A stretch of 62,690 bases of DNA, filler included, from Rhabdomonas costata (taxonomy: Eukaryota), in assembly GCA_019059605.1 (NCBI GenBank). It is 28 parts of 28 records of this genome, joined end to end, with 100 filler letters (N's around TTAATTAATTAA, not from the genome) between each part and the next. Parts side by side here need not be neighbours in the genome. Positions count along the whole stretch, not along the records: positions 20,217 to 22,358 come from JAHMHO010005324.1; 27 more parts are not named here. One strand, given 5' to 3'. Shown one piece after another: positions 1 to 62,690 of this stretch. How positions within the stretch are numbered: position 1 is the stretch's first letter; each line of letters begins with the position of its first letter. The position numbers and the translations under genes are program-made. The notes beneath the pieces were generated by a model. The model did no database searches. It was given only the letters and a program-made list of their open reading frames with translations, and had not been told where the DNA came from.

Positions 1-314
1 GGTGTGGGTGCTATATTCTTGTGCGCAGAGCTGACATCTGGAATGCACAAGCTATCCACGCGATTGGGTGCACCCACGTGACAGCTCGCTTACTCGCTCG
101 CTCCTGTGATCGGATGATGTGTTGAAAGGCTGCTTGGAAACACCATCCAATAACACTTCCTGCTGTCCTGAGCTTATGAAGCATAAGTTCCTTTGGCATC
201 TGAAGGCGCTGATTGTTCCGTTTCACTCGGGACAAGTCTCAGGGCCTCCACTGCAAAGACCTTCGGTTGGTTGAAAGTGGTTATTCTCAGAAACTGAAAT
301 TCTTCTCCTCTCAG

Positions 315-2076
315 CATGAGGCCCTGCAGCAGGTGGTGGTAGAGCGGAACATGCTGTGGGAGAAGCTTTTGGAGGCCCAACAGGAGGTCCAGGCACACCG
401 CGCCCGGTGCGAGGAAGAGAAGTTACAGTACCTCAAGCAGTACGGCCCTTTGGTAGTGATCACATTCAAGAACCAGCCTCTGGATGAGGTTGCTTTCACA
501 CGATCTTTGGGTCGCCATCACATTTGAGCTTGTCTGTTTCCGAAGTTAAATACCTTTGGTTGTGCGAAAGGCTGCTCGTTCGACTTTTCATCGATTTGGG
601 CTGCTGTTGTGTACAAAAGCGCAAAAAACGAAATTCCCTTTTTCGTTGGGGTTTTGTGGGGTTCCGGGACGTTGCAAATGACCTACAGACCTCCATGTCT
701 CTTTTTCTTGTGTCTACTGTGAAAATCCGAATCTATTCCTGTGTACTTCCCGCTTCTTTCCTAGTTTCTGATGGACCTGGCGGAGTGCCTGGGGCTTCAT
801 TTCGCGGAAGAGGTCACGGACATACCCAGAAGAAGCCGTGCGCCGCCGAAGCCGAAGTCAGGGATTGTGATGCGAGATCACAAGGAAAATGAAACCGGCG
901 AGGGCGGCGTCGTGAAGACGGAAGACGAGCCCGTGGCTTTGGTGCGAGTGGGCGGAGGGTCGCAGCGTCCGGAGCTGAAGGCAGTGAACCTGAACCGTTT
1001 TGTACGTGACGAGGTGGCCTCAACTAGGTGTCTACTCTCTCCCCGCCTCTCACAGTCGTCATCGCACTATGTCTGCCGCTCAGCCCGGCACTGCTGCCCC
1101 TTGTCAGAGTTCCCAATGCACGGCTTCGTGTTGTTTTTGGCGTGCAAATGAACGTCCTCCGTTCTCCGATTTTCTGATTGTAGACGATTGTAGAGTCGCT
1201 AATGGTTGCAGTTCCCGGGTTAGTGTTACGTTTTGTACCAACCGCTGTAAAACTTTGGCGGAGGCGGAGGGGGGGCTAATGAGTGGTCTCGTTCCCATTG
1301 TCCCTACAAAGTCGTCTGGCTGTCTTCATCGACTCACGGGTTACACCTTCCCCGACTTGCACCTTATTCGGTGTTTTTGTGTTTGTGTTGTATGCGTGGT
1401 TGCGCAGTTGCAGCACTGCAACACTGGTGCTGTGGGCCAAGGGCTATAGATGCGCGAATAAACGAAGAAACCGTTCAGGGGCAACGGCATCCTAGTGTGC
1501 TCCTAATACAAACCACGCTCGAGCGCACTGGAGCACTGCTCGCCTGACCTTACGCTTGCATTCGCTTTGGAAAACTAGCTTTTGGACCTTTGCCTTCTCC
1601 ACAGATTTTACGAGACATCGTTGCGCAAAAGGCTGGAGGGCATGCTGAAGCTCCAGCGCCAGATTGTCGATCTGATGGCCACCCTCAAAGCAGGTGCACG
1701 TTGGCCTCTCGACCACAGAGGAGACGTTTCCTGCTTTTTCCCCAACAGGGGCCTGACCTTCTATCTGCACCAGGCCCCTGATTGCAAGTGTTTGCATGTT
1801 CGGTTGCTGTACTTGCACCACCACGGCCAACTATTGAACTGTTGTCTGCGATCCCGCGAAGATTTGTGCGACGTGTAGGGGGCGATGGGGTCAGGTATTC
1901 TGACTCCTTCCACCTTGCTCCGGAGCCTAAGCGAGGCTCAGCTGCAGGGCTTTGGGGCGGTCACCCAGGCGGCGGTGGACTCGTGGCTGGGCCAAAGTGG
2001 GAGCTCTCAGGCTGCGCTCAACCCGTGGGCCCTCATTGTGAAGGAGCACCTCGCCTCGCTCCGCCAGGAGGCCAAG
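315..2076 (+). CDS. Hypothetical multi-exon protein with a coiled-coil segment (partial)
   Basis: GT-AG bounded, GC3-rich exons join in phase: HEALQQVVVERNMLWEKLLEAQQEVQ...YGPL | FLMDLAECLG...STR | FYETSLRKRLEGMLKLQRQ... | GILTPSTLLRS...QEAK. No family recognised. Confidence 0.5.
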
Positions 2077-2143
2077 GTGGGGCTTCTGGAACTGTGTGCT
2101 CGCCTTGAGTTACGTTGGGACACAACAACATACAAAGTGATTA

Positions 2144-2243
2144 NNNNNNNNNNNNNNNNNNNNNNNNNNNNNNNNNNNNNNNNNNNNTTAATTAATTAAN
2201 NNNNNNNNNNNNNNNNNNNNNNNNNNNNNNNNNNNNNNNNNNN
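2144..2243. other. Artificial contig-joining spacer (first of 27)
   Basis: 44 N + TTAATTAATTAA (stop codons in all six frames) + 44 N. The 12-mer recurs at 2188, 4435, 6677, 8919, 11160, 13435 and so on up to 60494, about every 2.24 kb. Confidence 0.99.
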
Positions 2244-2920
2244 TCCTTGGAAAGAAAGCGTCTCTTTAGACACGCTGCTACTTCTTGGCTTCTGGCTTAG
2301 ACGTGATGTTTCTTGCGGCTTCTTCCCGGAGTGCATGGGGGTGCATGTTGTATACTTGGGTAGGGGGGGGTGCACGTCGTATACGAGCGCCATATATCCT
2401 TCAATGCACCTGAACATGCTTGCAATAAAGGGGGGCACATATACGCAGGTAATTACTTTCTTCTGAGAGACCTGTCTTGTGTGTCTGAAAGTGGACACTC
2501 AAAACCATCTCTGGTATCCTTTTTCCGCATTCTGCGGCCATCCTGGAGATTTGGCCCTGGTTGTTGATGCTGTTTATGCCACTATTGCCTGCCTGCCAGG
2601 ACACCATCCACAGCGTCACTGCAGGCCCCACGGTGAAGATGCACTTCGCCACTAAGATAGCCCATTTTAGAGAGAGCCATGGGTTGGCCCTGGGCTGCAC
2701 AGGGGGGTCCGCCTGGCGAGCGGTCACGGCGGGCTTGCATTCGCTCACCTGCGACGAGGAGTCCAAAATTGGGCCAGGCTGCGGACTGTAGAGGCTGGTC
2801 CTCCCACACCGCAGTGGCCCAGAGACATTGTCAAGAAGGGGAAGCAAGGGAAAGAAAGACAAAAGAACAGGGAAAAGTGCACTACAAAAAGGTTTGTGAA
2901 ACCTTTGCGCAGATGAGGTC

Positions 2921-2942
2921 CTACTACTACTACTACTACTAC
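2921..2942. repeat. (CTA)n microsatellite
   Basis: ctactactac... seen directly. Confidence 0.9.
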
Positions 2943-3471
2943 ATATATTCCGTCCTCGGAGACACGAGACGCTGATATGAAGATATCATTGCAAAATGAC
3001 TTCCCAGTGATTCAGCTTTTATTCTAAAGTAATGCTGCATCGCTTTGTTTCCAGCCTAGCGTCTGAGCACAATTTCCATTTAAGTCAAAGGCTGACTTTT
3101 CGTGACAAATAGAGTGCAACTTCGTGCCTTGTGGTCTGTGGGCTGACGGACCAGCTGCCTTTCAATCCTCAGCAGCCATTTCATAGCCAATGAGTGTCCC
3201 TCTGTCTTCCTTCCAGTCGCGGAGGGGGAATCATCTGCAGAGGTCTCAACGTCTGAATCTCAAACAAGTGGAAGTAGAGGCCACAGAAGACAGCCAAAGC
3301 ACAAGGGCAGATGTTAACGCGGGAGGCCCTCTCATCGAGGGGCTCCGGCACCCACTGCCGCGCGGTTAGAGAGAGAGAATGGCCCAGTTGTTTAGGACAA
3401 ACAAACACAAGAGAAATCCATCGGCCATCCTGAGAAATATATACGGCTCTGAAGAGTGGTACTTCCCAAGA

Positions 3472-3475
<4 letters not shown>

Positions 3476-3508
<33 letters not shown>
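3476..3508. repeat. (AG)n microsatellite
   Basis: Uninterrupted agagag... run. Confidence 0.95.
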
Positions 3509-3511
<3 letters not shown>

Positions 3512-4490
3512 TGCGTGTATGTTCAGCAGAAGGGCCCACAAATGAAAAGAGGCACAGGAATGCACTGCTGGAAGCAGACCCACTCTCTCCGGTGGTTTTT
3601 TCCAACACAGAGAGGACCTGCACCAGAAATGAAGGGGGGGAAAAGAGAACATTTAATCGGGAACACCCATCCTCCTCAGCAATGCCCAGAACCTGAGATC
3701 GCTGAGGGGCGACAGGCCAAGGAAGAGCTCTGCGGATAAGGTCCATTTGTTTTCAGCGTTTTTGGGCTCATGCGGCAAGGGCGGCGTGCAGCTCGGGGGC
3801 AATGAAGTCCAGGGGGTGGCCCTCGGCCTTCAGAACCTTGAACTGCTCCTTGGCCTGAACCCCACGCACCCTTAATGTTCCCTCATGAACACCACACACA
3901 ATACCTGTGCTTGCTGGCCCCCAAGCTGGCAGTGATTCTGGACAAACCGAGACCAAAGCGAACTGGTGTTTAACAGAGCGAGCTCCCTGTTAAAATTGTT
4001 CCCTAATCGGTCTCTGCAACTACTCTCCCTGCCCAGGCCCCACAGGAACGTCAAAAGTAAATTAGACCCATAGTCATATTCGGAGGGGGAGCCGGTGACG
4101 GTGACGGCGTTGTGTGGTGCAGCTTCCCTGATGATGGAGGCGCCCCCCGTATGCTGGCCACAGACTCAGCGCAGTGGGACAGAGAAGCAACAGCAGAAAG
4201 GCACGTTCTAAGCACTCTATCCTTTCATCCACCCAACTTCAGGCACAGAAAGACAGAACGTTACCTCGGCGTGCATCTCCGCGGCGTGCTTCTCCAGCAG
4301 CTCCACCATCTTTGCCGTGGCGGACTGAACGGAGCTCACACGAGAGAGCTGCTTGCGGGCTCGCGACCACAGCCGCAGGGAGGTCTCGTCNNNNNNNNNN
4401 NNNNNNNNNNNNNNNNNNNNNNNNNNNNNNNNNNTTAATTAATTAANNNNNNNNNNNNNNNNNNNNNNNNNNNNNNNNNNNNNNNNNNNN

Positions 4491-5610
4491 GGGTTGGGGT
4501 TGCATTCCCCATGGCTCGGGGCGCCGTGATTGAGCGCGTGTGCGAGGGTGGGTGGACCGCAACTTCGTACTGTCATGGATGCTTTGAGACCCCTAGGACA
4601 CGGAGAGCAATATCCGCATGGGATAATGCTCCAGGACGCGGAACTGCAGCACGAGGGATTACCAGCAGAGAGAGCATCGGACTGCACTGAGCAGCACCGG
4701 TTCTCGAGATCTTCGCAGGTGGATTGTTTTGGTGATTGCCTCTCTCCCGTTGATAATTTGTGGATGGCAGAGCAGTTGCGAACTTTTGAATGAAGGACGG
4801 CGTGGTTAGGCCGTGCCCCACACCTCTCCCCAAAAGGCTCAGCTGCTGCAGTTCAACGCCAACATGGACAGCCTTGCCGGGGAGCAGGAGCTGGCGAGCC
4901 CCAGCGGGAAGCCTCCGCCTGCCAGCACCCTCCCCGAGCCATGCACCTCGGCATCCCTTGTCCGAGCCGTAGCTCAGGCAACAACGCCTTCCCCATAACC
5001 CACCCATACACAGCACAGTTGTATACGTTTTTTGCTTTGCCTGCCGTCGTTTTCTTTGAGTTGGAGGTGCGCACGCCACCAGTGTCCGGTAGGTCTTCTT
5101 TTGATGAGTTGGGGTATTTTTCGCTGCACTTTCCAGTTCCTAGTAGGGTTTTTCTGGTAGAGTTTTGTTTGGTTGGTATCTGGGACCCGCGGGGTAGGTG
5201 GACATTACTGTTTTGTTGCTGGTGCTCCCCGGACAACAGTATTCTGGGGATTTCCGTGCGAGCACCCAGGCAGCACGCGTTGTAAGCCAGAGACAATTTT
5301 TTCATCCCTTTTGGGGCCATTGCTTGCTGCCTTTTTTTTTCGGCTCTCTCGCTTGCTCTCTCCAAAATCCAAAAAAAAAAAGCGACTTTTCGTTCTTATT
5401 TTCCTCTCCTTTGTTACCTCTTGCTGGTGATGCGGGCTATCGATCGATAACCGACATCCGTGAGTTCTTTGTGGCTCTTTTCTGTGGGTTGGGGCAGACT
5501 ATCTCAGCGCTGTCACAGTCCGAGGTCTTGCAAGTCTTCGAGCTGCTGGGCAAGACTGGGGCCGCCCCGGTGGCCCGCGACACGGCCAGCTACCAGATCA
5601 TTTCCAACCT
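4491..5610 (+). CDS. Possible hypothetical multi-exon protein (partial)
   Basis: Coding-like segments bounded by splice-like sites (...RFSRSSQ|gtgg; aag|AQLLQFNANMDSL...; cag|TISALSQSEVLQVFELLGK...). No family recognised. Confidence 0.35.
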
Positions 5611-6533
5611 GTGCGTCGGTGTTGTGATTTTGTGTGCCTGTTAACACGAATGTGGCGGGTCTCTGGTCGTGGAGCTAAGGTGATGGCAGCGCAGCGTTTG
5701 ACGCTCAGGACAATTTTTTCGCTGTGCAACATCAATTTTTTTTAAAAAGAAATTTGGCAAAATTACGGGCTGTGAGTAGAAATCACCAACCACCAACTCT
5801 GAAAAGGTAAGGCCACGAAGTCCCAATACGTGTATTCAAAGCGAACACGAGAACGCAACAAAGAATGAACGGGCACCCAGTTAGGGTGTGTGCTGAGGGG
5901 GGGGGGTGGTAACGGTTGCCAGTCGTGGTGAGAACTGACCTGTTACTAGCCGTTAGCAGAAGTTCCGGAGGTTTGTCTAGGAGTCTGGAGGGGGGGAATT
6001 TATGTTTTCCCTCGGCCGTTGTAGCTGCCTGCAGACCATCGAGAAGAAGCGGGACTCCAGTGAGTCTCCGCTGTCAGGGGGCAACTCTGCTCAACTTTTG
6101 GAAGACCTTGCGGTGGCGCTGGACCAACAGCTTCAGGTGTAGCTCCCTGGCCCCTGCTCCTTTCATTGGATGGCCCGCGTCATCTCAAAAGTAAGAGGTA
6201 GGGGTAGACACAAAGAACAGGCCGAAACGAGGCAAGAACACCTCAGGTCAAAACCAGTTTTTTTTTACTACTCCTTTTTAGCTTCCAAGCCCAGCCTGAT
6301 TTAGAGTTCACTTTTTTCGGTTGTAGAATTCTGAGGTGACAGGGACTTTTTTTTCGCTCGCCCCCCCCCCCTGGAATATGAACTCTGTGCTTGCTTTCCT
6401 GAAGAAAGGGACAGAGGGGAGGCCAGAGGAGAAGCCAGAGAGGCGAATGGAGGTGTGTAGTTCCTTTTTGCAGTGTTTGCTGTTGGTGTCTTCCAAATAA
6501 TTCTCCACGTGTGTAGCCAGCCCTGGGGGATTC

Positions 6534-6626
6534 TGGTGGTGATTTTAGCTTTTTGTGTGTTTCCCGAAGTGGCTGAATATTATTTGGCCACTTCGGGAAA
6601 CACACAAAAAGCTAAAATCACCACCA
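6534..6626. repeat. Perfect 40-bp inverted repeat with 13-nt loop at contig end
   Basis: tggtggtgattttagctttttgtgtgtttcccgaagtggc (6534-6573) and its reverse complement (6587-6626). Confidence 0.95.
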
Positions 6627-6732
6627 ACCCCCNNNNNNNNNNNNNNNNNNNNNNNNNNNNNNNNNNNNNNNNNNNNTTAATTAATTAANNNNNNNNNNNN
6701 NNNNNNNNNNNNNNNNNNNNNNNNNNNNNNNN

Positions 6733-7600
6733 CTCCAGCAAAAGCCGCGACAGAAAATGCAAGGTTCCCATCCTGCTACTTGCGTTTGCGAGACACTGAA
6801 GCCATCGAAGCCGACGAGCAAGCGCTTCAAGGCGGGGTCCAAAAGGCGTACCACCCAGAACTTCCGCTGCGTCGTAGCGGTTGAGACTCAGGTGGAGGAG
6901 GCGAGGCATGAACTGCTTCCATTGCGCCCACAACACATCCTGAAGCGTGGTGGCGAGGAGGCATACATCGTCCGCAAAGCTGCTGGAGGCGAGGTACTCA
7001 CCGTCCAGCTCAATTTCAAGCTACTTGGAGGCATCCCAACGATGGAATGGCTCGAAAAGAACGTTCATCATGTCGGACTGGCATGACAGCCTTGTTCAAT
7101 TCCGTTAGCCATACTCCAACTGGAGCGATCTAGCTGGCCGTAGCGGAAGTTCTGATGCAACCACGCGTAGAAGTTCTGAAAGTCCCGGATCACCACCGCA
7201 TGTATTTACGCCTCTTTCATCACAACAAATAGCGCCCACCAGGGCATCGATCGGAAGCACGTTGCCACATCAAACTTCACTAGCCACACACAAATCTTGG
7301 CTGCGGCGTCGCTGAAGCTCAGTGACGTCGGAGAGGAGGTAAGTTCCATGAATAACCACGTCCAACGCGGTGATGGGACGCTGGTCTTGTGGACGAGAAC
7401 CACATGAGGTCTTGGGATCATTGCGGCATAGGCTTTCAGCAACTCATCCGGCCAAATGCCCTCTGACTCAACCAGGTCCAACATGTCCGCCACGCGTTGC
7501 AGAAAGCTATCGGGAAATACGTTACAGGCAGCAATGTGAATGGCCAGACCTCCGGAGAAGAGCGGTTTTTCATGTCACCTAGCACCACGCTGGCGCGGTA
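6733..7600 (-). mobile_element. Decayed non-LTR (LINE-like) retrotransposon reverse transcriptase
   Basis: RT motifs appear in the correct order on the minus strand across frameshifts and stops: LGDMKNRSSP; WPDELLKAYAAMIP; QRPITALD (~7369-7385); LVKFDVATCFRSMPWWAL; NGIEQGCHASP (~7072-7106); SFADDVCLL (FADD at 6967-6978). Confidence 0.85.
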
Positions 7601-9687
7601 CAAAGTCCAATGGTCATGACAGTAGTGAATGTACGTGAAGAAGCAGGAATCCCGACACGTATACAAGCGAGCTCATTCGTCTACTGTCGCATGCATCGGC
7701 CAAACACCGTGTACCCAGAATATTCGAAAACGTTGTATTAATGTTGAAGAAATAATAAAGTGCAATGTGCACAGATAAGTGTGAATAGAATAGGAACAGT
7801 TCTACTTTAAAAAGCTAGAATCGGTGTTTGATTTGCTTTTTGACTCTGCAATTCGTTTAGTAGTTTACATTTTCTATATACTGGCATTGTAAAATGGAAT
7901 GCGCGTAACATTTGAGAAAGAGAGTAGAACGATACAAAACGTCCCCAAAAACTAGATACTGAAAACATCACCTAAATCAAACTATCAAAACCTCCAATCG
8001 CGACTCAAAATTAGAGGGATGGAGTCAACTCGCTTGAATTAACATACAATGCCGTCGAAACGGAGCGAGCAAATTGACGGGAGACGGAAAATGGTCGAGG
8101 TCAATACGTTGGACTCTGACTTAAACATAACTCATGGCATGCGGCGCTTTTGTACAATTTATTCTTGTTTGCGTTGATAACTGCGTTTCACCAGAGAACT
8201 GTTGGCACAGCCTTCGGTACAGCATACTTGTTTAGTTCCACCATGTTTCCGCAAATCCGTTCATCGAATCACATACACGACCAATCACTTTTTAATGTAA
8301 ACACAATTGAGGCTATCAATGCACAAAATCTTGAAATTCAATCACAAATCATTGTATTTTCTTGAGCAATTGCGGAGCAGATAATCGGGGCATATCACAC
8401 GACGAGTTCAACATCATAAACTGGCACACAATTGCGGATAGTTCTAATATACATCAAAACGTACCGGCACATCACCGAGTACGGAAGCAAAAATACTCCA
8501 GTTGCTGCCGCGCGGGACCTCAATCAGATCAAACCAAGAATATGTTGGACAAGCGGCAAACAATTACAATCCCACTGCATCCGCTCCTTGAGCCGGTGAT
8601 GTGATCTGCAAAATTCCACCAGAGGCACGTCAATGTGCTCATAGGCCCAGGCGAACTTGGGAGCCACCTTCAAAACGTCAGCGTTGGGAGGACCCACACG
8701 ACATCAGGTAGGGAACAACCAATCATCACCCACAATGTGGGTGGCCCGCACCACTTCAAGTACTGCTAGACGCGCCGCAGGAGGCAATCAACGGTAATGC
8801 AGGTGTAAACGCTCCCCTCCAGCAGCTGGTGGGCCACCTTGAAGCCGGCGGCTTGTAGATCGGTCTGCAGTGCGNNNNNNNNNNNNNNNNNNNNNNNNNN
8901 NNNNNNNNNNNNNNNNNNTTAATTAATTAANNNNNNNNNNNNNNNNNNNNNNNNNNNNNNNNNNNNNNNNNNNNTTGTTGTGTGGCCCCATATTTCCATT
9001 GAATCCGGGTTTGTGACACTTTGTGGTAGCGGCGGTTGGGTGTAAACTGTATTTTGGTATATGGTATTGCGTTGCTGTTCGGAACATCGTCGTAATATGG
9101 TATATAGTGACGTCGTTTGGCGCCAGAAGTCAAATAGTGTTGAGGGCTCTGCCCCAGGTCTGTCAAACTTGTCAAACTTGCATGTTTTGTTACGTGTACT
9201 GTCACAAAAGACCCAGGTACGTCCCCTGAATCCGTCCCAGCCGCCCGCTCCGACAGCGTGTTCCTCTCTGCCAACCATCATGTAGCAGTTTTAGCCATCT
9301 GAAAACAGTCGGTGAGAATGACCAAGAAATGGGACAAAACCAATTTCGATCATCACCTCCCACCCCACCTCCAAAAGTGGCCCAGACCCACTCCATTTAA
9401 AGGGAGCGGCGTGGAGGTCCGTGAGGCTCTGTGGAAGGGTGTGGCTTGAGGAGCAAAGAAGGAGAAGGGACCGGGATACCTTGTGCAGCCTGGAGTTTCA
9501 AAAACTGGCAACACGCTGACCGTTGGTTGGGCCCGTGCATCGACGGGGTTTCGGAGCTCGCTTCATGCCACTTGGTGCTTTTGTGTGCGTACAAAGAGGA
9601 TTAGCTTCTTCGGCTTTTGCCCAGGCACCTGCTGTGAGACGGTGAGTAATTTCGTGCACGTAGGGGTTTTCCTTCTTTTACTTGCAG

Positions 9688-10898
9688 AACCTGCCTACTG
9701 ATGATTATTTTGGTGACGCTGCTGACTCGTCCGCTCAGTCAGATGGTCCAAGGAATGGAGCAGCTGCTGAACATGGAGTTGTCCAAGGTAGGTCGGGAGC
9801 ACCGCTCCTCCGGCTGCTTCTTTCCCTACTTTTTTTGTTGGCATTCTTTCCTGGTGCCACTCGAACTTCACCGCTTTTTTTCCTTACCTTCAGGGGCGGG
9901 ACCCGAACTTCAGCGCTTTTGCAGAGGTCAGGGAAATGCAGCACACCACGCACAGGCTGACCCAGGCCCTACTGGCCTTTGAGCGGTACCTGCCCCCTAC
10001 GGTGGTGAGGGTGCTGCTGCGAGAAACCACGCTGCATCGGCTGTGGATGACCCCAGCGGAGGTCTCGATCCACTTCAGTGACATCGTGAACTTCACGTCC
10101 GTGTCGGAGTCCCTGGGCCACGTCAAGCTCAACGCCCTTTTGGCAGAGTACCTTCAGGAGATGTCGACGATTATTATCAACAGTATGTGAGCGTGAAGTG
10201 GTAGGGGGTGTACAGATGAAAGGGGAGGGGTGCTTTTGTTTTGTTGTCCATTTTTGCTTTTAGGTGGCGGGACAATCGACAAGTACGTCGGGGACGCCAT
10301 AATGAGCTTCTGGTCTCTCACTTTTCACATGTCATGCAATGTTAGATGCGTGATGCGTTTTCGCCTGTGTTGGGCTCATTTTTGGTTCAGCGAGCCCCTC
10401 CGTGATAGCAATGCCGCTACATGAGGATGTTCCTGCACGCACGCCATTTAGCATTGTGTCAAAGTTGCATCTATAAGTCGCGAAGCTTTCTTTCGGGAAG
10501 GAAGATGGGAAGATGGGAGATCACCCCAACCAGTGCCATCCTGTCCGCGCGTTGCATAATTTTGTTAATAGTGAAGTGGTGAAATAAGTGGTAAAATAAA
10601 ACTGGGTGAACTCCATATTTTCACGCGGAAGTTGTGCTTCCGCTGTTCACTAGAAGATGGAGTACAGTTTTAGTGGCGGGACCCTATGAATGCCGCAGGA
10701 ATTCCCCAGACCTTGTGGCCCAGTACTGCTCGTGCGCCGTGGAGGCCGCGGTGCGGTGCCAGCAGAGGCTGAATGTGCTGCGGGGAAAGTGGGCGGAGGC
10801 GGGGTTGCCTGAGCTGCACTGCCGCATTGGGCTGAACTGCGGCGAAGTGCTTGTGGGGAACTACGGGTGTGAGGTGAAGATGGACTTCACCATTCTGG
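9688..10898 (+). CDS. Class III adenylyl cyclase with HAMP-like linker (partial, 4+ exons)
   Basis: Exons 9688-9787 (hydrophobic stretch then LTRPLSQMVQGMEQL), 9894-10182 (AFERYLP...VSIHFSDIVNFT), 10264-10312 (GGTIDKYVGDAIMSFW) and 10699-10898 (RIGLNCGEVLVGNYG...DFTILG). All introns are GT-AG and in phase. Both metal-binding Asp residues and the ATP-specifying Lys are present. Confidence 0.92.
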
Positions 10899-11802
10899 GT
10901 GTGTGCGCCTTCTGCTCTTGTCTGTGTCCGTGGTTCTAGCACGGATATCTAGCACGGATATCTATTCCAGGGGTGTAGCAGGCTTCTGGCGTACAGACGA
11001 ATGCAGTGAAGTTCATGTGGGTTTGATTCGCGACTTTCCGGAGGTTAGGGATTATCGTGGCGTGTGTGAGTAAAGGTCCGCAATGAACATGTTCAGATGA
11101 AGTACGCTACACCAANNNNNNNNNNNNNNNNNNNNNNNNNNNNNNNNNNNNNNNNNNNNTTAATTAATTAANNNNNNNNNNNNNNNNNNNNNNNNNNNNN
11201 NNNNNNNNNNNNNNNGTTGTGGTTGAATATGTCCCCGTGCAGCGCCAAAGAGGTGTGCAGGGGTACTAATGTTTGCCGAGAGCAAAAAATGCGACTGTAT
11301 GTGAGCGTGCTGAAGCCTAAACGGGATGCGTGTGGTGTTTTTCGAGCCTTGAGTGAGCCCAAACCATTAACGGGGACTGGTTGTCGAGGGGCAAGCGCAG
11401 CGCAGTTTCGAAATGGGCGTCAGGGTTTTGCTGAGGTATTCAAGGGCAGTGGTATGTTCAGCTGGTACGCTGTGAAATCTTCATCCCCAAAACCTTTGTC
11501 ACGCTTGGTGCCCAAGATAAGCTGCGGCCCGCGCGGGCCCCGTGAGGTCGCACGCAACCAACGCACCGACACAAGCGCTGATGAATGCTTTATTGAATGC
11601 ACATCAGGGTCCAAGAAGTTACTCTGCTGCTCCCGCGTAAAGCGTAAAGGAGGGGGTCTCTTCCAGGAATGTTGCCTTGTGTCTTGCCACATTGCACCGC
11701 GAAGAAATCATACAACCCGCAGATCGTCATCCTTACTTGTTTTAGGTGTGTTTTATGCGTTCTTTCCGTCCATTTTTCATCCATCTTTTTCTGTTTGTGC
11801 AG

Positions 11803-12099
11803 TTGTGGAAGTCATTGAGCGGGAGCACATTGTGCCCGTGGAGAAGGTCGTGACCCGCCAGGTACCGTACCCTGTGGAGCGCGTGGTTTCTAGCACGGTG
11901 ACCGTGCCCCAGCACGTGACGCAGACCGTGACCCGCCAAGTGCAGGTTTGCTTTTTTTTTGTTTCCCACAGATCAACCTACCTTTTGTTTTTATACTGTT
12001 GGGCGACAGGGGGGTAATCCTTACCACTGACAGTAGTGGCACGCCAGTCTCGCTTCTGCTTCTGAGTGAGTGAGTGAGTAAGTAAGTAAGTGAGCGAGT

Positions 12100-12140
<41 letters not shown>

Positions 12141-13390
12141 CGTGAGCACAAGGCTCCGCGTGCCATCTGGATTGAGGGTCACTTGCGGAAGCCAACCCTG
12201 CGTGAGAAGGCTCTCAATCAGCCCGAAGCTAAAATCAAAATGGAATGCTGTGCACCCCCCCCCCAACATCAAAACCATTTGGCACTCCTTCAGCAGTGTA
12301 CCTTTTTTTAAGGCTCCTTTCATTGCTCATGTTGACACTTCATGATGTCCTGGAGCTCTGCAGTGACGAAGCAAAGCTCCGAGAGTGGTTAAGGGGTTAT
12401 GGAGTTCTCCGAGAGCCCCCTGGATCAGGATATTTCATCTCGCATGGGGGTTCGGAGGCGATGCAGGTGTCCCCTAAAGAAAGGTACACTGCTGAAGGTA
12501 TGCCAATCATTTATACATGATGAGGTGCGGTGCCGCCTGCCTTTGTGTCACATCGTGCTGTTGCAAAGTCCAAAGTGATACAATTATTCCCGAGAAACTT
12601 GGGAATCCCCTGCTACCCCGTCATCTTTAGGTGCCCGTGGAGCGGATAAGGCAGGTCCATGTGCCATACCCCGTGGAGCAGGTGGTCACCCAGGCCGTGC
12701 CCGTGCCTGTGGAGCACATCGTCACAAGGGACGTGGTAGTGCCCGTCCCAGTGCAGAAAACGGTGCGCGACTGCTTCCACCTGCACCCACCGCTCTGAAC
12801 CGCACGCCACACTTCCCCTTCGTTTTCCCATTTCCTTCCCTCAGATCAATGCGGCAAAGGTGGTTTTGGGGTGGTTTTAGGTTCTCGCTTGAAAGCCTGA
12901 CATTCTCCTTTTCAAAACCACAAAAAGTCACAACTCGAAAAGAGTATGTAAATCAGACATTTTTGGACTTTCAAGCTAAAAGGGGTGGTGACAAATCTGG
13001 TTCTTACTTGTAGTTTTCTTCTTCTTTTTGGCCTGTTGTTTGAGGGTTTACCCCTACCTCTGACTTTTGATAGGATACGGGCCACATTAAAGTGAGTTCT
13101 CTTTTTTTGTGGTCATTTTATCTGCACCTCTGCACCTTTTCTTTTACTCCGGTTTGAACTTAGTATATTGGTGTTCAGCAGCAGCAGCAACATACCCGAC
13201 GAAGTTTGCAATTCATACCAATCAGTCACAGATGCACGAGGCAGAGAAGCCAGAGCTCACCCCAAGAAGTAACATCACAGGGGGCGAGCGAATGGCAAAG
13301 CCTCTGTTTTGTGTTTCTACTCTCAGGTGGTGCACACGATTCCCGTAGCACAGCCCTTCACCCGGGAGGTAGTGATCCACGAGCCACCAC
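11803..13390 (+). CDS. Articulin/alveolin-like VPV-repeat membrane-skeleton protein (partial)
   Basis: Exons 11803-11945, 12631-12762 and 13327-13390 splice in frame to ...EHIVPVEKVVTRQVPYPVERVV...QVQ|VPVERIRQVHVPYPVEQVVTQAVPVPVEHIVTRDVVVPVPVQKT|VVHTIPV, a ~12-aa VPxPVE repeat. Confidence 0.85.
12063..12136. repeat. Compound (TGAG)n/(TAAG)n/(GT)n microsatellite in an intron
   Basis: Seen directly. Confidence 0.95.
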
Positions 13391-13898
13391 NNNNNNNNNN
13401 NNNNNNNNNNNNNNNNNNNNNNNNNNNNNNNNNNTTAATTAATTAANNNNNNNNNNNNNNNNNNNNNNNNNNNNNNNNNNNNNNNNNNNNATGGTAGAGG
13501 TGATGTTGGTAGAGTTGAAGCGTAAGGGCTAAGGTACGCTGATGCTAAGGTTGATGCTAAGGGAACTGGGGGCGGGAGTTGTGACTGAATTTGCGACAGG
13601 GGTGCCAGGGCAGATACAGGGAGCCACTACCGCAAAGATGTAACCATATTAGAAAAGACGTTGCCCCAGCAAACAATATTAAACGAGGGCGGAGTTCACT
13701 GCCTTGCATTGCCAACGGAGGAGGCCCCAGAGAGCTCCGAAAACCAATGACAAACGAGTCTTTTCATTCGTTTTGGAATGGGCTTTCATTGGAGCGGAAT
13801 CAATCAGTGGTAAGGATGTGGCCATTAGAGGGTTGGGGTGAGGAGGCTTATGATGAGCTCACGCACAACACACAGAGCACAGGAACATAGGGTCGCAC

Positions 13899-14895
13899 CA
13901 GATCCGTGCCCCCAGGACTAAGCTCTACGGACATCACCGGCGCGGAGTGGCCCTCCAGCACTGCAATATCCCTCTGGGAGCTCCACTCCGCGACCCGCGC
14001 CAGGCCGTCCGCGGACCCCGTAGCGAGCACCCGCGGGTCCACGCCCGAGGGGCCACCGCCCCCAGAGCTCACGCTCATCACCGTGTCGAGGTGTCCGCGG
14101 AGCTCCGCGAGTGGGGCCCCCCGGAGGTCAAAGACACGAGCCCTGGAGTCGCTGGTCCCCGTGGCGACATGAAGGCCCGAGGGTGAGAAGGCTGCTGCCC
14201 AAACCTGTGCGGGTGAAGGGGCGAAGCCAAGGGCGAAGACAAGCGAGACAAGGGCGTGTTAGATGTGGAACAATCCCAGTTGATCCCGGTCACCACAAAC
14301 CCACTTTGTGTGAAGAAGTATGGAAATGGTCTATTTGCATTACTTCCAATAACTGCAGCTTTTAGTCCACTTGTGCTGTTTCCTTTGTCCTCTTTCCACT
14401 TTGTCTGTCCACCCAGAAACAACCCATTCTCCATCAAAGCTGTGGGACTGAATGGAGTTAGCGCTAGCTAGCGCTGCGGGGGGGGATATTCTGAGAGAAG
14501 ACAAAAACCCTTCAGCCCTGCATCATCACGACGCGATTAATGGATGCAAATAACGCAGCAGCCCGTTTTCTGCCGCACCGACATTACCATCCAAACAAAA
14601 ACAGCCCAAAACGCGGGGTAAATAAATGCAGGCATAATGAGGAGCCAAAAAGAATGCGCCCACCCACCACCCACCGAGCAGGGATGATGGACGGTCACGG
14701 TGGCGGCGCCCGATGAGGAATCCCACAAGATGGCAGCCCCGTCCACACCCCCGGAGAGGATGAGGCGCCCGTCTGGGCTACAGTGGCACCCTCGGACTTC
14801 GCCGGAGTGCCCCCGCAATACCAGCACCGCCGCCCCAGAGGTCGTGCTCCACACCCTCACCGTGTGGTCAGCAGAGGCGGAAACAATGCACTGAC
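13899..14895 (-). CDS. WD40-repeat protein (partial)
   Basis: Exons 14895-14675 (IVSASADHTVRVW...LRGHSGEVRGCHCSPDGRLILSGGVDGAAILWD) and 14204-13899 (AFSPSGLHVATGTSDSRARVFD...LRGH...LATGSADG...LEGH), joined GT-AG in phase. Confidence 0.93.
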
Positions 14896-15803
14896 CTTGG
14901 GAGAACCCCACCCACGCCAACAAACAAGACTGCCAGAGAAGAACGGCTGGGGCATTGACTAAGGCACAGAGAAGAGGCGCTCACTCACTCACTCATTCAC
15001 ACAATCACACTCATTCGTAAAACCAACTGGTGTGTACAATGATAACACAGTGGGCAGCTTATGCCAAAGGACTGCAAGCAGCGAAGTAAGGTTGCATGTG
15101 AATTCCTTCCGTTCATTTTGTCGGGTTCAACACCAAAGGCCAAGAACCCGCCCGAATCTTGCTTTTGTTTGTTCATTATGGAATTGGGCGATGCGCAAAA
15201 AAGTCCCCCTTCCACCCCAACCAAAGCAACCCGAGGCACGACAAGTCTATCTCTAGAGATGATCTGATGATTTCTGTGCCTGGTCCTCCGGCTCCGGTGC
15301 CAGGGGCCCCCTTTGGGCAGTCATCCACCGAAATTCCGAAGAAAGGTGGGTTACGGTGTTGTCTTTCGCGCGCCCCGTCTCCCATCACCCCGCTGTCATG
15401 CTCTCATCAACAAGACTGTGTGACTGGACTGTCGCCGCCCACGTTTATTTTGTGATTCTCTGCGTTTAATACTGTGATCGGAAATAGAGACCGCTTTTGC
15501 GGGTTCCCCACCTGGCTCGTTTTTATTCCAGGTGCTTCAACCAAGCTCGCAGTAAGGGCCGGGGGTGCGACGACCCAAAGCGAGCTCCAAAAAAAAAAAG
15601 AAGAAGCCCCCTTTAAAGAACTCCCAAAAAAANNNNNNNNNNNNNNNNNNNNNNNNNNNNNNNNNNNNNNNNNNNNTTAATTAATTAANNNNNNNNNNNN
15701 NNNNNNNNNNNNNNNNNNNNNNNNNNNNNNNNTGGTTTGCAACGTGCATAGACAGTTACTACTATCTAGTAGATAGTAGTAACTGTCTATGCACGTTGCA
15801 AAC

Positions 15804-17504
15804 CTCGACCTTCTTCCCCAAAATGGTATGGTACTGGGCTCCACATGCTCGATCCGCCTGCTCCATGGTGGCGAACAGCACAAATCCAAAGCCACGCTGC
15901 TTGCCCGTATCCCTCTCCGTGATGACCTAGATACACAGCAGCAGAACACCGTGACAAACAATTGGATGGTGCAATGTCAACCTCAAGGCCCCCACAACGC
16001 AAAGAACACAGAAACTTCCACCCTTCCTTGCATTGCACGCAAAGAATCCAACCTTCGCGGCCAGCACTTCACCGTACTGCTGAAAATGGGCCTCCAAGTC
16101 CTTGTCCGAGCAATTGGGAAGTCCACCCACAAAAACTCGATTATCTGCGAGCGAGAAAATGCTCCAAACCCCCGTAGCATTTCCCACTTCAATTGCGCCG
16201 CTGTTTCCTCCCCCTCCCAAACACAACGGTCAGTATGACCTTCAGCAGACAAAACTGAACTCAAAGTACCCTGTAAGAGTGTAGGCACGCCCATGAGGGG
16301 TCGCGCGGTGGGATCAAAGGCAAGAGTGGCAGTTAGGCGTTAAATCCGTGAAATCTGATGAATTGAATGTTCAGGATTGCACGAATTTCAAAATTCCTTG
16401 TGAACCTAAAAGGCTTCAATTCAATTTCTTTTTGAAGCAAGAAAAGCACCCCACTGTGCAACAACAATTCAGTGAAACGAAAAATTCAACGTCACTGAAT
16501 TCAAACTTCAAAGTAATCTTCTTGAAACGGAGAGGGATAATCCACGGAATTAAATTCAACTTCAGCCACGAGTTTCCCAAATAAAAAAACACGAAATACT
16601 CCAAGTGCTCACTTTAAAGCTCAGGCCGAAAAGTACAGGGTTCAAAGCAACCCTAACCCGCTGAAAAACGAAGGCATAAGACCCGTGCCGAAAAAGACGC
16701 TGTCGGACAAAGTATGAGGCTTCGTCCAAAAAATGTAAGACGTATGAATTCGGACAAAAACTTACACAATGAAAGTCTTTCAGTCTTAAAGTTTTCTGAA
16801 AAAGTCTTATATTTAGTGCGACCCGACTGTAATTAAAGAACGTTGAAAAAAGCGTGCTCACTGTCTCCGACAGCAAAAGAAGCATACTTGCATTTGACGG
16901 AGCGGCGGCATTCGGAGCAGCCGAGCGGCTGGGTTTGGGAGTTGTTCCCCCTGATTCAGAATCAGCTATACGAACGGTGACGGTCCGGTCCCGAAAGGGC
17001 CTGGAGTCAATGGAGCAGAGTTGTTTGGCCTCTTCCTCGTTATCAAAGCACAAGAAGCCGAAGCCTCGACCCCGACCTGTTTGAAAGCAATTATGAAGCG
17101 TTTTATTGATGGCATTCCGGTTTGTAGTGTAGGAAGCGGAGCAACCAGACGCAGGCACTGAACCACTGTCCGCCTTCTGGACATCGTTCGAGTGCACCGT
17201 TCAAAAAAAGCACTGTACAGTTCACCAACACATATTTCAACAGCTGAAACACGAGTGCTTCTGATGAGCACAACTTATAGAAAATGCGGAAACAACCCGT
17301 TGCGGCATCTCTGAGGACACGGGCGGCGTTGATTTTGCCGAAGGAAGAGAAAGTCTCCACCAGTTCCTTCTGGGTAGTGTCCACTGGAATTCCACCAACA
17401 AAAACTCTGATCCCGGGACCACTTTGTGGAAGCAAAAGGTCCTCAGCTGCTGGCAACCCTTGAGTCAACCCAGCAGGCAGCACCACCATGGGAACACTGG
17501 ACAT
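15804..17504 (-). CDS. Multi-RRM RNA-binding protein, hnRNP A/Musashi-like (partial)
   Basis: RRM1: RVFVGGIP...RDAATG|RGRGFGFLCF. RRM2: RVFVGGLP...QQYGEVLAAK|VITERDTGKQRGFGFVLF...ILGKKVE. RNP2 and RNP1 motifs are split by GT-AG introns. Confidence 0.92.
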
Positions 17505-18093
17505 CTCCCGCACCGAAGCCGAGCGAAATCCCAGCAACAAAAAGCGGGCAACAGCGAAATGAAAGCTGCAAATAAGAAAAACAATAGATGTTGACAAAAA
17601 ACGACCATTGTTCGGCTCAAAGAGGCAGGGATGATTAAAGCAGCATTAGGGGATTCCGAAATACAGAGGAAAATAGGGGCTTGATTTGTCAGCAACCCCT
17701 CCTTATAGCGGTGAAGTAAAAATTTTACCTAAACATTATTGTGAACGCTATAAAAGTTCTTTCGGTAACCCCATAGATTTTTTGTCAAATTTTATAGCAT
17801 TGTATAAACGAAGCTATTCACCCACGTTTTTCCGTTTCGTCCCCTGCCGTTTTGAACTATACTTCACCAAAACANNNNNNNNNNNNNNNNNNNNNNNNNN
17901 NNNNNNNNNNNNNNNNNNTTAATTAATTAANNNNNNNNNNNNNNNNNNNNNNNNNNNNNNNNNNNNNNNNNNNNTGTTTTTGTGTTGCTTCAACCGGTTC
18001 GCAGTCGGCTGAGTTTTTTCGCCCCTTGTTTGGTTGCCTTCTTGGTCGCCTTTGCTCAGTTTTCTTTGTCTTTGCTCGTGGGTCATCGTGCAG

Positions 18094-19728
<1,635 letters not shown>

Positions 19729-20216
19729 GTATTGTTTTCTTATTCTTTCCCAAATGGCGGCACGCACAACTCATTTACAACTCACCCCATTTTGCGCCAA
19801 TGTAATTCAGTTGTTTTCTGTTGTGTTGGTCATCGCTCGTGATTTGGTCTCCTGCTTTGCTCATTTTCTCATTTCACGTTGCCTCGTTTCATTGTGATAG
19901 GAGATAGCCCTTCTGGTATTGGGCCCAGCCCCATCGGCACCACATGGGTTGGCCAGCAGTCAGTCACTGACCTTCCTTGAACCTAACAACTCGTTCGCGG
20001 TCCGGGGGAGGAGAATTGTGAGGTGGTTTGGTTTTTGTGGATGTATTCAAGCGTTGGGCATTAGCACGTAGCCCAGTCCAATTTCCTCTGGTCCATCCTT
20101 TGCTCAGATACTGCCCNNNNNNNNNNNNNNNNNNNNNNNNNNNNNNNNNNNNNNNNNNNNTTAATTAATTAANNNNNNNNNNNNNNNNNNNNNNNNNNNN
20201 NNNNNNNNNNNNNNNN

Positions 20217-20615
20217 GTGATGTGGCTGGTGGACCAGCGCACCACGGGCTACAACATGCCCGCAAGCAACGCCCTCGTCGACGACAACACCTTCAGCCAC
20301 ACGGCGCCACCGGTGGGCCCCATTACAGCCTCCTCCACCCCTTGCATGCGGCTGGTTCCCAAAGCGTCGCACCCTGTTGGGATTGTTGCGGTGCATCTGT
20401 TCAACCGCCCCGACTGCTGCCAGCACCGCCTGGCTGACATCGTTCTCAGCCTTTGGGTATTCCATTCACTTGCCTATATCCTGTCCCTGTGCTTGCATCC
20501 TGGAAAACTAACCTGTAGGGTTTGTGGGATTCCGTAGGTCTTGGTTGCTATGGTCTTTTGTCCCCATGTCTCTCTGCATACACGACTCATACCTTTCCAT
20601 TCGACACGCTCCGGC

Positions 20616-20674
<59 letters not shown>

Positions 20675-22358
20675 GACGCATAAGTGGACACGCGTTCACT
20701 TTAGCTCGCCGTTACTTCGCAACAATTATTTCTTTCACTGTCGCTTTGTGCTTGCTCTGTGATTGGTTTGATGCCCAGTTGTTCTTTTTTGCACACCTTT
20801 CTGTTGAAAACCACGTACCACGTCTTTCTGCGACACGCACTCCATTCTCCTCTTCGTTTCTGTAGCTTTTAATGTCTTTCGAGTTTATATTGCCAAACAC
20901 CTGTTTATTGCTCTAATTGCTCACCCTTTTTCTTCTCTGAACTCCGAACACGTTTGCTGTCCCATTTTATTTTGTAGGATTCTCCGTCGAGCTGCTATTG
21001 GGAGTCCCCTGTGCACAACCCCGGCAATGCCCTCGGATTTCCGACAGTAGCTCCCATCGCAGGTGAGCATCGAGCAAATTTTTTGAATGTAATTGCTGCT
21101 CCTTTCGTAAAACTTTTTCCACGTTGATTTCCCTTCGACAGATGCCAACATTTACGTCGTTATGCCCGCGGAGATTCAAGCCCGGTCGGTCGCGATGCTC
21201 CAGATCGAACGGCGGTGTAGCCCTTCGATTCCTCCGGAAGACCATGTTCTCAGCTTGCGGTTTGTCCGAGTTGAAACCCGGCCAGCCCTACCCTGCGGGC
21301 CGCCAGCGGAGGTTTCCGCGCTTGCACCATCGGTAGACTTTGTCTGGGAAAACTGTAAGGAGGATTCTGATGCAGAATGGAACCCGTACTCCGCGGAGCT
21401 CCAGCCGGAACTTGAGAGGTGCTTTGGAGAGAAACAGTCCTTCCGGTTTTCTGTGGGCTCGGAGCGATTTGTTGTTGACTTTGGCACTATGAGGCAGTAC
21501 AATCAGGCTGACCCATCCCGTATTCGATATATCCGCCGTCGAGAGGCCATGGCCTCAGATAGCAGCAAAGCCAAAGGAAGCGGGAGCAGCACCTCCTCCT
21601 CCTCCTCTGAAGAGGGTCCACCCTTGCGGATTTCCTCCGGCCCATGCCCCAGCGCGCGGTCGGTCTTCTTGAGTGAGCAAGTGCGGCAACTTGGGCGGCA
21701 GTTTCCGGCACTGTCGGAATATGAGCTTGACGAAAAGGCAGAAGAGCTGTGGAAAGCTTTGGATGTCAAAGGTAAAAAGGTTCTCATGGAGAAGGCGCAG
21801 ACGCTCCTTGAGCAGAAAGCGAAGGTTCATTGCCCTTCTTGTTTGAACTCGAGCTGCTGTGTCCATGTGCCCTTGCCCTTGCGTTTCGCTGCCTTTTTTA
21901 CAGGCCGCTTCGTCGGGGTTGAGCACTGGCCTGGGCAAGGCAACTGTGAAGGTCGGTCTTTCTCCTTTTCTTTCGTTCTACGGCTCCATTTGGTGTGAAG
22001 AATGTCATGCAATTGAGTGCAATTGCTTGGGATGGGACACCTTGCTGGCAGATTCCAACAAGCACGAGCTGCGAATGATGTCAGCAAGTGCCACCGTTCG
22101 GTCAAGTCATTGGCTCCCAGCTCCCAACGCAGCTCCCGATTATTTGCGAAACCCTTGCTGACTATTTGTATGAATACTCAGCCACACTTTTTGTGTGTTT
22201 GATGGCATCACCGCGACCTCTCGTTGTCGACCCACCCTTCTATTGCGCTCAGGAGCTTCAGTGCTTTCTGCGGGAAGTGTACCTGCCAGTGACTGGCTCC
22301 AAAGCCGCCCTCCTCGACCGCGTCACTGAAGCGCTACAGCACGGCCTCCCCACACCAC
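20217..22358 (+). CDS. Multidomain protein: F-type-lectin-like + WWE + HMG-box-like + SAP (partial at both ends)
   Basis: Exons 20217-20456, 20978-21062, 21142-21824, 21904-21951 and 22253-22358 join in phase by GT-AG. Motifs: FSHT...VHLFNRPDCCQHRL...LSLRFVRVE; VWE...WNPYSAELQPELE...FVVDFGTMRQYN...RYIRRR; PSARSVFLSEQVRQL...FPALS...AEELWKALD...EKA; LGKATVK|ELQCFLREVYLPVTGSKAALLDRV. Confidence 0.8.
20615..20672. repeat. (CAGA)n microsatellite in an intron
   Basis: About 14 perfect units. Confidence 0.95.
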
Positions 22359-23508
22359 NNNNNNNNNNNNNNNNNNNNNNNNNNNNNNNNNNNNNNNNNN
22401 NNTTAATTAATTAANNNNNNNNNNNNNNNNNNNNNNNNNNNNNNNNNNNNNNNNNNNNTGTGGGTTGCTCTGAGCGCCCTTGGGGTCCCGCTGGGCTCGG
22501 GCTCATCCCCCATCCCGGGCTCGCGGTCGGCAATCCCGCTCACAGTTCGCACCAGCGAGACCCCAAGGGCGCCCAGAGCAAGCCACACCATCACAGCGCA
22601 CGCCACTCGACGCACTGTAGCGTGGGCCCTCAGACGGTGGGACCAACCGTCACTCATTCTTCCAACGAAAAGTCACTGATGGTTGCTGCTCGCAGGCCAG
22701 CGACAGGTTGGTGGGCGATGACCCAAAAGAAAATGCAACAGTCTTTTTCTGCCCGGGACCAGAAAAAAAAGAGTTTCGATGGCAACTGTGTTAAAGTGGG
22801 TTCAACAAGCAGCCCCCATGCTGTGATGAAAAAAGAAATAAGGAAGAAATTTGGGGAAGTCTGCCGCGCATCAGCTGCTCGAAAAGAGTCCTGGAACACT
22901 AGTAAAGAACCGGACGATCGAGATTAAGCGACACGAAATGGAAATTCCAAAATAAGGAAAGCTGCGCTGAAACGCCAAAATGGATGAAGAGCCGAGCCAA
23001 AAAGAACAACACGGGTACCGGTGAAATCAACAGTTCACACGGTTGGCAAAGAAAAACCGTGCGGCTGTCCTTCAATTGCATGCAAGGCAGCTGCAAAAGT
23101 CGCACAGAAAACGGTGGAAGGAGACGTTGACGAGTTTCTGGGAGGGGAAAAAACAGGAAAGACATCATCCAGGAGGGAAGCTCCCCAACCCCTGCCACAT
23201 CCTGTCTTAGGGCATCCATGCGCTGTTTCCCACCCCGCGGATCAATCCAGCGAGGCCCTGGTTCACGCTCTCCAAGCAAGACAATGCACAGCAAAACACA
23301 GCAACACATGGCAATGCAGGGGATGAGATGCGGACGCAAATAGAGAAGCGAGGCCAGGGACCTGAATTTTCTGAGCGCGCCTTGCGCAGGGTCTACCACC
23401 GACCCAATGGCAAGTGCAGAAAAATCACGGCAGAAAACGCACAGGTGCGGCGGATCAGATTATGGAACTCTTGCAGTGCACCCAGGAGTGAGGAGAAGAC
23501 GCGCAGAC

Positions 23509-24577
23509 TCATGGGCTCTGCGCCGTCTGGGCTGCGCCGTTGGGTGGGGGCGCCAGAGCTGGAGGAAGCGAGACGCTCGCCCCGTCCAGCGAGCAAGGCG
23601 TCGCTAGGGGGTTGAAGCTGACCGGGGGGCTTCCCGGCGCGAGCTCATTCTCCGCGGAGAGGTGCCGAGTGACGTAGTCGTAGGCCTCGTCGACGGAGTC
23701 CGTGATGAACAGCGCGTCCACGTCAGCGTGGGTGATCACGCCCAGCTCTGCCATGTGCCTCCAGTTTACGACCTGTGAAAGAAAAAAGGGAGTGGGTTAA
23801 CCAAGCGACAGAGATAAAGAGAGACGGTTAGCAAAAAAAAAAAACAACTGTAAACGAAACGGTTGTTGTTTTAGCGCTACCCAAAGCCACGATAGAGTCC
23901 CTCCTACCCCCCCTCTATTTGGCACAGCCCGTGGGACTTCGCGTGCTACTGCAAAAATAGGTAAAGAAAGGGAGGTTGCCACCTCCCTCCCCACCTAAGG
24001 ATACGGAAATAATGCCATGTGTCATCAAGATATTCTTATGAATCTAATAGGCGCACGCGAAGGGAAACTTCTTTGCGGTGGTCGCGGTTCGAGCCTTTCG
24101 TTACCTCCCGTTTCTCACCCACGATTTTCGTGCGCTTATGTGGACGCGTGGCCACTGAGCTGTGTCTGTTGAAAAAAGAAAAGCCCACCTTTTCCCAGTA
24201 GGACTTCCCGACGAGCACGATGGGGACATTGCCGTGGAGCTTTCCGGTCTGCTTGGGAGTGCACGTCTGAGCAAGGAAAATGAAGATAAAGGACGAGCGC
24301 AAGGGGGAGGGAAAGCCAAACATTCGAATTTATGGAGCACTGTTTTGTATTGAAAAGGAAACCACTTCTCCACTTCACCTCGAACAAAATATGATACACA
24401 CGACATAGAACAATGAAAAAATAGGAGTAGTCGGCACATTCGGTTGGACAAAGGATCTGTCACAGCAGCATGACGAGCCCAGGTTAAGTCTCTACATGTC
24501 CAAAAAAGCACCCCCCCCAAAAAAAACCAAGGGGAGTTAAATGCCTCGAACATCTCATCAAACGTCCCAAAGCCCCC
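23509..24577 (-). CDS. LOG-family (lysine-decarboxylase-like fold) nucleotide phosphoribohydrolase, C-terminal part
   Basis: GGFGTFDEMFE | TCTPKQTGKLHGNVPIVLVGKSYWEK (24266-24189) | VVNWRHMAELGVITHADVDALFITDSVDEAYDYV...stop (23772-23509). Matches the PGGxGTxDE and QTGK...PIVL..YW pattern. Confidence 0.9.
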
Positions 24578-24939
24578 CCAACCCAAACACACCCACCACN
24601 NNNNNNNNNNNNNNNNNNNNNNNNNNNNNNNNNNNNNNNNNNNTTAATTAATTAANNNNNNNNNNNNNNNNNNNNNNNNNNNNNNNNNNNNNNNNNNNNC
24701 GCGAAGAGAAAAATATGACATGTGTGTGTGGTGTGGGGATTCGGCTCTACTGTATTTTCGTACTTGGCACTGAAAGAACCCCCTGGGACTCCAACAGTGG
24801 AGGTTGGAGGGCGGTTGCAAACGGAGGTTGCGCTCCGCAGCCAAAGAGATCCTGGGTGTTTTTCGTGAGCGGGGAGGAGTTTTTCTGGTGATGTATGTCC
24901 GGAGTGGACCAAGCTGTACACGTACGAAATGTGGATTAC

Positions 24940-26793
24940 GTCAGAGGAGAAGGATCTGTATCCAAGCGCTTTATGGGGTAAGGTGCAAAGAGGAGCTGGA
25001 CCTGACCTGACAAATGAATTTTCAGAATTACAAATAGAAGAAACACGGTGGGAAGGCGGCATTTCCGATTAGACGCCAAAACTGGAAAAAAAAAAGTAGG
25101 TGTGCCTCTGCTGTTGGCCTGCTGTTTCGCGATGGGCGATGCTGTGTTGTGCAAACGTGTTGCTAAAACAAAGCCCAAACAAAACCCTAACCCAATGCTT
25201 ACCCTTGCTCGTGCAGTGGACCTCTTCTTTGTTCCCCTGAGTGTAACTCCCCCAGAGGGATTGAATTATTTAGGACGCGAAGGCCAGCACCGAGGCCAGA
25301 CGCGGTGCGGCCGGAGCCACCCCACTCCCGAGTTCTCCCGAGTTGGACCCACACCCCACCTACACTTTGATAAACGTCGAAAAACAGCATTTTAGAACTC
25401 GACACCAGCCATACCCAAGCGCTTCTGAGTCCTTGCCAGCAGGTGGTCGTTGTAAGCGAACAGCTGCGCGTTGACCTGGGCATTGCAGTGCGTCGGCACG
25501 GGTGGGTGAAACTTCGTTGGGGGGTTGTACGTGGTCATTTCAGAGCCTCACAAGGGAAATAGGTTACACTGTCTACGAACTCAGATGGGCACGAGAATCT
25601 CTCCACAAAGCAACGTATCCATTAAAGACAGAAAAATCAAACATAGAACATGGACTGGGGAGAAAGAAAAAGAGTGTGCAGGCCGCATGAAGCCTCTGCG
25701 TTGAATTCCCGCGCAGTGTTTGTGACTCGCTTTCTTCCGACTCAATCTCCCTGCGCCCGCCCGCCAACATTCCCTTGCCTTCTGCTCCTTTGCACCGCCT
25801 GTTGGCGTGTCTAAACTGCTTTGCCCCATGCGTATCCAGGGTTGACTTAGCTTTTTGCAGCAGAAGCTCGTTCAGAAAGCGAACTCCCTGTTTTTTTCTT
25901 TCCCAAAGCTTGGCGACATCACAAAGGTTCAAAAAGTACAAATGGGCGTTGTTAATTCTTTTGAAATAAATCATGATAGAGTCCGCATACTGAACCTGTT
26001 GGCTGAAACCGGCAGCTTTTGTTGAAGAGGAGGACACGTAATAGTAAGCTCGCCACAGCTGCTCTCTCACCAATTCATGGCATCAGTCGCGTCACCCAAT
26101 GGCTCATCTAGCTTCAACGCTAAAATGAGACATTCGCCCACAAGCCCACAAGAATTCCATGCGGGCCCCAAGCGGTTCTACTGGAGCAGAAATGCGTCAG
26201 AATGCGGCACGTGGGGACAAGCCGGACTCGCTGGGACAGGAGACAAACGGACGGTTGAAGTGACTACTTATTCAAGAGGATCTTAACATAAGTACGCGCA
26301 TCCGAGGAGCTGGTGGTAGGAGAAGCACAAGTGCAGCAAGAGTTCACACGCCGAAACATCCATGCAACTTATGCACATCCAAAAATGCATGCACACACTC
26401 ACTCATAGTGCTGAAGAAAGCGTGCAACAGGCCGGAATGCCTTAGTTTATAAGCTGCTTAGGACTTTGCAAGCTCTAGCATTAACGCGCAGAACGCATCG
26501 TAATTCACCCGGCGCCTCTCCTTATCCAGGCCTTTGGGCCCCAGTGAATCCAAGGAGAGCGGGGATCGCCTTCGTAGGAGCTCCTCGAAGACCTATTTTC
26601 AAAGAAGAGAAGAGAACTACAAACTCAACAAGGTAGTTACGTAGTTATTGACGGTCAAGGATGGACAGACTCTCTCTGCCACGGAACCCAAGTGTGTTGG
26701 TGGAAAATAAACCAATGGGCGCAATGAGATGCACACTTCGTCGTCAGAAGCTCCATAATACAGGGTGTCAAAGGCGTCGTACGTTTCCCGAAT
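24940..26793 (-). CDS. Possible hypothetical multi-exon protein (partial)
   Basis: Short exon-like segments bounded by AG/GT (IRETYDAFDTLYYGASDDE; VFEELLRRRSPLSLD; VNAQLFAYNDHLLARTQKRL). The full splice path was not resolved. Confidence 0.35.
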
Positions 26794-27547
26794 CTGAAAA
26801 AAAAAACACGAAGGCAAGGAAGCAAGCATAACACACAAACNNNNNNNNNNNNNNNNNNNNNNNNNNNNNNNNNNNNNNNNNNNNTTAATTAATTAANNNN
26901 NNNNNNNNNNNNNNNNNNNNNNNNNNNNNNNNNNNNNNNNGGTTGTGTGGGCTCGGGTGAGGGGAAATTATCGGGGGCCTTTGCAACGGTCTGCAGCGCA
27001 TTGATTACCCTGCGACACTTTTGCAGCGCGTTACCTCATAGGGTCCATCCGCGCAATTAGTGGTTCCGTTTCCACGAGGGAAAGGGAAAGGGTAAACTTG
27101 GCAAACTTGCTCGGCGGGAAAGGACGACACAGGATTCAGCACGATGACAAGTACGGATATTAATGAGAAGCCGGATCAATATAGACCAGCTGCTGGTTCC
27201 TTTCTGCCTAAGAGGGTGGTGGGCACTGACTCGGCAGTGGAGGCGCGACAAGGACCCGGAGGACAGGGAGTTGATACCCTCATCCCAACAAATATCAGCC
27301 ATACGACGATAATCTCTGCCGTAATGCAGGAAGCGAATTTCAAATTACACAGACCTATCATCAAAAAGGGGGAAGATGTGCCCCCTGCACGTGATTCAAA
27401 AGAGGTGAATCTTTCTCCGCCTGTGTCTGTCAGTGCTCCGTTGTGCTGAACTCACACCCATACATCAGAAAAACAGTCCCCAAAATTGCCGATGGCAATT
27501 ATAAATGCCCCCGAGTCCATTTTGGCTGCCAGCCTTCCAGTGGGCAG

Positions 27548-27820
27548 GACGTCCGAGGAAGGGCTTTCAAGGAGAGAGGAGGGTTTTGCTCGGGGCTCTC
27601 CTTTAGCCTTGCCCTCCTCCTCCGCGGCGCGGTCCACCCCCAGCAGGAAAACCCTGGCGGAGGTCAGAGTGGCCACTGCCTTGCGCACGGTATCATCAGT
27701 GCTCCCCGAGAGAAAGCAGACGTACAGCACCAGGCCTCCCCGAATGGAGACGTACCGGCTGATATTGTCCACCAGAAGAGACGCAGACTCGACCTGCTGC
27801 GCGACAACCCGAATGCTCAT
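27548..27820 (-). CDS. DTD2: D-aminoacyl-tRNA deacylase 2 (DTD2/ATD-like), first exon
   Basis: MSIRVVAQQVESASLLVDN...VSIRGGLVLYVCFLSG...SLLE...DV resembles DTD2 (LLQQC...RGLVIYVCFFKG). It has QQ where DTD1 has QR. The downstream PQA-type exon was not found on the contig. Confidence 0.75.
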
Positions 27821-29699
27821 AGGAACGGTGCGGAGTGGAATGAAAGAGTGAAAGGGAACACTGCACTAACCTTCCAGGCTGCGACAAAACCGGAAGCGTG
27901 GTGAAAGGAAAAAGGTATCTGGGTTTCACCAATCAAATCTGATCCTCAGGGAAAAGGGAGGTGTCGCATCGACAAGAAAACGACTGCAAGCCCAGACCAA
28001 CCCGTTTCCAATTTAAGAATGAGGACAGAAGCCATTTTGTTTATTAAACTGCAGCCATTAGTGTGCTTGGGCGTTCCGGCGGATTCTCCTGTGAATCTCC
28101 AAACAAAAGAAATCACACCCGTTTGCAGCTCAGAATACATTGAGAGATAAACGGGCTCCATATGGCCAAGGTGGCTTTTGATGTGCTCCGTAAGAGGCAG
28201 TGAAGAATGGCACCCGGAAAACGATTCCCTCGCACACGTCCCCAAGCAAAATGCCTTGGCTTCGGTCACGATACGCACAATGACAAATGTTGCCACACTT
28301 GAACCAACCCAACCTTACAGGAATGCTTCATGAAGAAAATCAAGAATTAATCAGGTCACAAATGCGAAAACATACACCACGACAAGAAATTCAGCAGGCA
28401 AAACGAGCAGAACGAGTATAGTCACTGCCACAGACCCCAAGGCACCGGCAACTAGGCGTCACACGCTGCATCTCAGGAACGACGCTGGTTAGTATGTAGC
28501 CTTTCAAAAGAAGAAGCAACCTCCTCAGGCGAGAGCACCCGGCCAGGCTTTTTCCAAGGCTGGTCCTGAATCAAGAGGCAGCAAAGGAATCTGTGCAGAG
28601 TGTCCATTCGTGGTGGTGACGCAAAAATAAAAATATAATGCCATAAAATCGATCTATTTTGAACTTAAAATTAGTTGACAAAAATAGAAGAAACGAAATT
28701 CAACAGAAATGAAATGCCTGCATTCCAGCTTGCTTCGGTGTTTTGTTTCCTTCAAGTACAAAAAGTCAATAATGTGCAGCGGCACAGCTGACCAGTAAAA
28801 CCAATCGATCTAACCGAATGAACAATTGACATGCAACCACGCTTAAAAAGCTACCAAGGTAAAAGATCTTTTTTGTTTGAAAAAGATAAAAGTGGAGGCA
28901 AAGGTGGACAAACGTTCCGCGCGCGAAAGGGAGCGACCAGACATGAAAAGCATTATGAAACTAAGAAGTCGAGGAGGAGGTAAGTGCAAGCTGCAGGGCA
29001 ACCATTATGATGTACTTGGCGGTCAGCCGAGCTTGGGACTCCTGCATCCTCTTCAAGCCATCCCCAACACACCAAAACCCCNNNNNNNNNNNNNNNNNNN
29101 NNNNNNNNNNNNNNNNNNNNNNNNNTTAATTAATTAANNNNNNNNNNNNNNNNNNNNNNNNNNNNNNNNNNNNNNNNNNNNCTTCGAACTGGGTGACCGC
29201 CCTCAGGCGCTTGTGCTTGGCGAAGGACGTTTTCCCACGTTCGTACCGTACATTGAAAAAACCAGTTCAGAAACCTTTTATTGCCAATATTTGGACCATC
29301 AAGCAGGACTTTTTTTTTGACTGTTTTCGACCCGGATTTCGGGTGATTCCCACGGTGGCACGGTGGGTCGAAGTTTTTGGATGACGCTATTTCGTGACAG
29401 TTGTGGTTGTTGGTGCTCCTGATGTTCCTTGTCAAGTTTCTGAAACTGGGTTTTGGCATCCATTCACCGACCAATGCACTTCAGGCAGCATAAATTGACC
29501 GATTAACATGTTTTCCAACAAAAGGGTTGGCTTGTGTCCAGAGAAGAAAAACAAGTCAAAAAGTGTGTCCTTGTGCGTATCTTTCGCGTGTTTAAAAATG
29601 AAAAAAAAAGGGGGGGGAGGCGGGAAGCGTCAGGTCTGGATCATTCTCAAACTTTTGAAAGACGGGTGCAATTTAACTCACGCGGGATGCAACACACCA

Positions 29700-31090
29700 A
29701 ACGTTCCATCTCGGCTTTGAGGCTCTGGATCTGCAGGTCCACCTGGCGCTCTGCCAAAGACAGTCGAGTTAAGTTGCGGTCAGCAGCGGCCTTCATCTGC
29801 TCCAGCAGTTCAGCCTCCCTACGCCGCAGGTACTGAAAAAAAACGGTGACAACAAAAACACTGAATGCGCCATGTAACTCACAAAAAACCTGAAAATTCG
29901 CTACACTGGTATTTTATTCTATAATTATGCAGGCAAAAAAGTGAACATGTCTCAAAATCTCCAAAGGTTTCAGGAAGTAAGAATTCTTTACCAAGAATCG
30001 AAGACGGTAGCGACGGCAAAAAAACGATAGCAATGCTGATGATAAACACCAACGTGTTGATTCAGGGGCTATGATCTCGATTTGTACAGGCAACTGCCGT
30101 GGACGGGCTACTCTGCCGAATGGTTTTGGTTTTCTTATTTGCTCGTGGTCACCTTTTCCAACAGCCTCCCAATCTGCGTTCTTGCTTCTTGTCTGAAACC
30201 CCTCAGAGTTTCAAAACTTGAAGAAAAAAAACTTGAAAAGAAGACCGGCCAGGGATGAAAAAACAACGGCCGTGGGCCTCACTTGGTCAGGGCTGTCTGA
30301 CATCCGCAGCAACCCGTGAGCACTTGAACAGGGAAGGGCGTTTAGGTATTACAAACAAACCTCCGAATCGTAGAAAGGAGAGAAATGTGCCGAAAATGTC
30401 CACAGCTCATTCGTAAAAAAAAGTTCCAGAGAAAACTCTTCAAAGCTGCTTTGGAGCCACACAAGAAACACATTACTGCTCACGGTCTGGTGCAATTTGA
30501 AGATCCCAAAAAGGCATACCTCAAAAATTGCCTGAATACGACGACGAACTTCATCAAAGGACAGCGAGTACATCGCGTTCATCCCATCCCTTGCAGTGGA
30601 CAACAACTGCTTGTGTCGCAAACAGCGTTCGATCTGAAAAAAAAGGGAGGGAGAGGGAGGGAACCATTGGAATGTGAAATGCTGATTTTGTGTTTCCGAT
30701 TGAGAAATTGCAGAAGAGGGGCGCACCTCATTGTTCACCTCTTCAATTTTTCCGGGAACGTCGCAATAAACAGTGCGCGCAGCCATGTTCATAAAAACTC
30801 ACGCGAGAAACACTGCAGAAACACCAGCGAACAACTGCGACCTGTTTGTTTGAAGTTTCTTGTTTGCTGCTTGTTATATATATGGTGTACGTTATATATA
30901 TATCCATATATGGTTATATATGGTTATATATGGTGTACGTCCACTGAACTGTGGAGACAGTACCGTGCTTCTTTTGCAATAAGAAATCTCACTTCCTTAA
31001 GTCCTGCCCCCGCTGGTGCCTGGAGTTGCTGGAACACAGGTGCTACACGTTCAGTAAACTCATCAAAACTTACAACGCCAGTGCCCCTCA
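29700..31090 (-). CDS. Possible EF-hand-like + coiled-coil protein (partial)
   Basis: Exon-like segments GTGVVSFDEFTERV; IERCLRHKQLL...SFDEVRRRIQAIFE; YLRRREAELLEQMKAAADRNL. Splice path only partly resolved. Confidence 0.4.
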
Positions 31091-32823
31091 GACCCGTCGG
31101 TACGACGAGACATGTACAATTCGCACTGGGTTCGCTGAATTGCCAGCCCAGAAAGGACTCATTTGCTCTTTTGCCAATTGGGGCAACTGACTCCATTCAA
31201 CCGAGATCACCATTTCTGTCTCTCTTCAGCAGAGACGCGCGGTGTCTTATTGTTGAATGAACATTACTTTCAAAAGATCACGCCCAGTTTTATAAATGCA
31301 GCAATTATGTTAAATGGGTTACNNNNNNNNNNNNNNNNNNNNNNNNNNNNNNNNNNNNNNNNNNNNTTAATTAATTAANNNNNNNNNNNNNNNNNNNNNN
31401 NNNNNNNNNNNNNNNNNNNNNNTGTTGTTTGGTTGTTGGGGGCACTTTATTTTAATGAAGCAAACTCACAAGTGGTGAGCCGGCACCTAGATTTGGTGGT
31501 CGACGCACTTTTTCGATAGTCGATCATCGTTGTCCTAGACTGCGTCGATTACTGACCACCTTACTTGCCCTTCGACGTTAAAATGGAAGCATTATCTCCC
31601 ACAAAAATTGGGATCGATTTTCGATTTTTGCCTTTTGGCTGCTGGAGTACCGATTACCTTTGCAAAAACAGCAACGGAAAAATGACCAAAAACCTCTTGG
31701 TTACCTCACTCGATTACCGACTATCGTGACTTCCTGAGGCGTCGATCACCTCAAAAAGTTAGTCGCTGATCGATTACTTCGATCAGCTGATGGATAGATA
31801 ATGAATCATAGGGCACCTCGCAGCCCCAGACGGTGCCATAAGAACCCCAAGCGAGCACCCCAGGGTGCCAGGATGCGGTCTTGACAAGGATTCTTTTTCT
31901 TCCCGTTTTCTTTCCTTTGGTCTCCTTCTCCTGTCCCACACAGTAAAAACTGGTTGTCACCCAAACCAGAGGGAGCTGAGAGCCCTGCCTACCTTGAGCC
32001 CAGCATAGGAGCCTCGTGCTTGTTCTTCCACACCCCTGTCTCGTGTCATATTTGCTTGCTGACGAACTGACTGGCTTTGGTGCAATTATTGAGCACAGGA
32101 AAGTTCTTGGTTGGAAAATGCAACCCTCTCGCACCTGCTTCATTGGGGTCTTTGAATACGCAGCATGCCTCCCGAAACTCTGCGTGGCCAATCCTTGCAG
32201 CATTTTCTGGCCCCTCCCCCCGTCCTCTTTCCTATTCCTTTTGCGCGGCTCTCTGCCAGCGTTGTTTTTGGTAGCCTCCCGTGATCTTGGTCTGTCCCCC
32301 TTCCTGGTCTCCCTGGTGATAGCACTGACTACTATCGACTTTCAAAAGACGATAGTAAATACCATTGACGTTTTTGTGTTGCTATCTTTTTTGACTTACT
32401 CTCGACACTATCGTTTTTTTCCCGGCATCCCCATTATCAGAGGGTTCGAAATGACATGTCTTAGCACAAGATCTTAGCTGCCCCCAGACCTCCGCCCATG
32501 GCCGCCCCTTGTAAATTTACCAGTTCGCTTCGCAACTTTAAATTTCGCCGCAGAACACCGAAGAAGGCAGGAACGACACTCGTCTCATAACGAGATTCCC
32601 AGGGCCTGGCCATGGCACACCACAGTTTGGTGCCATGGCGGCGGAAATAGTTCGCAAAAACGTGTTTGTGGGGTGGGATAGGAGAGGGCTCCGAAACAAA
32701 AAGGACAAGTTTGTATTGTGATCGGTGAAGAGGTCCAGGACAGCGGCGAAACAGTCCCCAGTCCCCGTCCAAGGTGTGTTTTTGACAACCCTCCCCCTCG
32801 GTCTTCAATCGACCGGTCCTGAC

Positions 32824-33559
32824 CCCTAACTGCGAAGAGGAGGGAGCGATGCGCCATTGTGAAATCCCCAGAGGCGCACCAAAACACAAAGCTCGGAGAC
32901 GGCCGGATCGTCCGGTTCAGCGGAGGGAAGTGCAGACGCACCGGTTTGAGCTTATAATGAAACTTTGTTGATGAGCCGCAGTCTGTAATTAGTCCCAATT
33001 CCTTCACCGCACTGTGCTCCCAGTCGGTAGACCTCATATCAAATGACCACATAGCAAAGTCTTCGCGCAGATCATAGCGCACCGCTGCGAACACAGAGCC
33101 TGGGTCAAGTCCCAAGGCCAACCTCCTGAAAAGCGCATCCGAGAACAGATTGTCACTGTTACACACAAGAATGAACAATCCCGTGGCACGACGGATTCCA
33201 ACGTTCTTCCCATGGTACTCAAGTACGGGAGGCGCGGTTGAGTTCCAACCAGGGTGGGACTCAGAATAGTTTTTGACCACCTCAGAATGCAGACGTGAGC
33301 TCACCCAGATGATCCGCAGCACTGAGAACTGGGACAATGTGAAAAGAGCCTCGTGCAGACGTGGTCGGTTATCAGGGGGGTTCCATTCGACAATGAGATG
33401 TTCGGTGCGAATTCGGTGGCGGTCCGCCAGAGCCCCAACGTTGAGGATTTGGCGCTGCAGAGAGACAGCAGCCGACACGTTTCCTCGGATGTCATTGCGA
33501 GAGACAGTAACCACAGACAGCAGAGGAGACACTGAGGAACTTGAAGGCGCCAACCCCAC
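32824..33559 (-). CDS. GT-A fold (GT2-like) glycosyltransferase (partial)
   Basis: LSVVTVSRND...LIVEWNPP...EYHGKNVGIRRATGLFILVCNSDNLFS...ASGDFTMAH in one exon of about 735 nt or more, ending at a probable G|GT donor. Confidence 0.8.
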
Positions 33560-36417
33560 AACCNNNNNNNNNNNNNNNNNNNNNNNNNNNNNNNNNNNNN
33601 NNNNNNNTTAATTAATTAANNNNNNNNNNNNNNNNNNNNNNNNNNNNNNNNNNNNNNNNNNNNTTGGGTTGGGTTTTGGGGTCCTTGGCGACTCCCGCTT
33701 TTCCTCGGTAAACTGACTGTTTTGGTGCTTTTTCCTCCTTCTCAGGGCTATGATGGTGCGAGAACGCGCAAGCTTTGACCCCAAAACCCAACCCTCTTGG
33801 CAAATAGCCGGCGTTTGGGCGGCCATTCCGCGAGGAGGGTGTGCTTTCGACCGTCTGATGCCTTTGCTTTGGCTTTGCCTTGCCTTTTCTAACCAACACG
33901 CGCACTTCAGGGGATGGGTGTGTGGGTGTGTGGGGTTTCGCCGCTTTCCACTTTTCCAGGCTAGTGTGCGAGCACAGCAACAGCCAAACAGTACGAATCA
34001 AGGCAAGTCCATCCAAACACAACGCGACTTACGATACACAGCTCCACCGCCCAAACCTTTACAAAACCTCTTGCGCTGCACCCTGCGAACTCAACCGCTA
34101 CAACCAAAACCAAAAAGCAAGAAAGAAGATTTTAAACACACCACGCTTCAACCCATTGCGTTACGCAATTATCAAACTCCTATTCAACACGTCAGGTCAA
34201 AGAGCCACAAAACGCATCCAAAGCCCCTTTTGATTCTTCAACTCGATGTAGAAAGAAGCTTGAAGATTCAACTCAACATAATCTTCCTTAAATCCGCGGC
34301 ATTCTTCCTTTTGGCTGCCATTCCATAGAATCCCTGGTATCTCAGCATCTTTAACCTCATCGACAGAAAGGCGTTGTAAGGGACAACAGAACCTGAGGCC
34401 AGCACACCGAAGTATTGCCAGTCAGTGCTTGCGGACATCCAAACAATGAGTAAATCTGACTGACAAAGGAAGCCCAGAACACGTATTAATCTGGAAAAAT
34501 CTGTACCTGGCAGATATGCAGCCACTACTGTACGCTGCAAAAGTGATGGACACGACTGCTTGCTCTTGTTTCAGAAATAGGCCGAAGTGACTCAAACGTA
34601 GCTAGGAACTTTACCAGGCTCTCGGAGAGACCTCCCACCACAGACCACAGGCCAGGCATCGCATTACCCCACACCCCACTCCTTTCCCCACTCTAACAGG
34701 TCACCAAAAGAGAAAAGACCAACCAGCCGCCGACAGTAGAGCCTCCACCAGGCACCGCCAAAGTATTGTAAAGGGTCGAATCTGGAACCTCTCGCTTGTG
34801 GGGGAGATTCCTGAAACGTCCGTAGACGCGTCGGTGCCCATGGGAGAAGGAAGGGGCCGATACACGACCCGTCTCCGAAGGTAGATGGAAGCACGTAGCG
34901 GTAGCTCCACCGTAACACATCAGTTTCGACAGGTCACGGCTTGGGCTCAGCGACAGGCCTGCTGTACTGCCCCAAGTACTGCGGAGAGGTGTGAAGGCGG
35001 GCCCCAGTCTTTCCTGAGGACTTCCGCCCGTAGTGCTGCACCAAGGAGAACCGTGTGGCCAGGGACAATGGGGGGACAGCGCCCACCTTCCCCGTTCCGT
35101 TCCGCATGTAGCTCCTAAGAAGCATGTCCGGGAAGACCACGCCCCCGCGGATGCGGCCTGTGAGAACCTAAAGACGGAGGACAAAGGGCGAATGTGAGTA
35201 CCCCGTGAAGTTTCTTCTTGGACTACGTTGAGCGCTGTGAAAAAAGGGCATCTTCAGGTTTTTTTGGGTTCCCGTTGACTGCTACCTTGGGACATTTTAT
35301 ATGGGACACCCGGTATATCGACATTTTTATTTCGTGAACAAAGAAATTTTAATGAGGCTCATAATGGCAAACATAAGGGAGAAGGTGGAAACAAAATCAA
35401 GAAAACAGATGAGGAACTCATGCGAACTGCTGCCTTACCATGCCGTCATGCATTCTACTTTGTACAAAGTCAAGCGATTCCAAAAACCCCACAAGTTCAG
35501 AAACAACTCCGCATTCCACTACGCCTTGGATGACAACACTCATTTTGGGCACACACTGAGAACAGGTGGGTCATACTTCATTCAGCTGAAGCTGCTGGAA
35601 CTCTTGGCCGGCTTGTGGGGAGAAATATACCGCCTGAATACACCCCCCCCTCTCTCTCTCTCGAGGTGCTGCAGAGTGCATCAAAAAGTGACCGCCTCGG
35701 TCGCTTACAACGCTAAACGTTTCGAACGTTTCGCCGTGCTAAAGACATTGCCCACCCCATGATACGTCCCAATCCAGCCACCCGATTCGGCCGCGCCCCC
35801 CCAAAANNNNNNNNNNNNNNNNNNNNNNNNNNNNNNNNNNNNNNNNNNNNTTAATTAATTAANNNNNNNNNNNNNNNNNNNNNNNNNNNNNNNNNNNNNN
35901 NNNNNNTTGTGGTTGTTTCTTTTCTTCAAATTTGTTCTCTCTGTGTGGACCCCACTGTCGAGATAAAATTTGAAGAAAAGAAACAACCAGAAAATCAATG
36001 CAGACCGGCCAGGGGTGAAACGACCGGCGGCAGTGGGTCCCTCTCTGCAAAGGCTGTCTGACTTCCGCAGCAGCCGCAAGCATTGCACAGCGGAAGCGTG
36101 ATTTAGATTTTCCAAGCAAGGCCCCAAAATAAAAAAAATCATAAGAGATAGGATGACCTGGGGCGTTTAGTGGAGGAACGCCAGGGAGTAACAATAAAAC
36201 TTTGGGGAACAGAGCGCTCTCTCAATAAAGCTTAAAAAACAGCTGGGGAACGCAGAATTTGTGCAAAAGGGGGGGGGGGCATCGCACTGGAAAGCATCCC
36301 AGCATGTCCATCAAAGAAACCAAACTCCACCCAACAGGTAGAGGTAGCCTCGCGTTGGTTGAAAATTGCATCTGGCAATTGCCAGGGCGGGGTGCGTGGT
36401 GTAGCAGGGAAGCATAC

Positions 36418-37077
36418 GGGGCTTGCAGCACTCATTCTGCGTGCAATTCATGGCCGAGGCGCAGGTGGACCCGCTGAGGTCAGACTTCAGCACAAGGCCC
36501 GATCCGCATGACACTACTGGAGCGTTGGCGCAAGTCAGTGCTGAAAATAGACAAAACCACACTCCCGGACATCCACCTGCACTGCAACTCCGAAATTCCT
36601 GCTTAGAGAATGGAGCACCGCGGTATTCCGAGGTGAGCCTTTCTTAAAAACAAGATTGGAGGACGCGAGGTACACGGGTACGGCGATCAGGGAAGGAAGA
36701 ACAAATGAAAAACAAAAATGATATCTGTTTAACAGTTTATTGCTCCCTTATTGGTATACTGCATTTGATTGAAAAAAAGAGCGAGAACCAGCAGAGACAC
36801 ACACCGATGGTTTGAAACGGAATCACAACAGAGAGGTCAAGGGCAAGGACGCAGTTATAGGGCTGAGTGAAAAGGCAACGCGCAGGCAAAACAAAGGCAC
36901 GCATACGGCAAGCATCCGTGTTACAAGGCGAGGTGAGGACTTCGTTGGCGGAGAAGTTGCAATGCGCCCCGCCGTTGGCTTGGGGAGTAAGCACAAAGTA
37001 GGTCTGCGACTGCACCCCAGTGCCGCAGCTCTGGCTGCACGGTGTCGGCGGGGCGAGGTATCCCACACAGTCCACCG
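36418..37077 (-). CDS. Cysteine-rich extracellular protein with a thrombospondin type-1 (spondin-like) repeat (partial)
   Basis: Exon 37077-36907: VDCVG...PCSQSCGTGVQSQT...PQANGGAHC...SPCNTDAC. Exon 36540-36418: TCANAPVVSCGSG...TCASAMNCTQNECCK. Phase-1 GT-AG introns. Confidence 0.85.
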
Positions 37078-39564
37078 CTGAGCGCATTGGGGAGGGAGGC
37101 AGTCAAGAAAATGCACGGCTTGCTAGAGAGAGTGGCAAGCAGCCATTCAGCTTCCCAAATGCAATGCACGGTTCTACTGAAAGACCCGGGCAGAAATTCC
37201 ACTAGACAGTCCTCCTCACAACTCACGGAATCCCACAAAAAGCTGCCATACCCGCGGAAACAAAATTCTCTGCCTCTGAACAACTGAACTTCATTCAACT
37301 GAATCATAGAAAATAGACTAGTTATTTTTGAATACTATCAGCATTTCCCTCAAAGCAGACCGATTTTGGGCATTTTTATGCTACATACGAGTTAAACAAG
37401 GCTGTAAGGAGGCACTCCCTGGAGGTGGCCCTTCAGGAGCCACCTTTGATCTCCCCCGGTATCCTGTGCTGCTCTTTCCCCTCGCAGCCGGACGGTTTGA
37501 GGTGACACCCACAAAGTTCCAGGAAATGGGGAGCACAGACAGATGCATTTCCCGTATCTTCAGATTAGCTTCTCAGAAGGCGGGCCATAGAAGAAAGCAA
37601 TGTCTTCTATTTAGTACAGTGACAAAATACAAGCACTTACAAGAGCACTTTTTAGTGGTGCACAAACTTGAGCAATTCGTGCCGATACCGTGGGAAGCGC
37701 AGTGGAAAACTGGCTGCATGGCTAAGCCCGTGCAGAATTGCAGATATCTACGAACTTTGCAAAATTGTAATACAATTACGACGTAGTTTTTAGACAGCAA
37801 GTTCGGAAAATCGAGTGGCCTTTTCAGCTCCTCCTGTATGTTTACAAAAAAGAGCCATTAATTAAATTTGCGGAATAAAAGTCCAAGGCGATCTTCACGT
37901 CAAAAAAGGAGTGTCGGCCGTGATAAAGACCCTTTTTAAGGCAACAGCGCCCCGCACCACACCAGGTCCCCACAACGCCGGTCTCGCGGTGAAAATATTC
38001 TTGCCCCCACTGATTTGTCATCCAGAAGACACACGAGCAAAGAAGGANNNNNNNNNNNNNNNNNNNNNNNNNNNNNNNNNNNNNNNNNNNNTTAATTAAT
38101 TAANNNNNNNNNNNNNNNNNNNNNNNNNNNNNNNNNNNNNNNNNNNNGGGGGGGGGGTCAGCAACGGTTTCCACCCAAAGGAGAGAAAGAAAAACAGGGG
38201 AAGGATGAATGGTGAGAAGACGGCCTTTTTTCTGGGCACTCTCGAGATTTGGTCGGGGACCTGCCTTTGCTAAGATGCGGGGGAATTCGCGGACAGATAT
38301 CCAAACGGCAGAAAGTGCACAGTGACCGCGAGCCAAGAATATTTCAATGGCAGAGGACCAGTTGGACTCATGGGAAAATCCAAAAATTAAAGTCATCATC
38401 AGGACAGTACACTTCCCCTCCTCTCCCCTTCTATAGGGAAAAATAGCATCATCTATTGGACACTAGCACAGTTTATCTCTCACGGTGCTGAGGTGAACAC
38501 AAAAAATCGTTAACATTAACAGGGAATGGGGTCTCCGCCTCATGGGTCGCAGCCGGTTGCGCCATGGGTTGGCCTCACCCCCAAAATAATATGCTGCCCC
38601 AATTGATTCGCAATGTCCCACGTTTTTGTAGCGGCGTTATACATTTAACACCCCTTCCTCACCAAAAATGCAAGCGTCCCCACCCAGGAGCCCTCCAAAC
38701 GTCCCTGTTCCAATCGAAGGACAACTTAGGGTTCGGCTCTCCAGAGGAGAACAAATGGGCACCTGTCAGCGAGTGTGGTGCGACCAAAGCAGTCATCCCT
38801 TGCTAGGGAACCTGAGACTTGCAGGACCGGGTTACAGAAAGAGAGCACAGACACAAAGAGTGAAGAGAGTCTTCGAGAAAAACGGTTTAGATGGACATGG
38901 CATACCGTGCGGCACAGGCATTCTGTGCCGTACCCAGAAAGCACTCCTTTCGTGGTCGCTCTCCGACGGCCCACGGTGATGATCAGCGAAGCCTCAGAGG
39001 CGAGGCCGCCCGAGCGGCGTGTGCGAGCACCCCCAGAGAGGGGGATGGCCCAGCACTGATACCAAGACACCATCCCCGAGTTGGGGGCAATCGCCACGGG
39101 CCGCATCTCCGAAGTGCTGTGCTGCGGTCGCGACTTTTGCTTACATTTCGCGCCCCAGTGTTCGACGTCTCGGAGGGAGCGAGGCGAGCAGAGAGGATGG
39201 TATATTGCGTTTTTCTTTAAGCCTGGGACCCGCGGGGCTGGAGGGAGCATCCTGGCGTGTCTTGTGGTGAGCCGTCACTCCGCGGCACCTGACAGTGCTA
39301 TGGGACCCCCCGTGCGAGCACCTTGGCGCGTCTTGACTAGAACCCCTTTTCTTTTCTTCCCCTTCTCCACCGTCTTTTCCTTTCACGCACAAACATGTAC
39401 AAACGTATACAAACATATACATTGTGCCAGTCACCCAAACCAAAAGACCACAACACCAAGTGGCCATGCATCATGGCTGAAAGGGAAGGGAAGTCACCCA
39501 AACCAAAATGAGATCTGCAAAAATGATTAAGAGCGGAGGGGGGAGGGGAGCGTGTGCCAGCCAC

Positions 39565-39868
39565 CGATGGTGAGGTTGTGGGGCCTCTTCTTTTGATGCG
39601 ACCCCACCACGAACAAACTGGCGTCGTTCTTGAACCCCAGGAACTCCAGGCTGCGGACCCCCTCGAAGGGGTGGAACTGGTTCCGCTTCGACAGCCGCAC
39701 GGCGTGTGGCTGGGCCAGCTGGTACAGCTCCCGCAGCGCCCCACTGACGACCTCGCTGGTGCGGCTGCCGCGCAGGAAGAGCGTGGTCTTGGGGTTCTCC
39801 TCGAGCTTGGGCTCGCGGTGCTGCAGCACCCGCTTGCTGCGGCGGTTCTTCGGAGGTCGCCGCAGCAT
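39565..39868 (-). CDS. RPF2: Ribosome biogenesis protein RPF2 (Brix domain), first exon
   Basis: PKNRRSKRVLQHREPKLEENPKTTLFLRG...HPFE...LEFLGFKNDASLFVVGSHQKKRPHNLTIG. Confidence 0.93.
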
Positions 39869-39899
39869 TGGTGGGAGGGGGAAAAGAGAGAAGTCGGTG

Positions 39900-39931
39900 A
39901 GAGTGAGTGAGTGAGTGAGTGAGTGAGTGAG
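39900..39931. repeat. (GAGT)n microsatellite just upstream of RPF2
   Basis: Seen directly. Confidence 0.9.
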
Positions 39932-40176
39932 AGGATGTACCTCTGCACACCCACAGGGGAAAAAGGTCTTCCTACTCCTACCTCTCCCACTCAGAGGGCG
40001 AGGGCTTTGGAGACCGGGAGAAGGGAAGAAGGAAGATCTGTGGGTGAAAATGGGTGCCAGAAAGGTGGCGGTGGTAAGCGAAAGCCGAGTTGAGCCTCGC
40101 GATGAGGGATCACACCTACGAGATTATCTGTATCAGGATGCTGTTAGCATGGTAATTAGCTTCATGGTCACTGTGA

Positions 40177-40285
40177 TGAATTCCCTTCCGATCCGTTCAT
40201 GTTCTGCCTCCTTTCGTTTGCATGCTTACATCAGAGATACAAGGACGAAAGGAGGCAGAACATGAACGGATCGGAAGGGAATTCA
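40177..40285. repeat. Perfect 41-bp inverted repeat with 27-nt loop at contig end
   Basis: tgaattcccttccgatccgttcatgttctgcctcctttcgt (40177-40217) and its reverse complement (40245-40285). Confidence 0.95.
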
Positions 40286-40899
40286 CCANNNNNNNNNNNN
40301 NNNNNNNNNNNNNNNNNNNNNNNNNNNNNNNNTTAATTAATTAANNNNNNNNNNNNNNNNNNNNNNNNNNNNNNNNNNNNNNNNNNNNAAGTAACCCACA
40401 GAGAGGGAAGCCAGAGGGAGGGCAGCCTGGCCAGCCTCGTCTCCCCCGTGCCGCAGCTGGTGGCGCTGAAGCCAGGCTTGGAGCAGCGAATGGAGGTCTC
40501 CTTCGCCAGTCCCTCCAAGGTCTTTTGGATCGACGTCCCCAAATACCTCGGTACGTCCGCAACCAGACGCCTGGTGGGTGGGTGGGGATAGAGCGCATTT
40601 ATTTTTATCAGGTTTATTGGCAATTTTTCATCGCTGCATTGGTGACGAAGTACCAGCAGGTGGAGAACGTTATCCATCGAAGACCCCTGCATTGTTCTCT
40701 TCTGAGTGCCAACAAATGTGCTTAGTGGTACTTACCATTGACAGCCGTATCTTCCCTGCGCCTTTGAGAAAATGGGAAAGTTGGAGGAGCACTGTTTTGT
40801 TTTTCTTTGGCCTTGTCTTTTCTTTATCGCCACATGGCCGTGGCCGATGTCATAATCGATTTGGCTTGAAAGATAACCCTCTTGCTCCTTATCCTTCAG

Positions 40900-42410
40900 A
40901 GATTGTGATCGAACTGTATGAAACCAACACGGCCGCGAGGTGCAACCTCTACGCGTCGAACCTAACGGAGAATCCCACTGCCAGCAACGCCCTGTGGAAG
41001 GTATCTCGTCGTGGGGCAATCGCACTTGTTGTGCCAAAGCTCTCCCCAACCCACTTTTGCAAGGGGAACTTAGGATTTGAAACGGTTTTTCAGTATCTCT
41101 TGTAGTGAGCCCCAGATAGTGTTCAAGTTTTCCCGGGGACGCGTTTGCCTCGTCTCCCTTTTAGTGGCCGTGCAAGCTTTGCTTTTTCAACCTTGTGATC
41201 CGAATGAAAAACGAAAGGTTCAAGACGCGCAGCCCCGAAAGAAGATCACCATTCTCCCCGTGGACCCGTTGTACCAGCTTGGGTCCTTGAACGTTGCTGT
41301 GATTTACCAGAAGCAGTCCGGTGTCGCCCTGTTCGGAATAATGTACAATGTGCGAGGTGCTTGATTCTCAGCATTTTCCCTCCACCGCAGCCCTCTTGCA
41401 TTTATATAAGATAAGCTTCATCCCGAAACTTTAGTTTAGGTTAGTATGTTACGAGTTTCCCCATGTCCTGGGAACGCTATAAAGTGCCGTTAGTCTGGTA
41501 AGTGTGTATAGGATACGTTTTAAACGTTTTCTTGTTACTGAGGCTAAAAAGCGCGTGTTCTGAGTTTACGGTGTTACGTGCCATATCGAGACGCTCCGTG
41601 CAGCGTTGAAAAGCATTCATTGTGAAAATCCACACTAACATATAATGAAACATTGCGGCAACATGACGGATATAAGCACCTCAGCGCCGTTTTTTCGTAT
41701 GAAAACCCCGCATGTGTGTGTGTGCTTGTGTGCTTAGAAGTGTACACGGCGACCTGGGTGTTCAAGAATGGGATGAAGTATAGCGGGGTGTGGAAGGCCG
41801 ACAAGATGAGCGGCCAGGGCACCGCGGAGTGGCCCAGGGCGGACGGGGCTGTAGAGCGCTACGTGGGGGGCTGGCTGGCTGGGAAGAAGCACGGCAAGGT
41901 AGGCCCTACCACAGAGCAAATGCTTCCTAAACATTGGCTTCCTCTCTCCCGGTCTCACACCTTTTTTTTTGCACACTCTTACACGCCCTTGTTTTTGTTC
42001 TGGGCTCCATTCCAGTTATTCAGATGAGACTTTTTGCCATTTGCCATGATATGATTGCTGTACCGTGCTTGGTGAAGGTCCTATCGCATTCTCCTCCGCC
42101 TCCGCATCGATTACTGTTGTTTACTTTGGTATTTCAATCATTTTCAGCCCTTCACCGTGGAGGTCATAATAATAATATTATTATTATATATGATTAATAT
42201 TATTATTATATTATTTTTTGCTCCCCGCACGCGCGGTGCCCTTCCGCCCATTGCTTGTGACCTCGCGGAAGAACGCACCAGGTCGGGAGGTCCTGATGCC
42301 TTGGGCTTGCTTTGCAGGGAACGTACACGTGGCCGAACAAGACCTACGAGGGGGACTGGGCCGATGGCCAGCGCAACGGGTTTGGAACTCTGACCTGCCT
42401 CACTGGCGAG
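40900..42410 (+). CDS. MORN-repeat protein (partial)
   Basis: Exon 41738-41898: KYSGVWKADKMSGQGT...RYVGGWLAGKKHGK. Exon 42318-42410: GTYTWPNKTYEGDWADGQRNGFG. In-phase upstream exons EIVIELYE... and VQDAQPRKKIT...LGSLNVAVIY are weakly C2-like. Confidence 0.88.
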
Positions 42411-44952
42411 GTATCCGCATAGAGCCTGCGAAACGACGTGGAAAAGCCCAAGAAATGAACAAATAACGTTCTCTATTGTCGTCGAGTCGCGCAGATTCAC
42501 ATTTACATCTCTCGACCCACCCCCACCACNNNNNNNNNNNNNNNNNNNNNNNNNNNNNNNNNNNNNNNNNNNNTTAATTAATTAANNNNNNNNNNNNNNN
42601 NNNNNNNNNNNNNNNNNNNNNNNNNNNNNTTTGGGTGTCGGTTTAAAATAAATGTTGCGCGTTTCCTGTTTGTGGTGCGTTCTTTGTTTTTTCTTTGCGC
42701 TGAAACTATTCCTGTTTCACAACGCAGCCGCTGTGTCTGGGAAAGCCGCACACGCAAGCAATATGTATCGCAGCGCCTCTCTGCTTTCTCGTTTCGTTCC
42801 TGCCGCTAATGCGCTCTCCTTTCCCATACTTGCCAACTTGTCTTTGTTTGCGTGTTTGCTTTTGCTCCGATAACTTCCGTGCACTTTTAGGTGTGTGTGT
42901 GTGTGTGTGCGTGATCTTCGCTTCAAAGCTGTGCGCCTATCGTCCCGCCCGCGCGTTTCTGGAACAACATCTACACCAACACAGCATTGTAAGCAAGATC
43001 GCGGATGCCGCCGTTGGCGAGGCTGACTTGCAAGAACGCCAACCACAATAACCACCTTTCTACCATTGCCGAACTTTGGCCATCCTGTCCCAAATTACTT
43101 TTTGTCGCCGACATCCCAGCAGATATCCCAGAGTATGTGCACATAGGCTCCTCCTACTTCTTGTCAGAATGGGCAGCAGCACAAACAAACAAGCCTTTTT
43201 GTCGTAAATCACAAAACACTCGTGCCCACACAAATTGCAGGGAAGAAATCGTAAAAGGCAGGCTGTAAAGTCAGTACACACCCCCAGGTTTGGCTGAAGA
43301 AAGAGAACCAGCCGCACCTGTTTGTGCGTGCGCCCGCGCCCGCGCGCGCTCGTGTATATGGAAGAGCGCACGGTGAACGGTGACGGTGTCACTGCCTGGG
43401 ACAAAGAATAAATGGGCACGGGAAAAACTAAGTATTTAAGGGTGGGGGACCCCGTCGTTATTCATTTTCCGTGCGATTTTACGGAGCAAAAAAAAGAGCC
43501 CTGTATGCACATAAACACATGCAAAAAAAACATCTACTCTAATAACATCTACTGTGTACTGAAGCAAGAAGAACCTCCCAAAAGCGCTGTTCGGTTGAAA
43601 TCAAGCCCAACCAATCCTCTTTTTACTCCCCATACAGCATCCCCGTGTGCCCTCCATGGCACTCGCAGTGCTTGTGAAGGTTGGAAAACGGGCAAGCATC
43701 CATGTGGACCAACTTCGCCAAGTGAGGAGCTGTGCACTGCTGGATATCGTCCCATTGGTCGGGGGGTGAGGGAAGAAGGCCTTGTCGGAACACATTGGGC
43801 GGTCACATGATGAGAGAAAGAAAGGTTGAAGGAGAAGATGGTGTAGGGAACTCCGAACTGCTGCCATACTGCCGCAGAACCTCGATGTTTACTTCACTGC
43901 TTACCTGTTCGGGATTCTGAACGAAATTAAAAGACGCGATGATGATTTCCCTATTGATTTCCCTATTACGCGCCCAGACAACAAATTTCCGTAAAAGCAT
44001 ACCACCGGCACCTCAATGCTCTTTTAAAATAAAAATGTGCTAATTAACACATTTGTATTTAAAAAGTATTCTTCATTAATTGCAGCTTTTTTGGTATGCT
44101 GTGAAGGTAGAAATATATGCTTAATTGAGGGATTTTAATTTTTGGATCAGATTATTTTTGGATAATATTTTTTGTCCAAAATCCGAAATTAGTCCTGATC
44201 CAAAATCAATCCAAATAAAAAAAAGAGAAAACACCGCACGATCGCCGGCAATCGCCCCAGTTCCGTCCTGTTGTCTTCAATCGGCACAACTGAGATAAAT
44301 GATCAGTGAACCATCCCCTCGCAAATAGAAGGATTTGTTGCTATGGTTTGGGGGTTAAAGACTTTTGCGCTGTACTGTTGTCATCCGGCCCAATGACATT
44401 CGTGCAAATATTCACACTCCACCTTCACCCGTTCGGCCCAGAAAATGGTGGAATGATGAGTGAGCCAGGGAGTGAGGCAGGCGAACCGCGTTTTCACTTG
44501 TCAACCCAGCTATATCATACACCTATACCACTGGAGGATCAAAGCGCGGAAAGAAAATGGGAAACAAAGAAGCAACCTGATGGACGCCTTCAGGCGTCCC
44601 AAATACACCGTTGCCAGAATCCATAGCGGATGCGAAATAAGGCAGCTGAAGAGGTAAACCGCGAAGGGCATCAAGAAGTAGGCTCAGTCAAAGGCCAACC
44701 GACTACATCGGCAAGCCTGTTCTTCACCCAGAAAGGTGCAGACGCCTCCTCTAGGCGCCCCACCACCCCNNNNNNNNNNNNNNNNNNNNNNNNNNNNNNN
44801 NNNNNNNNNNNNNTTAATTAATTAANNNNNNNNNNNNNNNNNNNNNNNNNNNNNNNNNNNNNNNNNNNNGGGCGGTGTTGTGCCGATGCAATCACTCGTC
44901 ATTCTTCTGAAATGCCGATGGGTTTTCGTGGACATTTGTTTCGGATTCGCAG

Positions 44953-46756
44953 GGATATCGTGGGCTTTAGCACGCTGTGCGAGCGGGTTCCCGCGGAGCA
45001 GCTGATTCTTCTCACTTCGGAGTACCTGCAAGCCATGTGCGAGATCATTGACAGTTCCAAGGGAACTCTGGACAAGGTTGGGATGCACGAAAGAAAGCGC
45101 GGCGTCTTTGACCTCCTCCTCCCTGAAGAATGTGTGTTGTGCTGGCGAGTCCTCCTCAGCTTGGGTTGGTCCACCATATCGGTGAAGGAATGTTGTGCGA
45201 AGTCACGATGCTGATCATGTTTGAAGGGAAGCTCTTCCTTTGTACGGGTCAGAGGACCGCATGTGTGAATTCTACTCTGTAGCGGGGTGAAGCCACCGGT
45301 ATTATGCCCGTAGCCTCTGGAGTCCCCCGGAGTCTCTTTTCTTTCCGCTGTTCGCGGGTTGCTGCGCTGAAGTTCTTCATCTTCATATCTCTCACATGAG
45401 CTTTCTGATTCCCGATCCGATCCCTGGTGGGCTATGCATGGGTGAGTGATTTTTTTTGGCTCAGTTCATTGGGGACTGCATTATGGCGCTGTGGAACGTG
45501 CCGGAGCACCATGCTCACCATGAAGAGGCGGCCGTGGGCGCCGCGCTGGACATGCAGGTCAGGCTGTCGGAGCTGCACAGCGAGTGGCATGCTAAGGACC
45601 TACCATCGGTCAGGTGCGCTCCTACGCAATTGGTCAATAATGGCCGTGCTTGTATCGTTCCTGGTGGATTTTCTTAATGGGATAGGGTTGGGAAGGAGAA
45701 GATGGCGTTTGGCTTTTGCCGGTGATTTGTTACAGCAACTGCATTAGGACCACTGCCCACACGTTCCCTGCAAAAACACATTTGGGAAAGTAATGAAGGT
45801 GAGGCGCGTAACAAGAAGAGGCGCGCAGTCTACACAAAAGGGACAATGATTTGCGGACGTTGGGAATGACGAATCAAAGCAACCTTACTGATGCACTAAA
45901 AATTACAGCTGTCTAGCCAAGTACAGGGCAGGGGATTAAGCGTCCCCAGGGTGGGTTTCTTTTTTTGCTTTTCCGCGGTAGAGTTCGGATTGGGATCAAC
46001 ACGGACACGGTGCTGGTCGGAAATTTCGGGTGTCAGTACCGCATTACCTACACTGTTCTGGGAGATGGGGTGAACCTTGCAAGCCGCCTGGAGGGTGCCA
46101 ACAAGGCATGCGATCCTTCCGCCCCATTCCGCTTCTTTTAGACCCACTCTTTACTTTCCTCCCCACTCCAAGGACCCGTCGGACCCGCGGGGAACCTGTC
46201 TGCGTGTGCTTTTGTGATGGGTTTGCACCTTGTGTGTCTGCAAATGGGACCCTGGTTGCTGTACGTATTACATCTGCTATCTCGTCTCCCACTCGGTCCC
46301 ATTGTGTCCTTTTAAGGACAGACATGCTGTGTTCCAGTACCCAGTTTAGGGGGATGAGGAGGGATAGAGAGTACATGAAAGTTCCTGTGGTTGTGGAAGT
46401 GAAGTGCCCTAAGTCAAGGACATCCCAGCGCGTTATTCCGGTGTGTGGTCTTGCCCAGCCCTTCGGCACGGTGGCCCTGGCCACGGAGTCAACCCGGGCC
46501 AACGCTCTCTCCGCCTTTGCCTTTCGCTTCCTGGGCAACATTACCGTTCCGGGGAAGGTCCAGGTGCTGGCCGTGTACGAGCCCCTGTACCGCATCCCCT
46601 CTGGAAGCCGCCCCCGCACCGGCAGTGAGAGCGCAAGAAGCGGCTTCAGTGGTCTTGCCTCCAGCTTCACACTAAATGAGGGAAGCCCGAGCAGCAGTCC
46701 ACGCCACCCGTTGTGCCCGGGTGGTGGACCTGAGCTTCACAATTTCATGCGTTCAG
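44953..46756 (+). CDS. Class III adenylyl cyclase catalytic domain (partial, 4 exons)
   Basis: 44953-45076 [10 protein letters not shown]...GTLDK | 45465-45613 [11 protein letters not shown] | 45982-46105 [15 protein letters not shown]...[19 protein letters not shown] | 46459- PFGT...VPGK...VYE. Catalytic D, D, N, R and the ATP-specifying K are present. Confidence 0.95.
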
Positions 46757-47665
46757 GTGCCTTTTTGATGAAAGAATGGCCAGTTTTGGGAACTGGTTCG
46801 GATCCTCCCCCTCCTCCCCTGCGAAGGCATATTTCGTGATTTGGTGTCTTCTGTGTGGTGGCTTCTGTGTTTTCGATTGCGCGTGTCACAAAAAAAGTCT
46901 GCCCAGCCATGGTTAGTTCTTAGCCAGCTCCAGAATTGACGTGCAAACTAAGAATACATATCCAGGGAATACTGGCACAGGTAACCCACAACCCAAACAC
47001 ACCCGACACNNNNNNNNNNNNNNNNNNNNNNNNNNNNNNNNNNNNNNNNNNNNTTAATTAATTAANNNNNNNNNNNNNNNNNNNNNNNNNNNNNNNNNNN
47101 NNNNNNNNNGGGGGGTGGAGGCAGAAGCCAGAGGAGGTGAGGAGGACTGGCAACTTGACTTGTTCTCATGTTTGTGGATTCTATGTTATCTTCCGTGAAA
47201 CGGCAATCGTTTACATTGAATTGATGGAGGCACCAATTATTTCGACGAAAGTGTCTGTTGCCAGGGACAAGCGGTTCCACTGCACTCCTTTATACACGTG
47301 GCATCAGGTGGTCGCTTTGGCCGCCCCAATAACACCTTTGAAAAAAGTGTCACCTTATATTATCATCACTTACAGGAGTGGCGCACCCTCATCTCCCTCT
47401 CCAATGCGCCGCTGTTCCCTATGTTTCCTGAAGAGGGCGCAAATCCACTGTGTCTCAGCAAGCGTTGGTATCTCCATGATGGAATTTTGTCTCATCGCCA
47501 CTGCCACGTAACAATGCCAATTTTTTGTGCTTTTTTCACACAGCGAGAAGTCTCAAGAGGGCCCCTTGTACTGTTCACTGCAAATTTGGGCTTGTGTCTG
47601 TGTGAAGGAAAGGGCCGGAGGATGGAAATCGTGAACCCTTGAGCTGTGATTTTGCTCTTGGAAAC

Positions 47666-48822
47666 ATGAGCTCCACGGCATCTGCTGTGTCATGGCTGTT
47701 GAGGCCCACCGCCCCTTCGCTGTGCGCGACGGGAAAATTTCTGCCCTCGTGCGCCACCCCGTGCGTTGCGCTGAGCGCCCACGGAGAGGTAGTGGTGTAC
47801 CAGCTGGCGGGCCCTCCACAGAGGCAGCCAGGTAGCCTGCGCTCTTGCAGTTTTTGCAAGTGGAGACAAGAGATCGGAAGATTTTCCCCCTTGCTACTGT
47901 GTGTTTATGTTCACCATGGTCCATCCAAGCTCGCAGTGATTAAGGGCCGGGGGCTGCGACCACCCAAGTGGGCGTGAATGTAAAGAAAAGAAGCCCAATA
48001 AAAACAACTAGGTAACCCCTTTCCACTTTCTGGGATTCCGTTTATAGTTCATTTTGCGATGATAAGTGGCAATGTGTCGATCCTATGACCAGGATTTTTG
48101 GTTCCTCGGGGAAACACAGTGGTGCTCTTTGCCTGGGTGGGGGGGCAGTATTAACTCTTTCGAAGCCCAATGAGAGCAACAGTGAAAAGTGATAGCCCGA
48201 TTTTTTATGTCAATGAGGTTGTTGTGACGCCCTGGTCAGTGACTGACCTAGAGCCGTCACAAGGGTAGAGTAGAGGAGTAGCAATCACGAATCCTATACT
48301 TGTCGTGGTTTTGGTTTCAGTACAAAGTATCTTTTAGCAAGTCCATTCATTGCCTGGAAACCGAAACTGGTGGAGTGTGTCCGAAACACGGTCATTAATC
48401 AAGAAGCTAGCCTTGGACCGATCCCACATGCTCGTGAATACGTATTGTGCCAATCTAACAAAGAAGTGTTTTGAGGGTTGGTTTCAGGATTAATATTTCC
48501 GGACTGTCCTATGTATGCATGTTTACTTTTTGCTTCGATCGATGCAATGTATGCTAGTCGGTGTTAACTGCATTTCATTGATATGTCAGGTCTCACCTCC
48601 GCGGCCTCGACAGTATTTCCCCGCGCTGTGATTCAGCTTCTGGCGGTTCCCACCAAAAACTCCCCACTTGCCGCCGATGTGCTTTTTCTCCTCACGGATG
48701 ACCTGCAGTGGCACCTGCTGCGCCTTCAGCCCTGCGCCGAAATAGCGGGTGGTGACCCATTCACAGCGGTTCATCTATCGCAAGGATCCCTTCAGGGCCG
48801 CGGCGAAGGGACAGCAGTTCGG
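47666..48822 (+). CDS. DDB1/RSE1/CPSF1-family beta-propeller protein, N-terminus (most like DDB1, divergent)
   Basis: Exon 47666-47831: LRPTAPSLCATGKF...VVVYQL. Exon from 48590: GL...DVLFLLT...SQGSLQGR. Parallels DDB1 KPTAV..CVTGHF...LEIY...GL...DLLFILT...HGNVQDR. Confidence 0.65.
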
Positions 48823-49709
48823 GTGAAAGGTGGATAGGGAGGTGGACCTTCCAGTTACAACTCCCCACGGTCGGTTTATGCCACCAACACGAGGCCGCTA
48901 TCCTTGGGGCAGTCCTAAGTGCTCAGCGTGGGCAATCTGATCAGCCAGCAGCAGCCTTTGCAATTGTTCCGATGTGTAAGAAGGTTAGGATGCTCGAATG
49001 GTGGGGACTTGGTGGTGAATAAGGGTTGTGCGCAATCACTTGAAATGCTTATTCATCATCCTATGGTATGTCTCCAAACTCAGAAGGTCTCAAAAAATAC
49101 GTAAACGCGAATTAATCAGTATAGGTAGTATTCTTTTGTGGTTGGACGGATGGAGATTATAGTTCCAAGAATTTCCGCAAACCGTGCACATACCTTCCAG
49201 TGAAAGATAGAGAGGTGCGCCTGAAAGAGACTCAGTTCCCACCCCAACANNNNNNNNNNNNNNNNNNNNNNNNNNNNNNNNNNNNNNNNNNNNTTAATTA
49301 ATTAANNNNNNNNNNNNNNNNNNNNNNNNNNNNNNNNNNNNNNNNNNNNGGGGGGTGGGGGGTTGCAGGCCGTATTATTGTTGGCTCCACTCTTCATTTA
49401 GGGGTCTGCGCGGGATTAGAGGGACTTTTTGCGAAGTTTTGTTTGCTTGACATGCGCGGAAGCTTCTGTGTCAGAGGTGCCAAATGAGGAGCATGAATCG
49501 CTCATTGATCAGCCACAATTGTTCTGTTTGTCTGTCAGGGTGCGATCCGGTATCTGCTCCAGTGATCTTAGTTGGGACTGCATCAAGGGCTTCGCTTCAC
49601 CGGCGTGCGCGCGCGGCTCGTGCCTGCGATCGGCTTACGAACGCATGCGCACGCATGCGCAAGATGATGGGACCATGATGCGTGCTGTAGGCCCTTCGAC
49701 TGCCCATCT

Positions 49710-50913
49710 TTACCGCTTTGGCATCGAAGCTGAGGCGGGGGTGGCGGCGACCACCGCGGAGCAAGCCAGCACAAACTCCCCGGGGGTGGGCACCGACCGC
49801 TCCCGCTCCAGCAACCACCGCGTCACCACCTGAAGCAGGAGGTCTCGGCTGACGGGCTTGCTCAGGAAGGCGTTCATTCCAGCCTTTGGGCGGAGGAAGG
49901 AGATGGACGCAGCAGGGAGACCAAAAGAGAGACGCCAAAGGGCAACAACGGGCAGTCGAATGGTTTGCATCTCGCAATCTCGGTCCTAGCATCTCCAGGG
50001 CAGATTCTCGCGCAGCAGTGAGTGTGTTTGCGTGTGTGAGGGGAACGGACGTTATACCCGTTAGTGATACCTGTCCACACCACCATGGCTCGAGATCACT
50101 CAAGGGGTTTCAAGTGGGTGGCAGTGATGCCACGGCGGGCCCTGGCGTACAATTAGATGGCAATGCGTGCTCTGGAACGGTTGAAATATTCAATGTCGAT
50201 GATTTTCGCAAGTTTCGCGATTTTCGCGTGAATTCCGTGGCTCCTCTCTTCTTTAGATGTAAGTATTGCCCTCCCGGAAATGGGCAGACCCTATATATGA
50301 CATGGGCAGACCCTATATTTACCCGCTAAAATTACCAGGAATGGATGCTAGCCCGCGGTTTAAGGCTGATCCAACGCACCCAGGGAGGGTGTGTGTGTGT
50401 CGGAGGAAGCAATACTTATAGCACAGCGCTTTTCAGGGCTTTGATTTTGCTACCGTGACGTTCTGGGTCGGGCGTCCCATCTCTGCTCTCCTCTCTCTCT
50501 CTCTCGTCGTGCTCGCGTTTCTCTGGCGGAAAGGCGAGAAAGCCCCCAACTTTCGCGAAAAATGCAGCCAGTGATCAGCTCCATACACAAGTTCAATATC
50601 TCCTCTCCCTCGCCCTTGACGTTTCATGGGAAGTCTGGGTGTTCCAGAGCTGGCGGCAGCCACATTCGCACCAGGGTGCACTGTTCCGCGACGTCCTCCT
50701 GCGTGGCGCCGGAAAGGCCGATGATCACCGTTTCAGGCGGGGAGCTACCCTCATCCGAGGCCCGCGAGGAGGAGCCCGTGCCCGCCGCGGCGGAAGCAAT
50801 AATGCGCAGCTCGCGTGCCAGCTCCATACCGTCGCCGTCATCCATCTGCAGGTCCGTGACCACCAGGTGGGTTCCAGGGGACTCCCGGAAGTGATTCAGC
50901 GCCTCCACCACAC
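49710..50913 (-). CDS. C-terminal response-regulator receiver domain, probably of a hybrid histidine kinase (partial)
   Basis: Exon 50913-50672: GVVEAL...HLVVTDLQMDDGDGMELARELR...IIGLSG...QCTL. Exon 49883-49710: AGMNAFLSKPV..stop. Phosphoacceptor Asp, Ser and Lys-Pro are intact. Confidence 0.9.
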
Positions 50914-53893
50914 CTAGCGTGGTTAACAGGGCAAACATTAAGTATCGTCGATCCGCAGAAGCTACCGTGTAAAGTGCAGTGGACGGCACGAGCACCCACA
51001 AAAACCGAGGTGAAACCAGGTGGACAGGGAAAATCTCTCATTCTAAGCTATTCTACAAAAATCTAAGCTTTCCCATCCATCCCCGAAAGAGCGATACCAA
51101 AAGTCGGCAATCTAAAGGCCGCGGTGTTGTCAGATTGCGCAGACCGCATTTCGATAGAGATTTTCGGCCCACAGACAGCCCACTCCGCAAATCTCGGACC
51201 TGCCAGAATCACAAAAGGGTTTAAATAACCGCCTTGTCAAGGCAATTCAGTCAAGATCCAAAGGTCACGCTCTACCCATGACAAAAACGCCAATCCACAA
51301 CAGCTGGCAACTCCGACGCGGTTTCGAAACAAGGACAATATAGATCTTACCAACTGCTACGCGAGTGTGTAAAGAATAACGCAGAGTAGTGGATCGCACG
51401 CCTTCGTTTAATCTTAGGCTAAACACGAACTTAAAACCATAGCTCAAAACTAATTTTGGGAGCCCAAACAACGCCATTAACACAAAAACNNNNNNNNNNN
51501 NNNNNNNNNNNNNNNNNNNNNNNNNNNNNNNNNTTAATTAATTAANNNNNNNNNNNNNNNNNNNNNNNNNNNNNNNNNNNNNNNNNNNNGGGGTGGTTGT
51601 GCGTGAAACGAAAATGGAGCCCCCTGGAAAATGTTGCGTTGGATTCGGGAGGCAGGGAGTTCTGAATCGGTTAATTGCTTTGCGTTACAGTTAAGCGGTA
51701 CCGCCATGCGCGGCGTAGAGTATCCACTCGCGCGTGCAAGAGGTAACCCTATCCCCAGTGGATTTTAGTATCATGTCTCATTATTCTCGGCGCACATCGT
51801 AATGTTCTTTGCATATCTTGGAAAACGCTCAAGCAAGAGTTGAGCGAAGGCCGCACTACACGCATCAAGTAAATCTATGCCAACCTTCAGAGCCAGCAGC
51901 ACCCCCCTCCCCTCCTCACACGGATCGCGAGGCCGCCGGAAGCCGAGTGCACATCCCACTGCTGACACAATCATAATCGGAACACCATCCAAGGCAAGGA
52001 CAGTGGCATCAGGAATGGAACTCACCACAGCCATTATTCTCCGTTTTATACTCGAAGGGAATGCTGGTGAAACACGGGCAAACTTCAAATGTTCTCAACG
52101 ACCTTTGCCCACCGCATCAGGGTGGGTAAACTGGGCACAGCATTCTGCCCCATTTCGTGGTAGGGCCCGTTGGGATTTTCAAAGACACATCAAGTAAGAA
52201 GGCTTTACCGCTTGATCCCGCTCGCTGTATCCCCAAGCAATGTTTCCCAGCCCCCACCATCGAACCGCAAACAGTATAAACTGACACATAGAGAAGAGCA
52301 GCAATGCAGCACAAAATACTTCCATGGGGCGAAAAAGCTACGGTGGAACTGGTTTTTTTTTGCTATAAAATAGTATATTAGCAGGACCTCTAGCCTATCC
52401 GGTAATCAAGCAGACACTCACAAAAGCTCAGCGCTAGGGATGAGTCCTTCCGTCACCAGCCTGTGCCAGGCTTGCTGCAGGACGCTCATTAAAGTCACCA
52501 TCTCTGTCTCACACCGCGCATGCGGAATCCATCGAAGCAGGAGCCGCAACCACAAAGATAGGTTGTGACGAAATTAGAACATAGCCTCACAAGGACACAG
52601 GCTGCCAGCGCAGACCGAACATTTTGAATAAGTCTGTTCTCGTCAGTATATACTACCAGAGTTTACCATCGTCAAGTTTTGGTAATCAATCACGGTTTCA
52701 TGGAACCGGCGCCTCAAAACCTCACGACGCCCAGTATTGCCCATGTATCTGCCCAAGCAATTTTGTAAGTCCTGAAATAATCACACGCACAACAAGAACC
52801 ACCAGGCGTTGCAGTTTGTACAAAGCCATTAGGGAGCTCCGGAAACCCTTCTTCGATACTGAGAGGGCACACATAGGGAGGGAGGCCGGCAGCGCCGCAC
52901 AAATAAAGCAACTCGAGAGGAAAGCGTGAGAGAAACAAGTGAAGAAAATAAACACAAACAAAGGGAGAATGAAAGCACGACGACAAGTCCTTTTATGCAA
53001 TCGAAAGTTGCAATCGAGGAATCATCGATTTTGGAAAGATATGTGTGCGAATGTGTATGTCTGGACAGAGCACTGCGAGCGGTCCTTTTGTCTGTGATGG
53101 GGGCGAACAACACCACAAGGTGTGTAACTCTGCGTGTGTGTGTGTGTGGAACCTGCGCGGGGTTTTGCGTAAATTCAGTGATGAGAGGGTCGAATCCACA
53201 AGTACAAATGGGAGGGCCCCTGGGCATTGCTCAGAGCGGCGGGGGTTGCAGGGAGACTATTGGCAAGACGTGAGGTAACAAGGCAGGCAGAGGATCTTAC
53301 TTTGTGCTCTTCATTTGCTCTCCATTTGGTTTTCGAGAGGTGTGGTGATGACCGCAAAGACGACTAAACCGTGAACGTACACAACTCACACCCTTTTCTT
53401 ATTGTGCATCCTGAACAGGACGTCTGCCTACGCCCGCCACTGGTTTTGCGCACAGGCAATGACTGCGTATTTCCGAGAGAATTTTGCTTTCACTGGAAAC
53501 AACAAATTTTCCACTCACTTTCGGGTCGAGAACACAAGTATAACCATGTGTGCATAGGAAAGAGATGGAGTTGCCATAACCATCGGAACCGAAAGCTTCC
53601 GTCAGTGCTGTCATGCAAACACACGCGGGTTTATTGCGGGGAGCTTGCCGCGCCAGTGCTCTCCGCAGCCCCGGGGGCCGTGCTCAGAAGCTGAAGGTAC
53701 AGCGGCGCAGCCTGGCCCCACCCCAAACCNNNNNNNNNNNNNNNNNNNNNNNNNNNNNNNNNNNNNNNNNNNNTTAATTAATTAANNNNNNNNNNNNNNN
53801 NNNNNNNNNNNNNNNNNNNNNNNNNNNNNTGCCCTGAGCCTGTGTGCTGCTCACTTTCTCCGGACTTTCTCACTTGTTTTCACATTGGCTCAA

Positions 53894-55213
53894 ATGGACC
53901 ATTTGAGTTGTGGGAGGTCGGCGGAGCACCAAGCTTGTGAAGAAAGACCACACCGAAGACGGGCAAGGAAGTGGCTGCCCTCACGTGCACAAGCCCGGCC
54001 GTCCCGGTTGCTCACGCTGGGAGGACACAAGCTATCCATTCTGCAGGAGGATTGTCAGAGAATGGGAGGGGAGCGGTGAAGTTGGTTAGTTTTCGTGCGA
54101 AACTTCCAGGGATGCAAAGTGGTTTAAAGACAGTGGTGGATACGATGAGAAATGTGTACCACATCTGACGGTATCTTGAGGAATCCAACTCGCGAGGACG
54201 GAGTATACAGCACATTTTTTGATTTTGTTGGATCTTTTTCTTTTTCTCTTTCTCTTTTTAACTCGGAATGATCCAGAAACGTGACTAAGGATTTTAGCGG
54301 GAGGTGGGTAGGAGCGATTTCGGTCTTACTTGAGAAAAGTCCAATTGCACGATTTTATTCTTGACTTAGGGGCAGTTGTGTCTCTTTGTTCGTGTTTGTG
54401 TATGTTTGTGGGATGTAAAAGACGGAGAAAACACACACGTAAAGGAGCCTACGACACTACTTCACACTTTTAGTCTTCAGAAGTCGCGAAACTGCGTCAC
54501 AGCTATTTGGTTAGCACAGACACAAATATCACATAAAAAGAGGAACGGAACCGGGCAAGGGAGCCGTGCACGGGAACCGGGCAACGGCAGGGACAAGGGC
54601 GAGCAAGGCGAACAAGGTACTGAGACAGCCACCTCAATAAAGAATTTACAAAGGACACTATTTTGCGTTTTCGCTTTGCAGTGTTATTACGTTTTCTTGT
54701 GGGATCGGCATAAGATCATGCTTGGGAAATTTCAATGTCACCCCTATAAAGGGGGGAACGCGTTAACCAACCAAGCCCGTTCAGTTAGTCCTCCAGAACC
54801 AGACCAGAGCCAGATAAATCCAAGACAATCAGACCGCGTGGTGGTGAAGGAGAAATAACCTGTATTTGTGTGACATCCATTGACAGTCCGGACAGGTCAG
54901 CGAAATACATCTTTTATGTTTCCAATTCGCCCCTTATTAACTTCCCTCAGTCCTATACGGAATTCACAGAGTGTGCATGTGTTGCATGCTACCTACGGTC
55001 GTACTTTTGTCTTAGGAGGTTCGTGACGAAGCTGTCCTTACTGCTGGTGAGGGCACGGACTCGCTGGACTCCGTTGGAAAGGTGCTGTGGCATGGAGAGA
55101 TCTTGCTCACCCAGTTGCTGCTCCTGCACTACCCTCCCGGGCACTGGCAGGGAAAGCGAGTCGTGGAGCTTGGCGCTGGCACGGGCCTGGCTGGAATTGT
55201 TATGGCCCGTGAG
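53894..55213 (+). CDS. METTL21-like (Methyltransf_16) protein lysine methyltransferase (partial)
   Basis: Exon ~55016-55213: SVGKVLWHGEILL...WQGKRVVELGAGTGLAGIVMA (SAM motif I). Probable first exon from ATG 53894 ending ...LTLGGHKLSILQ. Confidence 0.85.
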
Positions 55214-56169
55214 GTGCGCGCACACTGACTTTTCCGTGATAGCACTGACCTCAGGCTTTCAGGGAGTGAACAGTTGGATAAAGTATCGGTTCGTATTGGC
55301 TCTTTCATTCATTCCCCCTTGGGAAGTAAAATTCACAAAGCATGGCAAGTTCCCGATGTTGGTAACGTGTTACAAACCTGTTGAATATTTGACCTCCCGG
55401 TGTTTAACACAACTCTCCCTTTGTCAAAGAAGAAACGGAAGTCGCACAAAGTATTGGCACGGCAGGAATCAGGGGTTGAATAGAATGCAGTGTGGGGGCC
55501 CATTGTTCTGCGTCTCTCTTTGTGGTATTCGGTGTTAGGTCTTGCGAACCTGACAAAGGCGAAGTTGGTGACATTTCAAACGATTTCTCTCATGGGGGCA
55601 GGATTAAGCAGTGTTTCAGAAACCAAAACGAGCTGAAGTCATTAGGTTCGATGGCCAGACTTTCCATTTATTTTTTCTGCTGAAACTCTCACTTGTAACA
55701 TAACCCGCACCTCATTTTTCTCTTTCTTTACCCTGTAATTGACGAAAAGTTAACGCCACCGCTGTTCAGCTAAAGGTCCCAATGCAAACAACAAACAGCA
55801 AACAGCAAACAGCAAACAACAACAGAGATGAAACGCCGGAAGTGGTACGGGAAAGAAGCTCAGACTGTAAAACCTTGTAACTTCGCCGGCCATGTGTTCA
55901 CTAGTAGCTACATTTCTACATTTTGTAGCACCAGTCACTCAGGGTAATGTGCTCCTTTCACCAAAACAANNNNNNNNNNNNNNNNNNNNNNNNNNNNNNN
56001 NNNNNNNNNNNNNTTAATTAATTAANNNNNNNNNNNNNNNNNNNNNNNNNNNNNNNNNNNNNNNNNNNNGGTTGTGTTTTATTTTTAAACAAATGCCTCG
56101 CAATTACAGTACACATTCTCCTCTGTCAATAGTAGTAGTAAAGTAAACAAATAAATAGTTTTTTGGTTC

Positions 56170-56721
56170 TAGTTCGGCTATGGCACACCACCCATAAGTT
56201 CGGCTGAGACACTCCATCCACATCAGTTCGGTTGAGGCACACCCCTCACAAGAGGGAAAGTAATGAACCACACCATCATCATCATGCTTTAGTCCACCTT
56301 CCGTTGAATTCTGGTATTGTCTCAGCAGTGGTTAGGAGGCGATGCCTAGGGTAGTAGCGGGGGTGTCTCCGGGGGCTCAGCCACCACCAGAAACTTATCC
56401 CGGTTTAGGAGGCGATGCACCTTCCGTTGGAATTCTGGTATTGCCTTTGCAGGGGGTTAGGAGGCGATGCATACAAGGCGAAGCACGTACGTGGGGTCAT
56501 CGTATGACACACATTGACCGGGACATCAGGCCACATGTTAAACACATGCAACCGCTGCACGTTCTCGTTGGCGGCCTAATTCCACGTCGTCGTATTTCAT
56601 AGATAATGTGATGACAGGGGTTAGGATGCGGAGCCCCATTCCACAGCAACTTACCTCGGGTTAGGGGGCATTGCACCTTCAATACCTACAAAGGTAGAAG
56701 GGGGGTGCCATAGCCGAACTA
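56170..56721. mobile_element. MITE-like non-autonomous element with terminal inverted repeats
   Basis: tagttcggctatggcac (56170-56186) and gtgccatagccgaacta (56705-56721) form a perfect 17-bp inverted repeat, readable as a 15-bp TIR plus TA. Two more TIR-like copies at 56197 and 56225, internal direct repeats, GC-richer than the AT-rich flanks. Confidence 0.7.
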
Positions 56722-58328
56722 TTGCCATTTTTTTTAAAAAAATAATATTACTGATTAAGCTCAGAAATTTTTAACATAACAACATTTTACTGAAATAACA
56801 ACAACAGCTTTTTGATTTAAAAATACTAATGACTTAATAAATTTCAGCAAAAAACTTCACAACAGTCACGCATCATCAGTGATCTGCGTCCCGCACTGAT
56901 GGGTAAACTATTAAAACTAAGTAATGTTGTCCAAAGAGGTGAACACTACCAAACAAACCTACATACATACCTTACTTTCAAATGTCTTTTAAGAAAAGTT
57001 CGCGCCTGTATGTCAATTGCACAAGCGAGATGCTGTTCCCCAAATCCTAGATAGTATAGCAAAAGAAAATAATGGAAATTAATTTAGTAAATAAACTGGT
57101 ACTCAAATGAAATCTTGCGCTCTCAACATGAGTTGAGTCAATAAATAAAACAAAGACTGGAACAAGGGACAACCTCAAACGGAGTGCACACGACTTTTTG
57201 GTCTTTAAAGCAGCTAAATAACACAAGGCTCACGATATTTAACAAAATAGCGGTAATCATTTGCAATCTTTTTTAAGCTTGTCCCGCTCTGAAGCCGAAA
57301 TGTCATCTAGAGAAGCGTGTTGAATGTAGCCGCTTTTGCCTTTTGAACTTCCAAATGTGACCTTGGTCTTTTACAAGTGACAACTTAATGGGAGTCGCGC
57401 TCCGTTTTATGGATTGCCTGTCCAAGCCATTATTTTGCGTGTAATTGAGTACGTGCCGGCCAGTCTGTTTCCCGTAAGTCGGGCTCAAGTGTTTTGCGTT
57501 CCTGGTTCCCCTAAAGTGTGGCCTCATCCACACAGCAACCAATTCAAAAGAAGGAGTTAGCTATGACAGATGTATTTTTGTTGAGTTAACCCCTGGTTTC
57601 AGTGTTGCTGACATAGTTGGTCATACGAGTACGAGATCGTTGAAAACTCAAGGCAAACATTTGCACAACATCATGCCTGATTTTTTCCAAGCTGCAGATA
57701 TTCCTTTATCCAAACCTAGCGCGTGTTCTTAACGCACAAAGGAAATTTCTTGAAGGAAAGCAGAATAAAAGAATGGAGCAAAATGACAATGTATGGGAAA
57801 GGGGCTAGTTTTGAGGTTGATAAGCGGTATCAACGGAGACTTCTGGCCATTACAGATGGCCACAAAGACCAAGAAACAGCACGAAAAAAGCACCAGCACG
57901 AGATCGCCGGAGATGCCCGGGTACAGTGCGGAATTTTCTAGAAAGCGCGGTTACTACAGTGGCCGTGACCCGGAAAACGGCCGATTTTTTCCACGGCGTG
58001 GATGGAGCCAGAGTTTTTGGCCAAGGTTTAAACGGCGCTCTAACAAAACAAACATAACCTGCCGCTTATGGGCAATGTTGGCACGCGGGCGGGAAACGCG
58101 AGCAAAGATGCAATAAAAGTCAATTCCATAATCCAGACTCTTCTCCAATATCTTCCAATACCCTTCTCCAATACTTGCTAAAATCGTATTCGCTTCGTCC
58201 CTCAAAAGCNNNNNNNNNNNNNNNNNNNNNNNNNNNNNNNNNNNNNNNNNNNNTTAATTAATTAANNNNNNNNNNNNNNNNNNNNNNNNNNNNNNNNNNN
58301 NNNNNNNNNGGTTTTTTGTCTCCTCACA

Positions 58329-60405
58329 GCACTGCGAGGCTGCCGAGGCGACGGGGTGGAACACGGGGAGGTACGCGGAAAGCAGAGCTGCAGCAGTGCT
58401 GTGAGGAGATAAAAAACATGGTTGACAGAGTGGGGGGAGCGGACAATTGAACACAATGGTCGACCCACTTTCCTGCGCAAAGGGCAGTGGCTTTTAAAAA
58501 AATCCCTTGGCACCTTGATCCTCCGCCAAGGGAAGAGTGACGCTCTCGGTTCCTGCGAAACATTCGGCGTTGTGGGAGCAAGCCCGGTATGGCCGTCAAA
58601 GGTCAGGAGCAGTTCTGTTGTATTAATGATTATAACTGGGGTAGGGCTTCTAACCTGTCCCAGGAGGAGCAGTTCCGGCAGGCACACACTCGTGCAGTGA
58701 GTGTCTTGGGTCATGCGCTGAATGATGGCGCCGCGCTGTGAGTTAGCCTGCTGCCCCACCGCCGGAGCTCGTCGATCCACTCACCCTGGTCGCAGGTAGT
58801 GATGCTGTCACTGTCTACTACCTTTGAGCGCTGATCTCCCAAGTAGCTCTGCATTTTCGCCTTGGTTGCGCTCTCTCGATACATCTTGCTCTTTTTGCTG
58901 CAATCTTCTTTCGAGATCTGCCCGAAAGCTGAAAGGCACTCGCCAACGTTTCTGTGCAAGAATCCCTTGATCCCTCTGTAAGGGTCACAACAACCACAAC
59001 AACAAGAACATTAGCTCTCTCGCACTCACGTCCCGCCCCTTACCCGCCACTCAGATGGTCGACGGGGGCAAGGGCGGGGGCAGTCCCAGAGGCGTCACTG
59101 AGGAACCTCCGGCACAGAGCGGCCAGGCATCCCGTCACGGCCGCCGCCGCGGCAGCGGGCAGACCCTCCTGGCTAACCTCTCCGTGGGCCACGCGATCTC
59201 GTACCCTTGGCCCTCGTTGATGCTGACAAGGGGATATCAACACACATTACACAGGCACCCCCGCCCCGGGCTACCAGATCTACTCTTCCCTCCCTCACCA
59301 TCGCCACTAGGCAACATCTGTACGCCCTCGTTCTTCTGGACATGGAACAAGGTTGGACCTGCACACGTTCGTGCATTTTTCTGCATGAGAAACGCATGAC
59401 ACTTTGCTTTGCTCCTTTGCATTTTGCACTGATCCTTTGTGTCTGTCCCAAAGACAGAAAACAGGCGCGCAAATGCACACACACATACAAAGAGGAAAGG
59501 CAAGCAGGAAGAAAGAGAAACTGGCACCTGAAAAAGGTCAAGAAGGCAGCCCACCAGGCCTTCACCGAGCTGTTGCCGGAGACGGTTGGGGTGCCCCCGC
59601 GCCTTTCCATCGATGGAAACCTAAGCAGAGGAAAGGGGGACGAACAGAAAAGAAAAGGTCACCTAATCGCCAATCACAAACAAAAAGCGAACTCCAGGCC
59701 ATCAGGACGGGGCACTCCCAGCCACGAGGGCGGGTGGAGGGGCGCGTTGCTTCTACCGAGGGAGGGCCTTCTGAGACAGAAAGCGAACAGAAGTGCACGC
59801 CTGCCCTGGGCTGAGCACGCTGTCGTGGACAAGGGCGGAGGCAACGCAGCAGCCCAGAATGTCATCCAGTGTGACGTATAGCGACAGGTACTGGGCATCA
59901 AAGGTAGCCTCCGGGAGACCGTTGCAAAACTGCACAAGAGAACACTGGAAAGAAGCTCCTCTGGTGAAAGATCCAAGAGGCGAAGCTCAGAGACCACCCG
60001 CAAGCATCAAGTCGCCGCGCTCACCCACAAAAAGCACTTTGATGCAATGCGGACTGGAAAAACAAGAAGTCAACTGTTCGAAGACAGAAACCTCCGCAGC
60101 CAACATCGGCGGTCACCACCGACGTTATTCATCGCAAATTTAATCAGGTATTCATTCACATTATTAACCGGACTCATAAGCGTGACGATTCCCTGTGCAC
60201 CATATAATTCAGAATTCGACAACAAAAAACCAGGTCATGTCCCTGAACCAACGAGTGCATGTTTCGGATTACGCAGCAGAAAGTATGTGGAAGGTCGGGG
60301 CCTTATTAAGCGAGCGCTGAAATGAAGAGAACCACGAAGACTCTCCTCAGACTGTGCTCCATCGCAGGCAGAAGAAGCCCAAGGCTGGCAAGGGTATGGC
60401 CCTCG
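58329..60405 (-). CDS. ERMARD: ERMARD/C6orf70-like (DUF4209, HEPN) protein (partial)
   Basis: Spliced: LLLPAMEHSLRRVFV | FCNGLPE...LYVTLDDILGCC | VSIDGK...PNRLRQQLGEGLVGCLLDLFQ | HQRGPRVRDRVAHGEV... | ... | ALLSAYLPVFHP. Parallels my recollection of ERMARD (LYTTFDEIL...NQL...LGE...FLNHQEGPRIRDHLSHGE). Confidence 0.8.
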
Positions 60406-60884
60406 GAGAGAAACTGCAACGCAGCATGCACACAACTGACCCAACCCCCNNNNNNNNNNNNNNNNNNNNNNNNNNNNNNNNNNNNNNNNNNNNTTAATTA
60501 ATTAANNNNNNNNNNNNNNNNNNNNNNNNNNNNNNNNNNNNNNNNNNNNTCTGATGGTCGGCAGCTTTTTGGAAGGACGTAGTGAGAATTGGGCGTTGTA
60601 TTTGGTTGGTGATGTGGGTCAGGCTCTGGAAGTGGAGTGTTTTTTGGGATTCGACGGAGATGACGATTTTATTTGGTGAAGGACGGACGAAACTAAATCA
60701 AGGGCCGGGGGTCCTTGATTTAGGTTCGTCCGTCCTTCACCAAATAAAACCTTTTTCCGTTGAAATGACATGGGTGAGAATATATCGCAGCTACTATTGA
60801 CTTGACTGACCTATGCGAACGTGGGCAGGTGTTTTGTCTGCTTGTTTGGATGCGTTTGTGTCTGTATCGCCAAAAGCGGCATAC

Positions 60885-61904
60885 CCCTAACATCGGCGTG
60901 TACGACCCCAAAGACATGCAGGTAATCCAGGGCGTTCAGCAGCTGCTTGGTGAAAGCCCTGTGCATACACAAACAATCTTGCAGCAAACCCCCATGATCC
61001 ATCTCCCGCTACAACGGTTTGTAGGATCCATTAGAGACAAAGGTCTACGTGCCTCCAGATGTCTAGCAATAAGAAAGTTCATTCTAGGCGCCCTTTTAAC
61101 ATGGCTAGGAAGCAAAGATCGCAGGCAACGTCAACAATTTGACCAGGATGTCTTGGTACCCGCAGGGCATGGGAGCGGCGAAGACCCGGAAGGCTTGGCT
61201 GTGCTCGCAAGGCGGAATATTGGAGGCACATATCGCTGTGGACATCGGGATTTCACCCACTTTTGAAAGCATATGAGTTTTGTGACAAAACACGTTTTAA
61301 ACTTTATGCAGTGTTTTAGGGGGAAAGAGTCCTCCGAATTAATCACCCATCTGGACAGTTACACAAACAACCCCACCCCTCCCCCCCAAGGGCCATGTGC
61401 GGACAGTATTACTACTCGAAATAACAGGGTTGAAGCGCAGCAAAAGGTAAAAGGAGCACTTCAACTCGGTTTTATGTCTTCTCCGCGCCTCAAGTCATCC
61501 TCCAAATATAAAATACATTCATGCATCAATTCCGCATACGCTCGCACCCCCGTGATGGCAGATAAAGTGCCCTCATGCCTCCCAAGGGTTTGAGGTGGCT
61601 TACTACACTATACAACTGCACTACCACTATTTCCCATCTCAAACTTACCTTAGTGGTAACCACTGCTCCCTTCCAACGGAAGAGGGAGAGGAGGGAACTG
61701 TAAGGTAAGTCGTCCTCAAATGCGGCGAAGAGAAAAAAGCTACCACATCTGAGCCGAAGGAAGGGGCCCGGTTTCCTTCACCAAGGACGCTAGCGAGCCC
61801 CCACCAAGCCACTCCAGATGGAGGTACAGCCGAAACTCATCGAGGTCGCTGGTCACCAGCTGCACAATGTTGGGGTGGTTCGACATCTGCAGCATCATGA
61901 ACTC
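60885..61904 (-). CDS. Protein kinase, STE11/MAP3K-like (partial)
   Basis: Exon 61904-61744: EFMMLQMSNHPNIVQL...LYLHLEWLGGGSLASLVKETGPL. Exon 60958-60885: AFTKQLLNALDYLHVFGVVHADVRG. Confidence 0.85.
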
Positions 61905-62690
61905 CTTCCCCCCGCAAAACAAACACAGGAGTTGGGGCGAGTTGAATGTGAAAAGCATACGCTGGTACAACCACTGTCCAAGACTGGCTCACATCCACAG
62001 GGTCCATTCATAGTCTAATTACAGTACGTCTAGTGTAAACTGGGCGGGGGGGGTAAGGATTTTCGTGCCTTAATCCGGATGGGACAGGGATGACCTTAAT
62101 CCGGATGTATACACGAATGCAAAAGATGTACGTATATCTCGGGGGAACCTCAAGCCACCCTTTACTCCTTTTTCTCTGCCCCTGTGGCAGCAACAGCATT
62201 TTAAGAGAAATAAGCGTGGCCATACAGGAAACCGAACAAGCGGGAAGGCAAAACATGGATCCAGACGCAACCCCAAAGCAGGGTCCCACAGAAAGCTCAG
62301 GTTATGCACGCAAAAAGGTGTCTTCCGTTTTTTTTTTGCACCGACAAACAACGCGCCAGACATGTGCATGTGTACATACACACGCAAGTTGGAGGACAGT
62401 ATCTCCTCAATACTTCACATACACACACGCCGTGCACAAGGCATTGTTTCGGTGGAAGTCTTTTGTGCCTCCAGCGGGATTTCAAAATGCTCACCCGCCG
62501 CCTGGCCGCTTCTCGGGGGTGCGAATCACCCCCCTGTTCTGCTGACGAAGGTTCTTGGGAAACCGCAGTTGCCACATCATGAAGCGGTCATAGGTTTGTT
62601 TTAAACACATCATGGCAACCCTCCAAGCCACCAACCATTTCAAAATCCCCATGGCCAAATAAAATCGTCATCTCCGTCGAATCCCAAAAA

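Follow-up and report, generated by a model that had tools for sequence, protein, structure and literature searches.

A divergent F-type-lectin-like domain predicted in one chain with WWE, HMG-box-like and SAP modules in Rhabdomonas costata

F-type lectins are known as fucose-binding proteins that animals and bacteria secrete or display on their surface, or as domains appended to bacterial enzymes and toxins, and WWE, HMG and SAP domains are intracellular, mostly nuclear modules. In the accessible text of the publications concerned, the F-type lectin motif is given as H-X24(26)-R-X-D-X4-(R/K) (PMC5712786, PMC5297725) and the cation-binding motif as h-h-D-G-x, the contiguous Cys pair is described as a disulfide contacting fucose, and the domains are said to occur outside the cell and to owe their stability to disulfides and calcium (PMC5712786). 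[quoted passage not shown] A 2025 review places F-type lectins outside the protozoans, and the words “nuclear” and “cytoplasm” never appear in the portion of it that was available (PMC12221842). The Dictyostelium discoidins, which are likened to the present protein by description, are cytosolic discoidin-domain lectins and, as far as the available part of the preprint goes, show that a lectin of the discoidin/F5-8 type C superfold can act intracellularly (bioRxiv 10.64898/2026.06.18.733164); they are small and lack WWE, HMG and SAP domains.

On the ADP-ribose side, the WWE readers of poly(ADP-ribose) closest to the present case include RNF146, HUWE1, TRIP12, Deltex/DTX1 and the plant protein RCD1, the last of which is a nuclear reader that functions in the absence of a ligase domain, according to the available text (PMC10115779). 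Plant-type clade 1 PARPs carry an N-terminal SAP domain and rhizarian clade 3 PARPs an H_lectin domain, which gives both a SAP and a lectin-type domain a precedent among ADP-ribose-system proteins, and “HMG” has 0 occurrences in the part of this PARP survey that was accessible (PMC4245714). The contig of Rhabdomonas costata described here is predicted to encode a chain that draws on both sides, with an F-type-like rather than an H-type lectin domain.

Predicted gene model

The window, i.e. the whole stretch of 62,690 nucleotides that was analysed, is made of 28 short contigs with N linkers between them, and positions 20217–22358 are one entire contig of 2142 nt, flanked by N44-TTAATTAATTAA-N44 linkers. 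Five open segments of its plus strand, on which all the features described below lie, were spliced in silico and give 387 codons with no stop. The four introns, of 521, 79, 79 and 301 nt, are on the same strand, all of the GT-AG type and with acceptors rich in pyrimidines, and each contains stops in at least one frame. The five-exon in-phase model proposed in the first-pass annotation was thus recovered, both in its frames and in its junction signals.

Exon 1 (20217–20456), which is open toward the 5′ end of the contig and ends at a codon boundary (donor tgg/GTATTC), would encode the N-terminal two thirds of an F-type-lectin-like β-sandwich. It is followed by intron 1 (20457–20977; 521 nt), with 4, 4 and 5 stops in the three frames; a (CAGA)n microsatellite lies inside this intron at about 20615–20673. 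Exon 2 (20978–21062; 85 nt; acceptor TTTTGTAG, donor cag/GTGAGC), whose last base is the first of a codon, would encode the middle of the lectin-like domain and is the least secure exon of the model. Its choice is not unique, as 39 frame-compatible AG..GT cassettes (the proposed exon included) and two direct joins are available. The donor of the proposed exon is the best one; the exon raises the score against a lectin profile (see below) by 3.6 bits relative to exon 1 alone and opens with D-x-P where the family consensus has S-D-x-P, whereas reading through from exon 1 into intron 1 lowers this score by 1.0 bit and soon reaches a stop.

After intron 2 (21063–21141; 79 nt), exon 3 (21142–21824) would encode the putative end of the lectin-like domain, the WWE domain, a Ser-rich linker and an HMG-like segment; its frame of 295 codons is the second longest N-free open frame of the window. 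The putative final β-strands of the lectin-like domain occupy its beginning (21142–21275) and so share an exon with the WWE domain. Intron 3 (21825–21903; 79 nt) leads to the putative exon 4 (21904–21951; 48 nt; acceptor TTTTTTACAG, donor aag/GTCGGT), a cassette-like exon with codon boundaries on both sides, the skipping of which preserves the frame. Finally, intron 4 (21952–22252; 301 nt) is followed by exon 5 (22253–22358), which is open toward the 3′ end of the contig. An Rfam search of the window gave no match, and no paralogues of the predicted protein were found in the other 27 contigs. A Pfam run on 70 further open frames of the window found ordinary eukaryotic fragments only.

WWE, HMG-box-like and SAP segments

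Pfam was run on single unspliced exons, exon 4 being too short, and the joined protein was compared by means of our own profile and hhalign. The identity of the WWE domain is certain. The match to PF02825 spans 21342–21539 (exon 3 residues 68–133; E 2e-11; 44.5 bits against a cut-off of 21.1), in agreement with the earlier placement at about 21333–21543, and the exon 3 model has pLDDT block means of 89, 79 and then 95–97 across residues 61–130. A Foldseek search with this model gave 13 matches with E ≤ 0.001, and the matches down to rank 24 are all WWE domains or WWE-containing proteins; in a VIA structural search, the best 11 chains are all WWE (Z 8.4–11.3; rmsd 1.8–5.7 over 68–88 residues). 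The domain therefore has the same fold as the known poly(ADP-ribose) readers, and the profile matches of this part include DTX1, Deltex, HUWE1, RNF146 and TRIP12. In the alignment to RNF146 residues Tyr107, Arg110, Trp114, Tyr144, Gln153 and Arg163, which we take to be those holding iso-ADP-ribose, the predicted protein has Trp, Asp, Asn, Phe, Gln and Arg, respectively, so that two of the six positions agree, two carry conservative replacements and two differ (Arg110 to Asp and Trp114 to Asn).

A Ser-rich low-complexity linker (21543–21653), with pLDDT below 50 at residues 147–159 and 161–168, connects the WWE domain with a helical segment at 21654–21821 (exon 3 residues about 172–227), which is probably a divergent HMG box. 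Three weak but concordant lines point to it. The Pfam match to PF00505 (residues 175–222, 21663–21806) falls within the region of about 21642–21820 given in the first-pass annotation, which thus had the location right, but its strength is sub-threshold (19.6 bits, E 0.0012, under the cut-off of 25.4). In a PDB sequence search, 9 of the 16 matches are HMG boxes, with UBF1, SOX17, SOX9 and HMGB2 among them (E 0.032–0.44), and when the segment is folded alone the top 13 Foldseek matches are all HMG boxes (E 0.24–2.4). The model of the segment in context contains three main helices (172–187, followed by a short one at 189–192, 198–206 and 209–227) with pLDDT values of 55–85, and the isolated model two, one short and one long, helices 2 and 3 being fused. 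No HMG box is found among the listed matches of the VIA search with the exon 3 model, where residues 165–228 gave only unrelated helical proteins (Z 3.1–3.8).

The SAP motif is located in exon 5 (22253–22336). Exon 5 alone matches PF02037 with E 1.9e-05 and 24.6 bits, above the cut-off of 23.9, over profile positions 9–36 of 37, and it also matches PF18953 (E 8.1e-06). The motif is therefore independent of exon 4, which would add its first residues and could contribute just the first few profile positions; the proposal that the SAP motif assembles only through the 48-nt exon was not borne out. The end of exon 3 and the start of exon 5 are both codon boundaries, so that a direct join of exon 3 to exon 5 is in frame as well.

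The N-terminal F-type-lectin-like segment

The N-terminal part contains a His corresponding to the first residue of the basic triad (20298–20300) and an N-R-P-D-C-C-Q-H-R-L block (20403–20432), which includes the contiguous Cys-Cys pair of the R-x-D-C-C block (20412–20417). The arrangement H...R-P-D-C-C-Q-H-R, with 35 residues from H to R, is present as it was first read. The His, the R-x-D and the final Arg are thus all kept, yet the gap exceeds the 24–26 residues that separate His and Arg in F-type lectins. A reference profile, A1, was built from 126 bacterial ORF pieces gathered by the pattern N-R-x-D-C-C-x-x-R-L, 125 of which belong to PF22633 and PF00754. In 115 of the 126 pieces the H-to-R gap is 25–33 residues, or 16 in one case, with a mode of 26. 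The segment also differs in its cation-binding motif, where the aligned residues are L-V-D-D-N, Asp replacing the Gly of h-h-D-G-x, and in its lack of the W-W-x-V-D-L block seen in the family consensus.

The A1 profile recovers the solved F-type lectins and CBM47 domains, namely striped bass FBP32 (3CQO), the lectinolysin FLD (3LE0), S. pneumoniae SP2159 (2J1R) and the eel agglutinin (1K12), at 6e-59 to 1e-29; all of these share with the predicted protein the His, the R-x-D-x4-R block and the Cys pair, of which the fucose pocket is made in F-type lectins. The spliced N-terminus scores 34.4 bits against A1, a value that is partly built in (13.5 bits on average), because the pattern used to collect the members of the profile derives from the query itself; motif-preserving shuffles reach 13.5 ± 2.6 bits, with a maximum of 26.9, and none of 500 attains the observed score. 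With the motif masked, the N-terminus retains 1.5 bits against a shuffle mean of −8.3, which again none of 500 shuffles reaches. Exon 1 by itself scores 30.9–31.4 bits and is the sole significant A1 match (E 4e-08) among 1263 X-free and a few X-containing six-frame segments of the window. By hhalign, the spliced N-terminus aligns over 135 columns with a probability of 96.7% and a score of 63.5, compared with 36.5 ± 2.3 for motif-preserving shuffles (maximum 46.0; 0 of 100 reach it). Most of this score, 59.3 of 63.5, comes from exon 1, and the alignment extends to the C-terminal L-S-L-x-E-V block of the family, inside exon 3. The C-terminal 70 residues alone give a non-significant −1.9 bits against A1, which 51 of 500 shuffles reach, and the first 45 residues of the exon 3 model, corresponding to the putative final strands folded out of context, are of low confidence.

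In the ESM Atlas feature search, exon 1 adjoins clusters of PF22633 (0.96), with a recognition value of 2176, under the 2300 mark. Neither PF22633 nor PF00754 matches exon 1 or exon 2 singly at E ≤ 10, and a PDB sequence search with exon 1 has no match at E ≤ 10. Taken as a divergent F-type-lectin-like domain, the segment carries a fair label, for which the profile scores well above those of motif-preserving shuffles and the Atlas result both argue; as a family member and fucose binder, on the other hand, it is a candidate at most, in view of the spacing of 35, the D-D pair and the missing single-exon Pfam match. Since exon 1 ends before this domain is complete, and the strands that putatively close it share an exon with the WWE domain, the two domains would be physically linked.

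Domain architecture, alternative readings and significance

The reading that we cautiously favour is that the contig is an internal part of one spliced gene, and that its product, truncated on both sides, would be a chromatin-associated adaptor. Its predicted order is a divergent F-type-lectin-like β-sandwich (F5/8 type C 2, CBM47-related), a canonical WWE domain, the Ser-rich linker, a divergent HMG box and a SAP motif. In this working model, the HMG and SAP modules would anchor the protein on DNA, and the WWE domain would dock on marks derived from ADP-ribose, e.g. poly(ADP-ribose). The lectin-like domain would provide a second ligand pocket, which shares its basic triad and its Cys-Cys pair with the fucose-binding F-type lectins; as its loop is 9 residues longer, the pocket may accept fucose, a different sugar or a protein. 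The open frames, splice signals, WWE fold, SAP match and the likeness of the N-terminus to the lectin profile are results of the present analysis; we infer that all five exons would be joined in one mRNA, that the product would be nuclear and that each of these binding activities would be present. From the domain content, a nuclear protein that couples the recognition of a sugar or of ADP-ribose to chromatin is a reasonable inference. That F-type lectins are described as lying outside the cell, with disulfides and calcium to stabilise them, fits poorly with a nuclear protein and counts against this model.

The chain is probably a real, new combination of known domains, to which a function can be assigned by prediction. 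Known F-type lectins are secreted, on the surface or appended to enzymes, whereas here such a domain is predicted to be fused to intracellular modules of nuclear type; unlike the known WWE readers, the protein has lectin-like, HMG and SAP partners, with no RING, HECT, DTC or PARP catalytic domain, nor an RST domain, in the Pfam search of 20217–22358, the contig ending on both sides; the larger PARP or ligase of which the first-pass annotation took it to be possibly a part is a conjecture. When exon 3 was searched with HMMER against 1.84 billion representatives, 25 matches were obtained (the best at 1.2e-09), all to the WWE part only, and all 25 proteins carry WWE, none of them with F5/8, HMG or SAP. 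Word-index protein searches with exon 3 (among longer proteins) and exon 1 (among longer proteins and those of near length) gave no orthologue, a scan of metagenome contigs gave 147 pattern matches and 0 confirmed cases, and the ESM Atlas gave no usable match to exon 3. The first-pass annotation named no earlier description of this architecture, and no description or database instance of the lectin-like/WWE/HMG/SAP order was found here, in searches by sequence and text that could not query architectures directly.

A possible, though doubtful, reading accepts the gene model and takes the N-terminal domain as a generic discoidin/galactose-binding-like module, whose lectin activity has been lost in favour of a protein contact or another ligand, the F-type motif being a relic. 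The H-to-R gap beyond the sampled range, the change of the cation motif to D-D, the missing W-W-x-V-D-L block and the lack of a Pfam match to single exons are all consistent with it, and so are the statements, in the accessible text of the sources, that motif-deviating domains may have other or no specificity and that bryohealin and ranaspumin-4 bind other sugars (PMC5712786, PMC12221842); moreover, a Cys-Cys disulfide would be unlikely in the reducing nucleus. However, drift would be expected in the motif residues of a relic, and here every residue of the basic triad, the Asp and both adjacent cysteines are kept, while the similarity outside the motif still exceeds that of every shuffle. The opposite case, in which the domain is a working fucose pocket in the nucleus and the protein an endogenous reader of SPY-type O-fucose chained to a poly(ADP-ribose) reader and DNA-binding modules, is considered highly improbable.

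It is improbable, too, that the model mis-joins two genes, an upstream and perhaps secreted lectin gene and a separate WWE-HMG-SAP gene starting in exon 3. Such a start could be provided by in-frame Met codons upstream of the WWE domain (residues 8 and 19 of the exon 3 translation), and the long intron 1 (521 nt) with its microsatellite, the place of exon 2 as just one of 39 frame-compatible cassettes and the lack of significant lectin similarity in the pre-WWE part of exon 3 alone would all agree with a boundary here. Against this, the lectin-like domain is incomplete where exon 1 ends and requires downstream coding sequence on the same strand; on reading past the exon 1 donor, the profile score falls and a stop soon follows; the D-x-P start of exon 2 coincides with the S-D-x-P of the family, the hhalign alignment reaches the last strand of the family within exon 3, and the interval of only ~684 nt from exon 1 to exon 3 would hardly accommodate both a terminator and a promoter. 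An untranscribed pseudogene fragment, or a chimera of the fragmented draft assembly, is hardly credible: the contig is just 2142 nt long, among equally short contigs, and has no relative in any collection searched, yet its five exons are all open, with no frameshift or stop indicating decay, the exon 3 frame has the length noted above and the splice signals are canonical.

The adaptor model is a lead rather than a result, because the evidence is one partial predicted gene model. If it is true, a pocket of the fucose-lectin type would be placed on chromatin beside an ADP-ribose reader in one chain, and the known partner domains of WWE would be widened; if sugar binding has been lost, the protein would still be a case, if a modest one, of domain shuffling in a eukaryote that has been poorly sampled. 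SPY-type O-fucose decorates nuclear proteins of protists and plants. The word “reader” is absent from the available text of a paper on O-fucose (PMC11853108), and the predicted protein would be a concrete candidate for the question of dedicated readers of intracellular glycans, such as nucleocytoplasmic O-fucose. Should the fucose pocket work in the nucleus, two nucleocytoplasmic sugar-based marks would be linked on chromatin.

Gene model and make-up of the window

The predicted gene lies at 20217-22358 (+ strand). This stretch is one entire contig, and the gene is therefore truncated at both ends. The first-pass annotation had described a single spliced gene carrying F-type lectin-like, WWE, HMG-box and SAP domains, with five exons joining in phase through GT-AG introns, and the in-phase joins of that description hold at the sequence level. 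Exon 1 (20217-20456), exon 2 (20978-21062), exon 3 (21142-21824), exon 4 (21904-21951) and exon 5 (22253-22358), all on the + strand, are joined in frame into a predicted reading frame of 387 codons with zero stops. The introns, of 521, 79, 79 and 301 nt, are GT-AG in all four cases, have pyrimidine-rich acceptors and each contain stops in at least one frame. Intron 1 also holds a (CAGA)n microsatellite of ~15 units at 20615-20673.

Independent protein-level support was obtained for exons 1, 3 and 5 each, and for neither exon 2 nor exon 4. The alternatives for exon 2 amount to 39 frame-compatible AG..GT cassettes, including the proposed one, and two direct joins. The best donor (cag|GTGAGC) belongs to the proposed exon, which also has a pyrimidine tract of 0.75 and raises the lectin-profile score by 3.6 bits, whereas reading through the intron changes it by -1.0 bit. 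Exon 4 starts and stops at codon boundaries, so the frame survives its skipping. It had been proposed that the SAP motif assembles only through exon 4; the motif is present, but exon 5 alone covers positions 9-36 of the 37 in the SAP profile and passes the Pfam cut-off.

The window (1-62690) is built of 28 separate contigs of ~2.1-2.3 kb apiece with the linker N44-TTAATTAATTAA-N44 between them, and adjacent pieces are therefore not genomic neighbours. Judged by sequence, other pieces carry exon-sized bits of ordinary eukaryotic genes. A Pfam run on 70 other open frames left 62 without a match and identified fragments of a protein kinase (18676-19161, +; E 7.4e-19), an RRM (17106-17645, -; E 4.1e-08), a Brix protein (39530-40123, -; E 1.4e-12), WD40 in two pieces (13851-14258 and 14540-14980, -; E 1.2e-14 and 8.2e-14), a D-Tyr-tRNA deacylase (27455-27865, -; E 9.8e-07) and a MORN protein (41626-42024, +; E 3.7e-06). 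The longest listed open frame of the window (32585-33607, -; 340 codons, 15 of them X contributed by the linker) reaches the contig end, and its 325 scanned codons gave no Pfam match at E <= 1e-4. An Rfam search of the window found no match.

WWE and HMG-like domains of exon 3

The proposed WWE domain was recovered by both sequence and structure. PF02825 matches residues 68-133 of the exon 3 translation (E 2e-11, 44.5 bits, Pfam cut-off 21.1), and the exon 3 fold, predicted from a small set of aligned WWE relatives, has pLDDT block means of 89, 79 and then 95-97 over residues 61-130. With this model as query, 13 Foldseek matches in the PDB reach E <= 0.001; the rows through rank 24 are all WWE domains or WWE-containing proteins (TRIP12, HUWE1, RNF146, ZAP, PARP11, PARP14, DTX1, Deltex). 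VIA, a structure search independent of Foldseek, was led by 11 WWE chains with Z 8.4-11.3, the next row being at 5.1. The positions aligned with RNF146 Tyr107, Arg110, Trp114, Tyr144, Gln153 and Arg163, which we take to be the residues holding iso-ADP-ribose, are occupied here by Trp, Asp, Asn, Phe, Gln and Arg, respectively; ligand binding is plausible, not assured.

The HMG-box assignment stands in part. PF00505 matches exon 3 residues 175-222 with E 0.0012 and 19.6 bits, under the cut-off of 25.4. HMG boxes account for nine of the 16 matches in a PDB sequence search at E <= 10, with UBF1 at E 0.032 and SOX17, SOX9 and HMGB2 up to 0.44. The exon 3 model shows three main helices here, 172-187 (plus a short one at 189-192), 198-206 and 209-227, at pLDDT 55-85; folded alone, the segment reaches pLDDT 84.5, with helices 2 and 3 fused. 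The top 13 Foldseek rows for the segment folded alone are all HMG boxes, at 22-36% identity and E of just 0.24-2.4, and the rows listed by the wide VIA search of the exon 3 model include no HMG box. The segment is probably a divergent HMG box.

The N-terminal lectin-like domain

Exon 1 contains, as had been noted, a His followed 35 residues on by R-P-D-C-C-Q-H-R. Pfam gave zero matches with exon 1 or exon 2 singly, even at E <= 10, and so did a PDB sequence search with exon 1. In an ESM Atlas feature search, exon 1 adjoins clusters annotated PF22633 (NedA-like / F5_F8_type_C_2), at 0.96, with a recognition value of 2176, under the tool's own mark of 2300. A reference family was built with a DNA-pattern scan for N-R-x-D-C-C-x-x-R-L across prokaryotic genomes, which gave at least 124 loci; of 134 motif-bearing frames, 126 stay open for at least 150 codons and form the reference set, 125 of them being PF22633 and PF00754. 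The profile of this set finds the solved F-type lectins (FBP32 6e-59, lectinolysin FLD 2.7e-39, SP2159 2.4e-38, eel agglutinin 1.1e-29) and other discoidin-type modules only at 1e-08 or weaker, so the set represents the F-type lectin / CBM47 family. Among the matches listed, tandem runs of two to four such domains, ~400-590 bases apart, occur in several bacterial genomes (loci L080:240-2498, L015:240-1583, L037, L066, L068, L109 and L112); a deltaproteobacterial MAG has four of them and Myxococcus qinghaiensis three.

Against this profile the predicted spliced N-terminus scores 34.4 bits in HMMER, of which the motif alone is worth ~13 bits because the gathering motif was taken from the query. 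Shuffles that kept the motif averaged 13.5 (sd 2.6, maximum 26.9) and 0/500 reached 34.4; masking the motif leaves a score of 1.5, versus a shuffle mean of -8.3 and maximum of 1.0 (0/500). By hhalign the probability is 96.7 and the score 63.5 over 135 aligned columns, against 36.5 +/- 2.3 (maximum 46.0) for motif-kept shuffles, 0/100 of which reach it. Exon 1 contributes 59.3 of the 63.5, and the last 70 residues of the domain alone are non-significant, 51/500 shuffles matching their score. Across the six-frame translation of the window, searched as 1263 segments free of X and a few with X, the exon 1 frame was the sole significant match (E 4e-08). In the alignment the exon 1 His falls on the histidine of the family T-H-T, the opening D-S-P of exon 2 lands on the consensus S-D-x-P straight after the junction, and hhalign takes the match as far as the family's last strand, L-S-L-x-E-V, within exon 3, the WWE-bearing exon.

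Other features depart from the family. The His-Arg spacing of 35 is beyond the range of the 126-domain sample, in which it is 26 in 54 domains, 27 in 37 and another value (16, in one domain, 25 or 28-33) in 24, the remaining 11 lacking a His in range; with just 54/126 at 26, the 'HX26' spacing is looser in bacteria than the motif implies. The family W-W-x-V-D-L block is absent from the query domain, and the cation motif, h-h-D-G-x in the available text of PMC5712786, reads L-V-D-D-N here. Given profile similarity and kept pocket residues alongside these deviations, we label the domain F-type-lectin-like: it appears related to the F-type lectin family, while membership and fucose binding are only putative.

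Comparison with known systems and proposed role

The 25 nearest WWE proteins, found among 1.84 billion representative sequences, combine WWE with RING, DTC, PARP, UBA, LIM, CCCH or SUKH, and none has F5/8, HMG or SAP beside it. 'F-type lectin' and 'WWE' were not found together in a literature search that did not cover Bishnoi et al. 2015, reportedly a survey of FLD architectures, and 'WWE domain' occurred in none of the 10 matches listed, out of 64, by a broader search. In the accessible part of the PMC4245714 survey, plant-type PARPs carry SAP and rhizarian clade 3 PARPs an H-type lectin domain, the latter a precedent for a lectin in an ADP-ribose system. The available portions of two reviews (PMC5712786, PMC12221842) describe F-type lectins as bacterial and animal proteins that bind fucose, report them missing from protozoans, and never use 'nuclear' or 'cytoplasm'.

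From its domain content alone, the product would be a chromatin-bound adaptor, in which HMG and SAP would hold DNA, the WWE domain would dock onto poly(ADP-ribose) or a related nucleotide, and the lectin-like domain would supply a second ligand site. SPY-type O-fucose is found on nuclear proteins in protists and plants, according to the accessible text of PMC11853108; the boldest reading, that the lectin-like domain is a nuclear reader of this modification, we regard as very unlikely. The original observation was largely right, and there is partial support for its domain reading. The most fitting description is of known domains in a new combination, from an unsampled eukaryote and in one partial predicted gene model.
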